From: Eubacteriales bacterium | Lineage (GTDB): Bacteria > Bacillota > Clostridia > Oscillospirales > CAG-272 | Direction of reading: 5' to 3' | Assembly: GCA_045603085.1 (NCBI GenBank) | Contig: JAZULL010000059.1 | Location: 3,585-67,584 of the forward strand | DNA length: 64,000 bases | In this document: positions 1 through 64,000 of the stretch, in pieces | How the letters are laid out: each line of letters begins with the position of its first letter | How positions within the stretch are numbered: position 1 is the first letter of the stretch | The notes under the pieces: model-generated | What the model was told of the DNA's origin: nothing | Seen by the model: only the letters and a program-made list of their open reading frames with translations | Database searches by the model: none | Position numbers and translations under genes: made by a program

Positions 1-402
1 ATTACTGTGCACGGTGGTCATAAACAGGTCGCCGTTGACAGCGGCAAGAACGGTCTGTCCGGGGTTTTCCTTGTTGTAATTTGAGGAAGCAGTCATCATC
101 GTCGAGGTGCTGACCACGTACTGACCGCCCTTAAGTACCTCAAGGGACAGGTTGGTGTTGGAAAGGTCACCGTAAGCGACCCAGGCTTCCTTATCACCGT
201 AGGTGCCGGCCAGCGTGATCTTTTGTACGGTTACGCCGGTCTTGGTGCCGTCGGCGAGTGTGATCTCCTCGATTTCTCTGCCAACCTCACCGGACAGCGT
301 ACCGACCGGGTTGACCTCCTCGTCGTCGGCAGTTGCGCTGAACGGAACGAAAACAGAAAGACAAAGGGTCAGACTCAAAACGACTAAAAGTAGCTTTTTC
401 AT
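1..402 (-). CDS. Secreted phosphodiester glycosidase (NAGPA-like) family protein, 5' part only (runs off window)
   Basis: ATG at 402-400 overlaps the upstream stop (ATGA) and follows an AAGGAG RBS. Translates MKKLLLVVLSLTLCLSVFVPFSATA (signal peptide) ... VLAAVNGDLF, a motif typical of this family. Not in the ORF track. Confidence 0.65.
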   Translation of the reverse strand, partial: MKKLLLVVLSLTLCLSVFVPFSATADDEEVNPVGTLSGEVGREIEEITLADGTKTGVTVQKITLAGTYGDKEAWVAYGDLSNTNLSLEVLKGGQYVVSTSTMMTASSNYNKENPGQTVLAAVNGDLFMTTVHSN

Positions 403-2573
403 GATCTATCTCCTTTTTTTGTTTTGGTTTTGAACGCAAGTAAGGTCAGTGCGGGTAAGAGCAGCATAAAGGGAAGGGCAAGTGCGCCCTTGCAGCCCTG
501 GGTGCCGGGGTGATTGCCGGTGCCGTCATCGGGCACGGTCTGCTCGGGCGGGATATATTCCAGCCCCGGGCCTTGGGTGGGTATTTCAATGGTGGGGGCT
601 TCGGTCACGGGCTTGGTGGTCTGCTCGTCCTCGATGAACCCGCCCTGTTCTGTAATGATGCCGTGCTGTGCGGCATATTTCAGCCATGCACTCTCATCGG
701 TAAAGAACAGCATATCCGAAATGCACACCGTCTGTCCTGCGGAGATCTGGGATGCTACGTCCAGTCGCATGCCCAGAATGTTCTGCGTCCAATGCGGCTT
801 GTCGGTCATATCGTAAACGAGATATTCCCATCCATTGCCCTTAAATCCGGCACCGATGCTTCTGGTGCCCTCGGCATAGTTGAAGCCGCCCGAATAGTAA
901 TAGAGCACGAAATTCTGCCCTTGGATCTCCTTATCGGCCATAATACGGAGCACAATGTACTTGTATTTATCCGCGCTGAGCATTTTTGTGCCCGAAAGGG
1001 CGGCGTAGGTCTGCAGATCAAAGCTGACAAAGGGGTCGTTGGTGGTTTCGGTTGCGCTGATCAGCGCGTGACCGTATTCGTTAAAGCTGACCTTGACCTT
1101 GTTTTCATCCGTAAAGCAGGGGGCAAGACTGTCGTCAAACCAAGTGATAATGTCCGATAGCCCCGAGGGTGCACGACCCTCTTCCTTGTATTTGTCTACG
1201 GGCGCACTGCCTTCGTGGAAGATCTCAAACGGAGCAGCTGCCGCGGCCTTTGCACTCTCATAATCGGGATAGAAACCGACAGAGGCGATATTGGCGTAGT
1301 CGGAGGTCTTGGCGTGATTGTCAATAAAGTCAAATCGCATGCCGTGGATCTGACCCACCCAATTTTCCTCCTCGTGAAGCGGAATGATATATCTGTGCCA
1401 ATTGCCGTCGTTTGTGGCCGCGAATGCGATATGGCTGTCACCCGACGGGCCGCGGATCGAACCTGCGCACAAAAACAGACGGAAAAGTCCCTGCGAGTTG
1501 GTGGATGGGGTCTGCGCCGTGATCACGGCGTAGCGATAGTGATCGGCACTGACGGAAATTTCTTTGGTATCTTTCAGGTAAGAGCTGATGTTGAAGTAAA
1601 TGTAGGGGTCGTTTGTGTCCTCGGTGGGATACATTTTGGTGTAAGTGCCCACCGTGTCGTCGCTGACGAGAGTCGCCGTCGCTCTGTTCATGCCGCCTAA
1701 ATACTCATAAGGTGTCAGCGTCATGTGAATGACAAGGTCGCCCGTGTAGTAATCGGGGGCGTTGTAGTAAAGGCGGATATATGAGACGGTCACGGCCCTA
1801 TCGGCCTGCAGCGTCACGTTTCCGGCATAGGTAACGTCAGAGAGGTCAAAGGTATGCACAAAACCACCCTCGGTGGGCTGTGCGGCAGAGGTTTGGGTAA
1901 AACGATGGGGGGAGGTCCGGTCGGTACAGGACAGCGTCAGCGTTGTCGCATCGGTGTCACTGAGCACCTCGACGCGCTCAAAAAGCCCTAAATTATGTGC
2001 ACCCAGATCCACCGATGCATTTGCTGACAGCGTCAGCGAATCCTTTGCACCAAGGCGCTTGGGATTGATCTGTCTGTAGGTGGCGGTCTCGGTGTCCACG
2101 TTTCCGACGGTAACGTTGAGCATGGCCAGCACGTTCAGCTCGTCACCCTGCTCGGTGATGCCGCGCACGAAGATATCGTATACGCCGTCGATCAGTCCCT
2201 GCACGTCAAACACAATGCGAAAGCCTGCCGTGCGGTAGGTGTTGGGGCAGTACGATTTGACATCCTCTCTGGCTTGCACCGCATCGTTATCGCGAATCCA
2301 GGTCTTGCCGCCGTCCAACGTATAGAGATAATAGGCCATTTGTCGGTCGGCTTTGATCCAGCCTGTGATCACGGGCTCGGCGTCCCTGCCGTATGAGGCA
2401 TCACGAATAATGGCGGGGGTGTTTTGGGACACCGTGTTCACGGGATGATCCACGGTGATTCTGTAGCTGCGCAGGGTATCCGCCTGCACGCCGATGCAGG
2501 CAAGGGTAATGAGCAGCACGGTACACAGAAGTGCACAGCCTGCACGGTATATGTAAGAAGAGTTTTTGATCAT
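399..2573 (-). CDS. Exported surface protein: Ig-like N-terminus, two copies of the 'DP(Y/F)...W...RFD' domain, Thr/Pro linker, Cys-TM-basic tail
   Basis: ORF 399..2585 with GGAGG before ATG 2573. Signal peptide present; ends QGCKGALALPFMLLLPALTLLAFKTKTKK. Confidence 0.8.
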   Translation of the reverse strand: MIKNSSYIYRAGCALLCTVLLITLACIGVQADTLRSYRITVDHPVNTVSQNTPAIIRDASYGRDAEPVITGWIKADRQMAYYLYTLDGGKTWIRDNDAVQAREDVKSYCPNTYRTAGFRIVFDVQGLIDGVYDIFVRGITEQGDELNVLAMLNVTVGNVDTETATYRQINPKRLGAKDSLTLSANASVDLGAHNLGLFERVEVLSDTDATTLTLSCTDRTSPHRFTQTSAAQPTEGGFVHTFDLSDVTYAGNVTLQADRAVTVSYIRLYYNAPDYYTGDLVIHMTLTPYEYLGGMNRATATLVSDDTVGTYTKMYPTEDTNDPYIYFNISSYLKDTKEISVSADHYRYAVITAQTPSTNSQGLFRLFLCAGSIRGPSGDSHIAFAATNDGNWHRYIIPLHEEENWVGQIHGMRFDFIDNHAKTSDYANIASVGFYPDYESAKAAAAAPFEIFHEGSAPVDKYKEEGRAPSGLSDIITWFDDSLAPCFTDENKVKVSFNEYGHALISATETTNDPFVSFDLQTYAALSGTKMLSADKYKYIVLRIMADKEIQGQNFVLYYYSGGFNYAEGTRSIGAGFKGNGWEYLVYDMTDKPHWTQNILGMRLDVASQISAGQTVCISDMLFFTDESAWLKYAAQHGIITEQGGFIEDEQTTKPVTEAPTIEIPTQGPGLEYIPPEQTVPDDGTGNHPGTQGCKGALALPFMLLLPALTLLAFKTKTKKGDRS

Positions 2574-2686
2574 ACGCTCCTCCAAAAATACAATACTTCA
2601 GTTTATATTATACAACAAGATTTCCGATATGCATAGAGGGTGCGGGGATTTTTTCGGTTTTGACGGATAATTTCGGGACATTGCAC

Positions 2687-2723
2687 AAAGAAAAAGCCCG
2701 CGTATCCAAACGGATACGCGGGC
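2687..2723 (-). terminator. Rho-independent terminator
   Basis: GCCCGCGTATCC-AAAC-GGATACGCGGGC with an A-run on the left (U-run on minus strand). Confidence 0.8.
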
Positions 2724-2755
2724 AAATTGTTTGTTTTCAGTTATGGTTTAAAGGA

Positions 2756-3613
2756 TTAGTCCTTCTTCTTGATGCAAACAGCACCCAGAGCGATCATGGC
2801 AACCAGAGCGGTTACGCTGATGATAGAGCCACAGCTCTTCTCGGGCTCGGTGGTTGCGGGAGGAGCGGTCTGAATCTCAGAGGTGGGAGCCTCGGTCTCT
2901 TCCTCGGTGGTATCATCCTCAGTATCCTCGGGAGTGGTGTCCTCTTCCTCGTCGTAGCCTGCGTATGCAAGAGCCTCTTCCTCGGTTGCGAAGAATGCCA
3001 TTTCGTACAGGTAAATGACGGTCTCCTCATCGGCGCCCATGGGGTCAAATCTGAAGCTGTTGTAGTTGCCTTCGCAGTCGCCGGTCAGGTCGTAGATGAT
3101 GTACTCGATCTCACCGGTACCCTCACAAGGATAGTCGGTTACGGTAGCGTAAGCAGGGTCTGCACCGTTAACGGTGCCTGCGCAGTAGAACAGCTCGAAA
3201 TCGTCAACGTAGCCTTCGATCTTGAGCTTGAAAACAACGAAGGGGTAGGACTGAGAATCCAGGTGCTCAAGGTCTGCCTTTCTGATGTACTGGGAATACT
3301 GAATGTAGAAGTAGGGGTCGCCGGGATCATTGATCAGAACTCTTGCGCCTTCCCACTCGGACTTAAAGAAGGTCTTGTTAACGCCGTTTGGAGCGCTCAG
3401 AAGTCTCCAAGCCTTGCAATCATCGTTGAAGATCAGCAGGGTGTTGGAATAAGAGGGAGCAGCCTCTTCGGTGGTATCTTCGACAGTAGTGCCGTCAACG
3501 TAGGTGTTTTCCTCGGTGGTTTCTTCGGTAGTCTCTTCAGCTGCGATTGCGGTCAGTGCGAAGCAGGAAGCAACCATCAGCAGAGAAAGAACCAGAGCCA
3601 GTAATTTCTTCAT
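2756..3613 (-). CDS. Exported protein with one 'DPY...RFD' domain, ETT-rich linkers and Cys-TM-KKKD tail
   Basis: AAGGAG RBS before ATG 3613; MKKLLALVLSLLMVASCFALTAIA signal; ends KSCGSIISVTALVAMIALGAVCIKKKD. Confidence 0.85.
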   Translation of the reverse strand: MKKLLALVLSLLMVASCFALTAIAAEETTEETTEENTYVDGTTVEDTTEEAAPSYSNTLLIFNDDCKAWRLLSAPNGVNKTFFKSEWEGARVLINDPGDPYFYIQYSQYIRKADLEHLDSQSYPFVVFKLKIEGYVDDFELFYCAGTVNGADPAYATVTDYPCEGTGEIEYIIYDLTGDCEGNYNSFRFDPMGADEETVIYLYEMAFFATEEEALAYAGYDEEEDTTPEDTEDDTTEEETEAPTSEIQTAPPATTEPEKSCGSIISVTALVAMIALGAVCIKKKD

Positions 3614-3751
3614 GGTTATAATCTCCTTTAATAAAGAATATTTGGACATTTATCATTTTATACTATTTTTTCGGAATTGTCAACAGACTGACGGTATTTT
3701 TCGTGACAAAATCGAAAAAGTGGTCACAAAAAGCCAATAAAAACCCGTAAA

Positions 3752-3783
3752 TCGAAAGAAAGGGAGCCGCTTTCGCGGCTCCC
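3752..3783 (-). terminator. Rho-independent terminator
   Basis: GGGAGCCGC-TTTC-GCGGCTCCC preceded by an A-rich run. Confidence 0.75.
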
Positions 3784-3817
3784 CGTATGGGTGAATTGGT
3801 TAGTTGAGTCCTAAGAA

Positions 3818-6800
3818 TCAGTCCTTCTTCTTGAAGCAAACTGCGCCAAGAGCGATCATGGAAGCAAGAGCCAGAACGGTGCCTGCTGCCAGAGCGGACT
3901 TACAGCCCTTCTTTGGCTCTTCGGGCTCGGTGGTAATTTCCTCGGAGCCGTCGGGAGCGGTGGTCTGGTCGTCGGTGTTGTCGGTGTTGTCGGGAGCGGT
4001 GGTATCGTTGCCGGGATCCTGCGTGGTGTCGTCACCGGGATCTGTGGTGGTGTCGTCGGTAGAGTCCTCGGGAATTTCGGTGTAAACTGCGTTTACAACG
4101 ACGTCCTTGCCCAGCTCGAATGCTTCCCATTCACCGGTATAGCCTTCCTTTGCGGGAACGCCGGGAACGGTAATGGACTCGGTGCCTTCTCTGTAGCGGA
4201 TCTCCCTGACAACAACGTCGTCAGCCATAAAGGTTACGGTGTAGAACTTGGGAGCAGTCCATACCTGTTCGTCAAACGCCTCAAAGTCGCCCACGGTCTT
4301 GAAGAAGCCAACGTAAGCTACGTCGATGGTGCCGGGGTAACGCAGGAAGTCGAAGCGGAAGTAATCAAGAGAAACGGTGCCGTCCTCGTTGACCTGCAGC
4401 TTGCCGGGATAGCCGGGAGCGTTTGCAACGTCAGCCAGATTGACGTAAGCGGTGTGCCATTCACCGTCGTTCTGGATGGGATCGACGAATTTCAGCCAGT
4501 CGTCGCCGGACAGATCGCCCTTACCGATAAAGCACTCGTTGTGCATTTCGTGTGCCAGGTCGGAGGTGGTTCTGTATCTGATGGCCAGGATCGGACCAAC
4601 GGTCAGGTTTGCGCCGTGCAAGAGGAAGAAGCTGGGGTCAGCGCCGTTGCAGGAAAGGCTCATGTAGCCCTCGTCGTAGTTGTAGATGCCTGCAGCGTCG
4701 GTCACGCCCATGGTGGTAAACAGACCTTCGCCGTCGAAGATATAGCCTTCTACGGTTGCGGGATCAACGGGAGTAGCGGGAGCAACACCCTCGTCAGCAG
4801 CGGCAGCAGCCTCTGCAGCGGCGGCGTTGGAGTAGAAAGCGATATAGGAAATGTCGATGGAGTCGCCGGCGGTAACAGTGGGGCTGTCCAGCGGGTCGAA
4901 GCGGAAATTCTGCAGGGTCTGACCGTACAGATCGCCCCAGACTGCAGAAGCGTCAACAATGGTGGTGTGCCACTGGCCGTCGTTGTTATAGGTAATGTTG
5001 GTATGCGTCTTTTCAAAGGGATTTGCCCAATTGTAGCCGCCCGAGGTAGCGGTGAAGAATTCACCGTTGGTCTGGCTGGTGGTTCTGTACTTGATGACCA
5101 CGTAGCGCAGCTGGTTAGCGTAGGCGGTGGGAGCGTTGCCTAACGTCAGGTAGGGGTCGCCCTCGGTTGCCTTAAAGGTTACGTAGCCGTTAGCGGGATC
5201 GTGCTCGCCCAGCTCGACGTGAGTCATGGTGGCAAAGCCGTAGGTTGCGGCGGGATCGGTCAGCCACAGCGAGAAATCGTATACGAATACGGGGGACATG
5301 GAGTGCATGTTGCCGATGTCTACCAGAGAATCGGTAGCGGCGTCGTAAACGGTCTCATCCTTGGTGATTCTGTTGAGCGTAGTAGCAACGGATGCGTTGG
5401 CAGACGCTTCACGAAGCGCGGTGGACTTGTAAATGCCGATGTAAGCGACGTCGATCGAGCCTACAAAGTTGATAGCCAGATCTGCAATCGCATCAAGACC
5501 TGCGGTATCCAGGTCAACGTAAGCAACGTTCCACAGGCCGTCGGTTGCAAGAGCAACAGCCTCGCTGTTGTTAACGGACAGGGTAGCGTCTGCGGTGTTG
5601 GTTCTGTAGATCACGGCAACGTACTTGAATGCGGGATTGAGGTTTACGCCAACGTTGGTCATGGCAGCACCCTCGGCGGTTGCAACTGCCTTGACGTAGC
5701 CGGGAGCAGCCTTGATCACCGAAGCGTCAGCGGTGGGCAGGAAGTCGATCTCCTCGGAGCCGGTGGTCAGATCCCAGATCAGCTGTGCGGGATTTGCCGC
5801 AACGTAATAGCCCATAAAGCCGGTGGAAACGAGGTTGCCGTCAACGTAGAATTCCACGTCGGGGTTGACGGATTCATTCGCACCCTTGGGGGTAATGGTG
5901 CCGTCGATGGGAGCAAACTGCAGGTAAACGTCACCCTTGACTGCGCCTGCGGGAAGGTCGATGGTCACGTCCTGATTATCTGCCAGGCCGGTTACCTCGG
6001 TGCTCCATACGGGTCTTGTGGAGGTGGTGGTTGCAAGGTCGGTGTTCCATGCAAATGCTTCAACCTTCATCTTGTCGGTAGAGCCGCTGTAGGTTGCAAG
6101 GCTTTGAATGGTAAAGGAGTACAGACCGTCGCAAGCGTCGAGGTGTACGCCGAATTTTCTGTCGCCGGTTCCGTTTTCAAACAGAACGCCGGTGTTACCG
6201 GTACCGACTGCCACGGTGGAGAGGTCCATGTGGATGGTGCCGGTCAGGGTCACGCACTGATAGTTGTCGTTTCTTGCCTGAACCGAAACGGTGTGCACAC
6301 CGCCGGACAGGGTGTTGGTGGGAATGACGAGATTTTCAAAAGCGCCGTTCTCGCCTGCCTCATAGGAAGCGGCGGTCCAGGTAGAACCGTTGATCGAGTA
6401 GAACCAGGAGGTCCATGCGCCGGTGGGGATGGTGAGCGCACCGCTCAGCACAACGTCCTCGCCGATATTCACGGAAGGAATACCGTTTGCAAAGGGGTTG
6501 GTGGTCAGATCCAGCGTGTACTGGTCCGGGGAGAGCTCCTCTGCGCTGAAGAATTCGATGCTCTGAATGTCCACGGTGCAGCCCGAAGCGTTGCCGCCGG
6601 TGAAGGGGTCAAGACGGAATAACTGCAGCGCATTGGAGTGCTGAGGATTCTGGGTCAGGTCAAGGATCACGGAGTGCCACTCGCCGTCGTTGACGTAGTC
6701 GTAAGAGAGGCAGAAGAAGGAGCCGGAGTTCAGGAAGTATTCGCCCAGCGTGCAAGCGCCGGAGGTTCTGTAGGTGATCTTCATGAATTGGCTCTGGCCG

Positions 6801-7048
6801 ATTTCTGCAACCTTTGCGTTATAGTAAACGTAAGGGTCGCCGCCGGAAGCGGTAAAGGAGGCGTATTCAACGTCGCCTTCGGAGTTTTTGGTGATCGTGA
6901 GCTGATTTGTGCCGGTGCCGGTGGTAGCCAGCTCATCGGCGGTCAGTGTCGCAAGCACCTTGCCTTCTGCGGACGCTGTCATGGCAAAGCTTGTCAGGCA
7001 AGATGCCACCAGCAGAACGCAAAGCAAAAAGGATAATACTTTTTTCAT
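3818..7048 (-). CDS. Large exported protein: 3-4 'DP...RFD' domains, InlB B-repeat-like domain, DTT-rich linker, Cys-TM-KKKD tail
   Basis: AAGGAG RBS before ATG 7048; signal peptide; YTVTF...PAKEGYTGEW...NAVY repeat; ends KKGCKSALAAGTVLALASMIALGAVCFKKKD. Confidence 0.85.
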   Translation of the reverse strand: MKKVLSFLLCVLLVASCLTSFAMTASAEGKVLATLTADELATTGTGTNQLTITKNSEGDVEYASFTASGGDPYVYYNAKVAEIGQSQFMKITYRTSGACTLGEYFLNSGSFFCLSYDYVNDGEWHSVILDLTQNPQHSNALQLFRLDPFTGGNASGCTVDIQSIEFFSAEELSPDQYTLDLTTNPFANGIPSVNIGEDVVLSGALTIPTGAWTSWFYSINGSTWTAASYEAGENGAFENLVIPTNTLSGGVHTVSVQARNDNYQCVTLTGTIHMDLSTVAVGTGNTGVLFENGTGDRKFGVHLDACDGLYSFTIQSLATYSGSTDKMKVEAFAWNTDLATTTSTRPVWSTEVTGLADNQDVTIDLPAGAVKGDVYLQFAPIDGTITPKGANESVNPDVEFYVDGNLVSTGFMGYYVAANPAQLIWDLTTGSEEIDFLPTADASVIKAAPGYVKAVATAEGAAMTNVGVNLNPAFKYVAVIYRTNTADATLSVNNSEAVALATDGLWNVAYVDLDTAGLDAIADLAINFVGSIDVAYIGIYKSTALREASANASVATTLNRITKDETVYDAATDSLVDIGNMHSMSPVFVYDFSLWLTDPAATYGFATMTHVELGEHDPANGYVTFKATEGDPYLTLGNAPTAYANQLRYVVIKYRTTSQTNGEFFTATSGGYNWANPFEKTHTNITYNNDGQWHTTIVDASAVWGDLYGQTLQNFRFDPLDSPTVTAGDSIDISYIAFYSNAAAAEAAAAADEGVAPATPVDPATVEGYIFDGEGLFTTMGVTDAAGIYNYDEGYMSLSCNGADPSFFLLHGANLTVGPILAIRYRTTSDLAHEMHNECFIGKGDLSGDDWLKFVDPIQNDGEWHTAYVNLADVANAPGYPGKLQVNEDGTVSLDYFRFDFLRYPGTIDVAYVGFFKTVGDFEAFDEQVWTAPKFYTVTFMADDVVVREIRYREGTESITVPGVPAKEGYTGEWEAFELGKDVVVNAVYTEIPEDSTDDTTTDPGDDTTQDPGNDTTAPDNTDNTDDQTTAPDGSEEITTEPEEPKKGCKSALAAGTVLALASMIALGAVCFKKKD

Positions 7049-7207
7049 GGGGGATTCTCCTTTTCTGATTTTTTGGTCACTTACATTATAAAACAAATCG
7101 TGCAAAAGGTCAATCGTTCTTTGGGCCAAACGGCGTAAATCAGCGTTTGGCACAAAAAACGAAACTCACTTTTGCACGATTTCACAATGACAAAATGTCG
7201 TATCGAA

Positions 7208-8095
7208 TCAATATTCTGTTTTTATGTAACAGCTGTCACGGTAAACGACGGTATAAGTGCCGCCGTAAAGGATGTGATCTCCCACCTTTGCATAAGGAGT
7301 GACGGCCACGTGCACCTCACCCACGGCGTCCAGCGTAAGCTCAGCGGTATAAAGTACGGCATAACCCAGCTGTGCGGCAGTATAGGTCTGTCCGTCGCCG
7401 TTAATGGCATCGGTCATATCCGAGCCGTCAAGCGTCAGCTCGCGCGTACCCTCGGCATCGGTGATCAGGCAGATAAAGCCATAGTGGCTAAGCGCATCGG
7501 GGGTGTCTGTCGCAGCACAGATGCGCACCGAGAAGGTGTCGTCGCTCGCTTCGGTCTCCTGGCAGGCCAGATAATGCACGGGAGCCGGGGGCAGAGGCGG
7601 ATCGGTCACGGTCACGTTTGCCACACAGCCGCCCACGTCAAGCGGCAGAGCGGTTCCGTCCTCGGCAAGCGCATAGAAGGATGCCGCATCGGGCACGGAG
7701 AACGTGATCGGATAGGTGCCGGGAGCGATCTCCTCGGCGGTGATAAAGGAAAGGGAGAGCAGGGCGTCTGCGATCTGCACGTTTTGCACGGCGTCAAGCA
7801 AAATATTCAGCTTGCCGTCGTTGCCCGCATAGGTCAGGGTCAGATCCTCAAGCCCGTCCACCAAGGTAACGGTGTCAAGCGTCATGAGCGCGGAGTCGTA
7901 GTCCACCGAAATGAACCCGCCCGCAATCGCTGTGTCCTGCAAGGACAGATGAATCGTGACAGACTCTCCGGGTGTGACCGTGTCGGTCTGCTCCCAGCCA
8001 AGCGCGGGGGATTCTGCGCCAATGCTGAGCGGTAGGGCAATAAGAGAGAGCGAAAGGGTGATGATCAAGCACAAAATTTTACCAAAGTATCTCAT
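7208..8095 (-). CDS. Secreted cohesin-like domain protein
   Basis: AGGAGG RBS and signal peptide. VTPGESVTIHLSL...VDYDSALMTL...LLSLSF...APGTYPITF matches the cohesin beta-sandwich pattern. Confidence 0.65.
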   Translation of the reverse strand: MRYFGKILCLIITLSLSLIALPLSIGAESPALGWEQTDTVTPGESVTIHLSLQDTAIAGGFISVDYDSALMTLDTVTLVDGLEDLTLTYAGNDGKLNILLDAVQNVQIADALLSLSFITAEEIAPGTYPITFSVPDAASFYALAEDGTALPLDVGGCVANVTVTDPPLPPAPVHYLACQETEASDDTFSVRICAATDTPDALSHYGFICLITDAEGTRELTLDGSDMTDAINGDGQTYTAAQLGYAVLYTAELTLDAVGEVHVAVTPYAKVGDHILYGGTYTVVYRDSCYIKTEY

Positions 8096-8361
8096 AGTTT
8101 CCTCCTTTCCCAATCTATGAATTCATTATACACGAATATCACGGATTTGTCAATCGATACAAATGTTTCCATGAGAAATAGCGGCACAGATGCGCATACT
8201 AATTCCGACCCCAAATCACGGAGGAATAGCGTGAAAGTTCACTCCTCATATCTGATCAGTTTACCGTTCACGCTTAAACCTCAACTAAAAACAGATCTTG
8301 TCCATTTTAGTTGAGCTTTCAAAACTTGTTTACGCCGCAAAAGGCGGCAGGGAGATGAATT

Positions 8362-8655
8362 ATGAAATATACCGGAAAAGCTTTGATGCTGGCGCTTGCG
8401 GGCGCCATGCTTTGCGCGTCATTGACGGCATGCGTGGGCGGTGGCGGTAACGTGGAAGAAACGACTGCGACCGGCACGACCGAAAAGACGACCACCGAAC
8501 AGGCGACTACCGCGCCCACGACCGACAGCGGCATCGTCGACGAGGTGGTGGGAGATGTCAGCGAGGCGTTGACCACACAGACCGAAACCACCGGTTCTGC
8601 CGGCAGAGACATGGGCAGAATGCGCCCCGGCATGCGCGGCAGAGACGGAAAATAA
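8362..8655 (+). CDS. Small Thr-rich lipoprotein, unknown function
   Basis: GGGAG RBS; lipobox LTAC; TT-rich body; terminator follows. Confidence 0.7.
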   Translation: MKYTGKALMLALAGAMLCASLTACVGGGGNVEETTATGTTEKTTTEQATTAPTTDSGIVDEVVGDVSEALTTQTETTGSAGRDMGRMRPGMRGRDGK

Positions 8656-8682
8656 AAAAAGCCTGCTTCGGCAGGCTTTTTT
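8655..8682 (+). terminator. Rho-independent terminator (possibly bidirectional)
   Basis: AAAAAA-GCCTGC-TTCG-GCAGGC-TTTTTT. Confidence 0.8.
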
Positions 8683-8750
8683 AAGGTAAGAGGTAACAGT
8701 CAATAATGAAAAGGTAGAAAACCCTTGTGTGACAAGGGTTTTCTTGGTGA

Positions 8751-8850
8751 TTCGCTTTATACAAAGTGAAGTTATGAGTTTGCTAAACAATCATAACTCA
8801 TAACTCGCCCGCAGGGCGATCATAACTGTGAATCGCTGTGGCGATTCACA
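8751..8850. repeat. Hairpin-linker array, GTTATGA/TCATAAC variant
   Basis: Short hairpins separated by GTTATGA (8771) and TCATAAC (8791, 8798, 8820). The last hairpin (8827-8850) spans the DUF378 stop codon. Confidence 0.65.
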
Positions 8851-9070
8851 TCTCCTCGGGCTGCTCGAAGGTGTCCTTGACGCGAAAGATCAGAGAGATG
8901 CACCAAAGGGCCGCAAGTCCTACCAGCACGTAAACGATTCTGGAAAGGATAGCGCCCTGTCCGCCAAACAGCCATGCGACCGCATCAAATTGGAAAAGGC
9001 CGATGCTACCCCAGTTCAGGCCGCCGATGGCGGCAATGGCCAGCGCAATTCTATCAATGATAGACATCAT
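8846..9070 (-). CDS. DUF378 (YuzA-like) small membrane protein
   Basis: IGGLNWGSIGLFQFDAVAWLFG...SRIVYVLVGLAALW signature; AGGAG RBS. Confidence 0.9.
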   Translation of the reverse strand: MMSIIDRIALAIAAIGGLNWGSIGLFQFDAVAWLFGGQGAILSRIVYVLVGLAALWCISLIFRVKDTFEQPEEM

Positions 9071-9113
9071 AATATATCCGTCTCCTATTGTATATTTGGA
9101 TGATATCCGTTCA

Positions 9114-9142
9114 TAGTCTGCGCAGTTTTGCGGGTTTTATGC
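9114..9142 (-). promoter_or_regulatory. SigG-like promoter for the DUF378 gene
   Basis: Minus strand GCATA-N17-CAGACTA resembles the SigG consensus; B. subtilis yuzA is SigG/SigB controlled. Confidence 0.4.
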
Positions 9143-9186
9143 CAAAATATTTGCGCGCGGGAACAGATATTTAGAAAATGTACCGA

Positions 9187-9215
9187 TTGACAGCCGATTT
9201 AAGCTGTGATATAAT
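9187..9215 (+). promoter_or_regulatory. Sigma-A promoter of lysS
   Basis: TTGACA-N17-TATAAT. Confidence 0.8.
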
Positions 9216-9272
9216 ATAATGGACAAGATATGTAAACTTATCAAATTTTTATATATAAAAGGAGATTTGACT

Positions 9273-11336
9273 ATGCATTGGTCAGAAGAACTCGCAAAGA
9301 AGATCATCGCGCGCGATCCCGAAAAAGAGGAATATATCTGCGCGGCCGGCGTTTCTCCCTCCGGCTCTGTGCACATCGGTAATTTCCGCGACCTGGCAAC
9401 CTCTTATATGGTAGTAAAGGCGCTGGAAAAGCAAGGCAAAAAGGCCAAGCTTCTGATCTCTTGGGACGATTACGACCGTTGCCGTAAGATCCCCGCCAAC
9501 GTTCAGGCGGTGGTTGGCAACAGCTATGAAAAATATATCGGCTGTCCTTACGTGGATATTCCCGACCCCTGGGGCTGCCATGAAAACTACGCCAAGCACT
9601 TTGAGGACGAGTTCCTCAAGGGAATTGCGCCCTTTGGCATCAAGCTGGACTGCCGTTTCCAGGCAGATATGTACCGCTCGGGTGCATATACAGACGCGAT
9701 TTTGGAGTCGATCCGCCATCGCGGCGAGATCTTTGAGATCTTGGATTCCTTCAAGACCAAGGATAAGAGCAAGGGCGAGGATCAGCTCCGCGCCGAGCAC
9801 GATGCCGAAAAGGCGGCTTACAGTCCCGTCAGCATTTTCTGTGACGCATGTCATACCGATTTTACCACCATCACTGCTTTCTCCGAGGACGGCACCGAGG
9901 CAGATTACACCTGCCGTTGCGGCCACGCGGGCCACTTCAACTTCCTTGAAAACCACAACTGCAAGCTGGGCTGGAAGGTTGACTGGGCAATGAGATGGCG
10001 TCACGAGGGCGTTGACTTTGAGCCCGGCGGAAAGGATCACTCCGCACCCACCGGCTCTTACAACAATTCCAAGAAGATCGCCAAGAAGGTCTTTGGCTAT
10101 GAAGCACCGCTGTATCAGGGCTACGAATTTATCGGTATCAAGGGACAGGCGGGCAAGATGTCCTCTTCGTCCGGTATCAATCTGACGCCCGACACCATGC
10201 TCAAGCTGTATCAGCCCGAGGTACTGCTCTGGCTGTATGCCAAGACCGAGCCGCTCAAGGCCTTTGACGTTTGCTTTGACGACGGTATTCTGCGTCAGTA
10301 TTTTGAATTTGACAAGATGCTGAACGATTATCGCGAGGGTAAGGCCAACGATGCGGTTGCATCGGTCATGGAAAAGTGTCTGATCGAGGGTCGCGAGGTC
10401 GAAACCGTGCCCATGGGACTTTTGGTTCAGCTGGGCTCGATCGTGGACTTCAACGTGCCGCTTCTGGAAACCGTGTTTGAAAAGATCGGCATGCCCTATA
10501 AGCACGAGCAGTTTGCCGACAGACTGGAGAGAGCTAAGTTCTGGCTGGAGCAGTGTGCTCCCGAGCAGGTCAATCGCCTGCGCGCCACCAGAAACTTTGA
10601 GGTTTACGAGCAGCTGGACGAAAAGGAAAAGAAGCAGATCGCACTGCTGCACGACGTCATCGCCAAGGGTGGCTATACGCTGGACGAGCTCAACACCGCT
10701 ATCTACGATATTCCCAAGCAGGTGTATCCCGAGCTGGCAGACTCCAAGGAGCTGCGCGGCATTCAGGGCAACTTCTTCAAGACGGTCTATAAGCTGCTGA
10801 TCGACAAGGAGCAGGGCCCCCGTCTGTATCTGTTCCTGTACGCAATCGATGCGGACAAGTACGTCGGCCTTCTGGACTTCTCCTATCCCAAAACCGAGGC
10901 GGAGATCGCGGCCGAGCAGGCTTGCGAGGTATGCGAGCAGCCCGCCGAGGAGCAGGCAACCGCGCCCGAGGCTCCCAGAGGCGAGGCGGATCCCGTACAG
11001 CCCGTCAAGGAGCAGGTGACTATTGAGGACTTTGACAAGATCGACCTGCGCGTTTGCAAGATTCTCAAGGCAGAGACGCTGCGCAAGTCCAACGCCTGCC
11101 TCAAGCTGACGCTGGACGACGGCATCGGCCAGAGAGTGATCATGTCCTCGATCAAGGCAGAGTACACCCCCGAGTCCTTGATCGGTAAGAAGATCATTGT
11201 CATTGCGAACCTCAAGCCCAACAGAATTTGCAATATCAATTCTCAGGGCATGCTGCTGGCGGCCACCAACAACGCCTGCGGATGCAAGGTTATCTTTGTG
11301 GATGACAGCGTTCCCACCGGCACGCAGATTCATTAA
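9273..11336 (+). CDS. lysS: Class I lysyl-tRNA synthetase with C-terminal tRNA-binding (Trbp111/MetRS-C-like) domain
   Basis: MHWSEELA start; GVSPSGSVHIGN, FEPGGKDH, KMSSS and GPRL class I LysRS motifs; C-terminus TIEDFDKIDLRV...ANLKP...SQGMLLAA; AGGAG RBS. Confidence 0.92.
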   Translation: MHWSEELAKKIIARDPEKEEYICAAGVSPSGSVHIGNFRDLATSYMVVKALEKQGKKAKLLISWDDYDRCRKIPANVQAVVGNSYEKYIGCPYVDIPDPWGCHENYAKHFEDEFLKGIAPFGIKLDCRFQADMYRSGAYTDAILESIRHRGEIFEILDSFKTKDKSKGEDQLRAEHDAEKAAYSPVSIFCDACHTDFTTITAFSEDGTEADYTCRCGHAGHFNFLENHNCKLGWKVDWAMRWRHEGVDFEPGGKDHSAPTGSYNNSKKIAKKVFGYEAPLYQGYEFIGIKGQAGKMSSSSGINLTPDTMLKLYQPEVLLWLYAKTEPLKAFDVCFDDGILRQYFEFDKMLNDYREGKANDAVASVMEKCLIEGREVETVPMGLLVQLGSIVDFNVPLLETVFEKIGMPYKHEQFADRLERAKFWLEQCAPEQVNRLRATRNFEVYEQLDEKEKKQIALLHDVIAKGGYTLDELNTAIYDIPKQVYPELADSKELRGIQGNFFKTVYKLLIDKEQGPRLYLFLYAIDADKYVGLLDFSYPKTEAEIAAEQACEVCEQPAEEQATAPEAPRGEADPVQPVKEQVTIEDFDKIDLRVCKILKAETLRKSNACLKLTLDDGIGQRVIMSSIKAEYTPESLIGKKIIVIANLKPNRICNINSQGMLLAATNNACGCKVIFVDDSVPTGTQIH

Positions 11337-11353
11337 TTTGATATATTCAAACC

Positions 11354-11384
11354 AAAAGACCAAGCCGCACGGCTTGGTCTTTTT
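11354..11384 (+). terminator. Rho-independent terminator
   Basis: AAAAGACCAAGCC-GCAC-GGCTTGGTCTTTTT. Confidence 0.85.
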
Positions 11385-11412
11385 GTTTTCGTCTATAAAA
11401 ACCGTCAATTCA

Positions 11413-11441
11413 TTGACAAAGTCGAAACAATCCGATATAAT
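11413..11441 (+). promoter_or_regulatory. Sigma-A promoter of the ABC exporter; GTCAA-N4-TTGAC palindrome overlaps the -35
   Basis: TTGACA-N17-TATAAT; inverted repeat at 11404-11417. Confidence 0.75.
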
Positions 11442-11477
11442 AGATATAATGTTTATTTTTGAAAGGAGCGGGACTCT

Positions 11478-13208
11478 TTGAAACTTGTCTTTAAATACCT
11501 CAAACCGTTCTGGATCTCTCTCCTGATCGGTTTTTGCATCAAGGTCGCGGGCACGGTGTCCGAGCTGGCATTGCCGTACATTTTGTCGTATATGCTCGAC
11601 GAGGTGGTTCCCGAGTATGCAAAGGATACCAACCTTACCCCCATTTTTATATGGGGCGGGATCATGCTGGTGTGTGCGGTGCTGGCGCTGGTGCTCAACA
11701 TCGTGGCCAACCGTATGGCGGCGCGCGTGGCGCGCAATGCCGCGCAGGCCCTTCGACACGATCTGTTTGCCAAGACCATGCATCTGAGTGCGGTACAGAC
11801 CGATAAAATCGGCATTCCCGAGCTGGAGACCAGACTGACCTCGGATACCTACAACATTCATCATTTTCTGGGCATGATCCAGCGTATCGGCGTACGCGCG
11901 CCCATATTGCTGATCGGCGGCATTGCCGTGTCCTATTTCCTTGACTGGCGACTGGCTACCGTCATGATCGCGCTGCTGCCCTTTATCGGCGTTGCGGTGT
12001 TTACCATCTCGCGCAAGGGTGTGCCGCTTTATTCGGCAAGCCAGCAGGCGGGTGACGATATGGTGCGCGTGGTGCGCGAGGATATCGGCGGCATCCGCGT
12101 CATCAAGGCACTTTCCAAAAAGGAATATGAAAGAGCGAGATTTGACGGCGTTAACCGCGCGCTGGTCAAAAACGAAAAACGCGCCTCGCTGACCATGGCG
12201 CTGACCAATCCGCTGATCACCATCCTGCTCAACGTCGGCCTTGTGTCGGTCGTGCTGGTGGGCGCATACTTGGTCAACGTGGATCTGAGTAAGCCGGGCA
12301 GAATCATTGCATTCATTCAGTATTTCACGCTGATCTCCAATGCCATGATCGTCATCAACCGTATCTTTATCATGACCACAAAATGTCTGGCCTCGGCCGG
12401 CAGAATCGGGCAGGTCATGTCCGCGCCCGAGGAGCTGGGAGCAGAACAGGGACATCTCCCCCTGCCCACAAGCGATCATATCGTGTTCGATCACGTCAGC
12501 TTTTCCTACGTGGGCGAGCAAAACGACCTGGAGGACGTTTGCTTCTCGTTGCCGCGCGGTGCAACGCTGGGCATCATCGGTGCAACGGGCAGCGGTAAGA
12601 GCACGCTGCTTCGGCTGCTGCTTCGCAATTACGATGCCGACAAGGGCAACGTCTATATCGGCGGCAAAAACGTGCGATCCATGACGCACGACGAGCTGTG
12701 CTCGCATTTCGGCACGGCCATGCAGAACGATTTTCTGTATGCCGACACGGTGCGTGAAAATATCTGCTTTGGCAGAGAAATCGCGGATGAGGATCTTGCA
12801 ACTGCCGTACGCGTGGCGCAGGCCGAGGAGTTTATCTCGGCATTCCCCGAGGGGTACGAGCATCTTCTGACAAGCAAGGGCACAAATATCTCGGGCGGCC
12901 AGAAGCAAAGGCTGCTGATCGCAAGAGCACTTGCGGGCAAGCCCGATATCCTGATCCTTGACGATGCGTCCTCGGCGCTCGACTATAAGACCGATGCCGC
13001 ATTGCGCCAAGCTCTGCGTATGCATTTTGACGGCACTACCACGGTCGTGGTGGCACAGCGCGTCAGCTCTGTCATGCATGCCGACCTGATTTTGGTGCTG
13101 GATGAGGGCAGAGTGATCGGCAAGGGCACGCACGAGCAGCTGCTCAAGAGCTGTACCGTCTATCGCGAGATCCGCGATTCACAGATGGGAGGTGCTCTGC
13201 TTGACTAA
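11478..13208 (+). CDS. Heterodimeric ABC exporter subunit A (permease + ATPase)
   Basis: TM domain; GATGSGKS, ISGGQKQR, ILDD; TTG start after AAGGAG. Confidence 0.9.
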   Translation: MKLVFKYLKPFWISLLIGFCIKVAGTVSELALPYILSYMLDEVVPEYAKDTNLTPIFIWGGIMLVCAVLALVLNIVANRMAARVARNAAQALRHDLFAKTMHLSAVQTDKIGIPELETRLTSDTYNIHHFLGMIQRIGVRAPILLIGGIAVSYFLDWRLATVMIALLPFIGVAVFTISRKGVPLYSASQQAGDDMVRVVREDIGGIRVIKALSKKEYERARFDGVNRALVKNEKRASLTMALTNPLITILLNVGLVSVVLVGAYLVNVDLSKPGRIIAFIQYFTLISNAMIVINRIFIMTTKCLASAGRIGQVMSAPEELGAEQGHLPLPTSDHIVFDHVSFSYVGEQNDLEDVCFSLPRGATLGIIGATGSGKSTLLRLLLRNYDADKGNVYIGGKNVRSMTHDELCSHFGTAMQNDFLYADTVRENICFGREIADEDLATAVRVAQAEEFISAFPEGYEHLLTSKGTNISGGQKQRLLIARALAGKPDILILDDASSALDYKTDAALRQALRMHFDGTTTVVVAQRVSSVMHADLILVLDEGRVIGKGTHEQLLKSCTVYREIRDSQMGGALLD

Positions 13209-15006
13209 CAAACAACAAGTACAAAAGACTCCCATGACGGCAAAGCAACGCGCACGCGTGCTGCTTCGTATCTGTCGTTATCTGTTCCGTTATCCGGGAC
13301 TTGTCATTCTTGCATTTTTCTTGATGATCTCGGCCAACGTGCTGGCCTTGGCGGGCCCCAAGCTTTCGGGTCTTGCCATCGACGCCATCGTCGGGCCTGG
13401 GCAGGTGGATTTTGAGCGCGTGCTGCTGTTCTGCTCGCTCCTGGTCGTGTTTTACGTGGCCTCGGGTCTGCTTTCCTATATTTTGTCCATCGTTATGGTC
13501 AATCTCAGCCAGCGCATCACCTATACCATGCGAAAAGAGGTCTTTGACCATCTGACCGACCTGCCCGTCGGGTTCTTTGACACCCACCAGACGGGTGAGA
13601 TCGTCAGCCGTCTTTCTTACGATATCGACACGCTCAACGCCTCGCTTTCCAACGACGTGCTGGCGATATGCGCCAACAGCATCACCGTGGTCGGTTCGCT
13701 GGTCATGATGCTGACCATCTCGCCCGTGCTGATCTGCGTGTTTGCCATCACCGTACCCGTTTCGCTGATCTTTACCAAGTATAAATCCACCCACATCCGT
13801 CCCCTGTTCCGCCGCCGCTCCGCCAAGCTTGGCGAGCTCAACGGCTTTGCCGAGGAAATGCTGTCGGGTCAGAAGACCATTCGCACCTACGGCAAGGAGC
13901 AGGTGATCACCGATCGCTTCGATGTACGCAACGCCGAGGCCTGCGGTGCGTATTATAAGGCGGATTATCACGGCTCTGTCATTGGCCCTACGGTCAATTT
14001 CATCAGCAATCTGTCCATCGCGCTGATCACCATTCTTGGCAGCGTGTTCTATATGTTCTCGCTGGGCGGCGCGGTCACCAACCCCTTGTTTGTCATCGGC
14101 CTTGGTGACGTGGGCTCGTTTGTGCAGTACGCGAGAAAATTTGCGGGCCCCATCAATGAGTTTGCCAATATCTTCAGCGAGCTGCAGTCTGCTCTCTCGG
14201 CCGCCGAGCGCGTGTTCGGCGTGATCGACCAAGCCCCCGAGCCTGCGGACAAGCCGGATGCCGTGGTGCTGGACGCCAAGGGTCAGGTAACGCTGGACAA
14301 GGTGGAATTCGGGTACGTGCCCGAAAAGCAGATCTTGCACGGACTGTCTGTCAAGGTCGAGCCGGGACAGACGGTAGCCATCGTCGGCCCGACGGGCGCG
14401 GGCAAGACCACCATTATCAATCTGCTCATGCGCTTTTACGATATCGACGCAGGTGCGATCACCTTTGACGGCACCGACATCCGCGACGCCACGCGAGACA
14501 GCCTGCGCAAGTCCTTTACCATGGTTTTGCAGGACACGTGGCTGTTTGGCGGCAGCATCCGTGACAATATTGCCTACGGTCGCGAGGACGCCACTGACGA
14601 TCAGGTCATCGAGGCCGCCAAAAAGGCCAAGATCCATCACTTCATCATGTCTTTGCCGCAAGGCTATCAGACGCAATTGGCTGATGGCGGTGTCAATCTG
14701 TCCAAGGGACAGCGACAGCTGATCACGATTGCGCGCGCTATGCTGTCGGATGCGCCCATGCTGATCCTGGACGAGGCAACGAGCAACGTTGACAGCCGCA
14801 CCGAGCATCAGATCAACGATGCCATGATGGCGCTGATGCGGGGCAAGACCTGCTTTGTTATTGCACACAGACTTTCCACGGTTCAGCATGCCGACAATAT
14901 TTTAGTGCTCAAGGACGGCAATATCATTGAGCACGGCACGCACGAGCAGCTGCTTGCCGCCAAGGGCTTTTACGCCTCACTGTACGGCGCGCAGTTTGTC
15001 AATTGA
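13201..15006 (+). CDS. Heterodimeric ABC exporter subunit B
   Basis: GPTGAGKT, LSKGQRQL, ILDEATS, IAHRLST; TTG at 13201 after GGGAGG (start uncertain). Confidence 0.88.
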   Translation: MTNKQQVQKTPMTAKQRARVLLRICRYLFRYPGLVILAFFLMISANVLALAGPKLSGLAIDAIVGPGQVDFERVLLFCSLLVVFYVASGLLSYILSIVMVNLSQRITYTMRKEVFDHLTDLPVGFFDTHQTGEIVSRLSYDIDTLNASLSNDVLAICANSITVVGSLVMMLTISPVLICVFAITVPVSLIFTKYKSTHIRPLFRRRSAKLGELNGFAEEMLSGQKTIRTYGKEQVITDRFDVRNAEACGAYYKADYHGSVIGPTVNFISNLSIALITILGSVFYMFSLGGAVTNPLFVIGLGDVGSFVQYARKFAGPINEFANIFSELQSALSAAERVFGVIDQAPEPADKPDAVVLDAKGQVTLDKVEFGYVPEKQILHGLSVKVEPGQTVAIVGPTGAGKTTIINLLMRFYDIDAGAITFDGTDIRDATRDSLRKSFTMVLQDTWLFGGSIRDNIAYGREDATDDQVIEAAKKAKIHHFIMSLPQGYQTQLADGGVNLSKGQRQLITIARAMLSDAPMLILDEATSNVDSRTEHQINDAMMALMRGKTCFVIAHRLSTVQHADNILVLKDGNIIEHGTHEQLLAAKGFYASLYGAQFVN

Positions 15007-15084
15007 TTTTTTACAAAAATCGGTTGCAATTGTCCTGCAAATATGGTATTATTGTAATACAACAAAAATGACGAGGTGACAGAC

Positions 15085-15813
15085 ATGAAAAAGCTGATAG
15101 TATTGTTCGCGCTTCTTCTTGTAATCCCGCTGTGTCTGAGTGCATGTGATACACAAAAGGGAGACGATCCTGCCGATACCACCGAGCAGATCACTCCTGA
15201 AGTGACCACTCCCGAACAAACCACCCCTGAACAAACCACTCCCGAACAAACCACTCCCGAAGAGACCACCGAGGAGCAGACCGACATGCCCGAGGCTCCG
15301 ATTGAGGAGATCAAGGCCAAGGCTGTGGCATTTCTGGATGCCGCCGCTATGAAGGAGGCTGCCGATAATCCCCAGCAGGACTGGAGTGATTTTGGCGGTC
15401 TGACCGATAACCCCGACGGCAGCGTGACCGCGCTGTTCAGAATGGGCACAAACGACGTCTGGGATCCCTACTGCTACCTGCTCAAGCAGGATACCACGGT
15501 GGGCGATATCATGGTCATCAAGTATCAGATCAAGTATGATTTCCGTGTCAAGCTGTATCTGGGCTCCGAGGGCAATGCCGCCACGGGTGCAGGTGACATG
15601 TTTATGACCGAATTTTTCGCCACAGAGGGTGACGAATGGGGATATCTGGTGGTCAATATGGCAGAAGAGGTGCCCAGCTATGATAAGGATGCCGCTGCAC
15701 TGGGATATCTGCGCCTGGGCCTTGACATGGCAGAGAGCGGTGATACCGTGACCATCATGTATATCGCATTTTTTAACACCATGGATGAGGTCAACGAGCT
15801 CATTCCTTACTGA
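15085..15813 (+). CDS. Lipoprotein with TTPEQ repeats and one 'DPY...RL' domain
   Basis: GAGGTG RBS; lipobox LSAC; WDPYCYL...IMVIKY...WGYLVVNM...YLRLG...IMYIAFF. Confidence 0.8.
   Translation: MKKLIVLFALLLVIPLCLSACDTQKGDDPADTTEQITPEVTTPEQTTPEQTTPEQTTPEETTEEQTDMPEAPIEEIKAKAVAFLDAAAMKEAADNPQQDWSDFGGLTDNPDGSVTALFRMGTNDVWDPYCYLLKQDTTVGDIMVIKYQIKYDFRVKLYLGSEGNAATGAGDMFMTEFFATEGDEWGYLVVNMAEEVPSYDKDAAALGYLRLGLDMAESGDTVTIMYIAFFNTMDEVNELIPY
15205..15264 (+). repeat. 15-bp tandem coding repeat (TTPEQ-type x4)
   Basis: ACCACTCCCGAACAA-type units. Confidence 0.85.
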
Positions 15814-15837
15814 TAATCAAAGAAAGAGAGATAAGAC

Positions 15838-18402
15838 ATGAGAAAATCATTCCCGATGATCCTGCTGGCCCTGGTGCTGGTAAGCGTGATGCTGGCATGC
15901 ATTCTGGTGGCTTGCGGCCCCGGTGAACAGCCCGATACGCCTACCACCGAGTCTACCACGGAGGATCCCACCACCGAGCCCGACACCACCGAGACCGAGA
16001 CTGAAACAGAGCCCGGCGACACCTCTACCGAGGAATCCACCACCGAGCCCGCAGTGCCCGAAATCAACGGTATCGTTGCGGACTTTAACGCCGTCAGCGA
16101 ATCCGCTTTGAATAAGTGCTTCTCGGGTGAAAACCAGGTTGAAGTGACCTACGGTCAGGATGAAGACGGTGAGGTATACGCGGTGCTGACCACCACCGCC
16201 GCCAGCTCCGATCCCTTTGTAAATTTTAGCATGACCAAGTTCCAGAAGGCTGCAGGTATGGACAAGGTGAAGGCAGACGACTATAAGTACGTCATGCTCA
16301 AGGTCAGAAGTGTCGGCTGCTCCTCCGGCACGTTTGAGCTGTTCTACTGCGCAGGCCAGGTCACGGGTGCAACCGGCGGCATTATGACCACCGCATCCTA
16401 CGATCTGGAAAACACCGGCTGGCAGTACGTGCTGTTCGATCTTTCGGCAGTGAATCACTGGACCGGTAACGTCAACGGCTTCCGCTTTGACTACATGACC
16501 GGTGCGCAGGCCGCAGGCGAGACTCTGCATATCGCAGAGATCCAGTTCCTTGAGAGCGACGATGCTTACTATAAGCTGTTTGATATTGGCTGGGACGAGG
16601 TCGGCGTGATCGCAGGCGAGCAGGCCAAGACCGAGGCTGAGCAGCTGCTGGGATCTGTCACTCTTCCCACCACCAAGTTTGATTCTTATACTCCCGAGAC
16701 CGCAGAGAAGGAAGATGCAAGTCTGAATTTGTGGTTTGACCACCTTTACAACCGTACCCCTCAGGCTACCAACACTCCGAGCGGCAAGCTGACCTATCAG
16801 ATCCAGTTGGCCAAGAACGAGATCGAGGGCTGTCAGGTTCTGATCGGCTCCGAGAACGGCGCAGAGGGTCTGAAGGTGTATATCACCGACTTTACCAACG
16901 AGGCCGGTAACACGCTGACCACCCAGCTGTTCTGGGGTTATTACTTCAACGTAGAGGGCGAGCGCGTGATCGATCCGCTTCCTCCCGTGACCTACACCCC
17001 CGACCAGGGCATGCTTGATTGGGTAAACGGCGGCAATGGCGGCGGTGAGCCCATTACCAATCTGCAGAAGTACGACGGCTTTGATATCAAGGCGGGTGAG
17101 AACCAGGCGTTTATCATCAAGGCTACCTCGGGGATTGACAGCGTACCCGGCGAATACACCGCAACCCTGACTGTTGTGGATAAGGACGGCAACGAGGTCA
17201 AGAAGGTCACCGTATTTGCATACGTGTGGAACTTCGAGTTGCCCGAGGCAACCTCCTGCAAGACCCTGATGTGCCTGAGCGGCTTTGACGTTTACGTTTC
17301 CTATAAGGACTGGGGCGGCGATCTGCGCAACAGCGACGGTAAGAATTTGTACAAGGGTTACTACGATTTCCTGCTGGCCAACCGTGTTTGCGCTTACGAT
17401 CTGCCTTTGGGCGACAATTCTGACGGTAAGTTCTCCGACAGTGAAGCAATTGAGTATCTGGATAACCCCAGAGTGGTTGCATTCCAGCCTCTTGGCTTTA
17501 GCAAGGAGCTGACCGCATCCAACGTTTCCAATGCCTATGCATTCCTGTCTCAGAAGCAGGAGTGGCTGGATAAGGCTTACTTCTATCCCGTAGACGAGCC
17601 GCTGACCGTGGGGCGTCTGGACGATATCAACAATTACGGCAAGCTGCTGAGTGAGAACTTCCCGGGCTATAAGCTGATCGTTCCCATGCACGTCAACTAT
17701 AACGTGGGCGGCGGCGACTACTTCTCCTACGTTTCCGAGTACGTCAACGTATGGTGTCCCAAGACCTTCTTCTACAACACCTTTGCCGAGTGGTACGGAG
17801 ACCGTACCCTGACCTACGGTTGCTCCATAGTAACCGAGCAGAAGCTTGGCTCGTTCAGAGACCGTATGTGGGCTGAGCAAGAGGGCGGCGACGAGGCTTG
17901 GTGGTACGTGACCAGAAGACCCAACGATCCCGAGATCACGCTGATCATCAACGACGATGCGATCAATGCCCGCACACTGTTCTGGCAGCAGAAGCTGTAT
18001 AACGTGGACGGCTTCCTGTACTATCTTGTCAACGACTGGACCAACGGCACCACCAAGTGGTACGTTCCCTCTGCCGACGAGTTCTATTTCGGCATGGACG
18101 CGCTGCATGAGATCGAATCCTCTCAGAATATCAACGTGTACGGCAACGGTATCCTGCTTTACAGCGGCGTATACTTCGCACAGACCGATCCTGTCGGCTC
18201 TCTGCGTCTGGAGTGCGTACGTGACGGTATCGAGGACTACGAGTACCTGACCATTCTTGAAGAGAAATACGGTAAGGAAGTTGTAGACGCCATCATCAAC
18301 GAGTGGACCACCGGCGTTGGTGAATACAGCACCGACACCGAGCAGTTCAGAGAGTTGCGCGCAAAGCTTGGCGCACTGGCCGAGGCTGCGGCTAACGAAT
18401 AA
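15838..18402 (+). CDS. Lipoprotein: 'DPF...RFD' domain plus GH123/DUF4091-like glycoside hydrolase
   Basis: Lipobox LVAC; LAKNEIEGCQ, YPVDEP, WWY and SLRLECVRDGIEDYEYL motifs of DUF4091/GH123 proteins. Confidence 0.75.
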   Translation: MRKSFPMILLALVLVSVMLACILVACGPGEQPDTPTTESTTEDPTTEPDTTETETETEPGDTSTEESTTEPAVPEINGIVADFNAVSESALNKCFSGENQVEVTYGQDEDGEVYAVLTTTAASSDPFVNFSMTKFQKAAGMDKVKADDYKYVMLKVRSVGCSSGTFELFYCAGQVTGATGGIMTTASYDLENTGWQYVLFDLSAVNHWTGNVNGFRFDYMTGAQAAGETLHIAEIQFLESDDAYYKLFDIGWDEVGVIAGEQAKTEAEQLLGSVTLPTTKFDSYTPETAEKEDASLNLWFDHLYNRTPQATNTPSGKLTYQIQLAKNEIEGCQVLIGSENGAEGLKVYITDFTNEAGNTLTTQLFWGYYFNVEGERVIDPLPPVTYTPDQGMLDWVNGGNGGGEPITNLQKYDGFDIKAGENQAFIIKATSGIDSVPGEYTATLTVVDKDGNEVKKVTVFAYVWNFELPEATSCKTLMCLSGFDVYVSYKDWGGDLRNSDGKNLYKGYYDFLLANRVCAYDLPLGDNSDGKFSDSEAIEYLDNPRVVAFQPLGFSKELTASNVSNAYAFLSQKQEWLDKAYFYPVDEPLTVGRLDDINNYGKLLSENFPGYKLIVPMHVNYNVGGGDYFSYVSEYVNVWCPKTFFYNTFAEWYGDRTLTYGCSIVTEQKLGSFRDRMWAEQEGGDEAWWYVTRRPNDPEITLIINDDAINARTLFWQQKLYNVDGFLYYLVNDWTNGTTKWYVPSADEFYFGMDALHEIESSQNINVYGNGILLYSGVYFAQTDPVGSLRLECVRDGIEDYEYLTILEEKYGKEVVDAIINEWTTGVGEYSTDTEQFRELRAKLGALAEAAANE

Positions 18403-18415
18403 TTTCAATAAAAAT

Positions 18416-18445
18416 AAAGGGCAACCGCGAAAGCGGTTGCTCTTT
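18416..18445 (+). terminator. Rho-independent terminator
   Basis: AAAGGGCAACCGC-GAAA-GCGGTTGCTCTTT. Confidence 0.8.
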
Positions 18446-18626
18446 GTGTTTTTGGAATGAATTTTATAGGGGGCGACCTCGATGATAAACAATTCTATGT
18501 AGGGGAGTGCATTTCACGGCCGTCCTGCAAACACGCCGGACATGTTCTCCTGAGCGATTGACCAAAGCAATACCTTCAGGTTGGTCGCTGCTTGCGGCAT
18601 GGCACCGATTTCTACAGCCTGATTGA

Positions 18627-19550
18627 TTACCTGATCCACAAAACGTCGGCTTTGCCCGAGATCCTGACGTCGATGCCCTCGGGGATATATGCGCACGTGC
18701 CTGCCGGCAGGGGAATATCCTCACAGCCGTCCGAGGAGAGGGTGGCGTTGCACGAGGTGCAGAGAATGCCGCGGATATCGGCGGGAATGCTGACCTCGGC
18801 TGTGCCGTCAAGCGAGGCCGCCCACGTTGCAAAATAGGGGCACTTGGCCAGAAGTCGGAGCGTGCCGCCCTCAATTTCGGTCGCGGTGCTGTCCGCATTG
18901 CCGTGCGCGTAGGGCTTGGTCTCGGATACGGCCAAGGCCTGCTCGACGTGCAGCTGTCTGGGCTGACCGTCCGCGCCCACGCGTCCCCAGTCCCAAACGC
19001 GGTAGGTAATATCCGAATTCTGCTGGATCTCGGCGATCAGAATACCCGCGCCGATGGCGTGTACCGTGCCGGGAGGAATGAAAAATACGTCACCTGCATG
19101 CACGGGCACAAATGAGACCACCTGCTCGGGGGTTTCCGACTTGATGTGTGCGGCAAATTCCTCGGTGGTGATCTCGTGAGCAAATCCGCAGATCAGCGCC
19201 GCGCCCGGCTCGGCGTCCAGCACGTACCACATCTCGGTTTTGCCGCGGCTTTGGTGATGCGCGGCGGCATAGGTATCGTCGGGGTGCACCTGCAGGGAAA
19301 GCTTATCGCGCGCATCGATTAATTTCACCAGAATGTCGGGCGCGGTCTGTCCCCATGCGGCAAGGGCTTCGGCAAGCGTCTTGCCCGCCATTTCGCCGTT
19401 TGCCACTTGGCTGTGTCCGTTGGGGTGGCAGGAGAGCACCCATGCCTCGGCGGCCACGTCCAGATCGGTTTGGATATTGTAATGCGTTTTAAGTCTTGTA
19501 CCGCCCCAGATGTAGTCCTTGACGGCGGGCTTTAATAAAAGAGGATACAT
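18627..19550 (-). CDS. manA: Mannose-6-phosphate isomerase, class I
   Basis: KDYIWGG, AEAWVLS, LSLQVHPDD, GKTEMWY, EIQQNSDITYR; GGAGG RBS. Confidence 0.9.
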   Translation of the reverse strand: MYPLLLKPAVKDYIWGGTRLKTHYNIQTDLDVAAEAWVLSCHPNGHSQVANGEMAGKTLAEALAAWGQTAPDILVKLIDARDKLSLQVHPDDTYAAAHHQSRGKTEMWYVLDAEPGAALICGFAHEITTEEFAAHIKSETPEQVVSFVPVHAGDVFFIPPGTVHAIGAGILIAEIQQNSDITYRVWDWGRVGADGQPRQLHVEQALAVSETKPYAHGNADSTATEIEGGTLRLLAKCPYFATWAASLDGTAEVSIPADIRGILCTSCNATLSSDGCEDIPLPAGTCAYIPEGIDVRISGKADVLWIR

Positions 19551-19574
19551 ACAACCTCCCAAAATATCTTTTTG

Positions 19575-19603
19575 TTGACTTATCGTCGCATTTATTATAT
19601 AAT
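19575..19603 (+). promoter_or_regulatory. Sigma-A promoter
   Basis: TTGACT-N17-TATAAT upstream of the HD gene. Confidence 0.65.
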
Positions 19604-19653
19604 AAGAGTAAGTATAAAGTCAAGAAATTATCGAGAAATGGAGATGGCAAAGT

Positions 19654-20238
19654 ATGAAACCCTGCGATCTGATCGAATTTTGTGCCATGATCGAAAAGCT
19701 CAAATGCAATACCCGCCATTCCTGGACGTCCTCAGGACGCCGCGAGTCGGTGGCTGAGCACTCGTGGAGACTAGCCGTGCTGGCCATGCTGTGCGCGGAC
19801 GAATACCCCGAGCTGGATCACAATAAGCTGATCCGCATGTGCCTGATCCATGATCTTGGTGAGGCACTGACGGGCGACGTGCCGTCCTTTTACAAGACCG
19901 AGCAGAACGAAATGACCGAAAGAGAGGCCTGGGAGGTTATTCTGGGGGCACTTCCCGAGCCGTATACGTCCGAGTTCCGTGCGCTGTACGAGGAAATGGA
20001 GAAGCGTGAGACCCCCGAGGCCAAGCTTTACAAGGCGCTGGATAACATGGAGGCGGTCATCTCGCACAACGAAGCATCCTTGGACACCTGGATTCCCCTG
20101 GAGCACACGCTCAATCTGACCTACGGCCGGGAGTCGGCCGCTTGGTCGCCATATACAAGGGAGCTGCGGCAGTATCTTGCCGAGCAGACTCGCCAAAAAC
20201 TTGAGAAAGCGGAGGAAGGTTATGCACAGAACAGTTGA
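19654..20238 (+). CDS. HD-domain hydrolase (YfbR/HDDC2-like 5'-deoxynucleotidase)
   Basis: RESVAEHSWRLA, LIHDLGEALTGD, KALD. Confidence 0.85.
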   Translation: MKPCDLIEFCAMIEKLKCNTRHSWTSSGRRESVAEHSWRLAVLAMLCADEYPELDHNKLIRMCLIHDLGEALTGDVPSFYKTEQNEMTEREAWEVILGALPEPYTSEFRALYEEMEKRETPEAKLYKALDNMEAVISHNEASLDTWIPLEHTLNLTYGRESAAWSPYTRELRQYLAEQTRQKLEKAEEGYAQNS

Positions 20239-22045
20239 TTTTTCCCAAACGCGCATCACGGGCGGATTCTGGAAGCAAAAGCAGGCACTTGTGCGCCGTG
20301 TGACCACGGGGGCTGTATACGACCGCTTTGCCGACACCGGCAGAATTGACGCCTTCCGCTTTGACTGGAGAGAGGGGAACCCCAAAAAGCCGCACTTTTT
20401 CTGGGATAGCGACGTGGCCAAGTGGATCGAGGGCGCGGCTTATCAGTTGGCCCTTGCGCCCGATGCAAGGCTGGAAAAGAAGATCGACAGTCTGGTCGAG
20501 CTGATCGAAAAAAATCAGCAGGAAGACGGCTATTTCAACATCTATTTTACCGTCATTGACCCCGCGCACAAGCTGGCGATCAGAGATTGGCACGAGCTGT
20601 ACTGTGCAGGCCACCTTATGGAGGCCGCCGTGGCGTATTTCGAGGCCACGGGCAAGCGCAAGCTCCTTGATTGCATGTGCCGTTATGCCGATTATATTGA
20701 AAAAAGATTCGTCACCGATGCCGACGTGCCGTTCAGGACGCCGGGGCATGAGGAGATCGAGCTTGCGCTGGTGCGGCTTTACGAGTGCACGGGCGAGAAG
20801 CGGTATCTTGCGCTTGCCAAGCATTTTGTGGATGCGCGCGGTTATGATGACGGGCCAATTCCCGATTGGATGCACCCCTCTTACGGTCAGCATCACCTGC
20901 CCGTGCGCGAGCAAACGACTGCCGAGGGGCACGCCGTGCGCGCCATGTATCTGTATTGCGGCATGGCCGACGTTGCCCTGCATACGGGGGATAAGGAGCT
21001 TCAGGCCGCCTGCGAGGCCATCTTTGATAACGTGGCAAGCAAGCGCATGTATATCACGGGCGGTATCGGATCGAGCGGTGCGGGCGAAGCCTTTACCGTG
21101 GATTACGATCTGCCTAACCTGATCTCGTATACCGAATCCTGCGCGGCACTGGCGCTTGCGCTGTTTGCCAACAGAATGCTGCGCTTTGGCGCGGATTCCA
21201 AGTATTCGGACGTGGTTGAGAGAGTGATTTATAACGGCTTTATGTCCTCTCTGTCCTTGGACGGTAAGAGCTTTTTCTATCAGAATCCGCTGGAGATCAT
21301 GCCGCGCATGCACAAGCGTGACGTCAGCGTCAACCATGCAAGCGTCGGCCTGCCGCCCATGCAGCGCAGAGAGGTGTTTGTGTGCTCCTGCTGTCCGCCC
21401 AATATCGTCAGATTCATTCCGTCCATCGCCAACATGCTGTATTCGGATGACGGCGAGGTGATCTACGTGCACCAGTTCATGCAAGGTCTGACCACCGTCG
21501 AGCGTGACGGCAAGATGCTGGTGCTGGAGCAGACGACCAAATATCCCGAGAGCGGCAAGGTGAAAATCAAGCTGACCGGTGGGGATGCCCGCATAGCCGT
21601 CAGAATCCCCGGCTGGTTTGAGGGCTATACCGGTAAGACCGAGAAGGGATATGCATATTTTGACGTCAAGGACGGCGAGGAGCTGGACTTTGACTTTACC
21701 ATGAAGCCGGTCTTTATCGAGGCAAGACCCGAGGTGGTCTTTGACGCGGGCAGATATGCCGTCATGCGCGGCCCCGTGCTGTATTGCATGGAGGGTGTGG
21801 ACAACGGTGCGCTGCTGCGTGATATCAGGCTGGACAGTCGCGCAAGATTCAGATACGGCAAGCACCCGACGCTGGGTGTGCCGCAATTGAGTGTGCGTGC
21901 ATGGAGAACGGTACGCGAAGAGGATGCGCCGCTGTATCGCAGAAAAACACAAAATAAGGAAAAGGTAGAGGCGGTGCTGATCCCGTATTATGCTTTTGCC
22001 AACAGAGGCGAGAGCGAAATGCAGGTGTGGCACTTTGTAGAATAG
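20222..22045 (+). CDS. GH127 beta-L-arabinofuranosidase-like glycoside hydrolase
   Basis: WDSDVAKWIE, HELYCAGHL, GHEEIELAL, GHAVRAMY, YTESCA, CSCCPPN; GGAGG RBS. Confidence 0.9.
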   Translation: MHRTVDFSQTRITGGFWKQKQALVRRVTTGAVYDRFADTGRIDAFRFDWREGNPKKPHFFWDSDVAKWIEGAAYQLALAPDARLEKKIDSLVELIEKNQQEDGYFNIYFTVIDPAHKLAIRDWHELYCAGHLMEAAVAYFEATGKRKLLDCMCRYADYIEKRFVTDADVPFRTPGHEEIELALVRLYECTGEKRYLALAKHFVDARGYDDGPIPDWMHPSYGQHHLPVREQTTAEGHAVRAMYLYCGMADVALHTGDKELQAACEAIFDNVASKRMYITGGIGSSGAGEAFTVDYDLPNLISYTESCAALALALFANRMLRFGADSKYSDVVERVIYNGFMSSLSLDGKSFFYQNPLEIMPRMHKRDVSVNHASVGLPPMQRREVFVCSCCPPNIVRFIPSIANMLYSDDGEVIYVHQFMQGLTTVERDGKMLVLEQTTKYPESGKVKIKLTGGDARIAVRIPGWFEGYTGKTEKGYAYFDVKDGEELDFDFTMKPVFIEARPEVVFDAGRYAVMRGPVLYCMEGVDNGALLRDIRLDSRARFRYGKHPTLGVPQLSVRAWRTVREEDAPLYRRKTQNKEKVEAVLIPYYAFANRGESEMQVWHFVE

Positions 22046-22048
22046 AAT

Positions 22049-22888
22049 ATGAGAGAATTTGCAAATCAAAATTACGATGCAGAGAGAGCCTTTTACGGCC
22101 AAAAGGATATTTGCGTACATAACTGCCGCTTTGCAGGTCCCGCTGACGGTGAGAGCGCGTTCAAGGAGTGCGCAGACGTCAAGGTGCGGGAATGTGAGTT
22201 TGACCTGCGCTATCCCTTCTGGCACGTGCAGGGGCTTGCCATTGATCAATGTCACTTAAGCGAGACCTGCCGCGCCGCGCTGTGGTATTCGGACAGTATT
22301 CAGATCACCAACACTGAGCTGCACGGCATTAAGGCCTTACGCGAATGCCATGACGTTCAGATCAGTAATTGCAGCATCCGCTCGGCCGAATTTGGCTGGA
22401 TGAGCGGTGACGTGCGCATGCAGGACGTGACGGCCGAGGGCGAGTATTTTATGTTCCGCGGCAGAAATCTGCATTTTGAGAACATGACCTTCAAGGGAAA
22501 ATATTCCTTCCAGTACGTGGAGAACGCTACCTTTGAGAATTGCGACCTGGATACTAAGGACGCATTCTGGCATGCCAAAAACGTGGTGGTCAGAAACTGC
22601 CGCGTCAAGGGTGAGTATCTGGCGTGGTATTGCGAGGACGTCACGTTTGAGCATTGCGTTATCATCGGCACACAGCCGCTGTGCTATTGTAAGGGGTTGA
22701 CGCTGATCGATTGCGAAATGCACGGGTGCGATCTGGCGTTTGAGAAGAGTGAGGTGCAGGCAAAGGTCACCACACCCGTCATCAGCATCAAAAATCCGCT
22801 TTCGGGATGCATTCGCGTACCCGAGGCGGGCGAAATCATTCGCGATCTGCCCGAGGCAAAGGGTAAGGTCGAGATTGGAGGAATATAA
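22049..22888 (+). CDS. DUF3737 family beta-helix protein
   Basis: ERAFY, DGESAFKE, LRYPFWH, KDAFW, GEYLAW, GTQPLCY. Confidence 0.85.
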   Translation: MREFANQNYDAERAFYGQKDICVHNCRFAGPADGESAFKECADVKVRECEFDLRYPFWHVQGLAIDQCHLSETCRAALWYSDSIQITNTELHGIKALRECHDVQISNCSIRSAEFGWMSGDVRMQDVTAEGEYFMFRGRNLHFENMTFKGKYSFQYVENATFENCDLDTKDAFWHAKNVVVRNCRVKGEYLAWYCEDVTFEHCVIIGTQPLCYCKGLTLIDCEMHGCDLAFEKSEVQAKVTTPVISIKNPLSGCIRVPEAGEIIRDLPEAKGKVEIGGI

Positions 22889-23253
22889 TGGAAAACAAAG
22901 AAAACGTACAAGACGTAGCGTCCCGGGTAGCCGGGCTTGCCGAGCAGGCGTTTTCCACGGCGCTGGCCTCCACCATCATGGCAGGCTTTCCCGTGGCAAG
23001 CATTATCGCCATTTTCAAGGGCGTCAAGGGTCTGAAGCTGGCAAATGCGGCAAGAGATCTGGCACAGGAGAACGGCTTGAAGACGGGTGCTAAGAATATT
23101 GTGGCGCGTGCGCTTGCCATCAACGGGATTGCAAGTGGGGCGTATGCCACCTTGATCTATCTGTTTTTTGCGCTGATGTACGTGGCATGGATTGCAATCT
23201 ACTTGCTCTGCATACTGGGCATTTTATTTGCCGGCTTTTTGGCAGGTATATAA
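22888..23253 (+). CDS. Small membrane protein (paralog of 23323..23763)
   Basis: Two hydrophobic segments; FS..LAS.I...FP.ASII...KGLK.AN.ARDLA. Confidence 0.7.
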   Translation: MENKENVQDVASRVAGLAEQAFSTALASTIMAGFPVASIIAIFKGVKGLKLANAARDLAQENGLKTGAKNIVARALAINGIASGAYATLIYLFFALMYVAWIAIYLLCILGILFAGFLAGI

Positions 23254-23259
23254 AAATAC

Positions 23260-23288
23260 TTGCAAAATAAAAAATACTGTGCTATAAT
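23260..23288 (+). promoter_or_regulatory. Sigma-A promoter
   Basis: TTGCAA-N17-TATAAT. Confidence 0.6.
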
Positions 23289-23322
23289 GAATTGAAATCA
23301 ATACATATTATGGAGGATTATT

Positions 23323-23763
23323 ATGGATAATCAAAACTTCAATACCGAAAGAGAGCCTCTGCCCACCTTTGATGCAGAGCCTGATTTTACCGCGACTACC
23401 ACTATTGAGGCAGCTCCCGCTTCTGCAGAGCCTGAGGCAGCTGCGGCTCCCGAGCGTGATCCGATGATCGACGTGTTTGCCGGTCAGGCCTTTTCCAAGG
23501 GTCTTGCTTCCGTGATCCTGTCCCAGTTCCCCATCGCATCCATCATTGGTCTTGTTATGGGCTCTAAGGGTCTGAAGAGTGCCAACATGGCGCGCGACCT
23601 GGCAAATGCACAGGGTGTTAAGGGCGGCGGCAAGTATATGGTCGGCCGTATCCTGTCCACCGTTGGCAAGTTCACCAGCTTGTTCTACACCGTTTTCTGG
23701 GCACTGTACGGTGTGTTCATGGTGCTGTACGTTGCACTGATTATTCTTTCCGGTCTGCTTTAA
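23323..23763 (+). CDS. Small membrane protein (paralog of 22888..23253)
   Basis: GGAGG RBS; same motif as the upstream gene plus an acidic N-terminal tail. Confidence 0.75.
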   Translation: MDNQNFNTEREPLPTFDAEPDFTATTTIEAAPASAEPEAAAAPERDPMIDVFAGQAFSKGLASVILSQFPIASIIGLVMGSKGLKSANMARDLANAQGVKGGGKYMVGRILSTVGKFTSLFYTVFWALYGVFMVLYVALIILSGLL

Positions 23764-23774
23764 GGTGAACTGAA

Positions 23775-24197
23775 ATGGATGCATCCTTTGCCAAGTGGTT
23801 GGAGCAAAACGGTCTGGTTCTGGCCTTTTGCACCAGCGCAGGTGATTGCGTGTACGTCAACCGTCAAAAGAGATTTGGCGTACTGGAAAAGTTCGATGAG
23901 CGCGGCGTGCAATCGTTTTATCTGGACGACGTTGTGTTGTTTGAAACCCGTGATGACGAAAAGCTGATCGCGCGCTGGGCTAAAAATGGCATTTGGAGCG
24001 TAGAGCCCAAATCCGAAAGATACTCCACCAATGAGATGTATATCTGCTTCCAATTGGCGGACGGTAAAAAGCTCAGATTACAGTTGTTCAGAGCCGCCGA
24101 TCGAAATGTCGAGCGAGACTCCGAGGCACACAAAAGATTGTACCGCTATGCTTGCAATTCTTCTCAATGTTTGTATAATCTGATTGCCGGAAAATAA
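23775..24197 (+). CDS. Hypothetical protein
   Basis: 140-aa ORF after AAGGTG, ending at a terminator. Confidence 0.65.
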   Translation: MDASFAKWLEQNGLVLAFCTSAGDCVYVNRQKRFGVLEKFDERGVQSFYLDDVVLFETRDDEKLIARWAKNGIWSVEPKSERYSTNEMYICFQLADGKKLRLQLFRAADRNVERDSEAHKRLYRYACNSSQCLYNLIAGK

Positions 24198-24235
24198 AAA
24201 AAGAGTGATATCTCGCAAGAGATATCACTCTTTTT
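24198..24235. terminator. Bidirectional terminator
   Basis: AAAAAGAGTGATATCTC-GCAA-GAGATATCACTCTTTTT between convergent genes. Confidence 0.85.
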
Positions 24236-24248
24236 CTGTTGCAGAGCA

Positions 24249-24986
24249 TTATTTTTCCATGTCCTGCAGATAAAGCTCCGCCTCCATGCAGGTGATGCCG
24301 TGCTGATTGACCACGCGGAACAAATATCCGTTTTCGCTCTCTGCGCGCAAAATGGTCAGAACGTCGCCGTAAGCGGCCTCATGCTGGTAGGACAGCGAAA
24401 ATCCGCTGACAAACTTGCCAAGCATGTCCGGCACGTAATCGCACAGCATGTCGGGATATTTGGTGTTGTTCATGTGCATGTTGTAATCCAGGTCGGAATA
24501 GCGAACCTCGCGCTTGCCAACCTCGGTCAGCTGCACCGATGAGGTGATGCGGGCGCGGCGGGGGAGCTCGCTTTTATCGATCGGATCGTCCTCGGGAAAG
24601 GATGCCGCGGGAATAAAATCCTCGGACTTGATAAAGCTGCGATCCTTGAGGTTGACAAGTGCCCATTCCGAGTTGGCGCGCGCATAGACCACGCCGTCGT
24701 ATTCGATCTCGAAGCAACGGTTGAAGGTAAAGGAGCGTGAGGGCGGACACCACGTATTGACCCAGATGCGGATGTAGGGCGGGAGCGGCGCGTCGATGCT
24801 GACCTGAATACGGCTGAGCAAAAATCCAACGCCGTCGTGCTCGTGCATTCTGTCAAGGTCCAGCTCTGCGGCGCGGCACTGTCTGTTGGCACATTCCTGC
24901 ATATACATCAGGATCTGCGAGGGGCGAATGATCAGATCGGGGTCCGTATCGTGCCATTTTGTCAGAAAATGTTCGGTATGTTTCAT
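24249..24986 (-). CDS. Acyl-ACP thioesterase (hotdog fold)
   Basis: VRYSDLDYNMHMNNTKY motif; GGAG RBS before ATG 24986. Confidence 0.85.
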   Translation of the reverse strand: MKHTEHFLTKWHDTDPDLIIRPSQILMYMQECANRQCRAAELDLDRMHEHDGVGFLLSRIQVSIDAPLPPYIRIWVNTWCPPSRSFTFNRCFEIEYDGVVYARANSEWALVNLKDRSFIKSEDFIPAASFPEDDPIDKSELPRRARITSSVQLTEVGKREVRYSDLDYNMHMNNTKYPDMLCDYVPDMLGKFVSGFSLSYQHEAAYGDVLTILRAESENGYLFRVVNQHGITCMEAELYLQDMEK

Positions 24987-25041
24987 AGCAATATCTCCAT
25001 GCCGCCCACGGGGCGGCTCAAATAGTGATGGAAGCTTCTCC

Positions 25042-25074
25042 AAAAAACGGAGCTGTCGAGGGTCGACAGCTCCG
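25042..25074 (-). terminator. Terminator after fba
   Basis: CGGAGCTGTCGA-GGG-TCGACAGCTCCG with an A-run on the left. Confidence 0.75.
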
Positions 25075-25089
25075 AAAAATCAGTTGATT

Positions 25090-26025
25090 TTAGAGGGTGT
25101 TAGAGGAGCCCAGCACGTTCTTGATCTTGTGCTGAACCATCTTCTTGACCTCGGAGCGGGCAACGGTCAGGTATCCGCGGGGGTCAAATACGTCGGGCTG
25201 GTTGTGCATGACGCGGCGAATACCTGCGGTCATGGCCAGACGGATGTCGGAGTCAATATTGATCTTACAAACCGAGCTTCTTGCGGCCTGGCGCAGCATG
25301 TCCTCGGGAATGCCGATTGCGTCGGGCATCCGGCCGCCCAGCGCGTTGATTTCTGCAACGTAGTCCTGGGGAACCGACGAAGCGCCATGCAGAACGATGG
25401 GGAATTCGGGCAGACGGCGGGAGATCTCCTCCAGCACGTCAAAGCGGAGCTGAGGCTTGGTGCCGGGCTTGAACTTATAAGCGCCGTGGCTGGTGCCGAT
25501 GGCGATAGCCAGCGAGTCAACGCCGGTGCGGGTGACGAATTCCTCAACCTCGTCGGGGTTGGTAAACATTGCGTCCTCGGCAGAGACCTTGACGTCATCC
25601 TCAATGCCTGCCAGCTTGCCAAGCACACCCTCAACGACAACGCCGTGCGCGTGCGCGTATTCCACGACCTTGCGGGTCAGGGCAATGTTGCCCTCGAAGG
25701 AGTGGTGAGAGCCGTCGATCATAACCGAGGTAAAGCCGCCGTCGATGCAGGACTTGCAGATCTCGAAATCTGCGCCGTGGTCAAGGTGCAGGGCAATATC
25801 GATGCCGGTGTCACGGATAGCGGCGTTTGCCAGAGCCATGAGGTATTCGTGCTTGGCGTACTTTCTTGCGCCGGCGGATACCTGCAGGATCACGGGAGAG
25901 TTCTCCTCCTGAGCCGCTTCGGTGATCGCCTGAATAATTTCCATGTTGTTGATGTTGAAAGCGCCGATGGCGTAACCGCCGCGGTAAGCCTTCTTAAACA
26001 TTTCTGTAGTTGTAACAAGTGCCAT
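25090..26025 (-). CDS. fba: Class II fructose-1,6-bisphosphate aldolase
   Basis: YAIGAFN, LHLDHG, SVMIDGS, IGTSHGAYK, VLHGAS, KINIDSD. Confidence 0.95.
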   Translation of the reverse strand: MALVTTTEMFKKAYRGGYAIGAFNINNMEIIQAITEAAQEENSPVILQVSAGARKYAKHEYLMALANAAIRDTGIDIALHLDHGADFEICKSCIDGGFTSVMIDGSHHSFEGNIALTRKVVEYAHAHGVVVEGVLGKLAGIEDDVKVSAEDAMFTNPDEVEEFVTRTGVDSLAIAIGTSHGAYKFKPGTKPQLRFDVLEEISRRLPEFPIVLHGASSVPQDYVAEINALGGRMPDAIGIPEDMLRQAARSSVCKINIDSDIRLAMTAGIRRVMHNQPDVFDPRGYLTVARSEVKKMVQHKIKNVLGSSNTL

Positions 26026-26113
26026 TTTGGGTTTCCTCCGGAAAAATTTCTACCGATATTCTATCATATTTTGCGCCTAAAATCAAGAGATATCAGGATA
26101 TTTTCGCAAAAAT

Positions 26114-26518
26114 TCATCCGATTGTTTGATTCCCGTCATGCTCCCGCGATGCCACGGCCGCGCCGCTCTGCGTGCCAAGGCCAAAGCTGACCGCAATGGC
26201 GTTGTCCACCCGTTGCATGACTGATTCGTCCAGATGTCCCATCTTTTCTTTCAAGCGGCGCTTATCCAGCGTGCGGATCTGCTCCAGCAGCACTACAGAG
26301 TCCTTGGAAAGCCCCGCCTTATCGGCATATATGTCGATGTGAGTGGGCAGACGGGTCTTGCCCAGGCGAGAGGTGATGGCGGCGGCGATCACGGTCGGGC
26401 TGTATTTGTTTCCAACGTCGTTCTGAATGATCAGCACGGGGCGAAGTCCCCCTTGCTCCGAGCCCACCACGGGGGAGAGATCTGCGTAGTAAATATCACC
26501 GCGTTTTACGGTTATCAT
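26114..26518 (-). CDS. mazF: PemK/MazF (EndoA/NdoA-like) endoribonuclease, no adjacent antitoxin
   Basis: [40 protein letters not shown]...LEQIRTLDK; AGGAGG RBS. Confidence 0.92.
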
Positions 26519-26553
26519 GGTATGCCTCCTGCTTTGATATGTTGATGTAATGT

Positions 26554-26583
26554 CATTGTTGCCGTGCATGCCGGATTTTAATC
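26554..26583 (-). promoter_or_regulatory. SigF-like promoter for mazF
   Basis: Minus strand GATTA-N15-GGCAACAATG, close to the SigF consensus. Confidence 0.4.
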
Positions 26584-26684
26584 GCGCACGTTTGATATTG
26601 CAGTATATACCGTTTATCGACAAAATGCCCCACGGCGCGCAGGCGTGGGGCGATTAAAAATCAGTAAAAAGATGCGAATTTTTG

Positions 26685-26713
26685 TTGCATTGATTCCTTG
26701 TGTGTGGTATAAT
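26685..26713 (+). promoter_or_regulatory. Sigma-A promoter of pyk
   Basis: TTGCAT-N17-TATAAT with extended TG. Confidence 0.65.
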
Positions 26714-26742
26714 AAACTTAGAATATATTATGGAGGCGGAAT

Positions 26743-28155
26743 ATGCGCAAAACCAAAATTATTTGTACCATAGGACCTGCCACTCAGAGCGAAGATACCT
26801 TGCGCGGACTTTGCAAGGCGGGCATGAACGTAGCAAGACTTAACTTTTCTCATAACACACACGAGGATCACCAGAAGAGAATTGACAGCATCAAGAAGGT
26901 AAGAGCCGAGCTGGATATGCCGATTGCCATCATGCTGGACACCAAGGGACCCGAGTACCGTATCAAGACCTTTGAGAACGGCAGCGTGACGCTGTCCGAG
27001 GGACAGAGATTCACGTTCACGGCAGACGAGGTGGAGGGCAACGAGAGTATCGTGTCGGTCAGCTATGCCGAGCTGGTGCATGAGCTTGTGCCCGGAGATA
27101 CCATTCTGCTCAATAACGGACTTCTGATCTTCCACGTAGAGGAGATCGAGGGCAGAAATATTCACTGTCGCGTGATTTGCGGCGGCGAGTTGTCCAACCG
27201 CAAGAGCATGAGCTTCCCCGGCAAGGTCTTGAAGCAGAAGTATCTGTCGGAACAGGACAAGAGTGATATTGCGTTTGGCGTCAAGAACGGTGTGGATTTT
27301 ATTGCCTGCTCGTTTGTTTCCTGCAAGCAGGATCTGATCGACGTGCGCAATTATCTTTCCGAGATCGGCGGCGAGGGTGTTGACCTGATCGCCAAGATTG
27401 AGAACCAGTCGGGTTATGATCATATTGAAGAGATCTGTGAGGTCTGCGACGGCATTATGGTCGCGCGCGGAGATATGGGCGTGGAAGTCCCCTTTGAGCA
27501 GCTGCCCGCTATGCAGAAAACGCTGATCACCAAGTGCAGAATGCTTGGCAAGCGCGTCATTACCGCAACCGAGATGTTAGAGAGCATGATCTACAATCCC
27601 AGACCCACCAGAGCAGAGATCTCGGACGTTGCAAATGCGGTGTACGACGGCACCAGCGCCATCATGCTGTCGGGCGAGACCGCAATGGGTAAGTATCCCG
27701 TGCAGACGGTGCAGGTCATGTCCAAGATCGCCGAGACGACCGAGAACAACATTGACTACACCGATATTTTCTACGGTACCGAGTTCAAGATCAAGAACAC
27801 GGTGGACGCGATTTCGCATGCAACCTGCGCGGTTGCCGTGGATATTGATGCCAAGGCCATCGTTGCCTGCTCGCTGTCGGGCATGACGGCGCGCATGGTA
27901 TCGCGTTTCCGTTGTCCCGTGGACATTATCGGTCTGACCACTGACGAGGCCACCTACCGCAAGCTGGCGCTTTCCTGGGGCGTCATTCCCGCGCTGTGCG
28001 AGAAGTACCCCTCGACCGACGTGCTGTTCTATACGGCTACCAAGATGGCACCCAAGCTACTTCCCATGCAAAAGGGTGACAGCATCGTTATCACGGGCGG
28101 CAACACCACCGGCGTTTCGGGCAATACCAGCCTGATCAAGGTGGAGCAGATTTGA
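26743..28155 (+). CDS. pyk: Pyruvate kinase
   Basis: RKTKIICTIGP, ARLNFSH, LDTKGPE, MVARGD, MLSGETA. Confidence 0.96.
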   Translation: MRKTKIICTIGPATQSEDTLRGLCKAGMNVARLNFSHNTHEDHQKRIDSIKKVRAELDMPIAIMLDTKGPEYRIKTFENGSVTLSEGQRFTFTADEVEGNESIVSVSYAELVHELVPGDTILLNNGLLIFHVEEIEGRNIHCRVICGGELSNRKSMSFPGKVLKQKYLSEQDKSDIAFGVKNGVDFIACSFVSCKQDLIDVRNYLSEIGGEGVDLIAKIENQSGYDHIEEICEVCDGIMVARGDMGVEVPFEQLPAMQKTLITKCRMLGKRVITATEMLESMIYNPRPTRAEISDVANAVYDGTSAIMLSGETAMGKYPVQTVQVMSKIAETTENNIDYTDIFYGTEFKIKNTVDAISHATCAVAVDIDAKAIVACSLSGMTARMVSRFRCPVDIIGLTTDEATYRKLALSWGVIPALCEKYPSTDVLFYTATKMAPKLLPMQKGDSIVITGGNTTGVSGNTSLIKVEQI

Positions 28156-28167
28156 TTAATAACAAGG

Positions 28168-28205
28168 AAAAGAGGGAGAAACCCATGGGTTTCTCCCTCT
28201 TTTTT
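28168..28205. terminator. Bidirectional terminator
   Basis: AAAAGAGGGAGAAACCC-AT-GGGTTTCTCCCTCTTTTTT. Confidence 0.85.
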
Positions 28206-28209
28206 CATT

Positions 28210-28476
28210 TTAATGCGCGATGGTAAAGAAGATCCAAGTGATCAGAAACGACAGGAAGATGATGCCCAGCGTGATCATCATGGGCCAGAACATCAGCCTG
28301 ACTGCCGCAATATAGGTGCGGAACTGCTTACGGAGCGTGCCCTTGGCACCGGGGTCTCTCGGCTTTTCGCCGGGACGGCGGCTTGCATCCTCAAGCGGCT
28401 GCATATCGACTACGGTCGAGCCGTCGTCCACGTAGCGGATTTTTTCCTTCTTTTGCTTTTTCTCTTTGTTTGCCAT
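28210..28476 (-). CDS. Small membrane protein at the end of the opp operon
   Basis: 88 aa; charged N-terminus and C-terminal TM; starts 2 nt after the oppF stop. Confidence 0.7.
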   Translation of the reverse strand: MANKEKKQKKEKIRYVDDGSTVVDMQPLEDASRRPGEKPRDPGAKGTLRKQFRTYIAAVRLMFWPMMITLGIIFLSFLITWIFFTIAH

Positions 28477-28478
28477 GC

Positions 28479-29597
28479 TCAGTCCTCGGCATACATGTGG
28501 CAGGCGGCAAAGTGGCCGGGCTCTACCTCACGGTATGCGGGTGTGACGTGCTTGCATTTCTCCTTGGCATAGGGGCAACGCGTGTGGAAACGGCAGCCCT
28601 TGGGGGGATTTGCAGGCGAGGGGATGTCGCCTCCCAGCACCATGCGGTGCATCTTGGCGTCGGGGTCGGGATTGGGAATGGCCGAGAACAGCGCCTTGGT
28701 GTAGGGGTGCAGGGGATTGTCGAAAATATCCTTCTTTGCACCGAATTCCATCATCGAGCCAAGGTACATAACACCGATCTTGTCCGAGATGAACTTGACG
28801 ACAGACAAATCGTGAGAGATGAACAGATACGTCAGATTCATGGACTTCTGCAGCTCTTTTAAGAGGTTGATGATCTGCGCCTGAATGGATACATCCAGCG
28901 CGGAGACCGGCTCGTCACAGATGACCAGCTTGGGGTTGACCGAAAGTGCACGCGCAATACAGATACGCTGACGCTGACCGCCCGAGAATTCATGGGGGTA
29001 ACGCTCGTAGTAATAATCGCGCAGACCGCACTTTTCCATCAGATCCAGCACGTATTCCTTGACCTGGCTCTCGGGCACGATCTTATGCACGCGCACGGGC
29101 TCGGAGAGAATGTCGCCAACCGTGCTTCTGGGGGGCAAGGAGGAATAGGGGTCCTGGAAAATGATCTGCATCTCGGTGCGCAGCTTACGCATCTTGGCCG
29201 AGGAGTAGTTGGTGATATCCTCGCCATCGAACAGGATCTGTCCGCCGCTGGAGGGGTGGAGCTTGAGAATGGTTCTGCCCATGGTGGTCTTGCCACAGCC
29301 CGACTCGCCAACGATACCCAGCGTCTCGCCGGGGCACAGCACAAAGGAAACGTCGTCCACCGCGATCAGCTCCTGCTGCACCTTACCGGTCAGCGATTTC
29401 TTGATGGGGAACGCCTTGCGCAGGTGTCTGACCTCCAAAAGCGCATTCGGATCGGGGGCTTTCTGCGCGTCGGCCTTGACTGCCTCGGCCTTTGCCTTTG
29501 CTACCTCTGCGGCAAGAGCCGCATCGTCATAGGTGACCTCGGCCTCGGGCGCGCTTTCCCAGCGCGCAAGGGCAGATTCAAACGTGATATCAGCCAT
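28479..29597 (-). CDS. oppF: Oligopeptide ABC transporter ATPase OppF
   Basis: GESGCGKT, IFQDPYSS, YPHEFSGGQRQR, GCRFHTRCP. Confidence 0.9.
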   Translation of the reverse strand: MADITFESALARWESAPEAEVTYDDAALAAEVAKAKAEAVKADAQKAPDPNALLEVRHLRKAFPIKKSLTGKVQQELIAVDDVSFVLCPGETLGIVGESGCGKTTMGRTILKLHPSSGGQILFDGEDITNYSSAKMRKLRTEMQIIFQDPYSSLPPRSTVGDILSEPVRVHKIVPESQVKEYVLDLMEKCGLRDYYYERYPHEFSGGQRQRICIARALSVNPKLVICDEPVSALDVSIQAQIINLLKELQKSMNLTYLFISHDLSVVKFISDKIGVMYLGSMMEFGAKKDIFDNPLHPYTKALFSAIPNPDPDAKMHRMVLGGDIPSPANPPKGCRFHTRCPYAKEKCKHVTPAYREVEPGHFAACHMYAED

Positions 29598-30735
29598 TTG
29601 CCGTGTCCTCCTTGTCGTAAAGATGGCAGGAAACGAAATGCGTGGGGCTGACCTGAATCATGCCGGGATAATCTCCCGAGCACTTGTCGCAGGCGCGGTC
29701 GCATCTTTCCTTGAAGTAGCAGTGGGTGGGCATGTTCAGGGGGTTGGGAACGTTGCCGGGAATGTTGAACAGCACGTCGCTGTCCGAATTCATGGTGGGC
29801 TTGGATTTCTGCAGGCCGATGGTGTAGGGGTGCATGGGATTTTTGAAGATCTCCTGCACGGTACCTCTTTCGATGACCTTACCTGCATACATGACCACCA
29901 CGTAATCTGCCATTTCGGCAATGACGCCAAGGTCATGGGTGATCAGCATGATAGAGCCGTTGATCTTGTCCTTAAGGTCGCGGAGCAGATCGAGGATCTG
30001 CGCCTGAATGGTCACGTCCAGCGCGGTGGTAGGCTCGTCCGCAATGATCAGACGGGGATTGCACACCAGTGCCATGGAGATCATAACGCGCTGTCTCATA
30101 CCGCCCGAAAGCTCGTGGGGGTAGGAGTTGTAAACGCGCTCGGGTGCGGCAATGCCCACAAGCCTGAGCATTTCCAGCGAGCGAGCCTGCGCCTGCTCGG
30201 CACTCGCCTCGGGATTGTGAATATAGGTCACCTCATCCAGCTGGTCGCCGATGGTAAAGATGGGGTTGAGCGAGGTCATGGGCTCCTGGAAGATCATGGC
30301 GATCTCCTTGCCGCGGATGCGGTAGATCTCACTCATCGGCATCTCGGCGATGTTATAGGTCTTGTCCTCGGCCGCGAACCGGATCGCACCGGAATAGATC
30401 TGACCGGTCGGACCCTGCAAAAGACGCATGACCGACATGGAGGTCACGCTCTTGCCGCAGCCGGACTCGCCCACGATACCCACGGTCTTATTTTTAGGGA
30501 TCTCGAAGGAAACGCCGTTGACCGCCTTGACCACACCCTGATCGGTAAAGAAGTAGGTGTGCAGGTCGTCGATCTCAAGAATATTGTTCGGATCCTTCAT
30601 TTCGCAAAGGAATTCCTCTTCCTTTGCGCGGCGGTTCTTTTTGGCTTCAAGAGCCATCATCACCTTTTTGTTCTGCTTGGCGATGGCACGGATCTCACGA
30701 CCCGAGAGATAGGAGGACTTTTTCTTTTCTTTCAT
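29590..30735 (-). CDS. oppD: Oligopeptide ABC transporter ATPase OppD
   Basis: [33 protein letters not shown]. Confidence 0.9.
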
Positions 30736-30753
30736 ATTCGGTTGTCCTCCTTC

Positions 30754-31815
30754 TTATCTTCTCATTTTGGGGTCAAGCGCGTCGCGCAGACCGTCGCCGA
30801 CAAAGTTGAAGCCCAGAACTGCCATGATAATGCAAAGTCCGGGAGGGCCCCAGATATTGAAATAATTTTGCAGAATGGTGGAGTCGTTTGCGGCGTTGAT
30901 CATAGTACCCCAAGCCGCAAATTGCTCGGGCGCACCAAGACCGAGGTAGGTCAGGGATGCTTCGTAAAGGATCATAGAGCCAAGGCTGAGCGTCATGGAA
31001 ACGATCAGCTGGGGAAGCACGTTGGGTACGAGGTGCTTGAAGATCTTGCGGAAGGTGCTGTAACCCATGGCCTCTGCGGCCACCATGTATTCCTGCTCGC
31101 GCAGAGAAAGGATCTGACCGCGCACAAGTCTTGCCGTGCCCGACCAGGAGATCAGGGCAAGGAAGCCCATGAGGTAGTAGATGCGGTGCTGCGGCTCAAT
31201 TTCAATGGGGAAGCTTTCGGTTTTGCTCCATGCATCCAGCACCGTACCCACGACCAGCATGATCGGAATACCGGGCAGACACATCAGAATGTCACAGACT
31301 CGCATGATGATATTGTCGATCAAGCCGCCGAAGTAGCCCGCGATACCGCCGAACACCACGCCGATGGCGGCGACCACGAAAACGGTCAGAAAGCTGATGG
31401 TCAGCGAGATTCTGCCGCCGTACATCAGTCTTGCCAGCACGTCCTTACCGGTCTTGTCGGTGCCAAGGGGATGGCTCCACGAGGGCTTTGCCAGCGAGTT
31501 GGTGGTTTCGTGTGTTTCCTCAAGCTGGTAGTAGGAGTGCTCCACGCCGTTCTCATCCACGTAGGTGATCAGCGTCTGCACGTATTCGGTCTTACCCGAA
31601 TAGTCCACCTCGGTCTGACCCCACTGCGTATAGAACACGGGACCCAGCCAGCAGAAGGCGAACAGGAAAATGATCAGCACCAGACCAAGCACCGAGAGCT
31701 TGGAGCGGAAGAAGCGGCGCATGACCATGCGTCCGGGAGACATCAGCCGCACGTTTTTATCCAGCGGCTCGTCCTTGGCGGCGGTGTTTTGTACTTTGAT
31801 TTCCGTATCTTTCAT
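30754..31815 (-). CDS. oppC: Oligopeptide ABC transporter permease OppC
   Basis: HPLGTD..GKDVLARLMYGGRISL, EYMVAAEAMG, GDGLRDALDP. Confidence 0.9.
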   Translation of the reverse strand: MKDTEIKVQNTAAKDEPLDKNVRLMSPGRMVMRRFFRSKLSVLGLVLIIFLFAFCWLGPVFYTQWGQTEVDYSGKTEYVQTLITYVDENGVEHSYYQLEETHETTNSLAKPSWSHPLGTDKTGKDVLARLMYGGRISLTISFLTVFVVAAIGVVFGGIAGYFGGLIDNIIMRVCDILMCLPGIPIMLVVGTVLDAWSKTESFPIEIEPQHRIYYLMGFLALISWSGTARLVRGQILSLREQEYMVAAEAMGYSTFRKIFKHLVPNVLPQLIVSMTLSLGSMILYEASLTYLGLGAPEQFAAWGTMINAANDSTILQNYFNIWGPPGLCIIMAVLGFNFVGDGLRDALDPKMRR

Positions 31816-31827
31816 GCCGTCGCCTCC

Positions 31828-32823
31828 TTAACCAAGTTTGACTCTGGGGTCAACCACGGCGTACATGATGTCCGCAAGCAGAACGCCCACGATACTCAGC
31901 ACGGCCAAGAACAGGTTGTAGCCCATGATAAAGGGAATGTCGGCTACCAGCGTTGCCTGATAAGCCATGTTACCGATGCCGGGCAGGCCAAACACCTGCT
32001 CGGTGATGATTGCACCCGAGAACAGAGAGGGGAGCAGACCCGCAAGGGACGTGACCAGCGGGATCAGCGTATTGCGGAAGGCATGCTTGTAGATGACCTT
32101 GGTCTCGGAAAGACCCTTGGCGCGGGCGGTGCGGATGTAATCCGAGCCCAGCACCTCAAGCATGTTGGTTCTGGTCATTCTCATTCTGCCGCCTATGCTC
32201 AGAATGACCACGGTCAGCACGGGAATGACCAGGTAGGACAGATAGTCAAGCACCAGCGCAATACCGGTGTAGTCCATGGTCGCCGAGCCAAGACCCGATG
32301 ACGGGAACCATCCCAGCTGCATGGCGAAGATGTTTTTGAGTATCTGTCCGAAGAAGAAGGACGGCAGCGAGATACCGATCATAACCAGAACGGTTACGAA
32401 ATAATCGCGGAAGGAATATTGATGTGTTGCGGCCGTGATGCCAAGGGGAATGGCGATCATAAATTCGAACACGGTCGCTATGGCAGCGACGGCAAAGGAA
32501 ACCCACATGTTCTTGGCAATGACGTCGGCAACAGGCTGCTGGAACTTGAAGCTGTTACCGAAGTCCAGGCGCAGCGTAGCCTTGAGCCAAGTAAAGTAGC
32601 CCTTGACGATTCCGCCAAACGTACCGTCCGTACCGTAGCCGTACTCGTTCATCATAGCTTTCATGGTTTCTTCGGTGACGCCCTCGCCCTTGGAGTTGAT
32701 CTCGGCGATCTTGGTCGAAATGTAGTCCATGGGCATCAGCTGAATCAGCGTGAAGATGATAAGCGAGACGCAAAACAGGATCAGAACGGAAAGAGCAAGT
32801 CGCTTGATAATATATTTCAGCAT
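31828..32823 (-). CDS. oppB: Oligopeptide ABC transporter permease OppB
   Basis: MLKYIIKRL, DYIRTARAKGL, HAFRN, AVVDPRV. Confidence 0.9.
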   Translation of the reverse strand: MLKYIIKRLALSVLILFCVSLIIFTLIQLMPMDYISTKIAEINSKGEGVTEETMKAMMNEYGYGTDGTFGGIVKGYFTWLKATLRLDFGNSFKFQQPVADVIAKNMWVSFAVAAIATVFEFMIAIPLGITAATHQYSFRDYFVTVLVMIGISLPSFFFGQILKNIFAMQLGWFPSSGLGSATMDYTGIALVLDYLSYLVIPVLTVVILSIGGRMRMTRTNMLEVLGSDYIRTARAKGLSETKVIYKHAFRNTLIPLVTSLAGLLPSLFSGAIITEQVFGLPGIGNMAYQATLVADIPFIMGYNLFLAVLSIVGVLLADIMYAVVDPRVKLG

Positions 32824-32844
32824 ATTGTTTTACCGCCTCCTGTC

Positions 32845-35415
32845 TTAATTTGCAAATTCGATCTCCCAGATGTGCTCTAAGGGAGAGGTGTAGGGGTTGA
32901 TCTCTGTGGGAAGAGAGGACGCATCAATGACGCGGGAGTTGTACGCGTAAAGCGTCTTTCTCTGATAAACGGGCAGCTCGATGGCCAGATCCAGCACGTA
33001 TCCCATGGCCTCCTTGTAAAGGATGGCACGCTCTTCCTGATCGGTGGTCTCACGCGCCTGGTCAATGACCTCGCTGAGCATGTCAAGAATGGCGTTTTCC
33101 TCGGGATAAGAGGCGGGAGAGCCGAGAATTTCGCGGTAGCCCCACGCCAGCGTACTGGTGGCGGTGGAGTTTTTGTGGTAGACCTGATACATATCGGGGT
33201 CAACCGTGGTACCCCAAGCAGCAGCCCAAACGGCAAGCGAGCCGGTGGAAAGCTTGGTCAGCGCCTGGGTGTCGGGAACGATCTCGATATCCCAGCCGCA
33301 CTCGTTGAGCAGTGCCTGCGCACTCTCAAAGACCTTGTAGGCGGGGTGGTCGGTCAGGTCTGCGCCTGCGATGGTAAAGGTAATGGAAAGCTGCTTGTCG
33401 CCCTGCGAAACACCGGCGGCGGCCATGTAGTCCAGAATGGTCTGCTTGGCCGTTTCGCGGTCAAAGCGGATGGCGGGATATTCGTGTCCGTTGTCCAGGC
33501 TGGGGTTGCCGTTTTCCATGGGATATGCCCAGGAAACCGTAGACATGGGCCAGTAGATGGTGCTTGCGGTACCGGTGCTGTAGTATTCCAGCGCAAGGCC
33601 GGTATCCATGGCACACATAATGGCCTTACGCAGGTTGATGTCGGGCACCTTGCCTGCATTGATGCCAATGTAACCGTAGCCAAGCTGATCGGTGTAGGTG
33701 CTGCGAATGCCCTTGGCCGCAAGGTTATTGATTCTCTCAATATTATCCTGCGTGTACTGGGGTGTGACGAAATGCACCTCGCCCTTTTCCAGCGCGTCTA
33801 AGGCGTTGGTGGCGCTGACCACCTGATAACGCAGCTTTTCGATCTTGGGCTTGCCCATCATAAAGTTTTCGTTGGCCTTGAAGTAAACGATGTTGTTGAG
33901 GTAGAAGTCGGCACCCTTGGGGTTGTCGTCATTGTTTCGGTTGGTGGCCTTGTAAGGGCCTGCGCCAACCGGCACCTTGGTGACCTCGCTTGCGCGGATG
34001 GTGTTGGACATGAAATCAAACGAGCCGTATTCCACGCCGAACTTGTTGTTCGGAATGTCCACGGTGTAGCCTGCGCCGTAGTAGTGCTGGGGAGCAACCG
34101 AGAACGCGAAGTTCCAGATCGCCTTGGGGTCAACGCCGTTGATGGTGATCTGCAGCACGTCGTATTCGTCGCGGTTAGCGGGTGTGCCGTCGGGATTGTG
34201 CTCGTGCGCTACGGTGTAGAAGCCGTTTTCGGTTTCCACCTCCTGGATGTCGGTGGTGTGACCCAGGGAAACGATACCCGCGATATTGGGTACGAGCAGC
34301 GTGCCGTCAGCCGAGACGTTCTCGCGCAGAATGACCGTGGTGGCCTGCGCACTGTATTCGGTCAAGAGGGTGTTGGCGGTTGCCCAGTACTGCAGAATGA
34401 TGTGCAGCTCCTGCTCCACCTTCTGATTGTAAACGTACTCGATCGCCTTTTCCTTAGAGGTCACAACGTCGGGGGAATAGTTGCGGGTGACCTTTTTGAT
34501 CTTGGTCTTGATGTCCTTGTTGGTCACGGGGTCCTTTTCGTACTCAACGGTCACAAAGCCCTCTGCAAACATAAAGGACGTGATCTCGTCAAATTCACCC
34601 GTTTCCTTATAAGGTGTTTCGGTGTAAGCGGAGGAGGCGGAGGTGTAATCACTTTCCAGCTCCTTTTTGAATTCTGCGAGCGTCAGCTCGTAATCTGCCA
34701 GCAGATTGTCGGTGGTGACAGCCGAGGGATCGTTGGAAATGGCCTCCTTGTAGCCCTTGGAAAGACCTGCGGCGGCAATTGCCCCCACCATGGTGTCGTA
34801 ATCTGCGCTGTAAGAGCCTGCGGTATCGGTTCTGCCCACCTGCTTATAAAGGTTGAGCAGCTCGTTGATGCGGTTCTTGGCTCTGGTGGTTGCCAGCTCG
34901 GCAATGATCTCGCTGGTGTCATTTGAGCCCGAGCCGCGGGTCTGGGTTCTGTAATCCTGCAGACCGACGATGTCGGTGGAGTACATGGTGGAGGAGCCGG
35001 TGTAGACGGGGTCGAGGTAAACGTACATGTTGAACAGCACGTCCTCAATGGTCAGGGGCTCTCCGTCCGAGAACACGATGCCGTTTTTGATAACGAAGGT
35101 GTAGGTGGTCGTGTCGGAAAAATCGTCGTATTCGATGGCGTAATCCAGCGTGACGACCGCTTCGTCCGGGCCGCATGCCACCGTGACCTGCTCGTTTTCA
35201 TAGCCGGTGGTCAGCATGGCGATCTGTGTCATGGCAACGATGGTGGCATCGGGTGCTGTGGTGGAGTAGAAGGGATTGAATACGCCGTCCAGCGCGTCGG
35301 TCATAACGACCAGCGCGTCGGGGCGACCGCCCCCCTGTCCGCAGGCGCTCAGCACACCCAGTGAGCTGAGCAGCGTTGCGGCACAGAGAATCAAGGAAAG
35401 GATTTTCTTATTCAT
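32845..35415 (-). CDS. oppA: Enlarged family-5 solute-binding lipoprotein (OppA-like)
   Basis: Lipobox LSAC; FSDGEPLTIEDV, PVGAGPYK, LRKAI; 856 aa. Confidence 0.85.
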   Translation of the reverse strand: MNKKILSLILCAATLLSSLGVLSACGQGGGRPDALVVMTDALDGVFNPFYSTTAPDATIVAMTQIAMLTTGYENEQVTVACGPDEAVVTLDYAIEYDDFSDTTTYTFVIKNGIVFSDGEPLTIEDVLFNMYVYLDPVYTGSSTMYSTDIVGLQDYRTQTRGSGSNDTSEIIAELATTRAKNRINELLNLYKQVGRTDTAGSYSADYDTMVGAIAAAGLSKGYKEAISNDPSAVTTDNLLADYELTLAEFKKELESDYTSASSAYTETPYKETGEFDEITSFMFAEGFVTVEYEKDPVTNKDIKTKIKKVTRNYSPDVVTSKEKAIEYVYNQKVEQELHIILQYWATANTLLTEYSAQATTVILRENVSADGTLLVPNIAGIVSLGHTTDIQEVETENGFYTVAHEHNPDGTPANRDEYDVLQITINGVDPKAIWNFAFSVAPQHYYGAGYTVDIPNNKFGVEYGSFDFMSNTIRASEVTKVPVGAGPYKATNRNNDDNPKGADFYLNNIVYFKANENFMMGKPKIEKLRYQVVSATNALDALEKGEVHFVTPQYTQDNIERINNLAAKGIRSTYTDQLGYGYIGINAGKVPDINLRKAIMCAMDTGLALEYYSTGTASTIYWPMSTVSWAYPMENGNPSLDNGHEYPAIRFDRETAKQTILDYMAAAGVSQGDKQLSITFTIAGADLTDHPAYKVFESAQALLNECGWDIEIVPDTQALTKLSTGSLAVWAAAWGTTVDPDMYQVYHKNSTATSTLAWGYREILGSPASYPEENAILDMLSEVIDQARETTDQEERAILYKEAMGYVLDLAIELPVYQRKTLYAYNSRVIDASSLPTEINPYTSPLEHIWEIEFAN

Positions 35416-35437
35416 TTGTCATAATCCTCCTTCTTTC

Positions 35438-38400
35438 TTAGTTCTGCTTACGGGGCGTCAGAGTGATCTCGCCCGTTTCGGGATTGACGGTCAGGATCGC
35501 GCCCATCTTGTTGTCACCTGTCAGCTGTGCGCTCACGTTTTCAAGGCTGATGCCGTCGGTGTTACCCGAGCCTGCGATCAAGCCGTAAACGGCGCTGTCC
35601 ATGCCGTCCAGATACAGCGAGGGATCAATGAGAAGCTTACCGCTGACGGTAACGTTCCGGACGGTTGCCTGCTCGGAGATCGTACCTGCAAACAGACCGA
35701 TGGTCGAGCCCTGAAGTCTGGAGCCAACGGCGGTGTAGGTCACGTTTTCAAAGTGCAGGTCGGTAATGCAAGCTCCTGCGCCGATGAATCCGAACAAGCC
35801 GCCCTGCTGTGCGCCGTTGGGCTGAACAACAGTAATATTGGACATCTTGTGGCCGTTACCGATAATTTGTCCGGTAAACTGGTTCTGACCCTTATAGAAG
35901 GCCGTGGGCCAGATCGCACCCTTGACAGAGAAGTCAAGGTCTGCCTCGATGATGTAGTTACCGTCTGCTCTTGCGTGCTTATAAAGCTGCTTGACCGAGC
36001 TGATCTTGAACCAACTGCCTTCCCAGAGGTCGACGTACACGTTCATGGCAGGAGAGTTGGTCGTGCCGTTTTCGTAGTTGATATCAAGGGTCAAAGGATC
36101 GGTCAGAGGCGTGGTCATCTGCACGTCTGCATAGATGGCGTTGGGTGTGCCCTCCAGCTTGGGGAAGTTACCGCCAAGGGAAATGGCGCCGTTCTTCCAT
36201 ACGGGGATGGAGAGCTTGGAGCTTACGTAGGTCTGGATCAGCGTGGGGTTGCCGTTCTCGTCGAGAGTGTTGAGGTCGTACAGGTTGAACTGTACGCCGG
36301 GCACCCATGCCGCATAAAGCGTCAGGACTGCATCCGAGCCGGACTTGACGGTCTCGGGATCGACGGTCACGGTATCGGTGTCAAAGTCCCAGCGGCTGGA
36401 GTATACCCAGCCCTGCTCTCTGCCGGAGATCTCAGTCAGCTCGCCGTATTCGTCAAGCGGGCGACCCTGCTGGTCAACTCTGGGCTGACGGTCGGTGTAC
36501 CAGCCGGCCAAGGTGTAGCCGGGATTGTCCACCACGTAAGCCTGCGCGCCGCGGAGCTTATCCTGCGGGTCGAGCAGCGAGATGTGGATCTTGCCGTTCT
36601 CGTCAACCGTGTAATCGCCGATGGCGAACACGTCAACCACCGTGACGTCACGGTTTGCAAAGGTACCGTCACCTGCATCGTAGCGGATGCTGACGTCATA
36701 GCCCTGCTTGTCAAGCTGCTTGTAGGGATCCTTCCACTGAGAGCCTGCGGAGGAGAACAGCGTGCCAAGCATGAGAATGATTGCCGCGCCGATGGCAACA
36801 ACCGAAATAATGGTGAAGATCTTGCCAAATGGAACGGCGGCAAAGGCCTGCGCCAGCTTGCCGGGCTTGTTCATGCCTCTGGGCTTGTGGGGCTTGTTCA
36901 GCTTGATGGGCTTCTCGGCCTTGGCCTTGACCTTGGCTTTCTGTGCGGCCTTGAGCTCGGCCAGGTATTCGGGGGTGAAGACCTTGCGGGCAAGGATAAA
37001 GCAAGCGATTGCGAGAACCAGCGAGATGACGCCCACGATGGCAAGTGCGATCGAGAGCACCTTGGTGACCGAAACGCCTGCGGGAGGCTCGGGCGTGGGC
37101 TCGGCAGAGCCGGATTCACCCGCAAGGGCCTCCAGATCCGCAATTCTGCGCTCAGCCTGTGTCAGCTTGTCAAGGTTGTAAACAAGAGCCTTTTGCTCCA
37201 TGGTGGAGATCTTATCGTAAGCGGCTCTTGCAGCCTCGACCAGCGCCTTGTCCTCAAGGGTCACCTTTTCGGGGATGGCGTTGATGGCGGCGATGGCTGC
37301 CAGCGTGACGTCATCGGCGGCGGCACTGCCGTCAATGAAGGTGTCGAAATACTGTGCAAAGATGAAGGAATCGTAGTGGTGGCCGTTGACGGGTCTGACC
37401 ATGGTGATGGGAGAATCAACGTGACCGATATAGTCTACGAAGCTTGCACCGTAGTAGGTGTTGTGGTAGCTGGTGTCGGCATTCCACATGTAGTACTTGA
37501 TAATACCCAGACCGGGCTTGGTCAGCGTGGAGCCGTCGGCGGCGTAGAAGGAGTAGTCGCCGGTTGCGGGGATGTTTTCGTAGCTTTCGTGATACAGCGC
37601 GTCGAATTCCTCTTCCAGAATGGGCGCGTTGTAGGACGAGAATACCACCAGCTTCAGATCCTCGCAGTCATAGAAGGCCTTGTGGCCGATAGAGGCCAGC
37701 GTATAGGGCAGGGTGACCTGCTTTACGGGAGCGCCCGCAAAGGCCATGGCCGAGATGCGGACGGTGCCGTCGGCAACCGTGACAGAGGTATCGTCGCCGG
37801 TATAGGCGATCAGCTCAAGGCCCTTGGGCACGACGCGGTAGAGGTTACCGTCGATGACGCGGACGTTGTCGCTGATATCGTAGGTGTAAACGGTGGAGAT
37901 ATACTCCTTGCCGTTGAAGGTCAGGGTCTCGGTGCTCGAGAGCTTGGTAAGGCGGCACATTGCAAACGGGTTGTCGCCCATATCGGTCAGTGCCGAGCCC
38001 AGCGTCAGGGCAAAGTCTGCCATGGTGTCCTTATAGAAGGCGTGCGTACCGATATAGGAAGCACCCGACAGATCGGCACCGGGCAGGATGGAGTACGCAA
38101 AGGCGTAATCGCCAACGTGGGAGACGTTTTGCATGCCGCTCACGGCAGAAAGCTTGGTGTCGTAAGCGAATGCGCCCTCGGATACCGTCACGCCGCTCTG
38201 ACCAAAGGTGACGGAAGACAGCTGCTCGCAGTAAGCAAAGGCGTAAGTGCCGATGCTTTTGATGCTGTCAAGCTTCAGCGAGGAAAGCGCGGTGGTGTAG
38301 AAGGTGTTACTGCCGATGTCGGTGACCCCTTCGAGGTTGATCTCGGAGAGGTTGCGGCAGTACAGGAACGCCTTGTCGGGAATGACCTTGACGTCTGCAC

Positions 38401-41400
38401 CCAGCGTGACCTTTTCAAGCAGCTGGCAGTAAGCAAAGGCTTCCGTGCCCATGGAGGTCAGGCTGTTGAGCTTGACCGAGGTAAAGATGGGAGCAAAGTA
38501 TCTGTATACGTATTCGCCGTTGACGTCCACCACGGGCGAGGTGAGGTTTTCGTCGTAGTAGTCGTTGTAGACCTCGCCCGAGAAGGCGTACGCGCCGATA
38601 GAGGTGACGCCGGACAGGTCGATATCCGAAAGACTTGCGGCGTTGTAGAATGCATAGTCTCCAATGCTGACGCCGCTGCCCAGCGTGACGCTCTGCAGCT
38701 TGACAGCACCCCAGAAGGCGCGGTTGCCGATCTGCACGTTGTCGCCGACGGTCAGAGAGGTCAGGGGGGACTTGAAGGCTACGTAGTAAACGTAGGAGAA
38801 CAAATCGTTGGGCATGCTCTCGCTTCGGATCTCCATATTGCGGTTGCTGAGCAATGCGAAGGCGTCGTCGCCCAGCACAACGTCAGCACCTACCGTAACG
38901 CTTTCCAGGCCGATACACTCGGAGAACGCGCCTTTGCCGACCTTGATGCCGTCGGGCAGGGTAACGCTTGTCAGACCCGAGCCGCTAAAGGCGTAGTCGC
39001 CGATGGCGGAAAGACCTGCAAACGAGGGAGCAACGGTCAGCTTGGAGCAACCGTCAAAGGCGTGCTCGCCAATCTCGGTCAGCTGACCCAGCGTGACGGT
39101 TGTCAGCTTGGAGCAGCCCGCAAATGCGTAAGGGGAGAGCTTGGTAACGCCGGGGAGCACCACCGAGGTGACGTTGGCGTTGCCCGAGAACGCACCCGTG
39201 CCGATGGCGGTGACGTTGAGATCGGGTGCAAACTCGCCCTTGGTTGCGGGAGCAACCAGGATCAGCGTGCTGTTGGTCTTATCAACAATGTAAGAGAGGT
39301 TTTCGCCGGTAACAAAGCGAGTGTTGGCCGCGTCGATGTTGATCGAGCTCAGCTTTGTGCCGCCAAAGGCGTTTTCGTTGATGACCGCAACGTCCTTGCC
39401 AAGCGTCACCTTTTCCAGCTTCTTGGCACCCTGGAATGCACCCGTGGGCACGACGGCGGTGTTGAGCGTGACCTCGGTCAGCGACTCGCAGCCCGCAAAG
39501 GCGTACATACCCAGCTTATAGATGGGAGCGTTGATGGTCAGCTTTTTGAGTGAAGAGTTGTTTGCAAACGCGTGCTTACCGATCGACTGAATGCTCTCGG
39601 AGAGCGTCAGGCTGCTCAGCGAGCGGTTGCCTGCAAATGCATAGTCGGCAATGGCAACTGCGCTGTCCAGCTTGACAGAGCCGGTCAGGGCACAGCCCTC
39701 AAACGCGCTTTCATTGATAAATTTCACGTTTTCCAGACCAACGACGGTTTTAAGCGAGGTACAGCCGTAGAATGCACCCCAGTCGATACGGGTCAGGGTG
39801 GAGGGCAGTACCACGCGCTCAAGCGCGGTCAGGTTTGCAAAAGCGTAGGACGAAATGGTCTCAACGCCCTCGGGGATGACGACTTCCTTGATGGTGTCCT
39901 CACCGATATACCAGATCTTGGAGTATTCGGGGTTTTCCTCGGTGATCTCCTCGGGAAGCTTGTCGATATAGTCGTAGTTGGAGAATGCGAACTGGCCGAT
40001 CTCGGTCAGAGAAAGGCTTTCGGGAATGACGACTGTGCCGCCAAGGCCGAAGTAATTCTGCAGCACGGGGCCGCTCGTCACATAGGGATCCTTGACCTCA
40101 ATGCTGATCGATTTGGAGTAGTAGGTAGACTTGCCGTCCATGACCACGCTTGCGGTGACCGAGGCAAAGCCTTCCTTTTGCGCTACGATAGTGCCGGTTT
40201 TGGCATCCACCGTCACGATATCGGGGTTGGAGGATTCCCAGACCACCTTGGTGTCGTCGGGGAAATAAGCGTCCAGCTTATAGCGCACCGTCACCGACTC
40301 GGAGGGGTACATTTCAAAGCGATAATTGGTGGAGCCGAACTTGGCCTCGTCACCCGTTACGCCCAGCTCGCGGTCGGAGGAGTTGACGAAATAGAAGGCC
40401 TTGTCCACGAAATAGCCGGTCAGATCAAAGAAATCGGTGACGGGCTTGTCGTATTGCACGTATCCCGCGTCGCCCTCGGAGAGCACCTTGACGCGGAATT
40501 CGTAGTAGCTCTTGGAGTCATTGGGGTCGGTGATACGGATACGGGTCACCGTACCGGGTGTGACGGGCACCAGTGTGTTGCCCACGATCTTGACGTTATC
40601 GGGATTGAAGGTAACGTAGTCGAGCAGCTCGCTCCAGGAGGAGTCGGGATACAGGACGGGATTGAGCTCGTAGGTCTGATAGGGAGAGAGCTCCAGCACC
40701 GGCATGTTCTGCTCGGGGGTGGGAACGAATCCCTCAAACTCGGGCAGGTAGAAGTCAACGTACTCGTCGGGCAGACCGATCTCGTAGGTGGCCTCGTTCA
40801 TGGCGTAGTCGTAGCAGGTCAGCGCAAAGGTGTTTTTGTGCGCCGCACCGGACTTGATATCGTCCACGTAGTCGGTCAGCTCAATGATGACGTCGGTGGT
40901 GTTGTTATACTCCGAGTAGATGGCGGTTACGTACTTGCCAAAGGACTTGAAGATGTAGCCGGTGTCGGTCAGGGTCACGTAGCCTGCCTGATAGCCCATG
41001 GAGTAGTGGTTATCGTAGATCGAGACCTTGGCGTACAGACGGTTGACCTGGCTGGACTTGTCGTATTCGGTATAGTAGACGCAGTCGGTCACGGCAGGTG
41101 CTTCGAAGTCTGTATAAAGCGGGAAGGTCATGGTGTTGCGCAGGTTGGTGTCCGCGCCACCGTCGCCGTAGTCCAGAAGACCCTTGATGGTGACGGTGTA
41201 TTTGGTGTTGTTCTTGAGATTTTGCTCAATGGCGGAGAAGCCAACATCTAAGTTTGCGGGGAAGATCGTGGGACCGCCGTCCGAATAGGCTTTGCGGATA
41301 TATTCCGCTGTGCGCTCGAATACCACCTCGCCGGTTGCATCGTCGGTGATGGTGATCTTCATTTCCTTGGCACCGCGGAGCATGCCCATCCAGACGTATT

Positions 41401-44161
41401 CCAGCGAGTTGATCGCGCCCTCCTGATTGGACAGCGAGATGTAGTCGCGGTTTGCCGAGATCTTCTTGGATGCGGGATCCTGAATGAAGTAGAAGGAGCC
41501 AAGGAAGCTTACGTAGTCGCCGTACAGAGAGCCGATGGGACGGGAAGCGTAAGCGTCGGGCATGGTCTTGTCCTCAAAGTCGATGGCGTCGTCCAGCTCG
41601 TCCTTGTTGGTTTCAAAGTACTCAAGGTCGAACATGGGAGCGCGCGTCCAGTCGCCGTAGAATACAAGGAAGGGGCAGCCCAGATCGACCGTGCCCTCGC
41701 CCTGCGCGTCGAGCTGCACAAAGCCCTCAACGTACATGCCGTTCTCAAAGGACTCGTCCAGATACTTTCTGTCGGCGTCGCTCAGTGTCAGGGTCAGCTC
41801 CACGTCGGCAGTCTGACCTGCCTGTACGGTCACGCTCTGACCGTTCTGCTGGCCGTTTGCGACAGAGGAAACGTTGACGCTGACGCCCTCGAGCAGATAA
41901 CCCTCCTCGGTGACCACGGTCTTGCCGTCCACCGTCTTGGTCTCGCTGACGCCCTCGGTCATGACAATTGCGGAAATATCATAGGTTAAGGCAGTAGAAC
42001 CAAAGTTGACAATAGAGAATTTCAGGACGTAAACGCCTTCCTTGGAAGGATCGTCGCCAAGCTCGATCTTGGATTTGTCCATGACAGAGCCGTCCTTACG
42101 GCTGTAGGTCTGAATGTATGCGGTGGTCAGCGCGCACTCGTCAAGGTTGGCAAGACCTGCGCCCTGCTTTCTGACCGAGTAGGGCAGACCGTTCTTGCCC
42201 AGCACCACGTCTGCGGTGGACATCAGCAGTCTGTTGACCAGAGCCGCCACCTCGACGTCGTTCTTGGCAAGGTGAGAGAGGTTCTCCTTGACGTACTGGC
42301 GGAGCAGTGCAACAACACCCGACATGTTGGGCGTTGCCATGGAGGTACCCGAAATGCGGTCGTAATCCTGACCGGGAACAGCCGAGAGGATGGATCCGCC
42401 GTGTGCGGTGATCTCGGGCTTGATCTCCAGGTCGGGCGTGGGGCCCCAGGAGGAGAAGCCGGACATGAAGGGGCCGGAGGTCTGGGCGCGGCTGAACACG
42501 ATAGTGCCCTTGCCCTGCGCGGCCAGCATCTCGCCGTCGTCCTGGCTGATCGAGCAGGAGGGAATGGTGGCGTCGCCAACGTTCATGCGGATCTCACCGG
42601 ACACGTTGTTGTAAATGATGACGGCGGCCGCACCCTTGGCCTGTGCAACGTTGACCTTTTCCTCAAAGGTGGTAGAGCCTCTGGCAACCAGCGCGACCTT
42701 GCCGGTCACGTCAATGCCGGTATAGTCAGCCGAGCGGCCTGCGCCGGGGATGAGAACGAATTCCAGCTCCAGCGAGTCAACGCCCTCGGGGAGCACGTCC
42801 TCCACCAGCTCCTTTGCCTCGCCCGCTCTGTCTGCGGAGTCGGTAAAGTAGATGATCTTGCCGTTGTACATCATGTAAGGGGTCTTTGCACCCTCGATCG
42901 ACGCGACGCAGAGTGCGCCCGCGTAGGTGGAGGGAGAGCCGACGGTTGCGGAGTCGGGATTGGAGGTCAGTCCAAGGTTACCGTTCTTCTCCGAGCCGTA
43001 GGTGGAGTTGTAGCTGTTGGAGGCTGCAACCACCAGGCTGATGCCGGCCTCGCGGATGTGGTCGTAAACGCCTGCGATCTGTTCCTTTTCGTTCTCGGTC
43101 GAGAAGCCGCAGGAGGTACCGATCGAGAGGTTGATGACGTCAACGCCCAGCACCACGCAGTCCTCCAGCGCGCCAAGGATCCAGGAGGTGCGCGCCTGGG
43201 TGTCGGTATCCGAGAAGATCTTCATGGCCACCAGCTGTGCGTTGGGAGCGACGCCGGTGATGGTGTCGTCGCGGCCTACGATGATACCCGATACGTGCGT
43301 ACCGTGGTCGGACTGGATGGGGTAAACGTCCGAGTCTCTGTCGGCGTAGTCAAAGCTGTAGGGGACTTTTTCGCTGATGTAGACGTCCGAGGCGGTCAGA
43401 CCGCTCTGGATGCCCGAGGCCTCGGTCTTGCCGACCAGACCCTCAACGTCGGCAAAGGTCATGCCCAGCTTGCTGCGGTCGGCGGTAAAGTTATTTACCG
43501 AGAAGGCGGTGTGGTAGTAGTCCAGACCCGTGTCCAGAACTGCCACGACCATGCCGGTGCCGTCGTAAGCGAAATCGGAGGAGTCGAAAATACCGGTCTC
43601 GTAAACGTCCACCACGTTTTCCACCAGCTTGGTCTCTGCGGGCAGATAGACCTCACCGACGATGGCGGTAGCCTGACCGTCAAGCAGCTCGTCAACCTTG
43701 TCCAGGTCGCCTGCCTTGACGGTGATCTCAAAGCCCGAGAGCACGGTGTCGTATTCCAAGCCGCGGTCATAGTCCAGCCCTGCCGCATCCAGTGTGGCAA
43801 GCAGCTGTGCTCTCTTGGCCGCGATGCGGCTTTTGACGTCTGCGGCCGCCGCGGACTGTGCATATTCGGACAGCGACAGGTCGGTGTCGGCGTCCTTATA
43901 AGCGTCCATGACGGTGGGAAGATCGGTTTTGATGATCAGGGAAATGATGTCCGTATCCGACACGGTGTCGGGGAGCTTGTGCACCACGTTTTTATCGAAA
44001 AGGTCTTCGATATTGGTCTGCACGTCGCCGTCGAACAGCCCGATATAATCCGAGCGCTCGGTTCCGGCAACCGTGACAGAGGACATGGTCAGAAGCATGG
44101 ACAGCACCACGGTCAGAACGACCGCGGCCGTGATCACCCTTGCAAGTGTTTTCTTGTTCAT
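35438..44161 (-). CDS. ~2900-aa cell-envelope S8 serine protease: PA domain, Ig-like domain, BspA-type LRRs, two TM helices, C-terminal domain
   Basis: Catalytic triad VLDTG / HGTHV / SGTSMATP; PA domain GKVALVARG; many IG.YAF LRR units; ATG 44161 followed by a signal peptide. Confidence 0.88.
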   Translation of the reverse strand: MNKKTLARVITAAVVLTVVLSMLLTMSSVTVAGTERSDYIGLFDGDVQTNIEDLFDKNVVHKLPDTVSDTDIISLIIKTDLPTVMDAYKDADTDLSLSEYAQSAAAADVKSRIAAKRAQLLATLDAAGLDYDRGLEYDTVLSGFEITVKAGDLDKVDELLDGQATAIVGEVYLPAETKLVENVVDVYETGIFDSSDFAYDGTGMVVAVLDTGLDYYHTAFSVNNFTADRSKLGMTFADVEGLVGKTEASGIQSGLTASDVYISEKVPYSFDYADRDSDVYPIQSDHGTHVSGIIVGRDDTITGVAPNAQLVAMKIFSDTDTQARTSWILGALEDCVVLGVDVINLSIGTSCGFSTENEKEQIAGVYDHIREAGISLVVAASNSYNSTYGSEKNGNLGLTSNPDSATVGSPSTYAGALCVASIEGAKTPYMMYNGKIIYFTDSADRAGEAKELVEDVLPEGVDSLELEFVLIPGAGRSADYTGIDVTGKVALVARGSTTFEEKVNVAQAKGAAAVIIYNNVSGEIRMNVGDATIPSCSISQDDGEMLAAQGKGTIVFSRAQTSGPFMSGFSSWGPTPDLEIKPEITAHGGSILSAVPGQDYDRISGTSMATPNMSGVVALLRQYVKENLSHLAKNDVEVAALVNRLLMSTADVVLGKNGLPYSVRKQGAGLANLDECALTTAYIQTYSRKDGSVMDKSKIELGDDPSKEGVYVLKFSIVNFGSTALTYDISAIVMTEGVSETKTVDGKTVVTEEGYLLEGVSVNVSSVANGQQNGQSVTVQAGQTADVELTLTLSDADRKYLDESFENGMYVEGFVQLDAQGEGTVDLGCPFLVFYGDWTRAPMFDLEYFETNKDELDDAIDFEDKTMPDAYASRPIGSLYGDYVSFLGSFYFIQDPASKKISANRDYISLSNQEGAINSLEYVWMGMLRGAKEMKITITDDATGEVVFERTAEYIRKAYSDGGPTIFPANLDVGFSAIEQNLKNNTKYTVTIKGLLDYGDGGADTNLRNTMTFPLYTDFEAPAVTDCVYYTEYDKSSQVNRLYAKVSIYDNHYSMGYQAGYVTLTDTGYIFKSFGKYVTAIYSEYNNTTDVIIELTDYVDDIKSGAAHKNTFALTCYDYAMNEATYEIGLPDEYVDFYLPEFEGFVPTPEQNMPVLELSPYQTYELNPVLYPDSSWSELLDYVTFNPDNVKIVGNTLVPVTPGTVTRIRITDPNDSKSYYEFRVKVLSEGDAGYVQYDKPVTDFFDLTGYFVDKAFYFVNSSDRELGVTGDEAKFGSTNYRFEMYPSESVTVRYKLDAYFPDDTKVVWESSNPDIVTVDAKTGTIVAQKEGFASVTASVVMDGKSTYYSKSISIEVKDPYVTSGPVLQNYFGLGGTVVIPESLSLTEIGQFAFSNYDYIDKLPEEITEENPEYSKIWYIGEDTIKEVVIPEGVETISSYAFANLTALERVVLPSTLTRIDWGAFYGCTSLKTVVGLENVKFINESAFEGCALTGSVKLDSAVAIADYAFAGNRSLSSLTLSESIQSIGKHAFANNSSLKKLTINAPIYKLGMYAFAGCESLTEVTLNTAVVPTGAFQGAKKLEKVTLGKDVAVINENAFGGTKLSSINIDAANTRFVTGENLSYIVDKTNSTLILVAPATKGEFAPDLNVTAIGTGAFSGNANVTSVVLPGVTKLSPYAFAGCSKLTTVTLGQLTEIGEHAFDGCSKLTVAPSFAGLSAIGDYAFSGSGLTSVTLPDGIKVGKGAFSECIGLESVTVGADVVLGDDAFALLSNRNMEIRSESMPNDLFSYVYYVAFKSPLTSLTVGDNVQIGNRAFWGAVKLQSVTLGSGVSIGDYAFYNAASLSDIDLSGVTSIGAYAFSGEVYNDYYDENLTSPVVDVNGEYVYRYFAPIFTSVKLNSLTSMGTEAFAYCQLLEKVTLGADVKVIPDKAFLYCRNLSEINLEGVTDIGSNTFYTTALSSLKLDSIKSIGTYAFAYCEQLSSVTFGQSGVTVSEGAFAYDTKLSAVSGMQNVSHVGDYAFAYSILPGADLSGASYIGTHAFYKDTMADFALTLGSALTDMGDNPFAMCRLTKLSSTETLTFNGKEYISTVYTYDISDNVRVIDGNLYRVVPKGLELIAYTGDDTSVTVADGTVRISAMAFAGAPVKQVTLPYTLASIGHKAFYDCEDLKLVVFSSYNAPILEEEFDALYHESYENIPATGDYSFYAADGSTLTKPGLGIIKYYMWNADTSYHNTYYGASFVDYIGHVDSPITMVRPVNGHHYDSFIFAQYFDTFIDGSAAADDVTLAAIAAINAIPEKVTLEDKALVEAARAAYDKISTMEQKALVYNLDKLTQAERRIADLEALAGESGSAEPTPEPPAGVSVTKVLSIALAIVGVISLVLAIACFILARKVFTPEYLAELKAAQKAKVKAKAEKPIKLNKPHKPRGMNKPGKLAQAFAAVPFGKIFTIISVVAIGAAIILMLGTLFSSAGSQWKDPYKQLDKQGYDVSIRYDAGDGTFANRDVTVVDVFAIGDYTVDENGKIHISLLDPQDKLRGAQAYVVDNPGYTLAGWYTDRQPRVDQQGRPLDEYGELTEISGREQGWVYSSRWDFDTDTVTVDPETVKSGSDAVLTLYAAWVPGVQFNLYDLNTLDENGNPTLIQTYVSSKLSIPVWKNGAISLGGNFPKLEGTPNAIYADVQMTTPLTDPLTLDINYENGTTNSPAMNVYVDLWEGSWFKISSVKQLYKHARADGNYIIEADLDFSVKGAIWPTAFYKGQNQFTGQIIGNGHKMSNITVVQPNGAQQGGLFGFIGAGACITDLHFENVTYTAVGSRLQGSTIGLFAGTISEQATVRNVTVSGKLLIDPSLYLDGMDSAVYGLIAGSGNTDGISLENVSAQLTGDNKMGAILTVNPETGEITLTPRKQN

Positions 44162-44234
44162 GTTGCGTTCTTTGCCTTTCTTTGTTTCTGCCGATTTTTT
44201 ACGAGATATCATAAAAATGACGATATATACAATA

Positions 44235-44263
44235 ATTATATCACAAACAGAAAAAAAGAGCAA
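44235..44263 (-). promoter_or_regulatory. Sigma-A-like promoter of the protease-opp operon
   Basis: Minus strand TTGCTC-N17-TATAAT. Confidence 0.5.
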
Positions 44264-44507
44264 GGGCTTTGTTCAATATATAATTATATATGTAGCATAA
44301 ATTAAACGGTCTTACGGTAAAGGTAATAGGGAAACTCTACAAAAAAACCGACCCCGAAAGGCAAAAATTCAAATCCTCTTGATTTATTCGCCGCTTTGTG
44401 ATACAATAGTACCAACAATATACTATTTTATAATCGGTGAGTCTGCGCGGCAGACGGACCGATACGGCATTTTGAAGAAATTCAGTACGTAAAACAGGAG
44501 AAAACAC

Positions 44508-47288
44508 ATGAAGAATTTGATCAAAAAGATGGCACTTGTGCTCTCTGTGATCCTTGTTGTCTGCATGGTTCTGACCGCCTGCAACCCCAATCCCGGCGGC
44601 GGCGAGCAGGACACGACACCCGGCTCTGAGCAGACGGGAGAGCAGACCACCACCGATCAGGGCAACACCCCCGCGGGTGAAAAAAAGGCCTACACGGTTG
44701 AGGTCAAGTCGATCGGCGGCATGGCACTGGAGGGTATTACGGTTAAGGTATATGCCGACAGTACTATGACCGACCTGGTCGATTTCGGCACGACCGATGC
44801 GACGGGTAAGGTCACCATCGAGATGCCCGAAAAGGACGGCTACGTGGCTGAGCTGACCGGCCTGCCCGCAGGCTATGAGTGCGAGCCCTATTATGAATTC
44901 GTGGGCGGCGGCGCAAGCATCTACGTGGTATCGCGCGTCATTTCGGACACCAATATTACAGGCGTTTCCTATAAGGTGGGCGACGTCATCCGTGATTTCA
45001 CGGTCGTGGACACCGACGGCACCTCTCACACTCTTTCCGAAATTCTCAAGGAAAAAGAGCTGGTCGTGCTCAACTTCTGGTACACCACCTGCTCCTGGTG
45101 TGTAGAGGAATTCCCCTACATGGAAACGGCTTATCAGAGTTATAACGACAAGGTTGAGGTCCTGGCGCTTGACCCCTACGGCACCGACAGCGAGAGCGCG
45201 ATTGCCGATTTCAAGGCCAATATGGGACTTTCCTTCCCCATGATCAAGGATTACAACGCGCTTTACGCCGCATTTGGCGTTACTGCGTTCCCCACTTCGG
45301 TATTTGTTGACCGCTACGGCGTGATCTGCCTGATCGAGGCGGGTGCGCTGATCGGCAATCAGCCCTTCACGGTTGCCTTCGATCATTTCACCGGCGACGA
45401 TTACGTGCAGGGACTTTACCAAAGCGTTGAAAGCCTCGTTCCCGAGGTAGAGGTCAACGTTTCCATGCCCGATCCCTCCGAGATCGCGGCCGCGATCAAC
45501 GGCGAGGGCTTCAATTGCACCTACCGTGCAGAGGAGTCCGAGGAGTATAAGGACATCACCTGGCCCTTTGTACTTGGCGAAAAGGACGGTTATGCATGCA
45601 TCAAGCCGGCAAATACCGGCGTTGCAAACTCCTTCTCGCTTCTGTATTGCGATATCGAGCTTAAGGCGGGACAGGCCGTTTGCTTTGATTTCTTCTCCTC
45701 CAGCGAGCAGTACAGCGACGTGCTGTATACCATTGTGGACGGTGTGGATGTCAACAGCATTTCCGGCAGCATGGGCTGGACCAGCTGTTACCCTTACGTT
45801 GCAACCGAGGACGGCACCTATGAGCTTGCCTTCACCTACGTCAAGGACGGCGATACCGACGAGGGTGAGGATACCGTTTATATCAGAAATCTGCGCGTTG
45901 TGGATCTGGCAAACATCGATACTCCCACGTATATCCCCCGTGAGGTGGCAACCGACCGCGCCGAGGACGGCTTTGGCTATAACAAGTATGCCGAGGTGGT
46001 GTTCAACGAGGCGGACGGCTACTACCACGTCGGTACCGTTGACGGCCCTCTGCTTCTGGCAGACCTGATGAACTACACCCAGTTCAGCCAGCAGACGGTG
46101 TTCGATATGGCTTACAACGGCCTGATCTCCGAGGATTTCTATGACAGAGCCGTAGATTATTTCTCCTTTGCCTCCAACTCTCAGCTGGCAGGCGTTTGCA
46201 CGGTCAATGCGGAGCTTGCGGATCTTTTGCGCGAGGTAGCGGCCGCATTGGGTGCCGAGGGTCACGACAGAGAGTGGCTGCAGATGTGCATTTACTTTGA
46301 TGCATACGGCACGGGCGGCGCACAGCTGGTTGACCCCATCCAGGGTCTTGCTCCCTTCTGCGCTTACAAGGCAGAGCTTGGTGAAAACTCCTTCACCTAT
46401 AACCGCGTGATCATGCCCAGAGGCCTGCTTGCGGAATTTATCCCCGAGGTTTCGGGCGTATACCGCATTACCTCTTACAGCGATCAGGACGTGGACGGCT
46501 GGCTGTTTGACGGCAACCATCAGGAGCTGATGGTTTACGAGCATTGCGAGAGAATGTATTTTGATATGGCCAACGTTTCCATGGTTTACTACATGGAGGC
46601 CGGTACCCCTTATTATATTGACATTGCTTATTGGGACGTTTACGGCGTGGGAACCATTCCTTACACTGTGGAATATCTGGGCGAGAGCTATGAGTATTTC
46701 CGCACCTGCGCTCCCGGCTACTTCACCTACTATGAAACCGAGGACGAGAACGTGACAAACGAGATCGTCGGCGGCGGCATCAAGGTAGCACTTGGCGAGG
46801 ACGACTACTATCACGAGCTTCGCGAGGACGGCAGCCTTGGCAGCATCATTTATGCCGACTTTACAAGCGTTTCCACGATCTTCAGCCACTCTCTGGCGCA
46901 GATGGCGGACATGAATGCCTTTAATTTCAAGTATACCGAGGGTGATTTGCTGATCCTTGGCTATATGGAAAAGTATCCCGGAAACACCAGAGAAAAGCTG
47001 CAGGAGCTGTGGGGCGACGCCTTTGAGGAGTATGCAGAGGAATATGAGCTTGACGAGGTGCTCGCGGGCACTTATCACGGCGGCGGTGAGGATATGACCG
47101 AGATCGCCAAGAAATATGCCGGCATGACGCTGCCTGAAAGCGAGGAAGCTCCCGAGCTGGAGGGATGTGTAGCTGTCAACCAAGAGCTGGCAGATCTGCT
47201 TCAGAAGCTGATGGATAAGTACACGTTCCAGGGTGTGGACAACTCCTGGATCAAGCTGTGCTTCTACTACCAGCATCTGGGCAACTAA
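44508..47288 (+). CDS. Large lipoprotein with a TlpA-like redoxin domain
   Basis: Lipobox LTAC; VVLNFWYTTCSWCVEEFP and cis-Pro motif FPTSVFVD; further unknown domains. Confidence 0.85.
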   Translation: MKNLIKKMALVLSVILVVCMVLTACNPNPGGGEQDTTPGSEQTGEQTTTDQGNTPAGEKKAYTVEVKSIGGMALEGITVKVYADSTMTDLVDFGTTDATGKVTIEMPEKDGYVAELTGLPAGYECEPYYEFVGGGASIYVVSRVISDTNITGVSYKVGDVIRDFTVVDTDGTSHTLSEILKEKELVVLNFWYTTCSWCVEEFPYMETAYQSYNDKVEVLALDPYGTDSESAIADFKANMGLSFPMIKDYNALYAAFGVTAFPTSVFVDRYGVICLIEAGALIGNQPFTVAFDHFTGDDYVQGLYQSVESLVPEVEVNVSMPDPSEIAAAINGEGFNCTYRAEESEEYKDITWPFVLGEKDGYACIKPANTGVANSFSLLYCDIELKAGQAVCFDFFSSSEQYSDVLYTIVDGVDVNSISGSMGWTSCYPYVATEDGTYELAFTYVKDGDTDEGEDTVYIRNLRVVDLANIDTPTYIPREVATDRAEDGFGYNKYAEVVFNEADGYYHVGTVDGPLLLADLMNYTQFSQQTVFDMAYNGLISEDFYDRAVDYFSFASNSQLAGVCTVNAELADLLREVAAALGAEGHDREWLQMCIYFDAYGTGGAQLVDPIQGLAPFCAYKAELGENSFTYNRVIMPRGLLAEFIPEVSGVYRITSYSDQDVDGWLFDGNHQELMVYEHCERMYFDMANVSMVYYMEAGTPYYIDIAYWDVYGVGTIPYTVEYLGESYEYFRTCAPGYFTYYETEDENVTNEIVGGGIKVALGEDDYYHELREDGSLGSIIYADFTSVSTIFSHSLAQMADMNAFNFKYTEGDLLILGYMEKYPGNTREKLQELWGDAFEEYAEEYELDEVLAGTYHGGGEDMTEIAKKYAGMTLPESEEAPELEGCVAVNQELADLLQKLMDKYTFQGVDNSWIKLCFYYQHLGN

Positions 47289-47301
47289 TCACTTGAAAAT
47301 T

Positions 47302-47333
47302 TTGCCGAACCTCTTGCAAAAGAGGTTCGGCAA
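47302..47333. other. Strong intergenic hairpin without a U-tract
   Basis: TTGCCGAACCTCTT-GCAA-AAGAGGTTCGGCAA. Confidence 0.6.
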
Positions 47334-47422
47334 TGCCGTCTTTTGCGCCAATCGTGTGACGCAAAAGAATATTAACCAACGATTTAAAAATCAACCGCGA
47401 ATATTGAATATTGAGGATTTTT

Positions 47423-48775
47423 ATGAGAATTTTTAATAAAAACATGCCCGTGATCCTGCTGGCGGTCTTGCTTTGCCTGAGCCTTTTGATGGTGGCGTGT
47501 GACGGCGGCAAGCAGCCCCCCGAGTCCTCCGACCCCGAACAGACCGGGCAGGTAACCGAGGATCCTGCGACCGATACCACCGATGAAGTGACCGGTGACG
47601 AGGACAAGACCGACGAGAGCGGCTCCGAGGAGCAGACCACCGAGGGGGAGACGCAGCCTGCCGAGATCACTTATACCGTCAGCGTGACCGGCTCGGACGG
47701 CAATCCCAGACAGGGTGCGCTCGTGCGCTTTCTGAAGGGTGGCGAGCAGGTGACAACGGCTGTCACGGCAGCTGACGGCGCGGCAAGCGTGGATCTTTTG
47801 CCCGATACTTACGACGTGGTCATTGACAATATTCTGGGCGAGAAATACAGTACAGAGGGCTGTGTCGTCACCCCCGAGAGCACCGCACTTTCGATCAGAC
47901 TTTACGGTCTGCCTGCTATGGGTGAAGAGATCTATGCATACGATGCAGCCGCAGACGATTATATCGGCTATATGGCCAACCGCATCGTGGAGGGCTCGAC
48001 CTTCGTGACGTTGAATGCGGATGACATGACCTACTATCTGTTTACCGCATCGCGCGGCGGTATGTTCCGCTTGTCCTTTGATGCGGATCTGCCGGTTTCG
48101 ATCGGCTACTTTGGCTCGACCTCGTACGTCGTGACCGAGTCCCTCTCGCCCGAGGAAAATAACGCCATTACGGTCGAGGTTTACGACGACATGGCGTACA
48201 ATTACGCCTTTGTCATCGGCGTCAAGGCCGAGGATGCGGCACTTACCGAGTGCGTTTTGACAATTGAGTACGTTGCCGAGCGCGAGACCGACGAAACCGA
48301 GCTGCCCTGGAACGACGTCATGCCGAGCGGAGAGCTTGCGCAGTTTACTAAGCCCGTGGGCACTCTGGGTAAGTTTGACCTGGAGGGAGATATCGTCACG
48401 CTGGTGCTTGGTGCGGATGGCTACTATCACGTTGGCAGCGCGGACGGTCCTTTGGTGCTGATCAATCTGGATAACAGCACGGGATATTTAGACGCGCTGA
48501 CCACGGTGTGCGCAAACCAACGCCTTGGCGTGTACGTGTATGACGAGGATGGCAATCTCGTGTCCAAGGACAGCTACAACGAGCTGATCTATGCATACAA
48601 TGCGGTAAGTGACGGTGGCTATTATCCGCTGGATCAGACCATGCTGGATATGCTTGTGGCGGTTGGCAACTATATGGGCTGGTATGATGCTTCCTCGCCT
48701 ATGTATCTGTTTGGCGGCAAGGTGCTGACCGTGGAGAACGCGCACCTGTTTGCCTGCGTATATCTGCAAAATTAA
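47423..48775 (+). CDS. Lipoprotein, partial paralog of the redoxin lipoprotein
   Basis: Lipobox MVAC; YTVSV...GALVRF domain; ADGYYHVGSADGPL shared with the upstream gene. Confidence 0.78.
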   Translation: MRIFNKNMPVILLAVLLCLSLLMVACDGGKQPPESSDPEQTGQVTEDPATDTTDEVTGDEDKTDESGSEEQTTEGETQPAEITYTVSVTGSDGNPRQGALVRFLKGGEQVTTAVTAADGAASVDLLPDTYDVVIDNILGEKYSTEGCVVTPESTALSIRLYGLPAMGEEIYAYDAAADDYIGYMANRIVEGSTFVTLNADDMTYYLFTASRGGMFRLSFDADLPVSIGYFGSTSYVVTESLSPEENNAITVEVYDDMAYNYAFVIGVKAEDAALTECVLTIEYVAERETDETELPWNDVMPSGELAQFTKPVGTLGKFDLEGDIVTLVLGADGYYHVGSADGPLVLINLDNSTGYLDALTTVCANQRLGVYVYDEDGNLVSKDSYNELIYAYNAVSDGGYYPLDQTMLDMLVAVGNYMGWYDASSPMYLFGGKVLTVENAHLFACVYLQN

Positions 48776-48792
48776 TTTCAAGGAGATAAACG

Positions 48793-49233
48793 ATGAATAC
48801 CAAAAGATTTACCATGATTCTGGCGGCAGCTTTGATGCTGCTGGCTGTTGTGATGACCGCTGTTGCATGTGATAGCGGCAATCCCGAGACTCCTACCACC
48901 GAGCAGAGCACCGAGGCGCCCACCCAGGGCTCCGAAAAGCCTGCCGAGTCCGAGACTGTCGAGGAAACCACCGATGACGGCAAGGTAACCTACACCGTCA
49001 AGGTCGTGGATGCATCCGGCGCACCCGTTGAAGGCGTTGCCGTACAGTTCTGTGACGATAACGGCTGCCGTATGCCCGTGGCTACCAACGCCGAGGGCAT
49101 CGTGACCCTGACCGATGCAGAGAGCAACTTCCACGTCACTCTGGCGTCCGTGCCCGCCGGCTATGCCGCTGATACCACCGAGTATTATTTCGATGGCGAG
49201 GTTGAGATCACCATCACCCTTGCGGCTGAGTAA
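48793..49233 (+). CDS. Small lipoprotein with a transthyretin-like/carboxypeptidase-regulatory-like domain
   Basis: AAGGAG RBS; lipobox AVAC; YTVKVVDASGAPVEGVAVQFCDDNGC..TNAEG. Confidence 0.8.
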   Translation: MNTKRFTMILAAALMLLAVVMTAVACDSGNPETPTTEQSTEAPTQGSEKPAESETVEETTDDGKVTYTVKVVDASGAPVEGVAVQFCDDNGCRMPVATNAEGIVTLTDAESNFHVTLASVPAGYAADTTEYYFDGEVEITITLAAE

Positions 49234-49244
49234 AAGGGCGCAAC

Positions 49245-49291
49245 AAAAAGAGAGAACGTTTCGGCTATGAACCGATTCGTTCTCTCTTTTT
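49245..49291. terminator. Bidirectional terminator
   Basis: AAAAAGAGAGAACG...CGTTCTCTCTTTTT between convergent genes. Confidence 0.75.
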
Positions 49292-49301
49292 CTGTCTGAG
49301 A

Positions 49302-51404
49302 TTAGATCTTTTCCTTTTTGGTAACGATCACGGTCTGCAGGGGCTGCAGGGTGATGGTTGCTTGAAGCAGTTCCTTGCCGATCTCTGTAAAGGCTGCGGG
49401 CACGGTCTGCTCTGTCAGCGGATCGTAAGCCACGGGATCGGTCAGTCTGCTGTGAAGAGTAAGCGTGAGGGCCTGTTCCTCCTCGGTGGCGTTGACCAGC
49501 ATGTAATTTTCGCCGCGCTTAACCGTCGCTTTGCATACCACGCCGTGAGTGGGGGTGATTGCATGCACGGGCAGATGTGCCTTGTCAAGCAGATTGATCA
49601 CAGTGTCCGCGTCGGGTGCGGTTTTTGCGAAGGGGGCGGATGCGATGGCGGGGAAGAGATCGTGCGGCTGTGCAAGAATTGCAAGATCCTTATCGGCAAA
49701 GCTCTGCAGGATGGCGGTAAGGCGGGGCGTCAGCTCCATGGGTGGCAGGATCAGCGAGGAGTACACCTTTCCGACCGGTGTATACAGCTGACCGTCTGTG
49801 ACCGAGCAACGCTCCAGCAGATCGCAATCGGCAAAATCAAAGTCGATCTGGCGATCCATGAGCGCGTACATCAGGCCGCGCAGACCCTCTGCGCAGACGT
49901 TCTCTTGTGCGCAGAAGCTGCCGTAGGAGGCATCCGAGCCCTTGTGGTGCATCTGGAAGGTCTCAATGGGATAATACAGCATGACGTCGGCTCGGTGCCA
50001 GCCGCTCATCAGCGCGTCGGTGCGACCCAGCGCCTCGTTGATCTGTCTGTAGAGTGCGGGCTCTGCCTGCTGCTCGCTGTAGTAAGAGGTAAAGGTATCC
50101 ACGCCCAGCGCGTACTGCAGGCTCATAGAGGCGTACATTTGCATGGGAGTGACCTTGCCGCCCTGCGCATGCGCCGAAACCTCACTCATAACGTGCGGAC
50201 GGTTGTAGGCATGGGCAATCGAGGAAACCAGCTTGGGGGTAAAGGCGTCGTTATGCACCTTCGTGGGGATAGAATGCAGCATATCGATGCCGGGGACGTG
50301 CATGTGACGGAGCAGGGAGAAGAAATTGCCCTCGAACATGACGTGGAGACGGATGTCGTCTTCGAGCAGGATGTGACCCGAGAAGGGGAGTCCGTGCAGG
50401 GAGCACCAGTTGGAGAGCTGAGCGAAATAGCTCTGCTCGTAAAGGTCGGAGAGCAGGCGGTAATAATCGTATCTGACCTGCTTGGCTCTCTCGTCCTCGC
50501 CAAAGAACAGGTACACCAGGCTGTATTCAAGCGGATAGCCGTAGCGTGCGGCGAACTGATTTGCCACGTCGCGGCCAAAGTTGACTACGGGATAAAGCGG
50601 GATCTCGTCATCGTAGGCGTCGTGCACGCGCGGCGGGTACAGGCCGAGATTAATATAGCAGCCCATAAACGAGGGCTCGTCGGTGAACATGGCCTCGATC
50701 TTGCCGTCACCCTCTGCCAGATGGTGCTTGGTGTAGGTGTAGTAGGGCTCATAGGTGTTGCGGATGAATTCGCGGATGGCGTCGGGGTTGGTGACGTCCA
50801 CGTATCTGCGCGCCTCGCAAACGTTGTGCTGAGCGTGCGTGCCCTCGTACAGACGCTTCTTGACAAAGAAGCAGGCCAGAACGGGTGTGTCGAATTCGGG
50901 GTCGTTGTCTAAGGTTATGGGATCGGTCGTCCGGCCGATCTGCATGTGCAGGGGCGAAAAATCGGTGATCTTGCCGTCCCGGCAGGGGTAGGTCGCGGCG
51001 TGCAGGAAGCATTCGTGACCGCGGGGAAGCTCTTGGGTAAAGCTTTCGCCGGGGGCGAGCTCGTGCGTCACAAGGGCGATGCCGCGCGCCTCGTAGTCGG
51101 GATCGGCGTCTACGGTCAAGCCGCCCGCGCCGCCGCTGGGGTAGCCCTTTTCGTCATAGAGCCATACGCGCAGTCCCATCTCGCAGGCGACGTCGATGGT
51201 AATGGCCATTTTTCTCCATTCCTCGGGATCGGTGGCGTAATTTCTCTGGGAAACGTTGGTCACTACACCGCCAAAGCCCTTATCGGCAAGGCCCTGCAGA
51301 CGGGATCGGACGGCGGCGCGCAGGGCGTCGTCATCAAGAGTGGGATCGTTTACCAGCTCGTGCGTGATCTTGAGCGGCAGGTATTTGTTTTCAGGCGTCT
51401 TCAT
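49302..51404 (-). CDS. GH106-like (alpha-L-rhamnosidase-like) glycoside hydrolase, cytoplasmic
   Basis: WLYDEKGYPSGGAGG, MFTDEP, GHILLED, PGIDML, KLVSSIAH. Confidence 0.75.
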   Translation of the reverse strand: MKTPENKYLPLKITHELVNDPTLDDDALRAAVRSRLQGLADKGFGGVVTNVSQRNYATDPEEWRKMAITIDVACEMGLRVWLYDEKGYPSGGAGGLTVDADPDYEARGIALVTHELAPGESFTQELPRGHECFLHAATYPCRDGKITDFSPLHMQIGRTTDPITLDNDPEFDTPVLACFFVKKRLYEGTHAQHNVCEARRYVDVTNPDAIREFIRNTYEPYYTYTKHHLAEGDGKIEAMFTDEPSFMGCYINLGLYPPRVHDAYDDEIPLYPVVNFGRDVANQFAARYGYPLEYSLVYLFFGEDERAKQVRYDYYRLLSDLYEQSYFAQLSNWCSLHGLPFSGHILLEDDIRLHVMFEGNFFSLLRHMHVPGIDMLHSIPTKVHNDAFTPKLVSSIAHAYNRPHVMSEVSAHAQGGKVTPMQMYASMSLQYALGVDTFTSYYSEQQAEPALYRQINEALGRTDALMSGWHRADVMLYYPIETFQMHHKGSDASYGSFCAQENVCAEGLRGLMYALMDRQIDFDFADCDLLERCSVTDGQLYTPVGKVYSSLILPPMELTPRLTAILQSFADKDLAILAQPHDLFPAIASAPFAKTAPDADTVINLLDKAHLPVHAITPTHGVVCKATVKRGENYMLVNATEEEQALTLTLHSRLTDPVAYDPLTEQTVPAAFTEIGKELLQATITLQPLQTVIVTKKEKI

Positions 51405-51636
51405 CGGGATCTCCTTTCTCCTTGTCGGAATCGAGGTAAGGGGTCAGATCGACCTTCGCAAGCTCTGCGGGCGGGATCCTTCCCTTGGTTTTTTCATAAT
51501 AAGCCACGTTATTTCTGAGCATGAAGAGAAACTGATTGTTGGGGCTTCGTCCTTCCTTTTCGGAAATCAGGATGAACTTGCGCAGCATATCCTCGGACAT
51601 GTGCAGGGTGAATTCGTGTTGGTTTTTCTGTGCCAT
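51391..51636 (-). CDS. Small Arc/ribbon-helix-helix-like DNA-binding protein
   Basis: FTLHMSEDMLRKFILISEKEGRSPNNQF pattern. Confidence 0.65.
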   Translation of the reverse strand: MAQKNQHEFTLHMSEDMLRKFILISEKEGRSPNNQFLFMLRNNVAYYEKTKGRIPPAELAKVDLTPYLDSDKEKGDPDEDA

Positions 51637-51643
51637 GACAGCC

Positions 51644-52168
51644 TCACATTCTCGTCTCGGTCACGACCGTCAGACGGTTGTAGTATTTCAGAATTTTCAA
51701 AGCCTTTTCGGTAGCCTCGAAATAGACGACGCATTTCTCGTCTCCCAGCATGAAGATGCCGTAATAGAGATCGTCTGCATTGATGGACGACATGCAACGG
51801 AAGTCGCGGTTGCATTTCTGCGCGGTGACGTAAGCCTCGGCCTCGGCGTCATAGGGCGCGATGGCTAAAAAATCCTTGATGTTGGCACTAAAGAGCACCT
51901 TGCGGGATTTGCCGCCCCAGATGGTGGTAAAGGTGATCTCGCCAGAGAGCGTGGAGTATTCGTATTCGGGGCTGACGTATCTCCAGGTAAAGAAGATCAG
52001 AACCCAGACAAGCAGGGGCAAAAAGGTGATGGCCCAAGGAAAATTGAGTGCTAAAAACGTGCCTAAAAATGCCAGGGTCAGCACGGTGTAGAGCGTGATC
52101 ATGCCAAAGCGGCGCCAACGCCAGACTCCCTCGCTTTTTTGCTTGACGATATATTCGTAGCTGTTCAT
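51644..52168 (-). CDS. Membrane protein (DUF6106-like)
   Basis: Two N-terminal TMs; EYEYS, IAPY, YFE motifs; GGAGG RBS. Confidence 0.7.
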   Translation of the reverse strand: MNSYEYIVKQKSEGVWRWRRFGMITLYTVLTLAFLGTFLALNFPWAITFLPLLVWVLIFFTWRYVSPEYEYSTLSGEITFTTIWGGKSRKVLFSANIKDFLAIAPYDAEAEAYVTAQKCNRDFRCMSSINADDLYYGIFMLGDEKCVVYFEATEKALKILKYYNRLTVVTETRM

Positions 52169-52266
52169 AAAGACCTCCGAGAGTGATTCTGTCTAAATTA
52201 TACCATACCCGCCCCGTGATTTCAACCGATTTGTGCGATTTTTTGCGCGAATTCTCGCTCTCCCTC

Positions 52267-52295
52267 TTGCAACGCGCGCGGATATATAGTATAAT
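52267..52295 (+). promoter_or_regulatory. Sigma-A promoter
   Basis: TTGCAA-N17-TATAAT. Confidence 0.65.
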
Positions 52296-52329
52296 AAATA
52301 TTAATAAAGTAAAGTATGGAGGTGTGACT

Positions 52330-52599
52330 ATGAAGGCAGTCATCACTGTAACGGGTAAGGATAGCAAGGGCATCATCGCCGGCGTGGCAGGCGTGTGCGC
52401 CGAGCTGGGGGCGAATATTGTGGATATTTCGCAGAGCGTTCTGCAGGAGTATTTTGCCATGATCATGCTGGCGGATATTGACGAGCTGCAGGTGGAATTC
52501 TCTGCTTTTGTTGATGCGCTGGCGGCGTACGGAGAGGAGAAGGGTCTTACCGTGCAGGCCATGCACGAGGATATCTTCAACACCATGCACCATATTTGA
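52330..52599 (+). CDS. ACT domain protein (UPF0237)
   Basis: MKAVITVTGKD..GIIA...NIVDISQ...HEDIFNTMHHI; GGAGGTG RBS. Confidence 0.9.
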   Translation: MKAVITVTGKDSKGIIAGVAGVCAELGANIVDISQSVLQEYFAMIMLADIDELQVEFSAFVDALAAYGEEKGLTVQAMHEDIFNTMHHI

Positions 52600-52611
52600 G
52601 GACACCGAGCT

Positions 52612-53970
52612 ATGATCGAAACCAGAGATATTTTAGAAACCATCAATATGATACGCCAGGAGAACCTGGATATCAGAACTGTCACCATGGGCATTTCGCT
52701 GTTTGATTGCGTCAGCGACGACGTGAACGTGCTGTGTGACCGCATTTACGATAAAATCACCACCCGCGCCGAGCATCTGGTTGACACGGGTGAGAGGATC
52801 GAGAAAAAATACGGCATTCCGATCGTCAATAAGCGCGTGTCGGTCACGCCGGTGTCGCTGATCGGCGGCAGAGCCGACAGAGAGGGCTACCTTAAGATCG
52901 CGCACACCCTGCAAAGAGCGGCCGAGCAGACCGGTATCAACTTTATCGGCGGCTTTTCCGCGCTGGTGCATAAGGGTATGACGGCGGGAGATCGCGAAAT
53001 GATCGCGGCCATTCCCGAAGCACTGGCACAGACGCAGATGGTGTGCTCCTCGGTCAACGTGGCCACCACCAAGTCGGGCATCAACATGGATGCCATCCGT
53101 CTGATGGGCTCGACCATCAAGCAGGCGGCGTATCTGACAAAGGATAATCAGTCGATCGGCTGTGCAAAGCTGGTCGTGTTTGCAAACGTTCCCGAGGATA
53201 ACCCCTTCATGGCGGGCGCATTTCACGGTGTGGGCGAGCCGGATGCCGTCATCAACGTGGGTGTTTCGGGCCCCGGAGTGGTGTCCAGCGCAATTGCCAG
53301 AGCAGGGGATTGCGATCTGTCCGCGCTGGCCGATATCATCAAAAAGACAGCGTTCAAGATCACGCGCGTGGGTCAGCTGGTAGCCAGCGAGGCCTCTGCG
53401 GCGTTGAACGTGCCGTTTGGCATTGTCGACCTTTCCCTGGCACCTACGCCTGCCGTGGGTGACTCGGTGGCGCATATCCTTGAGGAGATGGGTCTTGAGA
53501 GCACCGGCGCACACGGCACAACGGCTTGCCTTGCCATGCTCAACGATGCGGTCAAGAAGGGCGGCGTTATGGCCTCCTCGCACGTGGGCGGCCTTTCGGG
53601 CGCGTTCATTCCCGTATCCGAGGACGCGGGCATGATCGCAGCGGTCGAGCGCGGCGCGCTGTCTATTGAGAAGCTGGAGGCTATGACGGCGGTTTGCTCG
53701 GTCGGACTTGACATGATCGCCGTACCCGGCGATACCGACGAGGCGGTGATCTGCGGTGTGATCGCGGATGAAATTTCCATCGGAGTGGTGAATAACAAGA
53801 CCACGGCGGTGAGAATTATCCCTGCTTATGGTAAGCAGGTGGGGGATAGCGTTGATTTTGGCGGACTTTTGGGCACGGCGCCCATCATGCCCCTGCGTGA
53901 ATATTCGCCTGCCAAGTTTATCGGTCGCGGCGGCAGAATCCCCGCGCCGATCCATAGCTTGAGAAACTAA
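52612..53970 (+). CDS. PFL-like UPF0210/DUF711 protein
   Basis: [43 protein letters not shown]. Confidence 0.92.
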
Positions 53971-53993
53971 AATTTTTCTATAAGGAGTGCTTC

Positions 53994-54470
53994 ATGAAAA
54001 TCGATCATGATGCCGGCGGAATTGAAAAAGTGGTGGATGCCGCCACAAAATGCGTCGACGCAACGGACAAAGTGGTGACACTCGTTCAAAAAACAGATAA
54101 TTTGGGCAAAAAAGTGGGGCTAAAACGGTCTGCGATGATCGGGATCGCCGCTTGCGGCGCGCTTGCGCTCGCATTTTTCCCGCTCAGACTCAAATATGAC
54201 AGCCAAACGGGCGAGGGTGAGTATAAATCCTTGGTCGTGGGCGTCAAGCGCACACAGCGCCCCACGCGACCGGCGGCGCAGGATAAATCGCACAGCCTTT
54301 CGTGGGAGATCTTCCCCACCGTGCGTCCTCGCCCCGAAAATATTGACCTGCGGGATCTGCCGCCCGCCAAGAGGCGCGAGCCCGTCAAGGCTGTGCCCAT
54401 GACAGCCGCCAAGGTGCAAAAGGCGCAGGTGCAGGTACCGGTCAAGCTGTCTGCGCAGGAGAATGAGTGA
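53994..54470 (+). CDS. Hypothetical protein with one TM
   Basis: AAGGAG RBS; central hydrophobic segment. Confidence 0.6.
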   Translation: MKIDHDAGGIEKVVDAATKCVDATDKVVTLVQKTDNLGKKVGLKRSAMIGIAACGALALAFFPLRLKYDSQTGEGEYKSLVVGVKRTQRPTRPAAQDKSHSLSWEIFPTVRPRPENIDLRDLPPAKRREPVKAVPMTAAKVQKAQVQVPVKLSAQENE

Positions 54471-55042
54471 TGCCCGGAGGAATAGAATTTGCAGGGCAGG
54501 TGATCGGCGTCATGGCCATGGCGCTGATCGTCCTGTCCTTTCAATGTAAAAATCGCGTTGGCTTTTACGTCATGCAAATGAGCGGCAACGTACTGTTTGC
54601 CGTCAGCTTTGTGATGCTTGGTAACGTGGGAGCAAGCCTGATGAATCTGATGGGTGTGTTCCGCGCCATCATTTTGCTGCTGCCCGAGCGCCGCAGAAGG
54701 ATTTGGCATCTGGTGCTGATCAATCTGCTGTTTGTGGGCGGTGCTGTGTTTGCGGGCACGGTTGGCGGCGACGGCTGGAGCTGTCTTGTGTCCTTTGCCG
54801 CGCAAACCATCGGTACGTTCAGCTTGTGGTACGGTAGCGACCGCGCGGTGCGCTGGGTGCAGCTGTGTGCCATCTCTCCCTTGTGGATCGTCAACAACAC
54901 GGTGTTTACCGCGCCGCCCGCCGTTGGTGGTATCATCTGCGAGACGTTTTGCATGATTTCCACCGTCATTTACCTTGTGCGCATGAAAGTTGCCGAGAAA
55001 AAATCGCAAGGGGCTTGCAAAACGCAGGAAAACGATGTATAA
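54467..55042 (+). CDS. YgjV family inner membrane protein
   Basis: QVIG...LSFQCK.R...multi-TM...ISPLWIVNN. Confidence 0.75.
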   Translation: MMPGGIEFAGQVIGVMAMALIVLSFQCKNRVGFYVMQMSGNVLFAVSFVMLGNVGASLMNLMGVFRAIILLLPERRRRIWHLVLINLLFVGGAVFAGTVGGDGWSCLVSFAAQTIGTFSLWYGSDRAVRWVQLCAISPLWIVNNTVFTAPPAVGGIICETFCMISTVIYLVRMKVAEKKSQGACKTQENDV

Positions 55043-55043
55043 T
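55015..55043 (+). promoter_or_regulatory. Internal sigma-A promoter
   Basis: TTGCAA-N17-TATAAT upstream of the DUF1836 gene. Confidence 0.55.
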
Positions 55044-55081
55044 GGTATTCGATACCACGAAAAATCGTAAGGAGAACGGAT

Positions 55082-55750
55082 ATGGAAGCAAAAAAGTTTC
55101 ATGAAATGATCGCGGCGTCGGTGGACGATGCCGATCTGGTCAGCGCAGAGATCCCTTCCATTGATCTGTATCTTGAGCAGATCCTGTCGCTTGTCGCGGA
55201 CAAAAACAAAGAGGGAAGTGCTGTGGCGGACCGCACGCTGACAAAAAATATGATCAATAACTATTCCAAGGACGGGCTGATCACGCCGGTCAAGGGAAAG
55301 AAGTATACCAAGGAGCAGATCGTGCAGATGCTGGTGGTGTATTCGCTCAAGAATACGCTGTCCATCGAGGAGATCGGGCGCGCCATGGATGCAATCTATG
55401 CAAAGGAGGATTACACCGGCGCAAAGCTGATCAGCGCGTACGATAAGGCCATTGCCATCAAGCAATCGCAAAAGAGCCGCTGTCCCGAGATCGTGGAAGA
55501 AATTCTTGCCGCCGAGGGGTTGAATACCGAGGACGGAGAGGATTACTTTGTAGCTCTTCTGGCTGTTGCTTCGCTGTCTGTCTATTTCCGGAATATCGCC
55601 AAGGCCATGCTGGAGGAATATCCCCTGCCCGAGAGCGATGAGGAGAAAAAGGCCAGAGAGAAGGAAGAGAAAAAGGAACGTAAGGCCAAGAAAAAGGCTG
55701 AGCAGGCTGCCGCCAAGGCCGAGGAGGATTCCTCCAAGGAGGGCGCATGA
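55082..55750 (+). CDS. DUF1836 domain protein
   Basis: IPSIDLYLEQI, LTKNMINNYSK, KKYTKEQI. Confidence 0.88.
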   Translation: MEAKKFHEMIAASVDDADLVSAEIPSIDLYLEQILSLVADKNKEGSAVADRTLTKNMINNYSKDGLITPVKGKKYTKEQIVQMLVVYSLKNTLSIEEIGRAMDAIYAKEDYTGAKLISAYDKAIAIKQSQKSRCPEIVEEILAAEGLNTEDGEDYFVALLAVASLSVYFRNIAKAMLEEYPLPESDEEKKAREKEEKKERKAKKKAEQAAAKAEEDSSKEGA

Positions 55751-56133
55751 GACCGATCAACGAGCTGACCACGCCCGCACTTGCCTATTTGGGGGACGCG
55801 GTCATTGAGCTGTACGTGCGCGAGCGTCTGGTGGCGGCGGGGTATTCCACCTCGGGCGCGCTCAACCAAAAGGCGCTGGACTACGTGCGCGCGGGTGCAC
55901 AGGCCGAGGCGATGCAAAAAATCCTTCCTTTATTGAATGAGGAGGAGATGGCGGCGTTCCGTCGCGGCAGAAACACGGGACACGGCAACGTTCCCAAGGG
56001 TGCGACCGTGGCGCAGTACCGTGCCGCAACCGGCATGGAGGTGCTGGCGGGATACCTACACGTGCTTGGGCAAAAGGAGCGTCTTTGTGAGCTGCTGGAC
56101 GCAGCATACGAAATTCAAAACACCGATATATAA
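55747..56133 (+). CDS. mrnC: Mini-ribonuclease III
   Basis: LAYLGDAVIELYVR, AQA, RRGRN, YRAATGME. Confidence 0.9.
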   Translation: MRPINELTTPALAYLGDAVIELYVRERLVAAGYSTSGALNQKALDYVRAGAQAEAMQKILPLLNEEEMAAFRRGRNTGHGNVPKGATVAQYRAATGMEVLAGYLHVLGQKERLCELLDAAYEIQNTDI

Positions 56134-56154
56134 ATAGGAAAGGAAATCTTCATT

Positions 56155-56655
56155 ATGAGCAATCCCAACGTTATTTTGCATATTAAGGACTATGGCGACA
56201 TCAAGCTGGAGCTGTATCCCGATAAGGCCCCCGAAACGGTTGCCAATTTCGTCAAGCTTGTCAGCGAGGGATTTTATTCCGGTCTGATCTTCCACCGCGT
56301 CATCCGCGGCTTTATGATCCAGGGCGGCGGTATGGACGACGGCTTTAACCAGAAGCCCGCCAAGTCGATCAAGGGCGAGTTCCGCTCCAACGGCTTTGCG
56401 CAGAACGATCTGCACCATGCCAAGGGCGTGATCTCTATGGCAAGAACCCAGGTCAAGAACTCCGCTTCCTCGCAGTTCTTTATCATGCATGCGGATGCAG
56501 CGTATCTGGACGGTGAGTATGCCGCATTCGGTGCCGTTACCGAGGGCATTGAGGTGGTGGATGCCATTGCCGCAACCAAGACCCGCAGCGTGGGCTGGTA
56601 TGACGACGTGCCGGTCTCTCCCATCGTCATTGAGAGCGCGGAAGTAATTGCTTGA
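56155..56655 (+). CDS. ppiB: Cyclophilin-type peptidyl-prolyl isomerase
   Basis: APETVANF, FHRVIRGFMIQGG, ISMART, SQFFI, YAAFG. Confidence 0.93.
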   Translation: MSNPNVILHIKDYGDIKLELYPDKAPETVANFVKLVSEGFYSGLIFHRVIRGFMIQGGGMDDGFNQKPAKSIKGEFRSNGFAQNDLHHAKGVISMARTQVKNSASSQFFIMHADAAYLDGEYAAFGAVTEGIEVVDAIAATKTRSVGWYDDVPVSPIVIESAEVIA

Positions 56656-56660
56656 CGCAA

Positions 56661-56774
56661 TGTCGGCTAACGTCGACAGTGATATTTTGGCTTTGCCAAG
56701 GTGATATTCCGACTGCGTCGGAGTGATATTTGTGCTCCGCACAAGTGATATTCCCCGCACCGATGGTGCGGGGA
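56661..56774. repeat. 22-nt periodic array: GTGATAT linker plus variable hairpin
   Basis: GTGATATT at 56679, 56701, 56723 and 56745, each followed by a different palindrome with a 3-nt loop. Confidence 0.85.
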
Positions 56775-56830
56775 GTTGTCATTTTTGATAAAAATTATGC
56801 AAAATATTTGTAGAAAATTTCAAAAACCTA

Positions 56831-56860
56831 TTGACAAGCCCTTGCATTTGGTGGTATAAT
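56831..56860 (+). promoter_or_regulatory. Sigma-A promoter of rpmG-secE-nusG
   Basis: TTGACA-N18-TATAAT with extended TG. Confidence 0.75.
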
Positions 56861-57011
56861 AGCCGTACCTCTGCAAAAGGGCTTTTTTATTGCGCCCATT
56901 TTGCGCCGCCCGAAAGGGCAATGGACGCATCCGTTTTCAGAGGGAGGTACACGGGTTTTTTCGTTCAAAACGGAAAAAACCAAATAAATTTTAATGGGAG
57001 GTGCCGAACAA

Positions 57012-57173
57012 ATGGCTAATGACGTAAGAGTCAAGGTAACTCTGGCATGCACCGAGTGCAAGCAGAGAAACTACAACACCAAGAAGAACAAGAAGAACGA
57101 CCCTGACAGACTCGAGCTCAAGAAGTACTGCAAATTCTGCCGCAAGCACACTCTTCACAGAGAAACGAAGTAA
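57012..57173 (+). CDS. rpmG: 50S ribosomal protein L33 (zinc-binding type)
   Basis: [53 protein letters not shown]; GGGAGG RBS; below the ORF-track cutoff. Confidence 0.95.
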
Positions 57174-57189
57174 TCTGGGGGGAAGAGAA

Positions 57190-57804
57190 ATGACTGCTGT
57201 AAAGACAACAAGAACTCTCCTTGCACTCCTGATTGCAGCTGTTCTTGCGTGCTCTCTGTTCACCGTTGGCGTGTTCGCTGCTGAGGAAAACACCACCGTC
57301 GAAGAGACGACCGTGGAGGAGACCACTGCAGAGGAGACCTCGGGCGAAGAGACCACCGCTGAAGAGTCCACCACCGCAGGCAAAGAGGAAACCACGACCA
57401 AGAAGGAAGAGGAAACCACTACTGCAGGTGAGAAGAACTTCTGGGAGAAGAACTTCATGCTCAAGGATAAGCCCTACTGGCTCAAGATCGCTACTTGGGC
57501 ACTGGTACTGCTGGGCCTTATCGCAGGCGTTGTGTTCTGTGTGATCAAGAGAGAAAAGGTAGGAGAATTCCTGCGCGCTCTGAAGAGCGAGTTGAAGAGA
57601 ATCGTTTGGAGCTCTTGGAAGGATACCCGCAAGAATACCTTCGTGGTACTTGTTGTGGTAATTGCGATCACCCTGGTGATCTACCTGTTCAACATGGTGC
57701 TGGAAATGATTTTCGGTAGCGGAACAAGTTCCGGTAGCGGAATGTGGTTCAACATGAACCTGATCTCGCTGATCAAGAAGTGGATCACGAGCATTGGTAG
57801 CTGA
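57190..57804 (+). CDS. secE: Preprotein translocase SecE with long N-terminal extension
   Basis: Lies between rpmG and nusG; FLRALKSELKRIVWSSWKDTRKNTFVVLVVV SecE core. Confidence 0.88.
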   Translation: MTAVKTTRTLLALLIAAVLACSLFTVGVFAAEENTTVEETTVEETTAEETSGEETTAEESTTAGKEETTTKKEEETTTAGEKNFWEKNFMLKDKPYWLKIATWALVLLGLIAGVVFCVIKREKVGEFLRALKSELKRIVWSSWKDTRKNTFVVLVVVIAITLVIYLFNMVLEMIFGSGTSSGSGMWFNMNLISLIKKWITSIGS

Positions 57805-57806
57805 AA

Positions 57807-58346
57807 ATGAGCGATATCGATGCTATGAACGTTGGCCCAAGATGGTATGTGGCGCACACCTATTCGGGTTACGAAAACAAAGTAAAAACCAGCCTTGAAA
57901 AAATCGTTGAGAACCGCGGCCTGGGAGATCTGATCTTCGATATCAGAGTTCCTGTGGAAACTGTGGTTGAAAAGAGCGGCGGCGAAGAAAAGATCACCGA
58001 GGTTAAGATCTTCCCCAGCTACGTGCTGATCAAGATGATCATGACCGACGAGTCCTGGCACGCTGTCCGTAACATTACCGGTGTGACCGGCTTTGTCGGC
58101 CCCGGATCCCGTCCCACCCCCCTGACCCCCGAAGAGGTCGAGGCGCTGAACATTGAAGAGGTAAAGGTAAAGCTTTCCTTCAACGTTGGCGACACGGTAG
58201 AGGTCATCAGCGGCTTGTTCGAAGGCTACTCCGGTGTTGTCCAGTCTATCTCGGACGACCTGAAGAATGTCACGGTCCTTGTTAAGAGAGGCCGCCGCGA
58301 CATGCCCGTAGAGCTTGATGCATCCATGATCAAGCCTGCGAACTAA
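57807..58346 (+). CDS. nusG: Transcription factor NusG
   Basis: WYVAHTYSGYENKV, FPSYVL, VRNITGVTGFVG, KOW motif. Confidence 0.96.
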   Translation: MSDIDAMNVGPRWYVAHTYSGYENKVKTSLEKIVENRGLGDLIFDIRVPVETVVEKSGGEEKITEVKIFPSYVLIKMIMTDESWHAVRNITGVTGFVGPGSRPTPLTPEEVEALNIEEVKVKLSFNVGDTVEVISGLFEGYSGVVQSISDDLKNVTVLVKRGRRDMPVELDASMIKPAN

Positions 58347-58412
58347 TGATCCCCAAAAAGATCACAAAGCTGTCCGTGCCACGGACAGGACTGTCCCGCA
58401 AGGACAGAATCA

Positions 58413-58457
58413 GTGGGAGGGAGAAAAATTCTGCAATTCTCCCGCACAAAGTACCAC
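58413..58457 (+). promoter_or_regulatory. Putative L1-binding leader of rplK-rplA
   Basis: GTGGGAG-hairpin-TACCAC just upstream of the rplK RBS, matching the Firmicute L1 autoregulatory site layout. Confidence 0.6.
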
Positions 58458-58476
58458 ATATGGAGGTTAAGTAAAA

Positions 58477-58902
58477 ATGGCAAAGAAAGTATTAGGGTAT
58501 ATCAAGTTGCAGCTGCCCGCAGGTAAGGCTACTCCTCAGCCTCCCGTAGGTCCCGCTCTGGGTCAGTACGGTGTTGCAATTCCCGTATTTACAAAAGAAT
58601 TCAACGAAAGAACCAAGAATGACATCGGTCTGACGATCCCCGTTGTTATTACTGTTTACGCAGACCGTTCCTTCACCTTTATCACCAAGACTCCTCCCGC
58701 GCCCGTTCTGATCAAGAAGGCTTGCGGTCTGGAATCCGGTTCGGCTAAGCCCAACAAGGATAAGGTTGCAAAGATCACCAAGGAACAGGTCAGAAAGATC
58801 GCAGAAACCAAGATGCCCGACCTGAACGCTGCTGACATCGAAGCTGCTATGAGCATGATCGCCGGCACCGCACGCAGCATGGGCGTTGTGGTAGAAGACT
58901 AA
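58477..58902 (+). CDS. rplK: 50S ribosomal protein L11
   Basis: [29 protein letters not shown]. Confidence 0.97.
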
Positions 58903-58919
58903 GAAGGAGGTATACCGTA

Positions 58920-59615
58920 ATGGCAAAGATGGGTAAGAAGTATTCCGATAGCGCTAAGCTGATCGAGAAGTCCAGATTGTATGATACCGCAGAAGCTCTT
59001 GCATTGGTATGCCAGACTTCCAAGGCTAAGTTTGACGAGACTGTAGAAGTACACGTCCGTCTGGGTGTTGACTCCCGTCACGCTGACCAGCAGGTCAGAG
59101 GCGCAGTCGTACTGCCCAACGGTACCGGTAAGACCGTAAGAACCCTGGTATTCGCTAAGGGTGACAACGTTCAGGCTGCTATCGATGCAGGTGCTGATTA
59201 CGTTGGCGGCGCTGAGTACGCTGAAAAGATCCAGAAGGAAAACTGGTTCGAGTTTGACGTTGTAATCGCATCCCCCGACATGATGGGCGTTATCGGCCGT
59301 CTGGGTAAGGTTCTGGGTCCTAAGGGCCTGATGCCCTCTCCCAAGGCAGGCACCGTTACCACCGACGTAGCTCGCGCAGTTCGCGAGGCTAAGGCAGGTA
59401 AGATCGAGTACCGTCTTGACAAGACCAACATCATTCACTGCCCCATTGGCAAGGCTTCCTTCGGCCCCGAGAAGCTGCAGGAAAACTTTGACACTCTGCT
59501 GGGTGCCATCATCAAGGCAAAGCCCGCAGCAGCAAAGGGTCAGTATATCAAGAGCTGTGTTGTGGCTTCCACCATGGGCCCCGGCATCAAGATCAACGGC
59601 GCAAAGCTGAGCTGA
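58920..59615 (+). CDS. rplA: 50S ribosomal protein L1
   Basis: [35 protein letters not shown]. Confidence 0.97.
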
Positions 59616-59632
59616 TAGGCTTTTGAGAACAG

Positions 59633-59668
59633 AAAAACGCGAGATGCAGATGCATCTCGCGTTTTTTT
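59633..59668 (+). terminator. Terminator after rplA
   Basis: AAAAACGCGAGATGCA-GA-TGCATCTCGCGTTTTTTT. Confidence 0.85.
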
Positions 59669-59692
59669 ATGCGATTGATGTTTTCGGGGAAA

Positions 59693-59863
59693 GTGATATT
59701 GTTGCATAGCAATTTGTTGCATAGCAACAGTGATATTCTGTTCGCCATGAAACTTGCGAAGCAAATAACACTCACCGCAGGTGAATAACACTGCCGTAGG
59801 CAATATCACTCGCCAAAGGCGAATAGAACTGAATTTTATTCAGATGTTATCTGAATAAAATTC
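59693..59863. repeat. Bipartite inverted hairpin-linker array (GTGATAT... / ...AT(A/A)(T/A)CAC)
   Basis: GTGATATT at 59693 and 59730; AATAACAC at 59764 and 59784; AATATCAC at 59802; hairpins between; terminal 15-bp hairpin over a stop codon. Confidence 0.8.
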
Positions 59864-60722
59864 CATACCCCCAACCGACGCGGCCGCCGGACTTTAAGTG
59901 CTCGACAAACGCGCGGCGCAGGGAGGTATCGGTGGGCAGACGGTCGGGATTGCGCTCGGCAGTGTCAAACAAGCACCAAAGGCTCTCGCCGTCCGAGTGA
60001 TCCCAGGAAAGAATTTCAAATTCCTTCATAAAACGGAGCACGTTGGACCCAACGGATACAAATTCGGTCATGCAGGGGTAGAGCAACCAGGAATGGCACA
60101 CGAAGGGAACCTTTTCTCCTTGCAATTGATCCTTAAAGAATTCCTTGGCGCGGGCAAAGGAGTCCTCGTAAAGCGCAGGCGAGAGCGGCTGTCCCGAGCG
60201 GGGAATATGCATGTTGAGCACCTTGCTCTCTTTGCCAAGGGAGATTCCGTTTTTTTGGTATTCGCGGCCGAAATCCACCACCTCGAATTGCAAGCGGCCC
60301 AGCGCAAAGCGGGTCATTTTGAACCAACCGGGCATCCAGAACGCTACGAACATGCCGCGCACACCGCGCACGAGCTTACATTCCTCCAATTTGTAGCGCA
60401 GATCCAGCATACTGTCATGCCAGATCGCGTCGTCGATTCCGCGCTCGGCATACGTCTTGCGCAAATGCTTGGAAAGGCAGATAAACAGCAACAGATCGGC
60501 GGTATGGTTGTGCACGCCCACCAATCGCGACGCCTGCTTGACCTGCGCGGTCAGGGAATTGTAATCGCAGTCGATATTTGCCTCGTAGGTGGCGACTGCC
60601 TGCTTGAACAGCGCGGCGGCCTCCGGATTTGCCATGATCTTGTCGTAAGCGGCCAGTAGAAAATCGGCGTCGTCGGGGGAGTAGTCAAAGTCCTTGAAAA
60701 ATTTTTGCAAATACGTTTTCAT
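59847..60722 (-). CDS. Acyltransferase-domain protein (DUF5596 + GNAT-like C-terminus), copy 1
   Basis: RFALGRLQFE, NMHIPRSGQPL, FVCHSWLLYP, DTSLRRA; GGGAG RBS. Confidence 0.75.
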   Translation of the reverse strand: MKTYLQKFFKDFDYSPDDADFLLAAYDKIMANPEAAALFKQAVATYEANIDCDYNSLTAQVKQASRLVGVHNHTADLLLFICLSKHLRKTYAERGIDDAIWHDSMLDLRYKLEECKLVRGVRGMFVAFWMPGWFKMTRFALGRLQFEVVDFGREYQKNGISLGKESKVLNMHIPRSGQPLSPALYEDSFARAKEFFKDQLQGEKVPFVCHSWLLYPCMTEFVSVGSNVLRFMKEFEILSWDHSDGESLWCLFDTAERNPDRLPTDTSLRRAFVEHLKSGGRVGWGYGILFR

Positions 60723-60745
60723 AAGTTGCTCCCGAACAGCGTAAA

Positions 60746-60948
60746 GTGATATTATTGCTTCGCAACAGTGATATTTTGGCTTCGCCAAAGTGGTATTGCT
60801 CGGCTACGCCTTGCAGTGGTATTCTATTCGCCCTATAACTCGCGTAGCGAATAACACTTGGACGAAGTCCAAATATCACTGCTATGCAATATCACTCGCC
60901 GCAGGCGAATAGAACTGCATTTTGTTCAGAGTTATCTGAACAAAATGC
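60746..60948. repeat. Bipartite inverted hairpin-linker array, second copy
   Basis: GTG(A/G)TATT at 60746, 60768, 60790 and 60816; ATAACAC/ATATCAC x3; ends ATAGAACTG followed by a 14-bp hairpin over a stop codon. Confidence 0.8.
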
Positions 60949-61810
60949 CAAACCCCCAACCCACTCTTCCGCCGTTTTGCAGGTGCGTGACAAACGCGCG
61001 GCGCAGAGAGGTGTCGGCGGGCAGACGGTCGGGATGACGCTCCATGGTGTCAAACAGACGCCAGAGATCCTCACCGTCGTTGTAGTGGCTGTCCATAATG
61101 GTAAATTCCGAGAGAAATTTGTAGGTGTTGAGGTGCTCGGGCACGAACTTGGCCGTGTCGGGGTAGAGTAGCCACGAGTGGCACACGAAGGGAACGGGGT
61201 CAACACCGACAAAGGTGTCCTTGTAAAACTCCTTGGCGCGGGCAAAGGCGTCCTCGTAAAGCGCTTTCGAGAGCGGTTGGCCGCTGCGGGGAATGTGCAT
61301 GTTGATGGTTTTTGTGCCCTTGGTGACCGAAACGTCTCCAATTTGGTAGTCGTTGTCCATGACGTGGATCTCAAACTGCAATCTTCCCAGCGCAAAGCGG
61401 GTGAGATTGAAAAATCCGGGGAACCAGCCCGCCACAAACGAGCCGCAGATGCCGCAGACAGCACGGCACTCCTCCAGCTTGTAGCGCAGATCCAGCATGG
61501 AGTCGTGCCAGATCTCACGGGGCAAATTCGCTTCGACGTAGCGTTCTCTGAGCTTGCGGGAATAGCAGATAAAGAGCAAAAGCTCGGCCGTGTAGTTGTG
61601 CACGCCCACGGTGTCGCCGGCTTGTCTTGCTTGGTGCATGGCGGTGCCGTAGTCGCAGTTCTGATCTGCATCGTAGGCGGCCAGCGCGGCGGAAAAGAAG
61701 GTGTTCGCCTGCCCGTTTGCTGTGATCTTGTCGTAAGCTGCAAGCAGGACCTCGGCATCCGCCTCGGGATATTCGAATTCCTTAAAAAATTCTATCAGAT
61801 AAAGTTTCAT
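60932..61810 (-). CDS. Acyltransferase-domain protein, copy 2 (tandem paralog)
   Basis: Same motifs as copy 1; AAGGAG RBS. Confidence 0.75.
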   Translation of the reverse strand: MKLYLIEFFKEFEYPEADAEVLLAAYDKITANGQANTFFSAALAAYDADQNCDYGTAMHQARQAGDTVGVHNYTAELLLFICYSRKLRERYVEANLPREIWHDSMLDLRYKLEECRAVCGICGSFVAGWFPGFFNLTRFALGRLQFEIHVMDNDYQIGDVSVTKGTKTINMHIPRSGQPLSKALYEDAFARAKEFYKDTFVGVDPVPFVCHSWLLYPDTAKFVPEHLNTYKFLSEFTIMDSHYNDGEDLWRLFDTMERHPDRLPADTSLRRAFVTHLQNGGRVGWGFGILFR

Positions 61811-61820
61811 AGTAATCTCC

Positions 61821-63185
61821 TTACAGCGCAAAATACTTGCGGATCATATCCGGGATCTGTCCCTTCATGGCGCGCAGGACCTCAGCTGCTCCGGGATCGC
61901 CCGCGACGTATCGGTTCATGTAGTAGCCCTCGGCCTTGCAGGCAAGATCATGCATGGGGAAATAGTTTTCCATCAAGAAGCATGCATATTTTTGCAGTCT
62001 GAAATCTCCAACGAGTCGGTATTCTTTGCTAATGGTGTCCACCGCCACCGAGTATTTGTGCTTGATGGACTCGATTAGCGCGGCCGTGGTGTTTTCGGGC
62101 GCGAACACGATAGTGGAGCAGATCAGAGCGTTGCGGTTGTGCTCGGCAATTGAGCTGTGGCTGTCGGTGCTGCCAACGATGGGATGATCGATCCCCCTCT
62201 GCTTCATTTCGTAGTAAAGAGCGGTCTGGAAGCCGTTGTGCGAGAAAAGATTCTCACCGCCCAGCACCTCAAAGGCGTCGAAGGGGGCTTTTTCGTATAT
62301 GTAGTAGGTGTAATCCTCGGGCAGCTGCATCAGATCCGAGAGCCAGTAGGGGTGCGGGAAAATGCCAAGGCCCTCTGCGGCCTGCACCTGCTCATGGATC
62401 CATTCCAGCACGGCAAAGCTCATGCGCTCCGAGCGCTTTTCGCGGTCCACCTTGGCGGCGCGCTCCTCGATCATAGCGGCGAATTGCTCGTGCGTCATTG
62501 TGTCGGGCGCGTTGCCGTCCATGGAGCGCCATGCGGGATCGTCGCCCGCCTTTTCCTGATTGGGGTTGGGGCTGACCAGCGCATTGATGCTGAATTTGCC
62601 GCCGAAATTGACGTAGTGGACGTCATTGTGGGGCAGATGTATCTCCTCGCCCTGCACGACGTTCAAATCGGTCAGATCCTTCCAAAAGGCCTGCGCCTCA
62701 AGGGAAGGGTAGTAGCGGTGGTGATCGGAAATAACGGTAAAGTCATAGCCGTTGCCGCGATAATTGGCGCAAACCACCTCGGGCGCCTGGCCGCCGTCCG
62801 AGCGGCGGGTGTGCATGTGCAGATCTCCGCGGTACGGGTATTTTCCCGCCATATCATCGGCCAGCGAATAGACCGATAACTGCACGCTGTGGCGCGCGTC
62901 GGGGCTGTCGCAGATGCGGATATAGTGCTCGCCCTCGCCCTTGAAATGGGCAGTCAGGCGCAGACAGCCGTCGGCGTCGGGAGTGACAGTCAGTATAGAA
63001 CGGCCTGTGTATTCGGGATAGGTGTGGGGAGAGCCCTCGTTGACCTTGCAGATGCGGACTGTATAGGTGTGATCGGGGGTGAATGCGGCCTGCCAACCAA
63101 GTGGCTGAATGGTCACGGTGGTTTCCCGGTCTCCAAGGAACACCTTGGGATAAATATCGTAATTGTAAAGAGTCGGATGCATCAT
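61821..63185 (-). CDS. PHP-domain metallophosphoesterase-like protein
   Basis: GDLHMHTRRSDG, ISDH, GEE, HPYW, GSTDSH. Confidence 0.8.
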   Translation of the reverse strand: MMHPTLYNYDIYPKVFLGDRETTVTIQPLGWQAAFTPDHTYTVRICKVNEGSPHTYPEYTGRSILTVTPDADGCLRLTAHFKGEGEHYIRICDSPDARHSVQLSVYSLADDMAGKYPYRGDLHMHTRRSDGGQAPEVVCANYRGNGYDFTVISDHHRYYPSLEAQAFWKDLTDLNVVQGEEIHLPHNDVHYVNFGGKFSINALVSPNPNQEKAGDDPAWRSMDGNAPDTMTHEQFAAMIEERAAKVDREKRSERMSFAVLEWIHEQVQAAEGLGIFPHPYWLSDLMQLPEDYTYYIYEKAPFDAFEVLGGENLFSHNGFQTALYYEMKQRGIDHPIVGSTDSHSSIAEHNRNALICSTIVFAPENTTAALIESIKHKYSVAVDTISKEYRLVGDFRLQKYACFLMENYFPMHDLACKAEGYYMNRYVAGDPGAAEVLRAMKGQIPDMIRKYFAL

Positions 63186-63244
63186 AAACCTCCCCGAGTA
63201 AAATTTCTATCTTCATGATAGCACATCGCGTTGGATTTGTCAAT

Positions 63245-63276
63245 AAAAAGCCCCCGACAACTGTGGTTGTCGGGGG
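63245..63276 (-). terminator. Terminator after the YwaF-like gene
   Basis: AAAAAG-CCCCCGACAAC-TGTG-GTTGTCGGGGG. Confidence 0.75.
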
Positions 63277-63288
63277 TGAATCTACGTA

Positions 63289-64000
63289 TTATTGTGCGCT
63301 TACTTTGGGCGCAAGCAGTCGGCGGCACAGTTTGTAGAGATGATATGCGCCGAGGGTGAAGAGCATGTCAAGACAGGTCACGATGATGACGTAAAGGATC
63401 TGCGTCGGCCAGTATCCGATCAGGCCGTGCATCATCAGCCGCACGTTTTCCAGAGGGGGAATGTTGCATTGATAGAGGTTGTTGAAGTTGGTTTTCAGGA
63501 CGTGCGAGACGATGGCGGCGACCACGCAGTATCCGCCGATAAAGAGCACGGGCGGCTTCCAATCGCCCGTTTGGGGCTCGAACACGTTCAGCGCCACCAT
63601 CAGCATAAAGGCGAGCATGGCAAGATTGTGGAAGGTGACCGTGTGGAATGCGAAAAAGCTGTTGAAATAATTCTCAATATCCCACGCGCTGTAGATCAGG
63701 GAGGGGTAGATGGCGGTCAGGGTAAAGACAGCGGTGGTCAGCCCGACGGCAATGCTTGCCACAATACGCTGATGCTTGCCGCGCCAGAAGGCAAAGGCGG
63801 GCAGGGAAAACAGCACAAGCGAGCAGAAATGCAGGGGGATGTGATAGAGATCGTACCCTCTTGCAAAGGAAAAGGTCTGCTTGAGAATTTCCAGCAGTAC
63901 CAGAATGCCCGCCACGACCTGCAGGGGAATCATGCGCACGCGCAGGGACTTGTTGCCAAGCCACAGCCGAAGCGCCAGCGAGATGATCGCCATGACCGCC
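63289..64000 (-). CDS. YwaF/TMEM164-family membrane protein (5' end probably outside window)
   Basis: Multi-TM; LEILKQ, HIPLHFCS, TFH, TNFNNL motifs. Confidence 0.7.
   Translation of the reverse strand, partial: AVMAIISLALRLWLGNKSLRVRMIPLQVVAGILVLLEILKQTFSFARGYDLYHIPLHFCSLVLFSLPAFAFWRGKHQRIVASIAVGLTTAVFTLTAIYPSLIYSAWDIENYFNSFFAFHTVTFHNLAMLAFMLMVALNVFEPQTGDWKPPVLFIGGYCVVAAIVSHVLKTNFNNLYQCNIPPLENVRLMMHGLIGYWPTQILYVIIVTCLDMLFTLGAYHLYKLCRRLLAPKVSAQ

Follow-up and report, generated by a model that had tools for sequence, protein, structure and literature searches.

A housekeeping SecE with a signal-peptide-like start, an acidic Thr/Glu-rich stretch and an extra transmembrane helix in uncultured Clostridia

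The open reading frame at 57190..57804 (+) of the window, i.e. the whole stretch of 64,000 nucleotides that was analysed, starts with ATG, encodes a product of 204 aa and is the ordinary housekeeping SecE of its organism, apparently present as the sole copy. On the basis of a conserved sequence signature, we consider it probable that this housekeeping protein is made with a signal peptide that is cut off, leaving a SecE with two transmembrane (TM) helices and a free polyanionic tail. SecE is among the smallest and most conserved parts of the universal protein-conducting channel. Our literature search found no description of a SecE with a signal-like start, an acidic ectodomain and an extra TM helix; should the signal be cut, the protein would be the first SecE known to us to be synthesised as a precursor and to bear an ectodomain. 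The clade of such long SecEs is one of uncultured gut and rumen Clostridia (Oscillospiraceae/Eubacteriales MAGs). When we read the open reading frame again, its length, coordinates and layout agreed with the description in an earlier note on this DNA, and the parts of the gene and its neighbours are listed in Table 1.

Table 1. Positions in the window of the parts of the secE gene and of the neighbouring genes
Feature	Coordinates	Strand	Remarks
rpmG (ribosomal protein L33)	56994..57173	+	upstream neighbour; Pfam Ribosomal_L33, E=8.2e-26
Shine-Dalgarno-like G-rich run	57177..57187	+	11 nt; G-run 7 nt and whole element 2 nt before ATG
Signal-peptide-like segment, aa 1-30	57190..57279	+	K5, R8; hydrophobic core; c-region T-V-G-V-F-A
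Thr/Glu-rich acidic low-complexity stretch, aa 31-81	57280..57432	+	extracytoplasmic by predicted topology
Juxtamembrane aromatic/basic motif NFWEKNF..., aa 82-99	57433..57486	+	conserved in the genus (alignments)
Extra TM helix (TM2), aa 100-119	57487..57546	+	predicted out-to-in, then KREK
Cytoplasmic amphipathic helix and SecE motif (...LKSELKRIVWSSWKDTRKN), aa 120-150	57547..57639	+	Pfam and TIGR00964 matches
Canonical SecE TM helix, aa 151-175	57640..57714	+	predicted in-to-out; within Pfam match
C-terminal tail, aa 176-204, and stop	57715..57804	+	Gly/Ser linker, short amphipathic helix; predicted extracytoplasmic
nusG	57807..58346	+	downstream neighbour; Pfam NusG, E=3.4e-29, plus KOW
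rplK	58477-58902	+	after nusG; named by reading the translation
rplA	58920-59615	+	after rplK; named by reading the translation

The identification as SecE, which the earlier note had proposed, is borne out by two profiles that score above their curated cut-offs, Pfam SecE (PF00584) at aa 126-173 (E=2.4e-12; 47 bits against a cut-off of 22.7) and TIGR00964 secE_bact at aa 126-175 (39.6 bits against 27.55), and by the gene order rpmG-secE-nusG-rplK-rplA, which is the canonical bacterial row. The ATG of secE lies 16 nt past the stop codon of rpmG (57171-57173), and the gene ends 2 nt ahead of nusG (57807). SecE was present in 289 of the 301 genomes covered by an order-wide Pfam search (293 match rows). 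As a SecE, the protein would be expected to bind SecY and to take part in translocation.

In segment 1, the 22 residues from T9 to A30 are all uncharged. Sec signal peptides have a basic n-region, an h-region and a polar c-region with small residues at -3 and -1, and segment 1 follows this rule with K5 and R8, L10-F24 and T-V-G-V-F-A30, respectively; the predicted signal peptidase I site is A30|A31, where ...VFA is followed by AEE. Between this site and TM2 lie 69 residues, and the Thr/Glu stretch within them includes a 15-nt tandem unit in 5.7 copies at 57292-57376 (Tandem Repeats Finder). Kyte-Doolittle values are 2.59 for TM2 and 2.91 for the SecE TM helix, which has its hydrophobic segment at 152-170, and KREK and KDTRK border the cytoplasmic side of the SecE core; the topology of the segments and the N-in/C-out orientation of the core were inferred by the positive-inside rule. 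Two details pointed out earlier hold on comparison: the protein has WSS where short relatives carry WP[ST], and it ends in an amphipathic tail of about 29 aa with a predicted helix at 191-203, a tail that is genus-specific in the alignment A1. An AlphaFold2 run on a 56-row alignment gave a mean pLDDT of 54 and a pTM of 0.29 and is good only for helix/disorder boundaries; in these terms, it placed helices at 4-27 in segment 1 (pLDDT 46-61), at 84-89 in the juxtamembrane region (a short one), at 97-119 for TM2 (pLDDT about 67-74), at 121-138 and 146-175 for the amphipathic helix and the TM helix of the core, and at 191-203 in the C-terminal tail. The Thr/Glu stretch had a pLDDT of about 31 without secondary structure in the same model and is predicted to be disordered.

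Comparison among relatives has shown, at the level of codons and alignments, that the extension is translated and under purifying selection, with the start codon at 57190. A Shine-Dalgarno-like element and the ATG are kept in 12/12 genus loci, and GGAGG-like sites stand ahead of the start in most of the diverged long forms. The pN/pS ratio is 0.30 in codons 1-30, 0.27 in the SecE TM helix, 0.20 in TM2 and 0.14 in the region of the amphipathic helix and the SecE motif, and the frame stays open across stretches of 64-93 aa, whose length differences are whole codons. R8, L13 and A30 do not vary in either alignment, nor does V26 in A1; S22, F24 and T25, plus G27 in A1, are almost invariant; and S133, E134, W140 and K148 are invariant in the SecE core. 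The Thr/Glu stretch varies in length among 27 homologues, with a net charge of -7 to -24. Many orthologues have an HDHDHD-type metal-binding motif shortly before TM2.

The earlier note had named an absence of the extension from relatives as a refutation; relatives keep it, and the same layout recurs, beyond what chance would give, in homologues as distant as about 35% identity. A full-length match occurs in 11 of the 15 other genomes of the genus, and long forms are also found outside it, in three further genera of its family and in another family. Of the 88 distinct SecEs encoded by the loci that we retrieved, 31 have the long architecture, a script having recognised 27 and visual inspection another 4. 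Among clusters formed at 50% identity, a loose script assigned it to 104 of the best 150, a count that should be read as about 100. In a quick SecE tree based on 67 columns and poorly resolved (49/92 inner branches open), 28 of the 32 script-labelled long forms are set apart from the other rows by a branch of 96% support, and 10 short and 3 multi-TM rows share their side; L072 and L107 are mislabelled in this tree, the former being a long form whose stretch is rich in Ser and Ala, the latter a multi-TM form.

The site after segment 1 was examined in 27 script-classed long forms taken from loci and in 91 three-segment cluster representatives. All 27 long forms have Ala at -1, V, A, I or C at -3 and acidic residues after the site, which in 27/27 follows the last basic residue of the N-terminal region by 21-24 residues, while the hydrophobic core diverges. 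Among the representatives, 87/91 have an Ala-ended site, a count obtained with a site finder that prefers Ala and is not blind, meaning that such a site exists near the first acidic residue; two others end in S or G, and two, P0214 and P0255, are without any such site. Helix-breaking or polar residues occupy -4 to -7 in 88/89 representatives. As a control, 11 of 92 first TM helices of polytopic open reading frames in the source genome pass the site test, which is a rough rate since it uses crude calls including shadow open reading frames, and several of the passers are themselves signal peptides. The source genome carries a signal peptidase I gene (PF10502, E=6.3e-33). The suggestion that this SecE is a substrate of both Sec and signal peptidase is strengthened in one part, namely the conserved SPase I-like module; the cleavage itself we infer from the motif only, because the Ala at -1 and the spacing persist while the core diverges.

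If segment 1 stays uncut, the protein would be a SecE with three TM helices and E. coli-like topology, in which an inward N-terminus is followed by TM1, the long acidic extracytoplasmic loop, TM2, the amphipathic helix and TM3, and an E. coli-like hairpin architecture would have arisen independently in Clostridia; we regard this as possible but rather unlikely. The uncharged 22-residue run could span a bilayer, and its genus pN/pS is near that of the SecE TM helix. To our knowledge, however, a plain membrane anchor has no need for an SPase I-like site at a fixed spacing, and the Ala at -1, the small or aliphatic residue at -3 and the spacing of 21-24 residues are kept in the proportions given above, as are the residues at -4 to -7, against which the two representatives without an Ala-X-Ala-like site have to be set. 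Some relatives have a signal-like segment with loops of just 13-16 residues, where an export signal seems hardly needed and a TM1-TM2 hairpin is plausible; on the other hand, TM1 is dispensable, because a natural form without it exists (locus L113), and one-TM SecEs occur in neighbouring lineages. The NCBIfam three-TM SecE models (PRK05740 type) can be read both ways, since they align to aa 89-176 with TM2 included and yet reach only 20-32 bits against cut-offs of 109-180 (best 31.9 against 150). Passages of one paper describe the periplasmic loop of the E. coli SecE TMH 1-2 hairpin as reaching SecY TMH 8 (PMC6776908), which also agrees with a retained TM1. The evidence on the whole leads us to prefer the cut signal peptide.

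Three further explanations concern the start codon, the copy number and the type of signal, and we hold all of them to be very improbable. Translation from the internal Met90 (57457-57459), the Met of MLKDKP that the earlier note had raised, would yield a two-TM SecE of 115 aa whose tail has 10 residues, and the 267 nt upstream would lie outside the coding sequence. A GGGAGAAG run lies 6 nt ahead of this ATG and two-TM SecEs of about 95 aa do occur in nature (L113), but the run consists simply of codons of the conserved WEKNF motif, and Met is found at this site in just 51 of the 104 homologues having the surrounding motif, the other 53 having T (43), K (8) or V (2). Since the upstream frame is also open, under purifying selection, conserved to about 35% identity and provided with its own Shine-Dalgarno element after rpmG, we rejected the internal start, and the extension stands; gene callers choosing the internal Met would mis-annotate secE here. 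It is no easier to credit that the gene is an accessory paralogue for the export of Thr/Glu-linker or Cys-tail proteins, with an ordinary short SecE absent from an incomplete assembly. The source genome (G000) is only 82% complete and SecY, which its relatives do have, was not found in it, while SecY is present in one copy in four of the five near-complete genus genomes and gives two matches in the remaining one (G008). The profile search nevertheless found a single SecE match in the source genome, the gene occupies the canonical rpmG-nusG slot, and each of 5/5 genus genomes of 95-96% completeness has one above-cut-off SecE, the long form, a sole-copy result on which we rejected the paralogue. 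The least probable explanation is a lipoprotein signal, where signal peptidase II would cut before Cys21 and give a lipidated mature SecE: A-V-L-A-C at aa 17-21 would fit a loose lipobox pattern, and most exported proteins found in the source genome carry lipobox-like sites, but Cys21 gives way to I or F in the same-genus loci L007-L009 and to F or L in distant long forms, so that the Cys is not conserved among homologues and we rejected this site too; the conserved element is the ...VFA site 9 residues downstream. Pfam matches on aa 5-80 to New_glue, Mucin, Podoplanin, AIF_C and others were likewise discarded as low-complexity or signal-peptide look-alikes below cut-off (Mucin 13.4 bits for this SecE; New_glue 30.3 against 31 and Mucin 24.7 against 34.7 in orthologues).

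Relatives with two TM helices help to explain how a cleaved, tail-bearing SecE may have arisen. At locus L113, rpmG is followed after a 14-nt gap by a 95-aa SecE, which consists of a tail of 12-13 residues, TM2 and the core, and then by nusG; the gap is too small for a signal segment. A metagenome scan with another such form, P0229, gave two loci, one of them usable. The comparison shows three predicted grades side by side: one-TM SecEs, two-TM SecEs with a short outward tail, and SecEs with a signal-like segment and an ectodomain of 20-120 residues. We propose that SecE would have gained a second TM helix before the amphipathic helix, bringing the N-terminus outside the cell, and that many lineages would then have grown the outward tail into a disordered polyanionic stretch of 20-120 residues rich in Thr, Ser, Glu and Asp. 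A Sec-type signal peptide may have been placed ahead of the tail, inserting as a hairpin with it, because the tail would be too long and charged for unaided membrane crossing. According to passages of a published study, translocated regions that are short can rely on YidC alone, and SecYEG is required for those of greater polarity or charge (PMC9360617). Signal peptidase I would finally cut after ...VFA (A30|A31), and the mature form would be a two-TM SecE, N-out/C-out, whose free acidic tail starts from AEENTT and is tethered beside the channel.

The earlier note had likened the acidic stretch to linkers of other exported proteins in the window, and the open reading frame 2756..3649 (-), with a signal-like start followed by AEETTEETTEE, matches this description. 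In the source genome, the signal-like start and the Thr/Glu stretch recur in YidC, and the V-ATPase proteolipid has the same signal-led Thr/Glu design. This lineage puts the same kind of linker on lipoproteins, YidC and the V-type ATPase proteolipid. Because YidC shares the design, a translocase part that is itself a substrate of Sec and signal peptidase appears less exotic than the earlier note implied. Equipping central membrane machinery, namely SecE, YidC and the V-ATPase proteolipid, with acidic Thr/Glu-rich linkers looks like a habit of the lineage, and this habit bears on the organisation of the wall-facing membrane side in these uncultured organisms.

As to the role of the tail, our best guess, which is speculative, is that it forms a hydrated polyanionic brush, able to bind cations, where the translocon has its exit; the tail could also be a tolerated low-complexity expansion. 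It is a doubtful further step to regard it as a working part of the export site, where SecE, YidC and the V-ATPase rotor ring would each carry a signal-led, probably O-glycosylated brush. The SecE brush would then lie beside the exoplasmic end of the lateral gate, concentrating divalent cations (HDHDHD-type motif), and might pass emerging Thr/Glu-linker substrates to enzymes of folding, modification or Cys-tail sorting. Were this true, the series from one-TM and two-TM forms to forms with signal and tail would become a handle on the role of the accessory SecE helices.

Among known systems, Gram-positive YidC (SpoIIIJ/YqjG) and cytochrome oxidase subunit II (CyoA/QoxA) are polytopic membrane proteins made with a cleaved N-terminal signal, and they are a precedent for a signal-led component of a translocase or insertase. 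Their signals belong to the lipoprotein class cut by SPase II, and the N-terminus of their cores faces outward regardless, whereas SecE required an added TM helix to display the tail. In E. coli, the SecE hairpin is located near the SecY lateral gate and its loop is short. The topology of this three-TM Gram-negative SecE would be identical with that of the present protein if segment 1 were retained, but here a conserved SPase I-type site closes segment 1. The accessory helices of E. coli SecE are described in passages of the literature as non-essential, with a role that is 'largely unclear' (PMC6776908). The long SecE has apparently an origin independent of the E. coli type, being nested among one-TM and two-TM SecEs of Clostridia in our sequence comparison. 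The earlier statement that SecE of Firmicutes is short with one TM helix agrees with passages of a 2024 survey, according to which the SecEs of Gram-positive bacteria have one TM helix without exception and, for the most part, a length of 50-70 aa (PMC10903887). This single-TM type of Bacillota, e.g. that of Bacillus subtilis, shares with the present protein the core, the rpmG-nusG position and the sole copy, and it has a short basic cytoplasmic N-terminus, as seen in the same passages and in our short relatives (PMC10903887), where the present protein has about 120 residues before the core and in addition a 29-aa C-terminal tail. The two-TM SecEs (L113, P0229 and P0254) have the same extra TM helix before the amphipathic helix, the same outward N-terminus and the same slot, with very similar rpmG and nusG neighbours, and the present SecE minus its signal would equal the L113-type form with a tail of 69 residues instead of 12-13.

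The ORF between rpmG and nusG encodes SecE on all points open to testing: the Pfam SecE model covers aa 126-173 (47 bits, E=2.4e-12, cut-off 22.7) and NCBIfam TIGR00964 (secE_bact) covers aa 126-175 (39.6 bits against a cut-off of 27.55). Proteobacterial three-TM SecE models align from about aa 89 with 20-32 bits against cut-offs of 109-180, and by score the protein falls outside the E. coli three-TM type. The earlier note had described a SecE with a signal-like start, a Thr/Glu stalk and an extra TM helix, and this layout proved correct part by part (see the table). An AlphaFold2 model built on a 56-row alignment was poor overall (mean pLDDT 54, pTM 0.29); it has helices at residues 4-27, 84-89, 97-119, 121-138, 146-175 and 191-203, and residues 26-81 without structure (pLDDT about 31). 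The acidic stretch is predicted to be disordered.

Table. Features of the secE region, parts of the SecE protein and other bearers of a similar linker
Feature	Position	Strand	Remarks
rpmG	56994..57173	+	Pfam L33, E=8.2e-26; stop 16 nt before secE start
Shine-Dalgarno-like run	57177-57187		G-rich; upstream of secE ATG
secE ORF	57190..57804	+	ATG start, 204 aa
Basic start of SecE	K5, R8
Uncharged hydrophobic run	to aa 30		ends ...T-V-G-V-F-A
Thr/Glu-rich stretch	aa 31-81
Tandem array	57292-57376		15-nt unit, 5.7 copies; part of Thr/Glu-rich stretch
Juxtamembrane motif	aa 82-99		aromatic/basic
Second hydrophobic helix (TM2), then KREK	aa 100-119
SecE amphipathic helix and TM	after KREK
C-terminal tail of SecE			29 aa
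nusG	57807..58346	+	Pfam NusG, E=3.4e-29, plus KOW; begins 2 nt past secE end
rplK, then rplA	next two ORFs after nusG		from reading of translations
Exported protein cited in the earlier note	2756..3649	-	similar linker
YidC	G000 (window's own genome):C20, locus L110 802..2610	-	602 aa; 60KD_IMP at aa 213-497, E=2.2e-36
V/A-type ATPase proteolipid	G000:C135:28022-28663, locus L112 2526..3164	-	213 aa; two ATP-synt_C repeats, E=2.9e-31

A protein search with this SecE gave 167 matches; among the 120 listed, nearly all are 172-225 aa long with the parts in the same order, and the few named ones are SecE of uncultured Clostridia. A full-length match was found in 11 of the 15 other genomes of the genus, and no SecE core was found with this query in the remaining four, which are 79-93% complete. 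Such long forms, having the signal-like segment 1 (aa 1-30), the acidic stretch, TM2 and the SecE core, occur also beyond the genus, in three more genera of its family and in one further family of the order. Those examined at loci L021-L046, L072 and L085 all come from uncultured MAGs in a species-representative genome collection, which are labelled as Clostridia, Eubacteriales, Oscillospiraceae, Clostridium sp., Ruminococcus sp. or Lachnospiraceae and are of ruminant, other animal or human gut origin. SecE frames taken from 100 loci gave 88 distinct proteins: 31 long forms (27 assigned by script, and four by eye at L016, L038, L046 and L072, where the script took an upstream in-frame ATG), 54 short one-TM forms and three with a different multi-TM extension. 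When an alignment profile was searched against 1.84 billion cluster representatives, 1582 proteins were obtained at E<=0.001, and in the best 150 of these a loose script recognized 104 with a signal-like segment, a gap of 20 aa or more that is net acidic, TM2 and the core. A stricter script, which accepted only proteins having exactly three hydrophobic segments and, between the second and the third, the SecE motif, retained 91 of 149 of the best representatives, in which the distance from the predicted signal peptidase site to TM2 is 1 to 117 residues (median 69).

An internal start, for example at Met90, and a lack of the extension in relatives had been named in the earlier note as grounds against this layout. 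The extension is kept in relatives, as the 11 full-length genus matches show, and the residue at position 90 is Met in just 51 of the 104 homologues having the surrounding motif (T in 43, K in 8 and V in 2). The same Shine-Dalgarno-like site and ATG directly follow rpmG in 12/12 genus loci; in these, the amphipathic helix has the lowest pN/pS (0.14), followed by TM2 (0.20), the SecE TM (0.27) and codons 1-30 (0.30). The reading frame is intact in all of them, and 64 to 93 residues separate the predicted site from TM2. The conserved extension, the kept Shine-Dalgarno-like site and ATG, the pN/pS values and the non-conserved Met90 together indicate that secE translation starts at 57190, and both grounds fall away.

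The long form is unlikely to be an accessory SecE paralogue, because the window gene is the sole match in a Pfam SecE search of its own genome (82% complete) and the long form is the only SecE match above the cut-off in all five same-genus genomes of 95-96% completeness. These five have one SecY in four genomes and two matches in the fifth (G008). SecY (PF00344), present in each of these relatives, was not found in the 82%-complete assembly of the window's genome, which we put down to its incompleteness.

By the positive-inside rule, the Thr/Glu stretch lies outside the cell whether or not segment 1 is cut. We consider it probable that signal peptidase I, whose gene was found in the genome, cuts segment 1 after A30. 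The hydrophobic core of segment 1 differs between lineages and its end is conserved; in all 27 script-classed long forms from the loci, Ala stands at -1 and V, A, I or C at -3, the distance to the site from the last basic residue of the N-terminus is 21-24, and acidic residues follow immediately. That the Ala at -1 and this spacing are preserved despite the diverging core speaks against retention of segment 1 as an uncut first TM, a reading we regard as less likely, even though the uncharged run is long enough for a membrane span, the segment is conserved within the genus as strongly as a structural helix, some relatives couple it to loops of just 13-16 residues, and the site is absent from two representatives. 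In both SecE alignments (A1 and A2), R8, L13 and A30 are invariant and S22, F24 and T25 near-invariant; in A1, V26 is also invariant and G27 near-invariant. Of the 91 three-segment representatives, 87 have a site that ends in Ala, has an allowed residue at -3 and lies no more than four residues from the first acidic one; as the finder favours Ala, this is a count of the presence of such sites. Two of the others have a site ending in S or G, and two have none. P, G, S, T or N occurs at -4 to -7 in 88 of the 89 having a site. In a crude control with the genome's own ORFs, the site test was passed by 11 of 92 first TMs of polytopic ORFs, several being evident signal peptides (YidC, ATPase proteolipid, giant surface proteins), and by 106 of 240 N-terminal-only hydrophobic ORFs.

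A SecE of this type can work without TM1 (segment 1), as locus L113 holds a natural two-TM SecE: rpmG is followed by a 14-nt gap, a 95-aa SecE (527..814, +) and nusG, with no space for a signal segment, and this SecE consists of a 12-13-residue outward tail, TM2 and the core. Representatives P0229 and P0254 have the same start. According to a review (PMC9360617), the regions translocated in substrates of YidC alone are short, and SecYEG is required for more polar or charged ones; the rule as given there agrees with the appearance of a signal on long, acidic tails.

The acidic stretch varies in sequence and keeps its character, with a net charge of -7 to -24 and 9-39 Thr plus Ser in the 27 long forms. 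Mucin-type Pfam matches were all sub-threshold (Mucin for the window protein, New_glue and Mucin for orthologues). Many orthologues have, shortly before TM2, an H-D-H-D-H-D-like motif that is absent from the window protein and resembles an outward-facing metal-binding site. His/Asp runs (HDHDHD, HEGHDH) lie a few residues before TM2 in P0013, P0021, P0089, P0107 and P0117 and at loci L002, L007, L009, L035, L036 and L041.

The likeness of the stalk to exported-protein linkers, pointed out in the earlier note, holds widely, as many exported proteins encoded by this genome have such a linker after the signal. In a scan of the genome, 51 ORFs had a signal-like start and then an acidic Thr/Ser/Pro-rich linker, and most of the ORFs listed among them have a lipobox-like Cys just before it. 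Only two other polytopic core proteins share the design. In YidC, the signal-like segment ends ...VMA and is followed by a Thr/Glu-rich stretch and about 150 residues before the first core TM; in the V/A-type ATPase proteolipid, the signal-like start ends ...VFA and the tail has about 25 acidic, Thr-rich residues, so that every ATPase ring subunit would show such a tail. From these bearers, the stalk appears to be a general extracytoplasmic linker of the lineage, and SecE differs from the others in that gain of a TM was needed to display it. Two exported proteins of the window (2756..3649 and 399..2585, both on the - strand) end with a Cys-containing motif, then a hydrophobic helix, then a K-rich terminus (e.g. 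...KKKD), and the same ends occur on exported proteins in contigs C28, C99, C104 and C113; this combination, the 'Cys-tail' class of the earlier note, resembles a signal for sorting or anchoring at the C-terminus.

In a quick, poorly resolved tree of SecE cores with two wrong labels, a well-supported branch has 28 of the 32 script-labelled long forms on one side, where 10 short and three multi-TM rows also fall; this fits one main origin of the long form with losses, and is no proof. Different N-terminal additions with several TM helices and no stalk were found in other families of the order (L102-L106, from G164, G211, G148, G037 and G066; L107, from G150; L051, L053 and L054), and because of these several distinct additions SecE in this order seems unusually prone to N-terminal growth. 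These SecEs have 220-260 aa and show at least two unrelated kinds of multi-TM extension. In P0119 (193 aa, on a 1955-bp contig), the first about 90 residues are nearly those of P0022 from the window's genus, and TM2 and the core are of another subfamily (motif SECGKI.WC, as in P0239, P0260 and P0261), reflecting either recombination or a chimeric assembly.

In a full-text search of the literature outside subscription journals, no paper turned up on a Clostridia SecE that has two TMs, carries an ectodomain or begins with a signal peptide. According to PMC6776908, the accessory hairpin of E. coli SecE adjoins SecY at its C-terminal half, and the periplasmic loop of the hairpin extends to SecY TMH 8 near the lateral gate; if TM2 were placed by analogy with this hairpin, the tail would exit beside the gate opening. 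The identity of the window's SecE is ordinary, and its architecture is unusual and widely conserved: in a 2024 survey (PMC10903887), Gram-positive SecEs are mostly 50-70 aa, some exceeding 140 aa, with one TM in all, whereas the present SecE has 204 aa and the extra TM2.

Follow-up and report, generated by a model that had tools for sequence, protein, structure and literature searches.

Two paralogous N-acyltransferase genes, NAT1 and NAT2, lie in tandem on the minus strand of the window (the whole 64,000-nt stretch of DNA that we analysed), and directly at the stop codon of each begins an element made of an end hairpin (T1), a proximal arm A, a core and an inverted distal arm B. Two further arrays lie elsewhere in the window. 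The features are as follows.

8771..8850, no strand assigned: two-armed array of a sister family, linker GTTATGA/TCATAAC
56677..56756, plus strand: solo Gut-1 array of 4 linkers, placed after the stop codon of a gene and ahead of that gene's terminator; RF01706, 52.2 bits
59693..59736, minus strand: arm B of element 1, distal as seen from the gene: a 15-nt tandem duplication of half a hairpin, flanked by 2 linkers
59693 and 59730: element 1 forward linkers GTGATAT, read on the plus strand
59737..59764, minus strand: element 1 core, including TCTGTTCGCC, the complement of the arm A start
59760..59831, minus strand: element 1 proximal arm (arm A), 3 hairpins, Gut-1 match
59765, 59785 and 59803: element 1 reverse linkers ATAACAC, ATAACAC and ATATCAC, read on the plus strand
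59831..59863, minus strand: T1 hairpin of element 1, 15-nt arms, 100% complementary
59847..60722, minus strand: NAT1, coding for an N-acyltransferase; Pfam domains NAT_N (E 9e-19) and GNAT_C (E 2.9e-38)
60746..60822, minus strand: element 2 distal arm (arm B), 4 linkers and 3 hairpins
60746, 60768, 60790 and 60816: element 2 forward linkers, read on the plus strand
60823..60850, minus strand: element 2 core, including TTCTATTCGCC, complementary to 60904-60914 (11 nt, 100%)
60846..60917, minus strand: element 2 proximal arm (arm A), Gut-1 match
60851, 60873 and 60889: element 2 reverse linkers, read on the plus strand
60917..60948, minus strand: T1 hairpin of element 2, 14-nt arms, 100% complementary
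60932..61810, minus strand: NAT2, NAT1 paralogue (179 identical residues over about 292 aligned), its start at 61810 placed by alignment with NAT1

The bipartite plan that an earlier note on this DNA had ascribed to both elements, with 7-nt linkers (GTGATAT and variants) alternating with small, mutually dissimilar hairpins in two inverted arms, is visible in the sequence and is borne out by an excess of linkers and by folding against shuffles. The window contains 42 occurrences of GTGRTAT where 9.8 +/- 3.0 would be expected, a count reached by none of 100 shuffles, and in an unbiased scan of the genome (any 7-mer, a hairpin of at least 5 pairs, the same 7-mer again) GTGATAT/ATATCAC ranked first with 87-91 units, unrelated words giving at most 3. 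The modal linker spacing is 22 nt. Elements 1 and 2 fold with z scores of -7.4 and -8.3 (0/200 shuffles equally good), and the minimum-free-energy fold pairs arm with arm; since the arms carry reverse-complement linkers, the whole element is able to zip up, as had been suggested. The stems do differ with pairing kept, for their sequences vary from unit to unit and what is conserved is the linkers and the pairing only. In element 1 the reverse linkers lead, one hairpin per linker, into TCACC-gca-GGTGA, TGCC-gta-GGCA and TCGCC-aaa-GGCGA, the last of these followed by ATAGAACTG at the 59831 end, and element 2 ends at 60917 with TCGCC-gca-GGCGA-ATAGAACTG. In a repeat search, the core region of element 1 is 82% identical to 60814-60858 in element 2. 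Two details need amending. The left arm of element 1 is not a clean series of hairpins, being 2 linkers around the 15-nt tandem duplication, with a third copy, after 59698, in a DNA contig of run X1; and the perfect 14-15 bp T1 hairpin that overlaps each stop codon sits just outside the extent first given (59831-59863 and 60917-60948). Three other classes of structure were considered and dropped. A CRISPR-like array is at odds with 22-nt units, palindromic spacers and the lack of any repeat-spacer logic; integron attC sites do not suit linkers that run in direct and not in inverted orientation on the two sides of a hairpin; and the match to DnaA boxes falls one base short of the consensus.

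The Rfam model Gut-1 (RF01706, curated cut-off 50 bits) matches arm A of both elements, with 49.6 bits (E 6.2e-8) for element 1 and 41.2 bits (E 8.5e-6) for element 2; both alignments span model positions 1-77, and each of the three stems is formed. Arm B of element 2 gives a weak match on the plus strand (60708-60801, 29.7 bits). The repeat system had been thought probably undescribed, with a match to a known family named as the finding that would overturn this, and a match to a known family is what the arms of these elements give. Its supposed abundance and dispersal hold: there are 61 Gut-1 matches in this genome, 22 of them above the cut-off, and a strict regular expression finds 58 clusters. 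The motif is present in 15/15 congeners, has a patchy distribution across the order and is also found in ruminant-gut genome bins, and an alignment of 19 copies gives the modules common to the Gut-1 repeat copies. Both elements are copies of a hairpin repeat of uncultured gut Clostridia that carries no gene and is present many times over; their arms match Gut-1 at scores below its cut-off. Three of the four copies that had been counted in the 64 kb stand, the 56.7-kb array included; the 8.8-kb array, which has no Gut-1 match in Rfam even at E <= 10, belongs to a sister family with 27-29 GTTATGA/TCATAAC units in the genome. The Gut-1 RNA motif was described by Weinberg et al. 2010 (PMC2864571), and Rfam and that paper treat it as an independent small RNA, known only from sequences of the human gut. 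A literature search, with subscription journals outside its scope, returned no paper handling Gut-1 as a repeat or a mobile element.

The NAT genes allow the arrival of the elements to be dated relative to a gene duplication. The gene pair is present at 14/14 congener loci read, and at 12 of these the intergenic gap is only 2-40 nt, with no element remnant in the empty junctions; element 2 is present at 2/14 loci and element 1 at 5/12. The NAT gene pair predates element 2. The earlier note had proposed that the repeat promoted the tandem duplication, but the elements arrived after it and so were not its cause. That they were passively duplicated with the gene, or caused its duplication, would suit the direct-repeat spacing, which is 1086 nt alike for arm A, core and gene end; against this, the NAT proteins are about 61% identical versus 86-90% for T1 and the end of arm A, and the idea is refuted unless one assumes 12 independent precise deletions. 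We give it scarcely any credence.

In both elements the outer arm of T1 consists of the last codons of the gene, NAT1 or NAT2, and its inner arm is an inverted copy of them, with the stop codon at the loop in element 1 (59847-59849) and in the loop in element 2 (60932-60934). At the NAT genes T1 is paired in 98/98 cells, 5 pairs show compensatory changes, and 0/500 shuffles reach the covariation score. NAT2 ends in CG(C/T) TGA in 12/12 genomes without element 2 and in AGA TAA, the NAT1 type, in 2/2 genomes with it. Since element 2 occurs at two loci only, and NAT2 has NAT1-type codons there, NAT1 together with element 1 is the probable source from which element 2 was copied. Over arm A and core element 2 is 89-90% identical to element 1 of G013 and G001. 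On the history that these comparisons suggest, element 1 would have entered first, at the NAT1 3' end, and element 2 together with NAT1's last two codons would have been copied onto the homologous NAT2 3' end by ectopic recombination, presumably in the line of descent that led to this genome and G001. Alternatively, the two may have inserted independently at similar target sites, since the copies of this genome share only 77% over arm A and core and each is nearer to dispersed copies elsewhere (82-90%). At a second locus with a stop-codon hairpin, C72, the hairpin co-varies between G000 and G008; an empty site was looked for there and none was found, and C72 is thus silent on how the stop-codon hairpin arose.

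Elsewhere the repeat has a full form of about 360 nt, which runs from T1 through arm A, core and inverted arm B to a large hairpin T2 and a 125-nt tail. The end of the tail is an imperfect inverted copy of the T1 side; by our reading of junctions by eye, the T1 left arm and loop seem to recur, inverted and with mismatches, in the right end ...CTCCGATAAGGACATCACCCA. One T1/T2/tail frame can bear GTGATAT, GTTATGA or GTGAAGT arms, and within an element the linkers of one arm are always the reverse complement of those of the other, a rule that holds in 4 linker families (13 exact cases). Rfam searches of five full-copy loci matched Gut-1 alone, the second hairpin and tail having no match, and an arm-less chassis (T1 directly followed by the second hairpin) was found in 0/81 family genomes with a narrow pattern, which makes this a weak negative. 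The full-form copies sit in the loops of rho-independent terminators. Copies in other species lie between two complementary terminator halves in 27/53 cases versus 5.6 in mismatched controls, and this genome has 6 clear cases of a split terminator. In 11 junctions read by eye TT stands on both sides of the element, which may be a 2-bp duplication or merely a T-rich loop. The window copies comprise T1, arm A, core and arm B only and are without the inverted ends of the full form, and hence may be immobile remnants. Presence/absence polymorphism at orthologous sites, which the earlier note had put forward as a check, was found for elements 1 and 2 and also for a third copy, where the rplA terminator is split by a full copy of about 350 nt in G002 only (1/11).

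From these results we consider, with a probability of roughly 0.7, that the two elements are short-form copies of a Gut-1 "hairpin ladder", a gene-less, insertion-polymorphic family of uncultured gut Oscillospiraceae and other Clostridia, with the history given above and the mechanism proposed below. A competing view is that the arrays are a host-functional structured RNA, either a small RNA or a 3'-UTR module that terminates the upstream mRNA or shields it, and that they spread by usefulness and not by mobility. At 36 of the 43 loci decided by Pfam the neighbouring gene on the left is in sense orientation and has its end at T1, and solo arrays are located between a stop codon and its terminator. 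The non-Watson-Crick pairs of arm B, read on the arm-A strand, are G-T over A-C by 19 to 4, an imbalance that could partly reflect strand-biased mutation. T1 itself is maintained by compensatory change, and a consensus scan flags both T1 hairpins as terminator-like (14-15 pairs and a tail AGTTCTATTC). All of this is what a host RNA would lead one to expect; what it would not is that insertions are polymorphic among congeners, that copies lie inside split terminators, that near-identical copies break assembly (six identical Gut-1 arms stand at contig ends in this genome), that 7/43 loci are antisense, and that one transcript bears the motif in both orientations. On balance a host RNA strikes us as an improbable account. 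RNA contigs of two metatranscriptome runs cover rplA and a piece of NAT2 and not the elements, and have no bearing either way. The orientation calls rest on Pfam adjudication, which replaced longest open frame and codon-usage score, both unreliable (216/400 and 155/233 in validation) because long antisense frames are common.

To return to the hairpin ladder, it would act as a folded single strand, on the strand sense to the upstream gene, a reading likewise favoured by the compensatory pairs of T1, the G-T excess in arm B, the sense orientation at most loci and the terminator-like call. T1 and its U-rich tail may serve as the 3'-end or terminator hairpin that makes insertions tolerable, and the constant linkers could be the recognition words of a mobilising factor. 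The co-occurring transposase or reverse transcriptase that the earlier note had proposed to look for was not found: among genomes that are metagenome bins, which often lose transposase contigs, each of Y1_Tnp, IS110, rve, RVT_1 and DDE_Tnp_1 is absent from several with high copy number, no one of the five is common to 5 high-copy genomes, all five are absent from G027 (98% complete, 34 Gut-1 matches), and none tracks the repeat. Pairs of element ends in this genome are only 308-420 nt apart, and a loose search in it for an autonomous partner, with ends wider apart than those of a MITE, returned noise only. A REP/REPIN system mobilised by a RAYT (a Y1 HUH transposase) would explain why palindromic units stand as inverted pairs, in many copies, between genes, and strand-specific features would suit its single-stranded DNA mechanism. 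However, Y1_Tnp (PF01797) has no match in this genome (82% complete) or in G027, G036 and G015 (29-34 Gut-1 matches), and is present in G016, which has 0 Gut-1 matches; and 8 loci of relatives with RAYT-like genes have no ladder units, T1 or tail motifs, the flanks read at 5/8 of them bearing a different palindrome of the GTAACAGGGGAC type. Mobilisation by a RAYT is therefore most doubtful. Nearly as implausible is a role of the arrays as platforms bound in double-stranded form, as iterons or transposon ends are, by a protein that reads the 7-mer every 22 bp, two helical turns, in both arms. The constant 7-mer, its modal 22-nt spacing and linker "alleles" always matched between arms would fit such a platform, but the spacers are palindromes in which pairing and not sequence is kept, the G-T bias suggests a folded single strand, and no candidate protein is known.

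A bolder form of the hairpin-ladder reading, which we regard as speculative and on present evidence unlikely, is that the ladder (arm A, core and arm B) is the active unit of a new structure-guided mobile DNA. It would land at or in gene-end hairpins and, where a hairpin is absent, build one by an inverted copy of the host's last codons, the linker alleles (GTGATAT, GTTATGA, GTGAAGT and others) being address words of cognate factors. If this were true, "Gut-1 RNA" would be a set of selfish elements with a transposition chemistry outside the known transposase families; and a dedicated mobiliser, should there be one, would bring in a new principle of targeting, the choice of terminator hairpins. 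For more practical purposes, Gut-1, an orphan Rfam family, gains a genomic identity as the arm of a dispersed, insertion-polymorphic repeat of gene 3' ends in gut Clostridia that are abundant though uncultured, and we recommend that Gut-1 matches of this type not be counted as small-RNA genes. The repeats end many contigs and so help explain the fragmentation of these genome bins. Moreover, nature has set up a clean experiment at the NAT locus, where one gene pair occurs both carrying the element and lacking it; together with a stop-codon hairpin kept by compensatory change, this makes a role in termination or mRNA stability directly testable.

Among known systems, the REP, BIME and REPIN sequences of proteobacteria are mosaic intergenic repeats near gene 3' ends, with palindromic units in direct and inverted order. 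The likeness to REPIN/BIME that the earlier note had remarked on is fair as architecture: here too there are short palindromic units in both orders, in variable number and near gene 3' ends. In REPs, however, the palindrome sequence itself is conserved, whereas here only the 7-nt linker and the pairing are, no palindrome sequence being common to the copies, and, unlike in REP/REPIN systems, no cognate RAYT tracks the ladder repeat. MITEs and the modular BOX repeats of pneumococci are small, gene-less and insertion-polymorphic, as is the ladder, whose inner modules also vary in number. Like MITEs, its full form has what appear to be imperfect terminal inverted repeats, which the window copies do not have; unlike MITEs and BOX, it has no autonomous partner that we found, and its target is a hairpin loop and not a sequence. 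IS1397 and ISKpn1 insert into REP loops and group IIC introns home beside terminator hairpins, so that with these the ladder has in common a target at gene ends that is chosen by its hairpin structure; IS1397, ISKpn1 and the introns bring an enzyme of their own, whereas rve and RT genes are absent from most of the high-copy genomes tested. Closest of all is Gut-1 (RF01706) as described, with three tandem hairpins joined by a GUGAAAU-type linker, a gut origin and a 5' word of the seed, CAGUUAUAUUCGCC, that resembles CAGTTCTATTCGCC here. Unlike the Gut-1 of Rfam, what we describe is one arm of a two-armed repeat with end hairpins, present in tens of copies per genome and inserted in or beside terminators.

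The hairpin-linker repeats downstream of the two N-acyltransferase genes, NAT1 and NAT2, follow one plan, and their arms belong to a known family. The features concerned are these:

8771-8850: GTTATGA/TCATAAC array, a sister ladder (linker-hairpin array) family by linker type and Rfam
58920-59615, forward strand: rplA, preceding the element/NAT region
59847-60722, reverse strand: NAT1, with NAT_N and GNAT_C N-acyltransferase domains (Pfam)
60932-61810, reverse strand: NAT2, with the same two domains (Pfam)
61821-63185, reverse strand: open frame of 454 aa directly upstream of NAT2, no Pfam match
63289-63993: TMEM164-family gene, next after the 454-aa frame

Read in the NAT sense, the hairpin at each gene end (T1) is followed by AGTTCTAT-TCGCCnnnGGCGA, two further hairpins, a core and the inverted arm B; GTGATAT or GTGTTAT linkers join the hairpins of arm A, and arm B has ATATCAC or ATACCAC linkers in 2 to 4 units. 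This reading, the enrichment of the linker word in the window (42 copies against 9.8 expected; 0 of 100 shuffles reach 42) and the folding of elements 1 and 2 relative to shuffles (z -7.4 and -8.3) bear out the two-element plan that had been proposed from sequence. GTGATAT also tops a genome scan for any 7-mer flanking a hairpin, with 87-91 units against at most 3 for unrelated words. In one DNA contig of public run X1, the distal arm of element 1 contains a further 15-nt copy (TTGTTGCATAGCAAT) at window position 59698, so unit number there varies within the population.

The earlier note had called the repeat probably undescribed, and this fails because the arms are Gut-1 (RF01706). Rfam was run on the window both at curated thresholds, where Gut-1 is the sole match (56677-56756, 52.2 bits), and with E-value reporting, where three arms match over the whole model: arm A reaches 49.6 bits in element 1 and 41.2 bits in element 2, and arm B of element 2 reaches 29.7 bits on the other strand. 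Rfam matched no other family on the full copies. As for the further copies claimed at 8.8 and 56.7 kb, the second is the Gut-1 match just given, and the first, with its GTTATGA linker and no Rfam match to Gut-1, drops out.

The claim of abundance and dispersal held. The window's genome, G000 (2.68 Mb, 143 contigs, 82% complete), has at least 61 Gut-1 matches at E <= 0.001, from 150 scored of 284 candidates; 22 exceed the cut-off, and many are no more than about 100 nt away from a contig end. A strict regular expression returns 76 arrays in 58 clusters, 13 of them convergent two-armed pairs. Among relatives, 31 of 41 genomes have Gut-1 matches (congeners 15/15, family genomes 22/24, other families of the order 8/16). 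The exact arm-A pattern is present in at least 110 loci, whose bins carry the labels Oscillospiraceae, Eubacteriales, Clostridia, Ruminococcus or Faecousia, the listed loci coming from goat, sheep, deer and cattle gut, among other sources. In an alignment of 19 two-armed copies, the canonical form opens with T1 (GGCGTGATACTC-loop-GAGTATCACGCC, or GGGGAGATACTCC...) and continues through arm A, the core and arm B to the second large hairpin (AGAGAGAG...CTCTCTCT); it closes with a conserved tail, about 125 nt long, whose last bases are ...CCGATAAGGACATCACCCA. Among the arm-A matches listed, 101 of 107 have a perfect or near-perfect hairpin directly 5' of arm A, 72 of the GGCGTGATACTC type, 13 of the GGGGAGATACTCC type and the remainder unique. 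Elements 1 and 2 are without the canonical T1, second hairpin and tail. Two side observations concern G000: at C40:20310 and 20664 two almost identical ladders, separated by 354 nt, form a tandem in which either copy has a T1 (GGCGTTGTGTTCC type) to itself; and some copies (C28:37920-37981, C122, C25, C39, C63) have after arm B a conserved CTCTTGCTTTCTCTGC-N-TATAAT stretch that reads like an outward-facing -35/-10 promoter.

Many canonical copies sit inside split terminators. When an exact complement of at least 9 nt of the left flank was sought 120-720 nt rightward, it was present in 27 of the 53 copies with enough flank, against 5.6 in mismatched locus pairs, and most of the 27 read as A-tract, stem half, element, other stem half and T-tract. 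The insert lengths cluster at 357-380 nt, and G000 has six clear examples, their complements being 11-16 nt long. One copy, about 350 nt in length, occupies the loop of the rplA terminator in the congener G002; this terminator is intact in the other 10 genomes read. After rplA in G014 (locus L036), the right half of this terminator is present twice, the second following a stretch of about 130 nt that finishes in the element's tail end (...CCGATAAGAACATCACCCA); the arrangement looks like the scar of a partly deleted insertion.

The suggestion that the repeat promoted the tandem gene duplication does not survive comparison of orthologous loci. The NAT2-NAT1 pair, whose proteins are identical at 179 of about 292 residues, is in all 14 genomes read and element 2 only in G000 and G001; thus the duplication predates element 2. 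In the 12 genomes lacking it, NAT2 stop and NAT1 start are 2-40 nt apart and NAT2 always finishes ...CG(C/T) TGA; where element 2 is present, NAT2 finishes ...AGA TAA, the NAT1 type, in both genomes. Compared over arm A and core, element 2 of G000 matches element 1 of both G013 and G001 at 89% identity, and within G001 the two elements agree at 90%; element 1 of G000 has diverged to 77-84%. From the NAT1-type ending and this 89-90% identity, we infer that element 2 would be a copy of element 1, transferred together with the NAT1 3' end to the homologous 3' end of NAT2. Elements 1 and 2 may instead be independent insertions at two similar targets. Copying from the NAT1 end would reverse the order first supposed, paralogy having favoured duplication of the repeat.

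Five of the 12 genomes read at this site have element 1 with T1: in G000, G013 and G001 it has both arms, whereas G014 and G002 show a single arm and a collapsed core. Insertion polymorphism is thus seen for element 2, element 1 and the rplA-terminator copy, which G002 alone of 11 genomes carries. Six of the seven genomes without element 1 hold an unrelated inverted-repeat element at that spot. This other element, between rplA and NAT1 at L034 (G009), L035 (G006), L038 (G007), L040 (G010), L044 (G004) and L048 (G012), is about 350-1000 nt long, has inverted ends GATGAAAGTTTTTGATCGACC... and terminates 6-8 nt from the NAT1 stop codon. The rplA-NAT1 intergenic region is an insertion hot spot.

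T1 of elements 1 and 2 has arms of 15 and 14 nt, both 100% complementary, with the NAT stop codons in or at the loop. The outer arm of T1 consists of native coding sequence (...G I L F R stop): the Pfam GNAT_C match reaches residue 289 of 291 and the same codons stand in genomes without the element; the inner arm, by reading, is in five of five genomes with the ladder and none of seven without. In a covariation set of eight sequences, seven distinct, all 98 cells of the 14 pairs are standard pairs, with two-sided changes at five pairs (12 cells) and one pair with U-G in the mRNA sense. None of 500 shuffles reaches the observed covariation score, and in slid registers pairing collapses to 27-43%. 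Full pairing, compensatory change and both controls argue, at the level of sequence, that this pairing of codons with non-coding DNA is actively kept. A simple scan flags T1 plus AGTTCTATTC as terminator-like in both window copies. The inner arm may be formed on insertion, or the ladder may settle next to a hairpin that was already there; at one locus, L080, the ladder directly follows a complete terminator hairpin.

Other linkers of G000 ladders are GTTATGA (27-29 units), GTGAAAT, GCGATAT, GTGTTAT and ATGAAAT. Neighbouring arms have exact reverse-complement linkers in 13 cases from four linker families; the remaining pairs are five near matches within a family and one mixed. Moreover, one frame of T1, second hairpin and tail holds three kinds of arm, GTGATAT, GTTATGA or GTGAAGT; in G000, full GTTATGA copies on the GTGATAT-family frame lie at C33:23224-23650 and C65, and the GTGAAGT/ACTTCAC variant at C130. 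Since linkers change in matched fashion on both arms, the data support either pairing between the two arms, as the computed fold shows it, or a separate sequence-specific reader for each family.

With each distinct unit counted once and read on the arm-A strand, non-Watson-Crick pairs in arm B are G-T in 19 cases and A-C in 4 (117 units), against 3 and 3 in arm A (46 units). The left neighbour was then assessed at 76 loci from other species, with 148 candidate frames. Pfam settled its direction at 43 of these loci: at 36 the gene runs in the arm-A sense and stops at T1, and at the other 7 it is directed away. Both biases are consistent with folding of single-stranded RNA or DNA that has the sense of the upstream gene; they do not discriminate between transcription and replication-strand effects.

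A co-occurring transposase or reverse transcriptase, also proposed, did not emerge from profiles of five families. Y1_Tnp (RAYT or IS200 type) was not found in G000 and does not track Gut-1 across 41 relatives: G027, G036 and G015 have 29-34 Gut-1 matches and zero Y1_Tnp, and G016 has Y1_Tnp and zero Gut-1. IS110, rve, RVT_1 and DDE_Tnp_1 are each absent from three or more of five high-copy genomes, and all five families from G027 (98% complete), an absence that is weak evidence because genome bins lose repeated genes. Eight RAYT-like loci (genes of 251-337 aa) showed no ladder units, T1 or tail motifs, and in the five whose flanks were read the palindrome is a different one. At L170-L174 (G009, G001, G004, G013), the RAYT-like Y1 genes encode 257-337 aa, finish in a helix-turn-helix-like C-terminal tail and have palindromic repeats of their own, of GTAACAGGGGACGG type, on their flanks; this resembles a classical REP-RAYT pair with no relation to the ladders.

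Weinberg et al. (2010, PMC2864571) place Gut-1 among likely non-coding RNAs without a cis-regulatory role, with the entry 'Human gut only', and give 43 representatives, with seed lines starting CAGUUAUAUUCGCC. Literature searches on Gut-1 or RF01706 otherwise returned one structure-prediction paper. None of the searchable papers presents Gut-1 in the combined way drawn here, as one arm of a repeat that is terminator-associated and insertion-polymorphic and has linker alleles, and what this locus newly adds to the known family is a stop-codon hairpin maintained through compensatory change.
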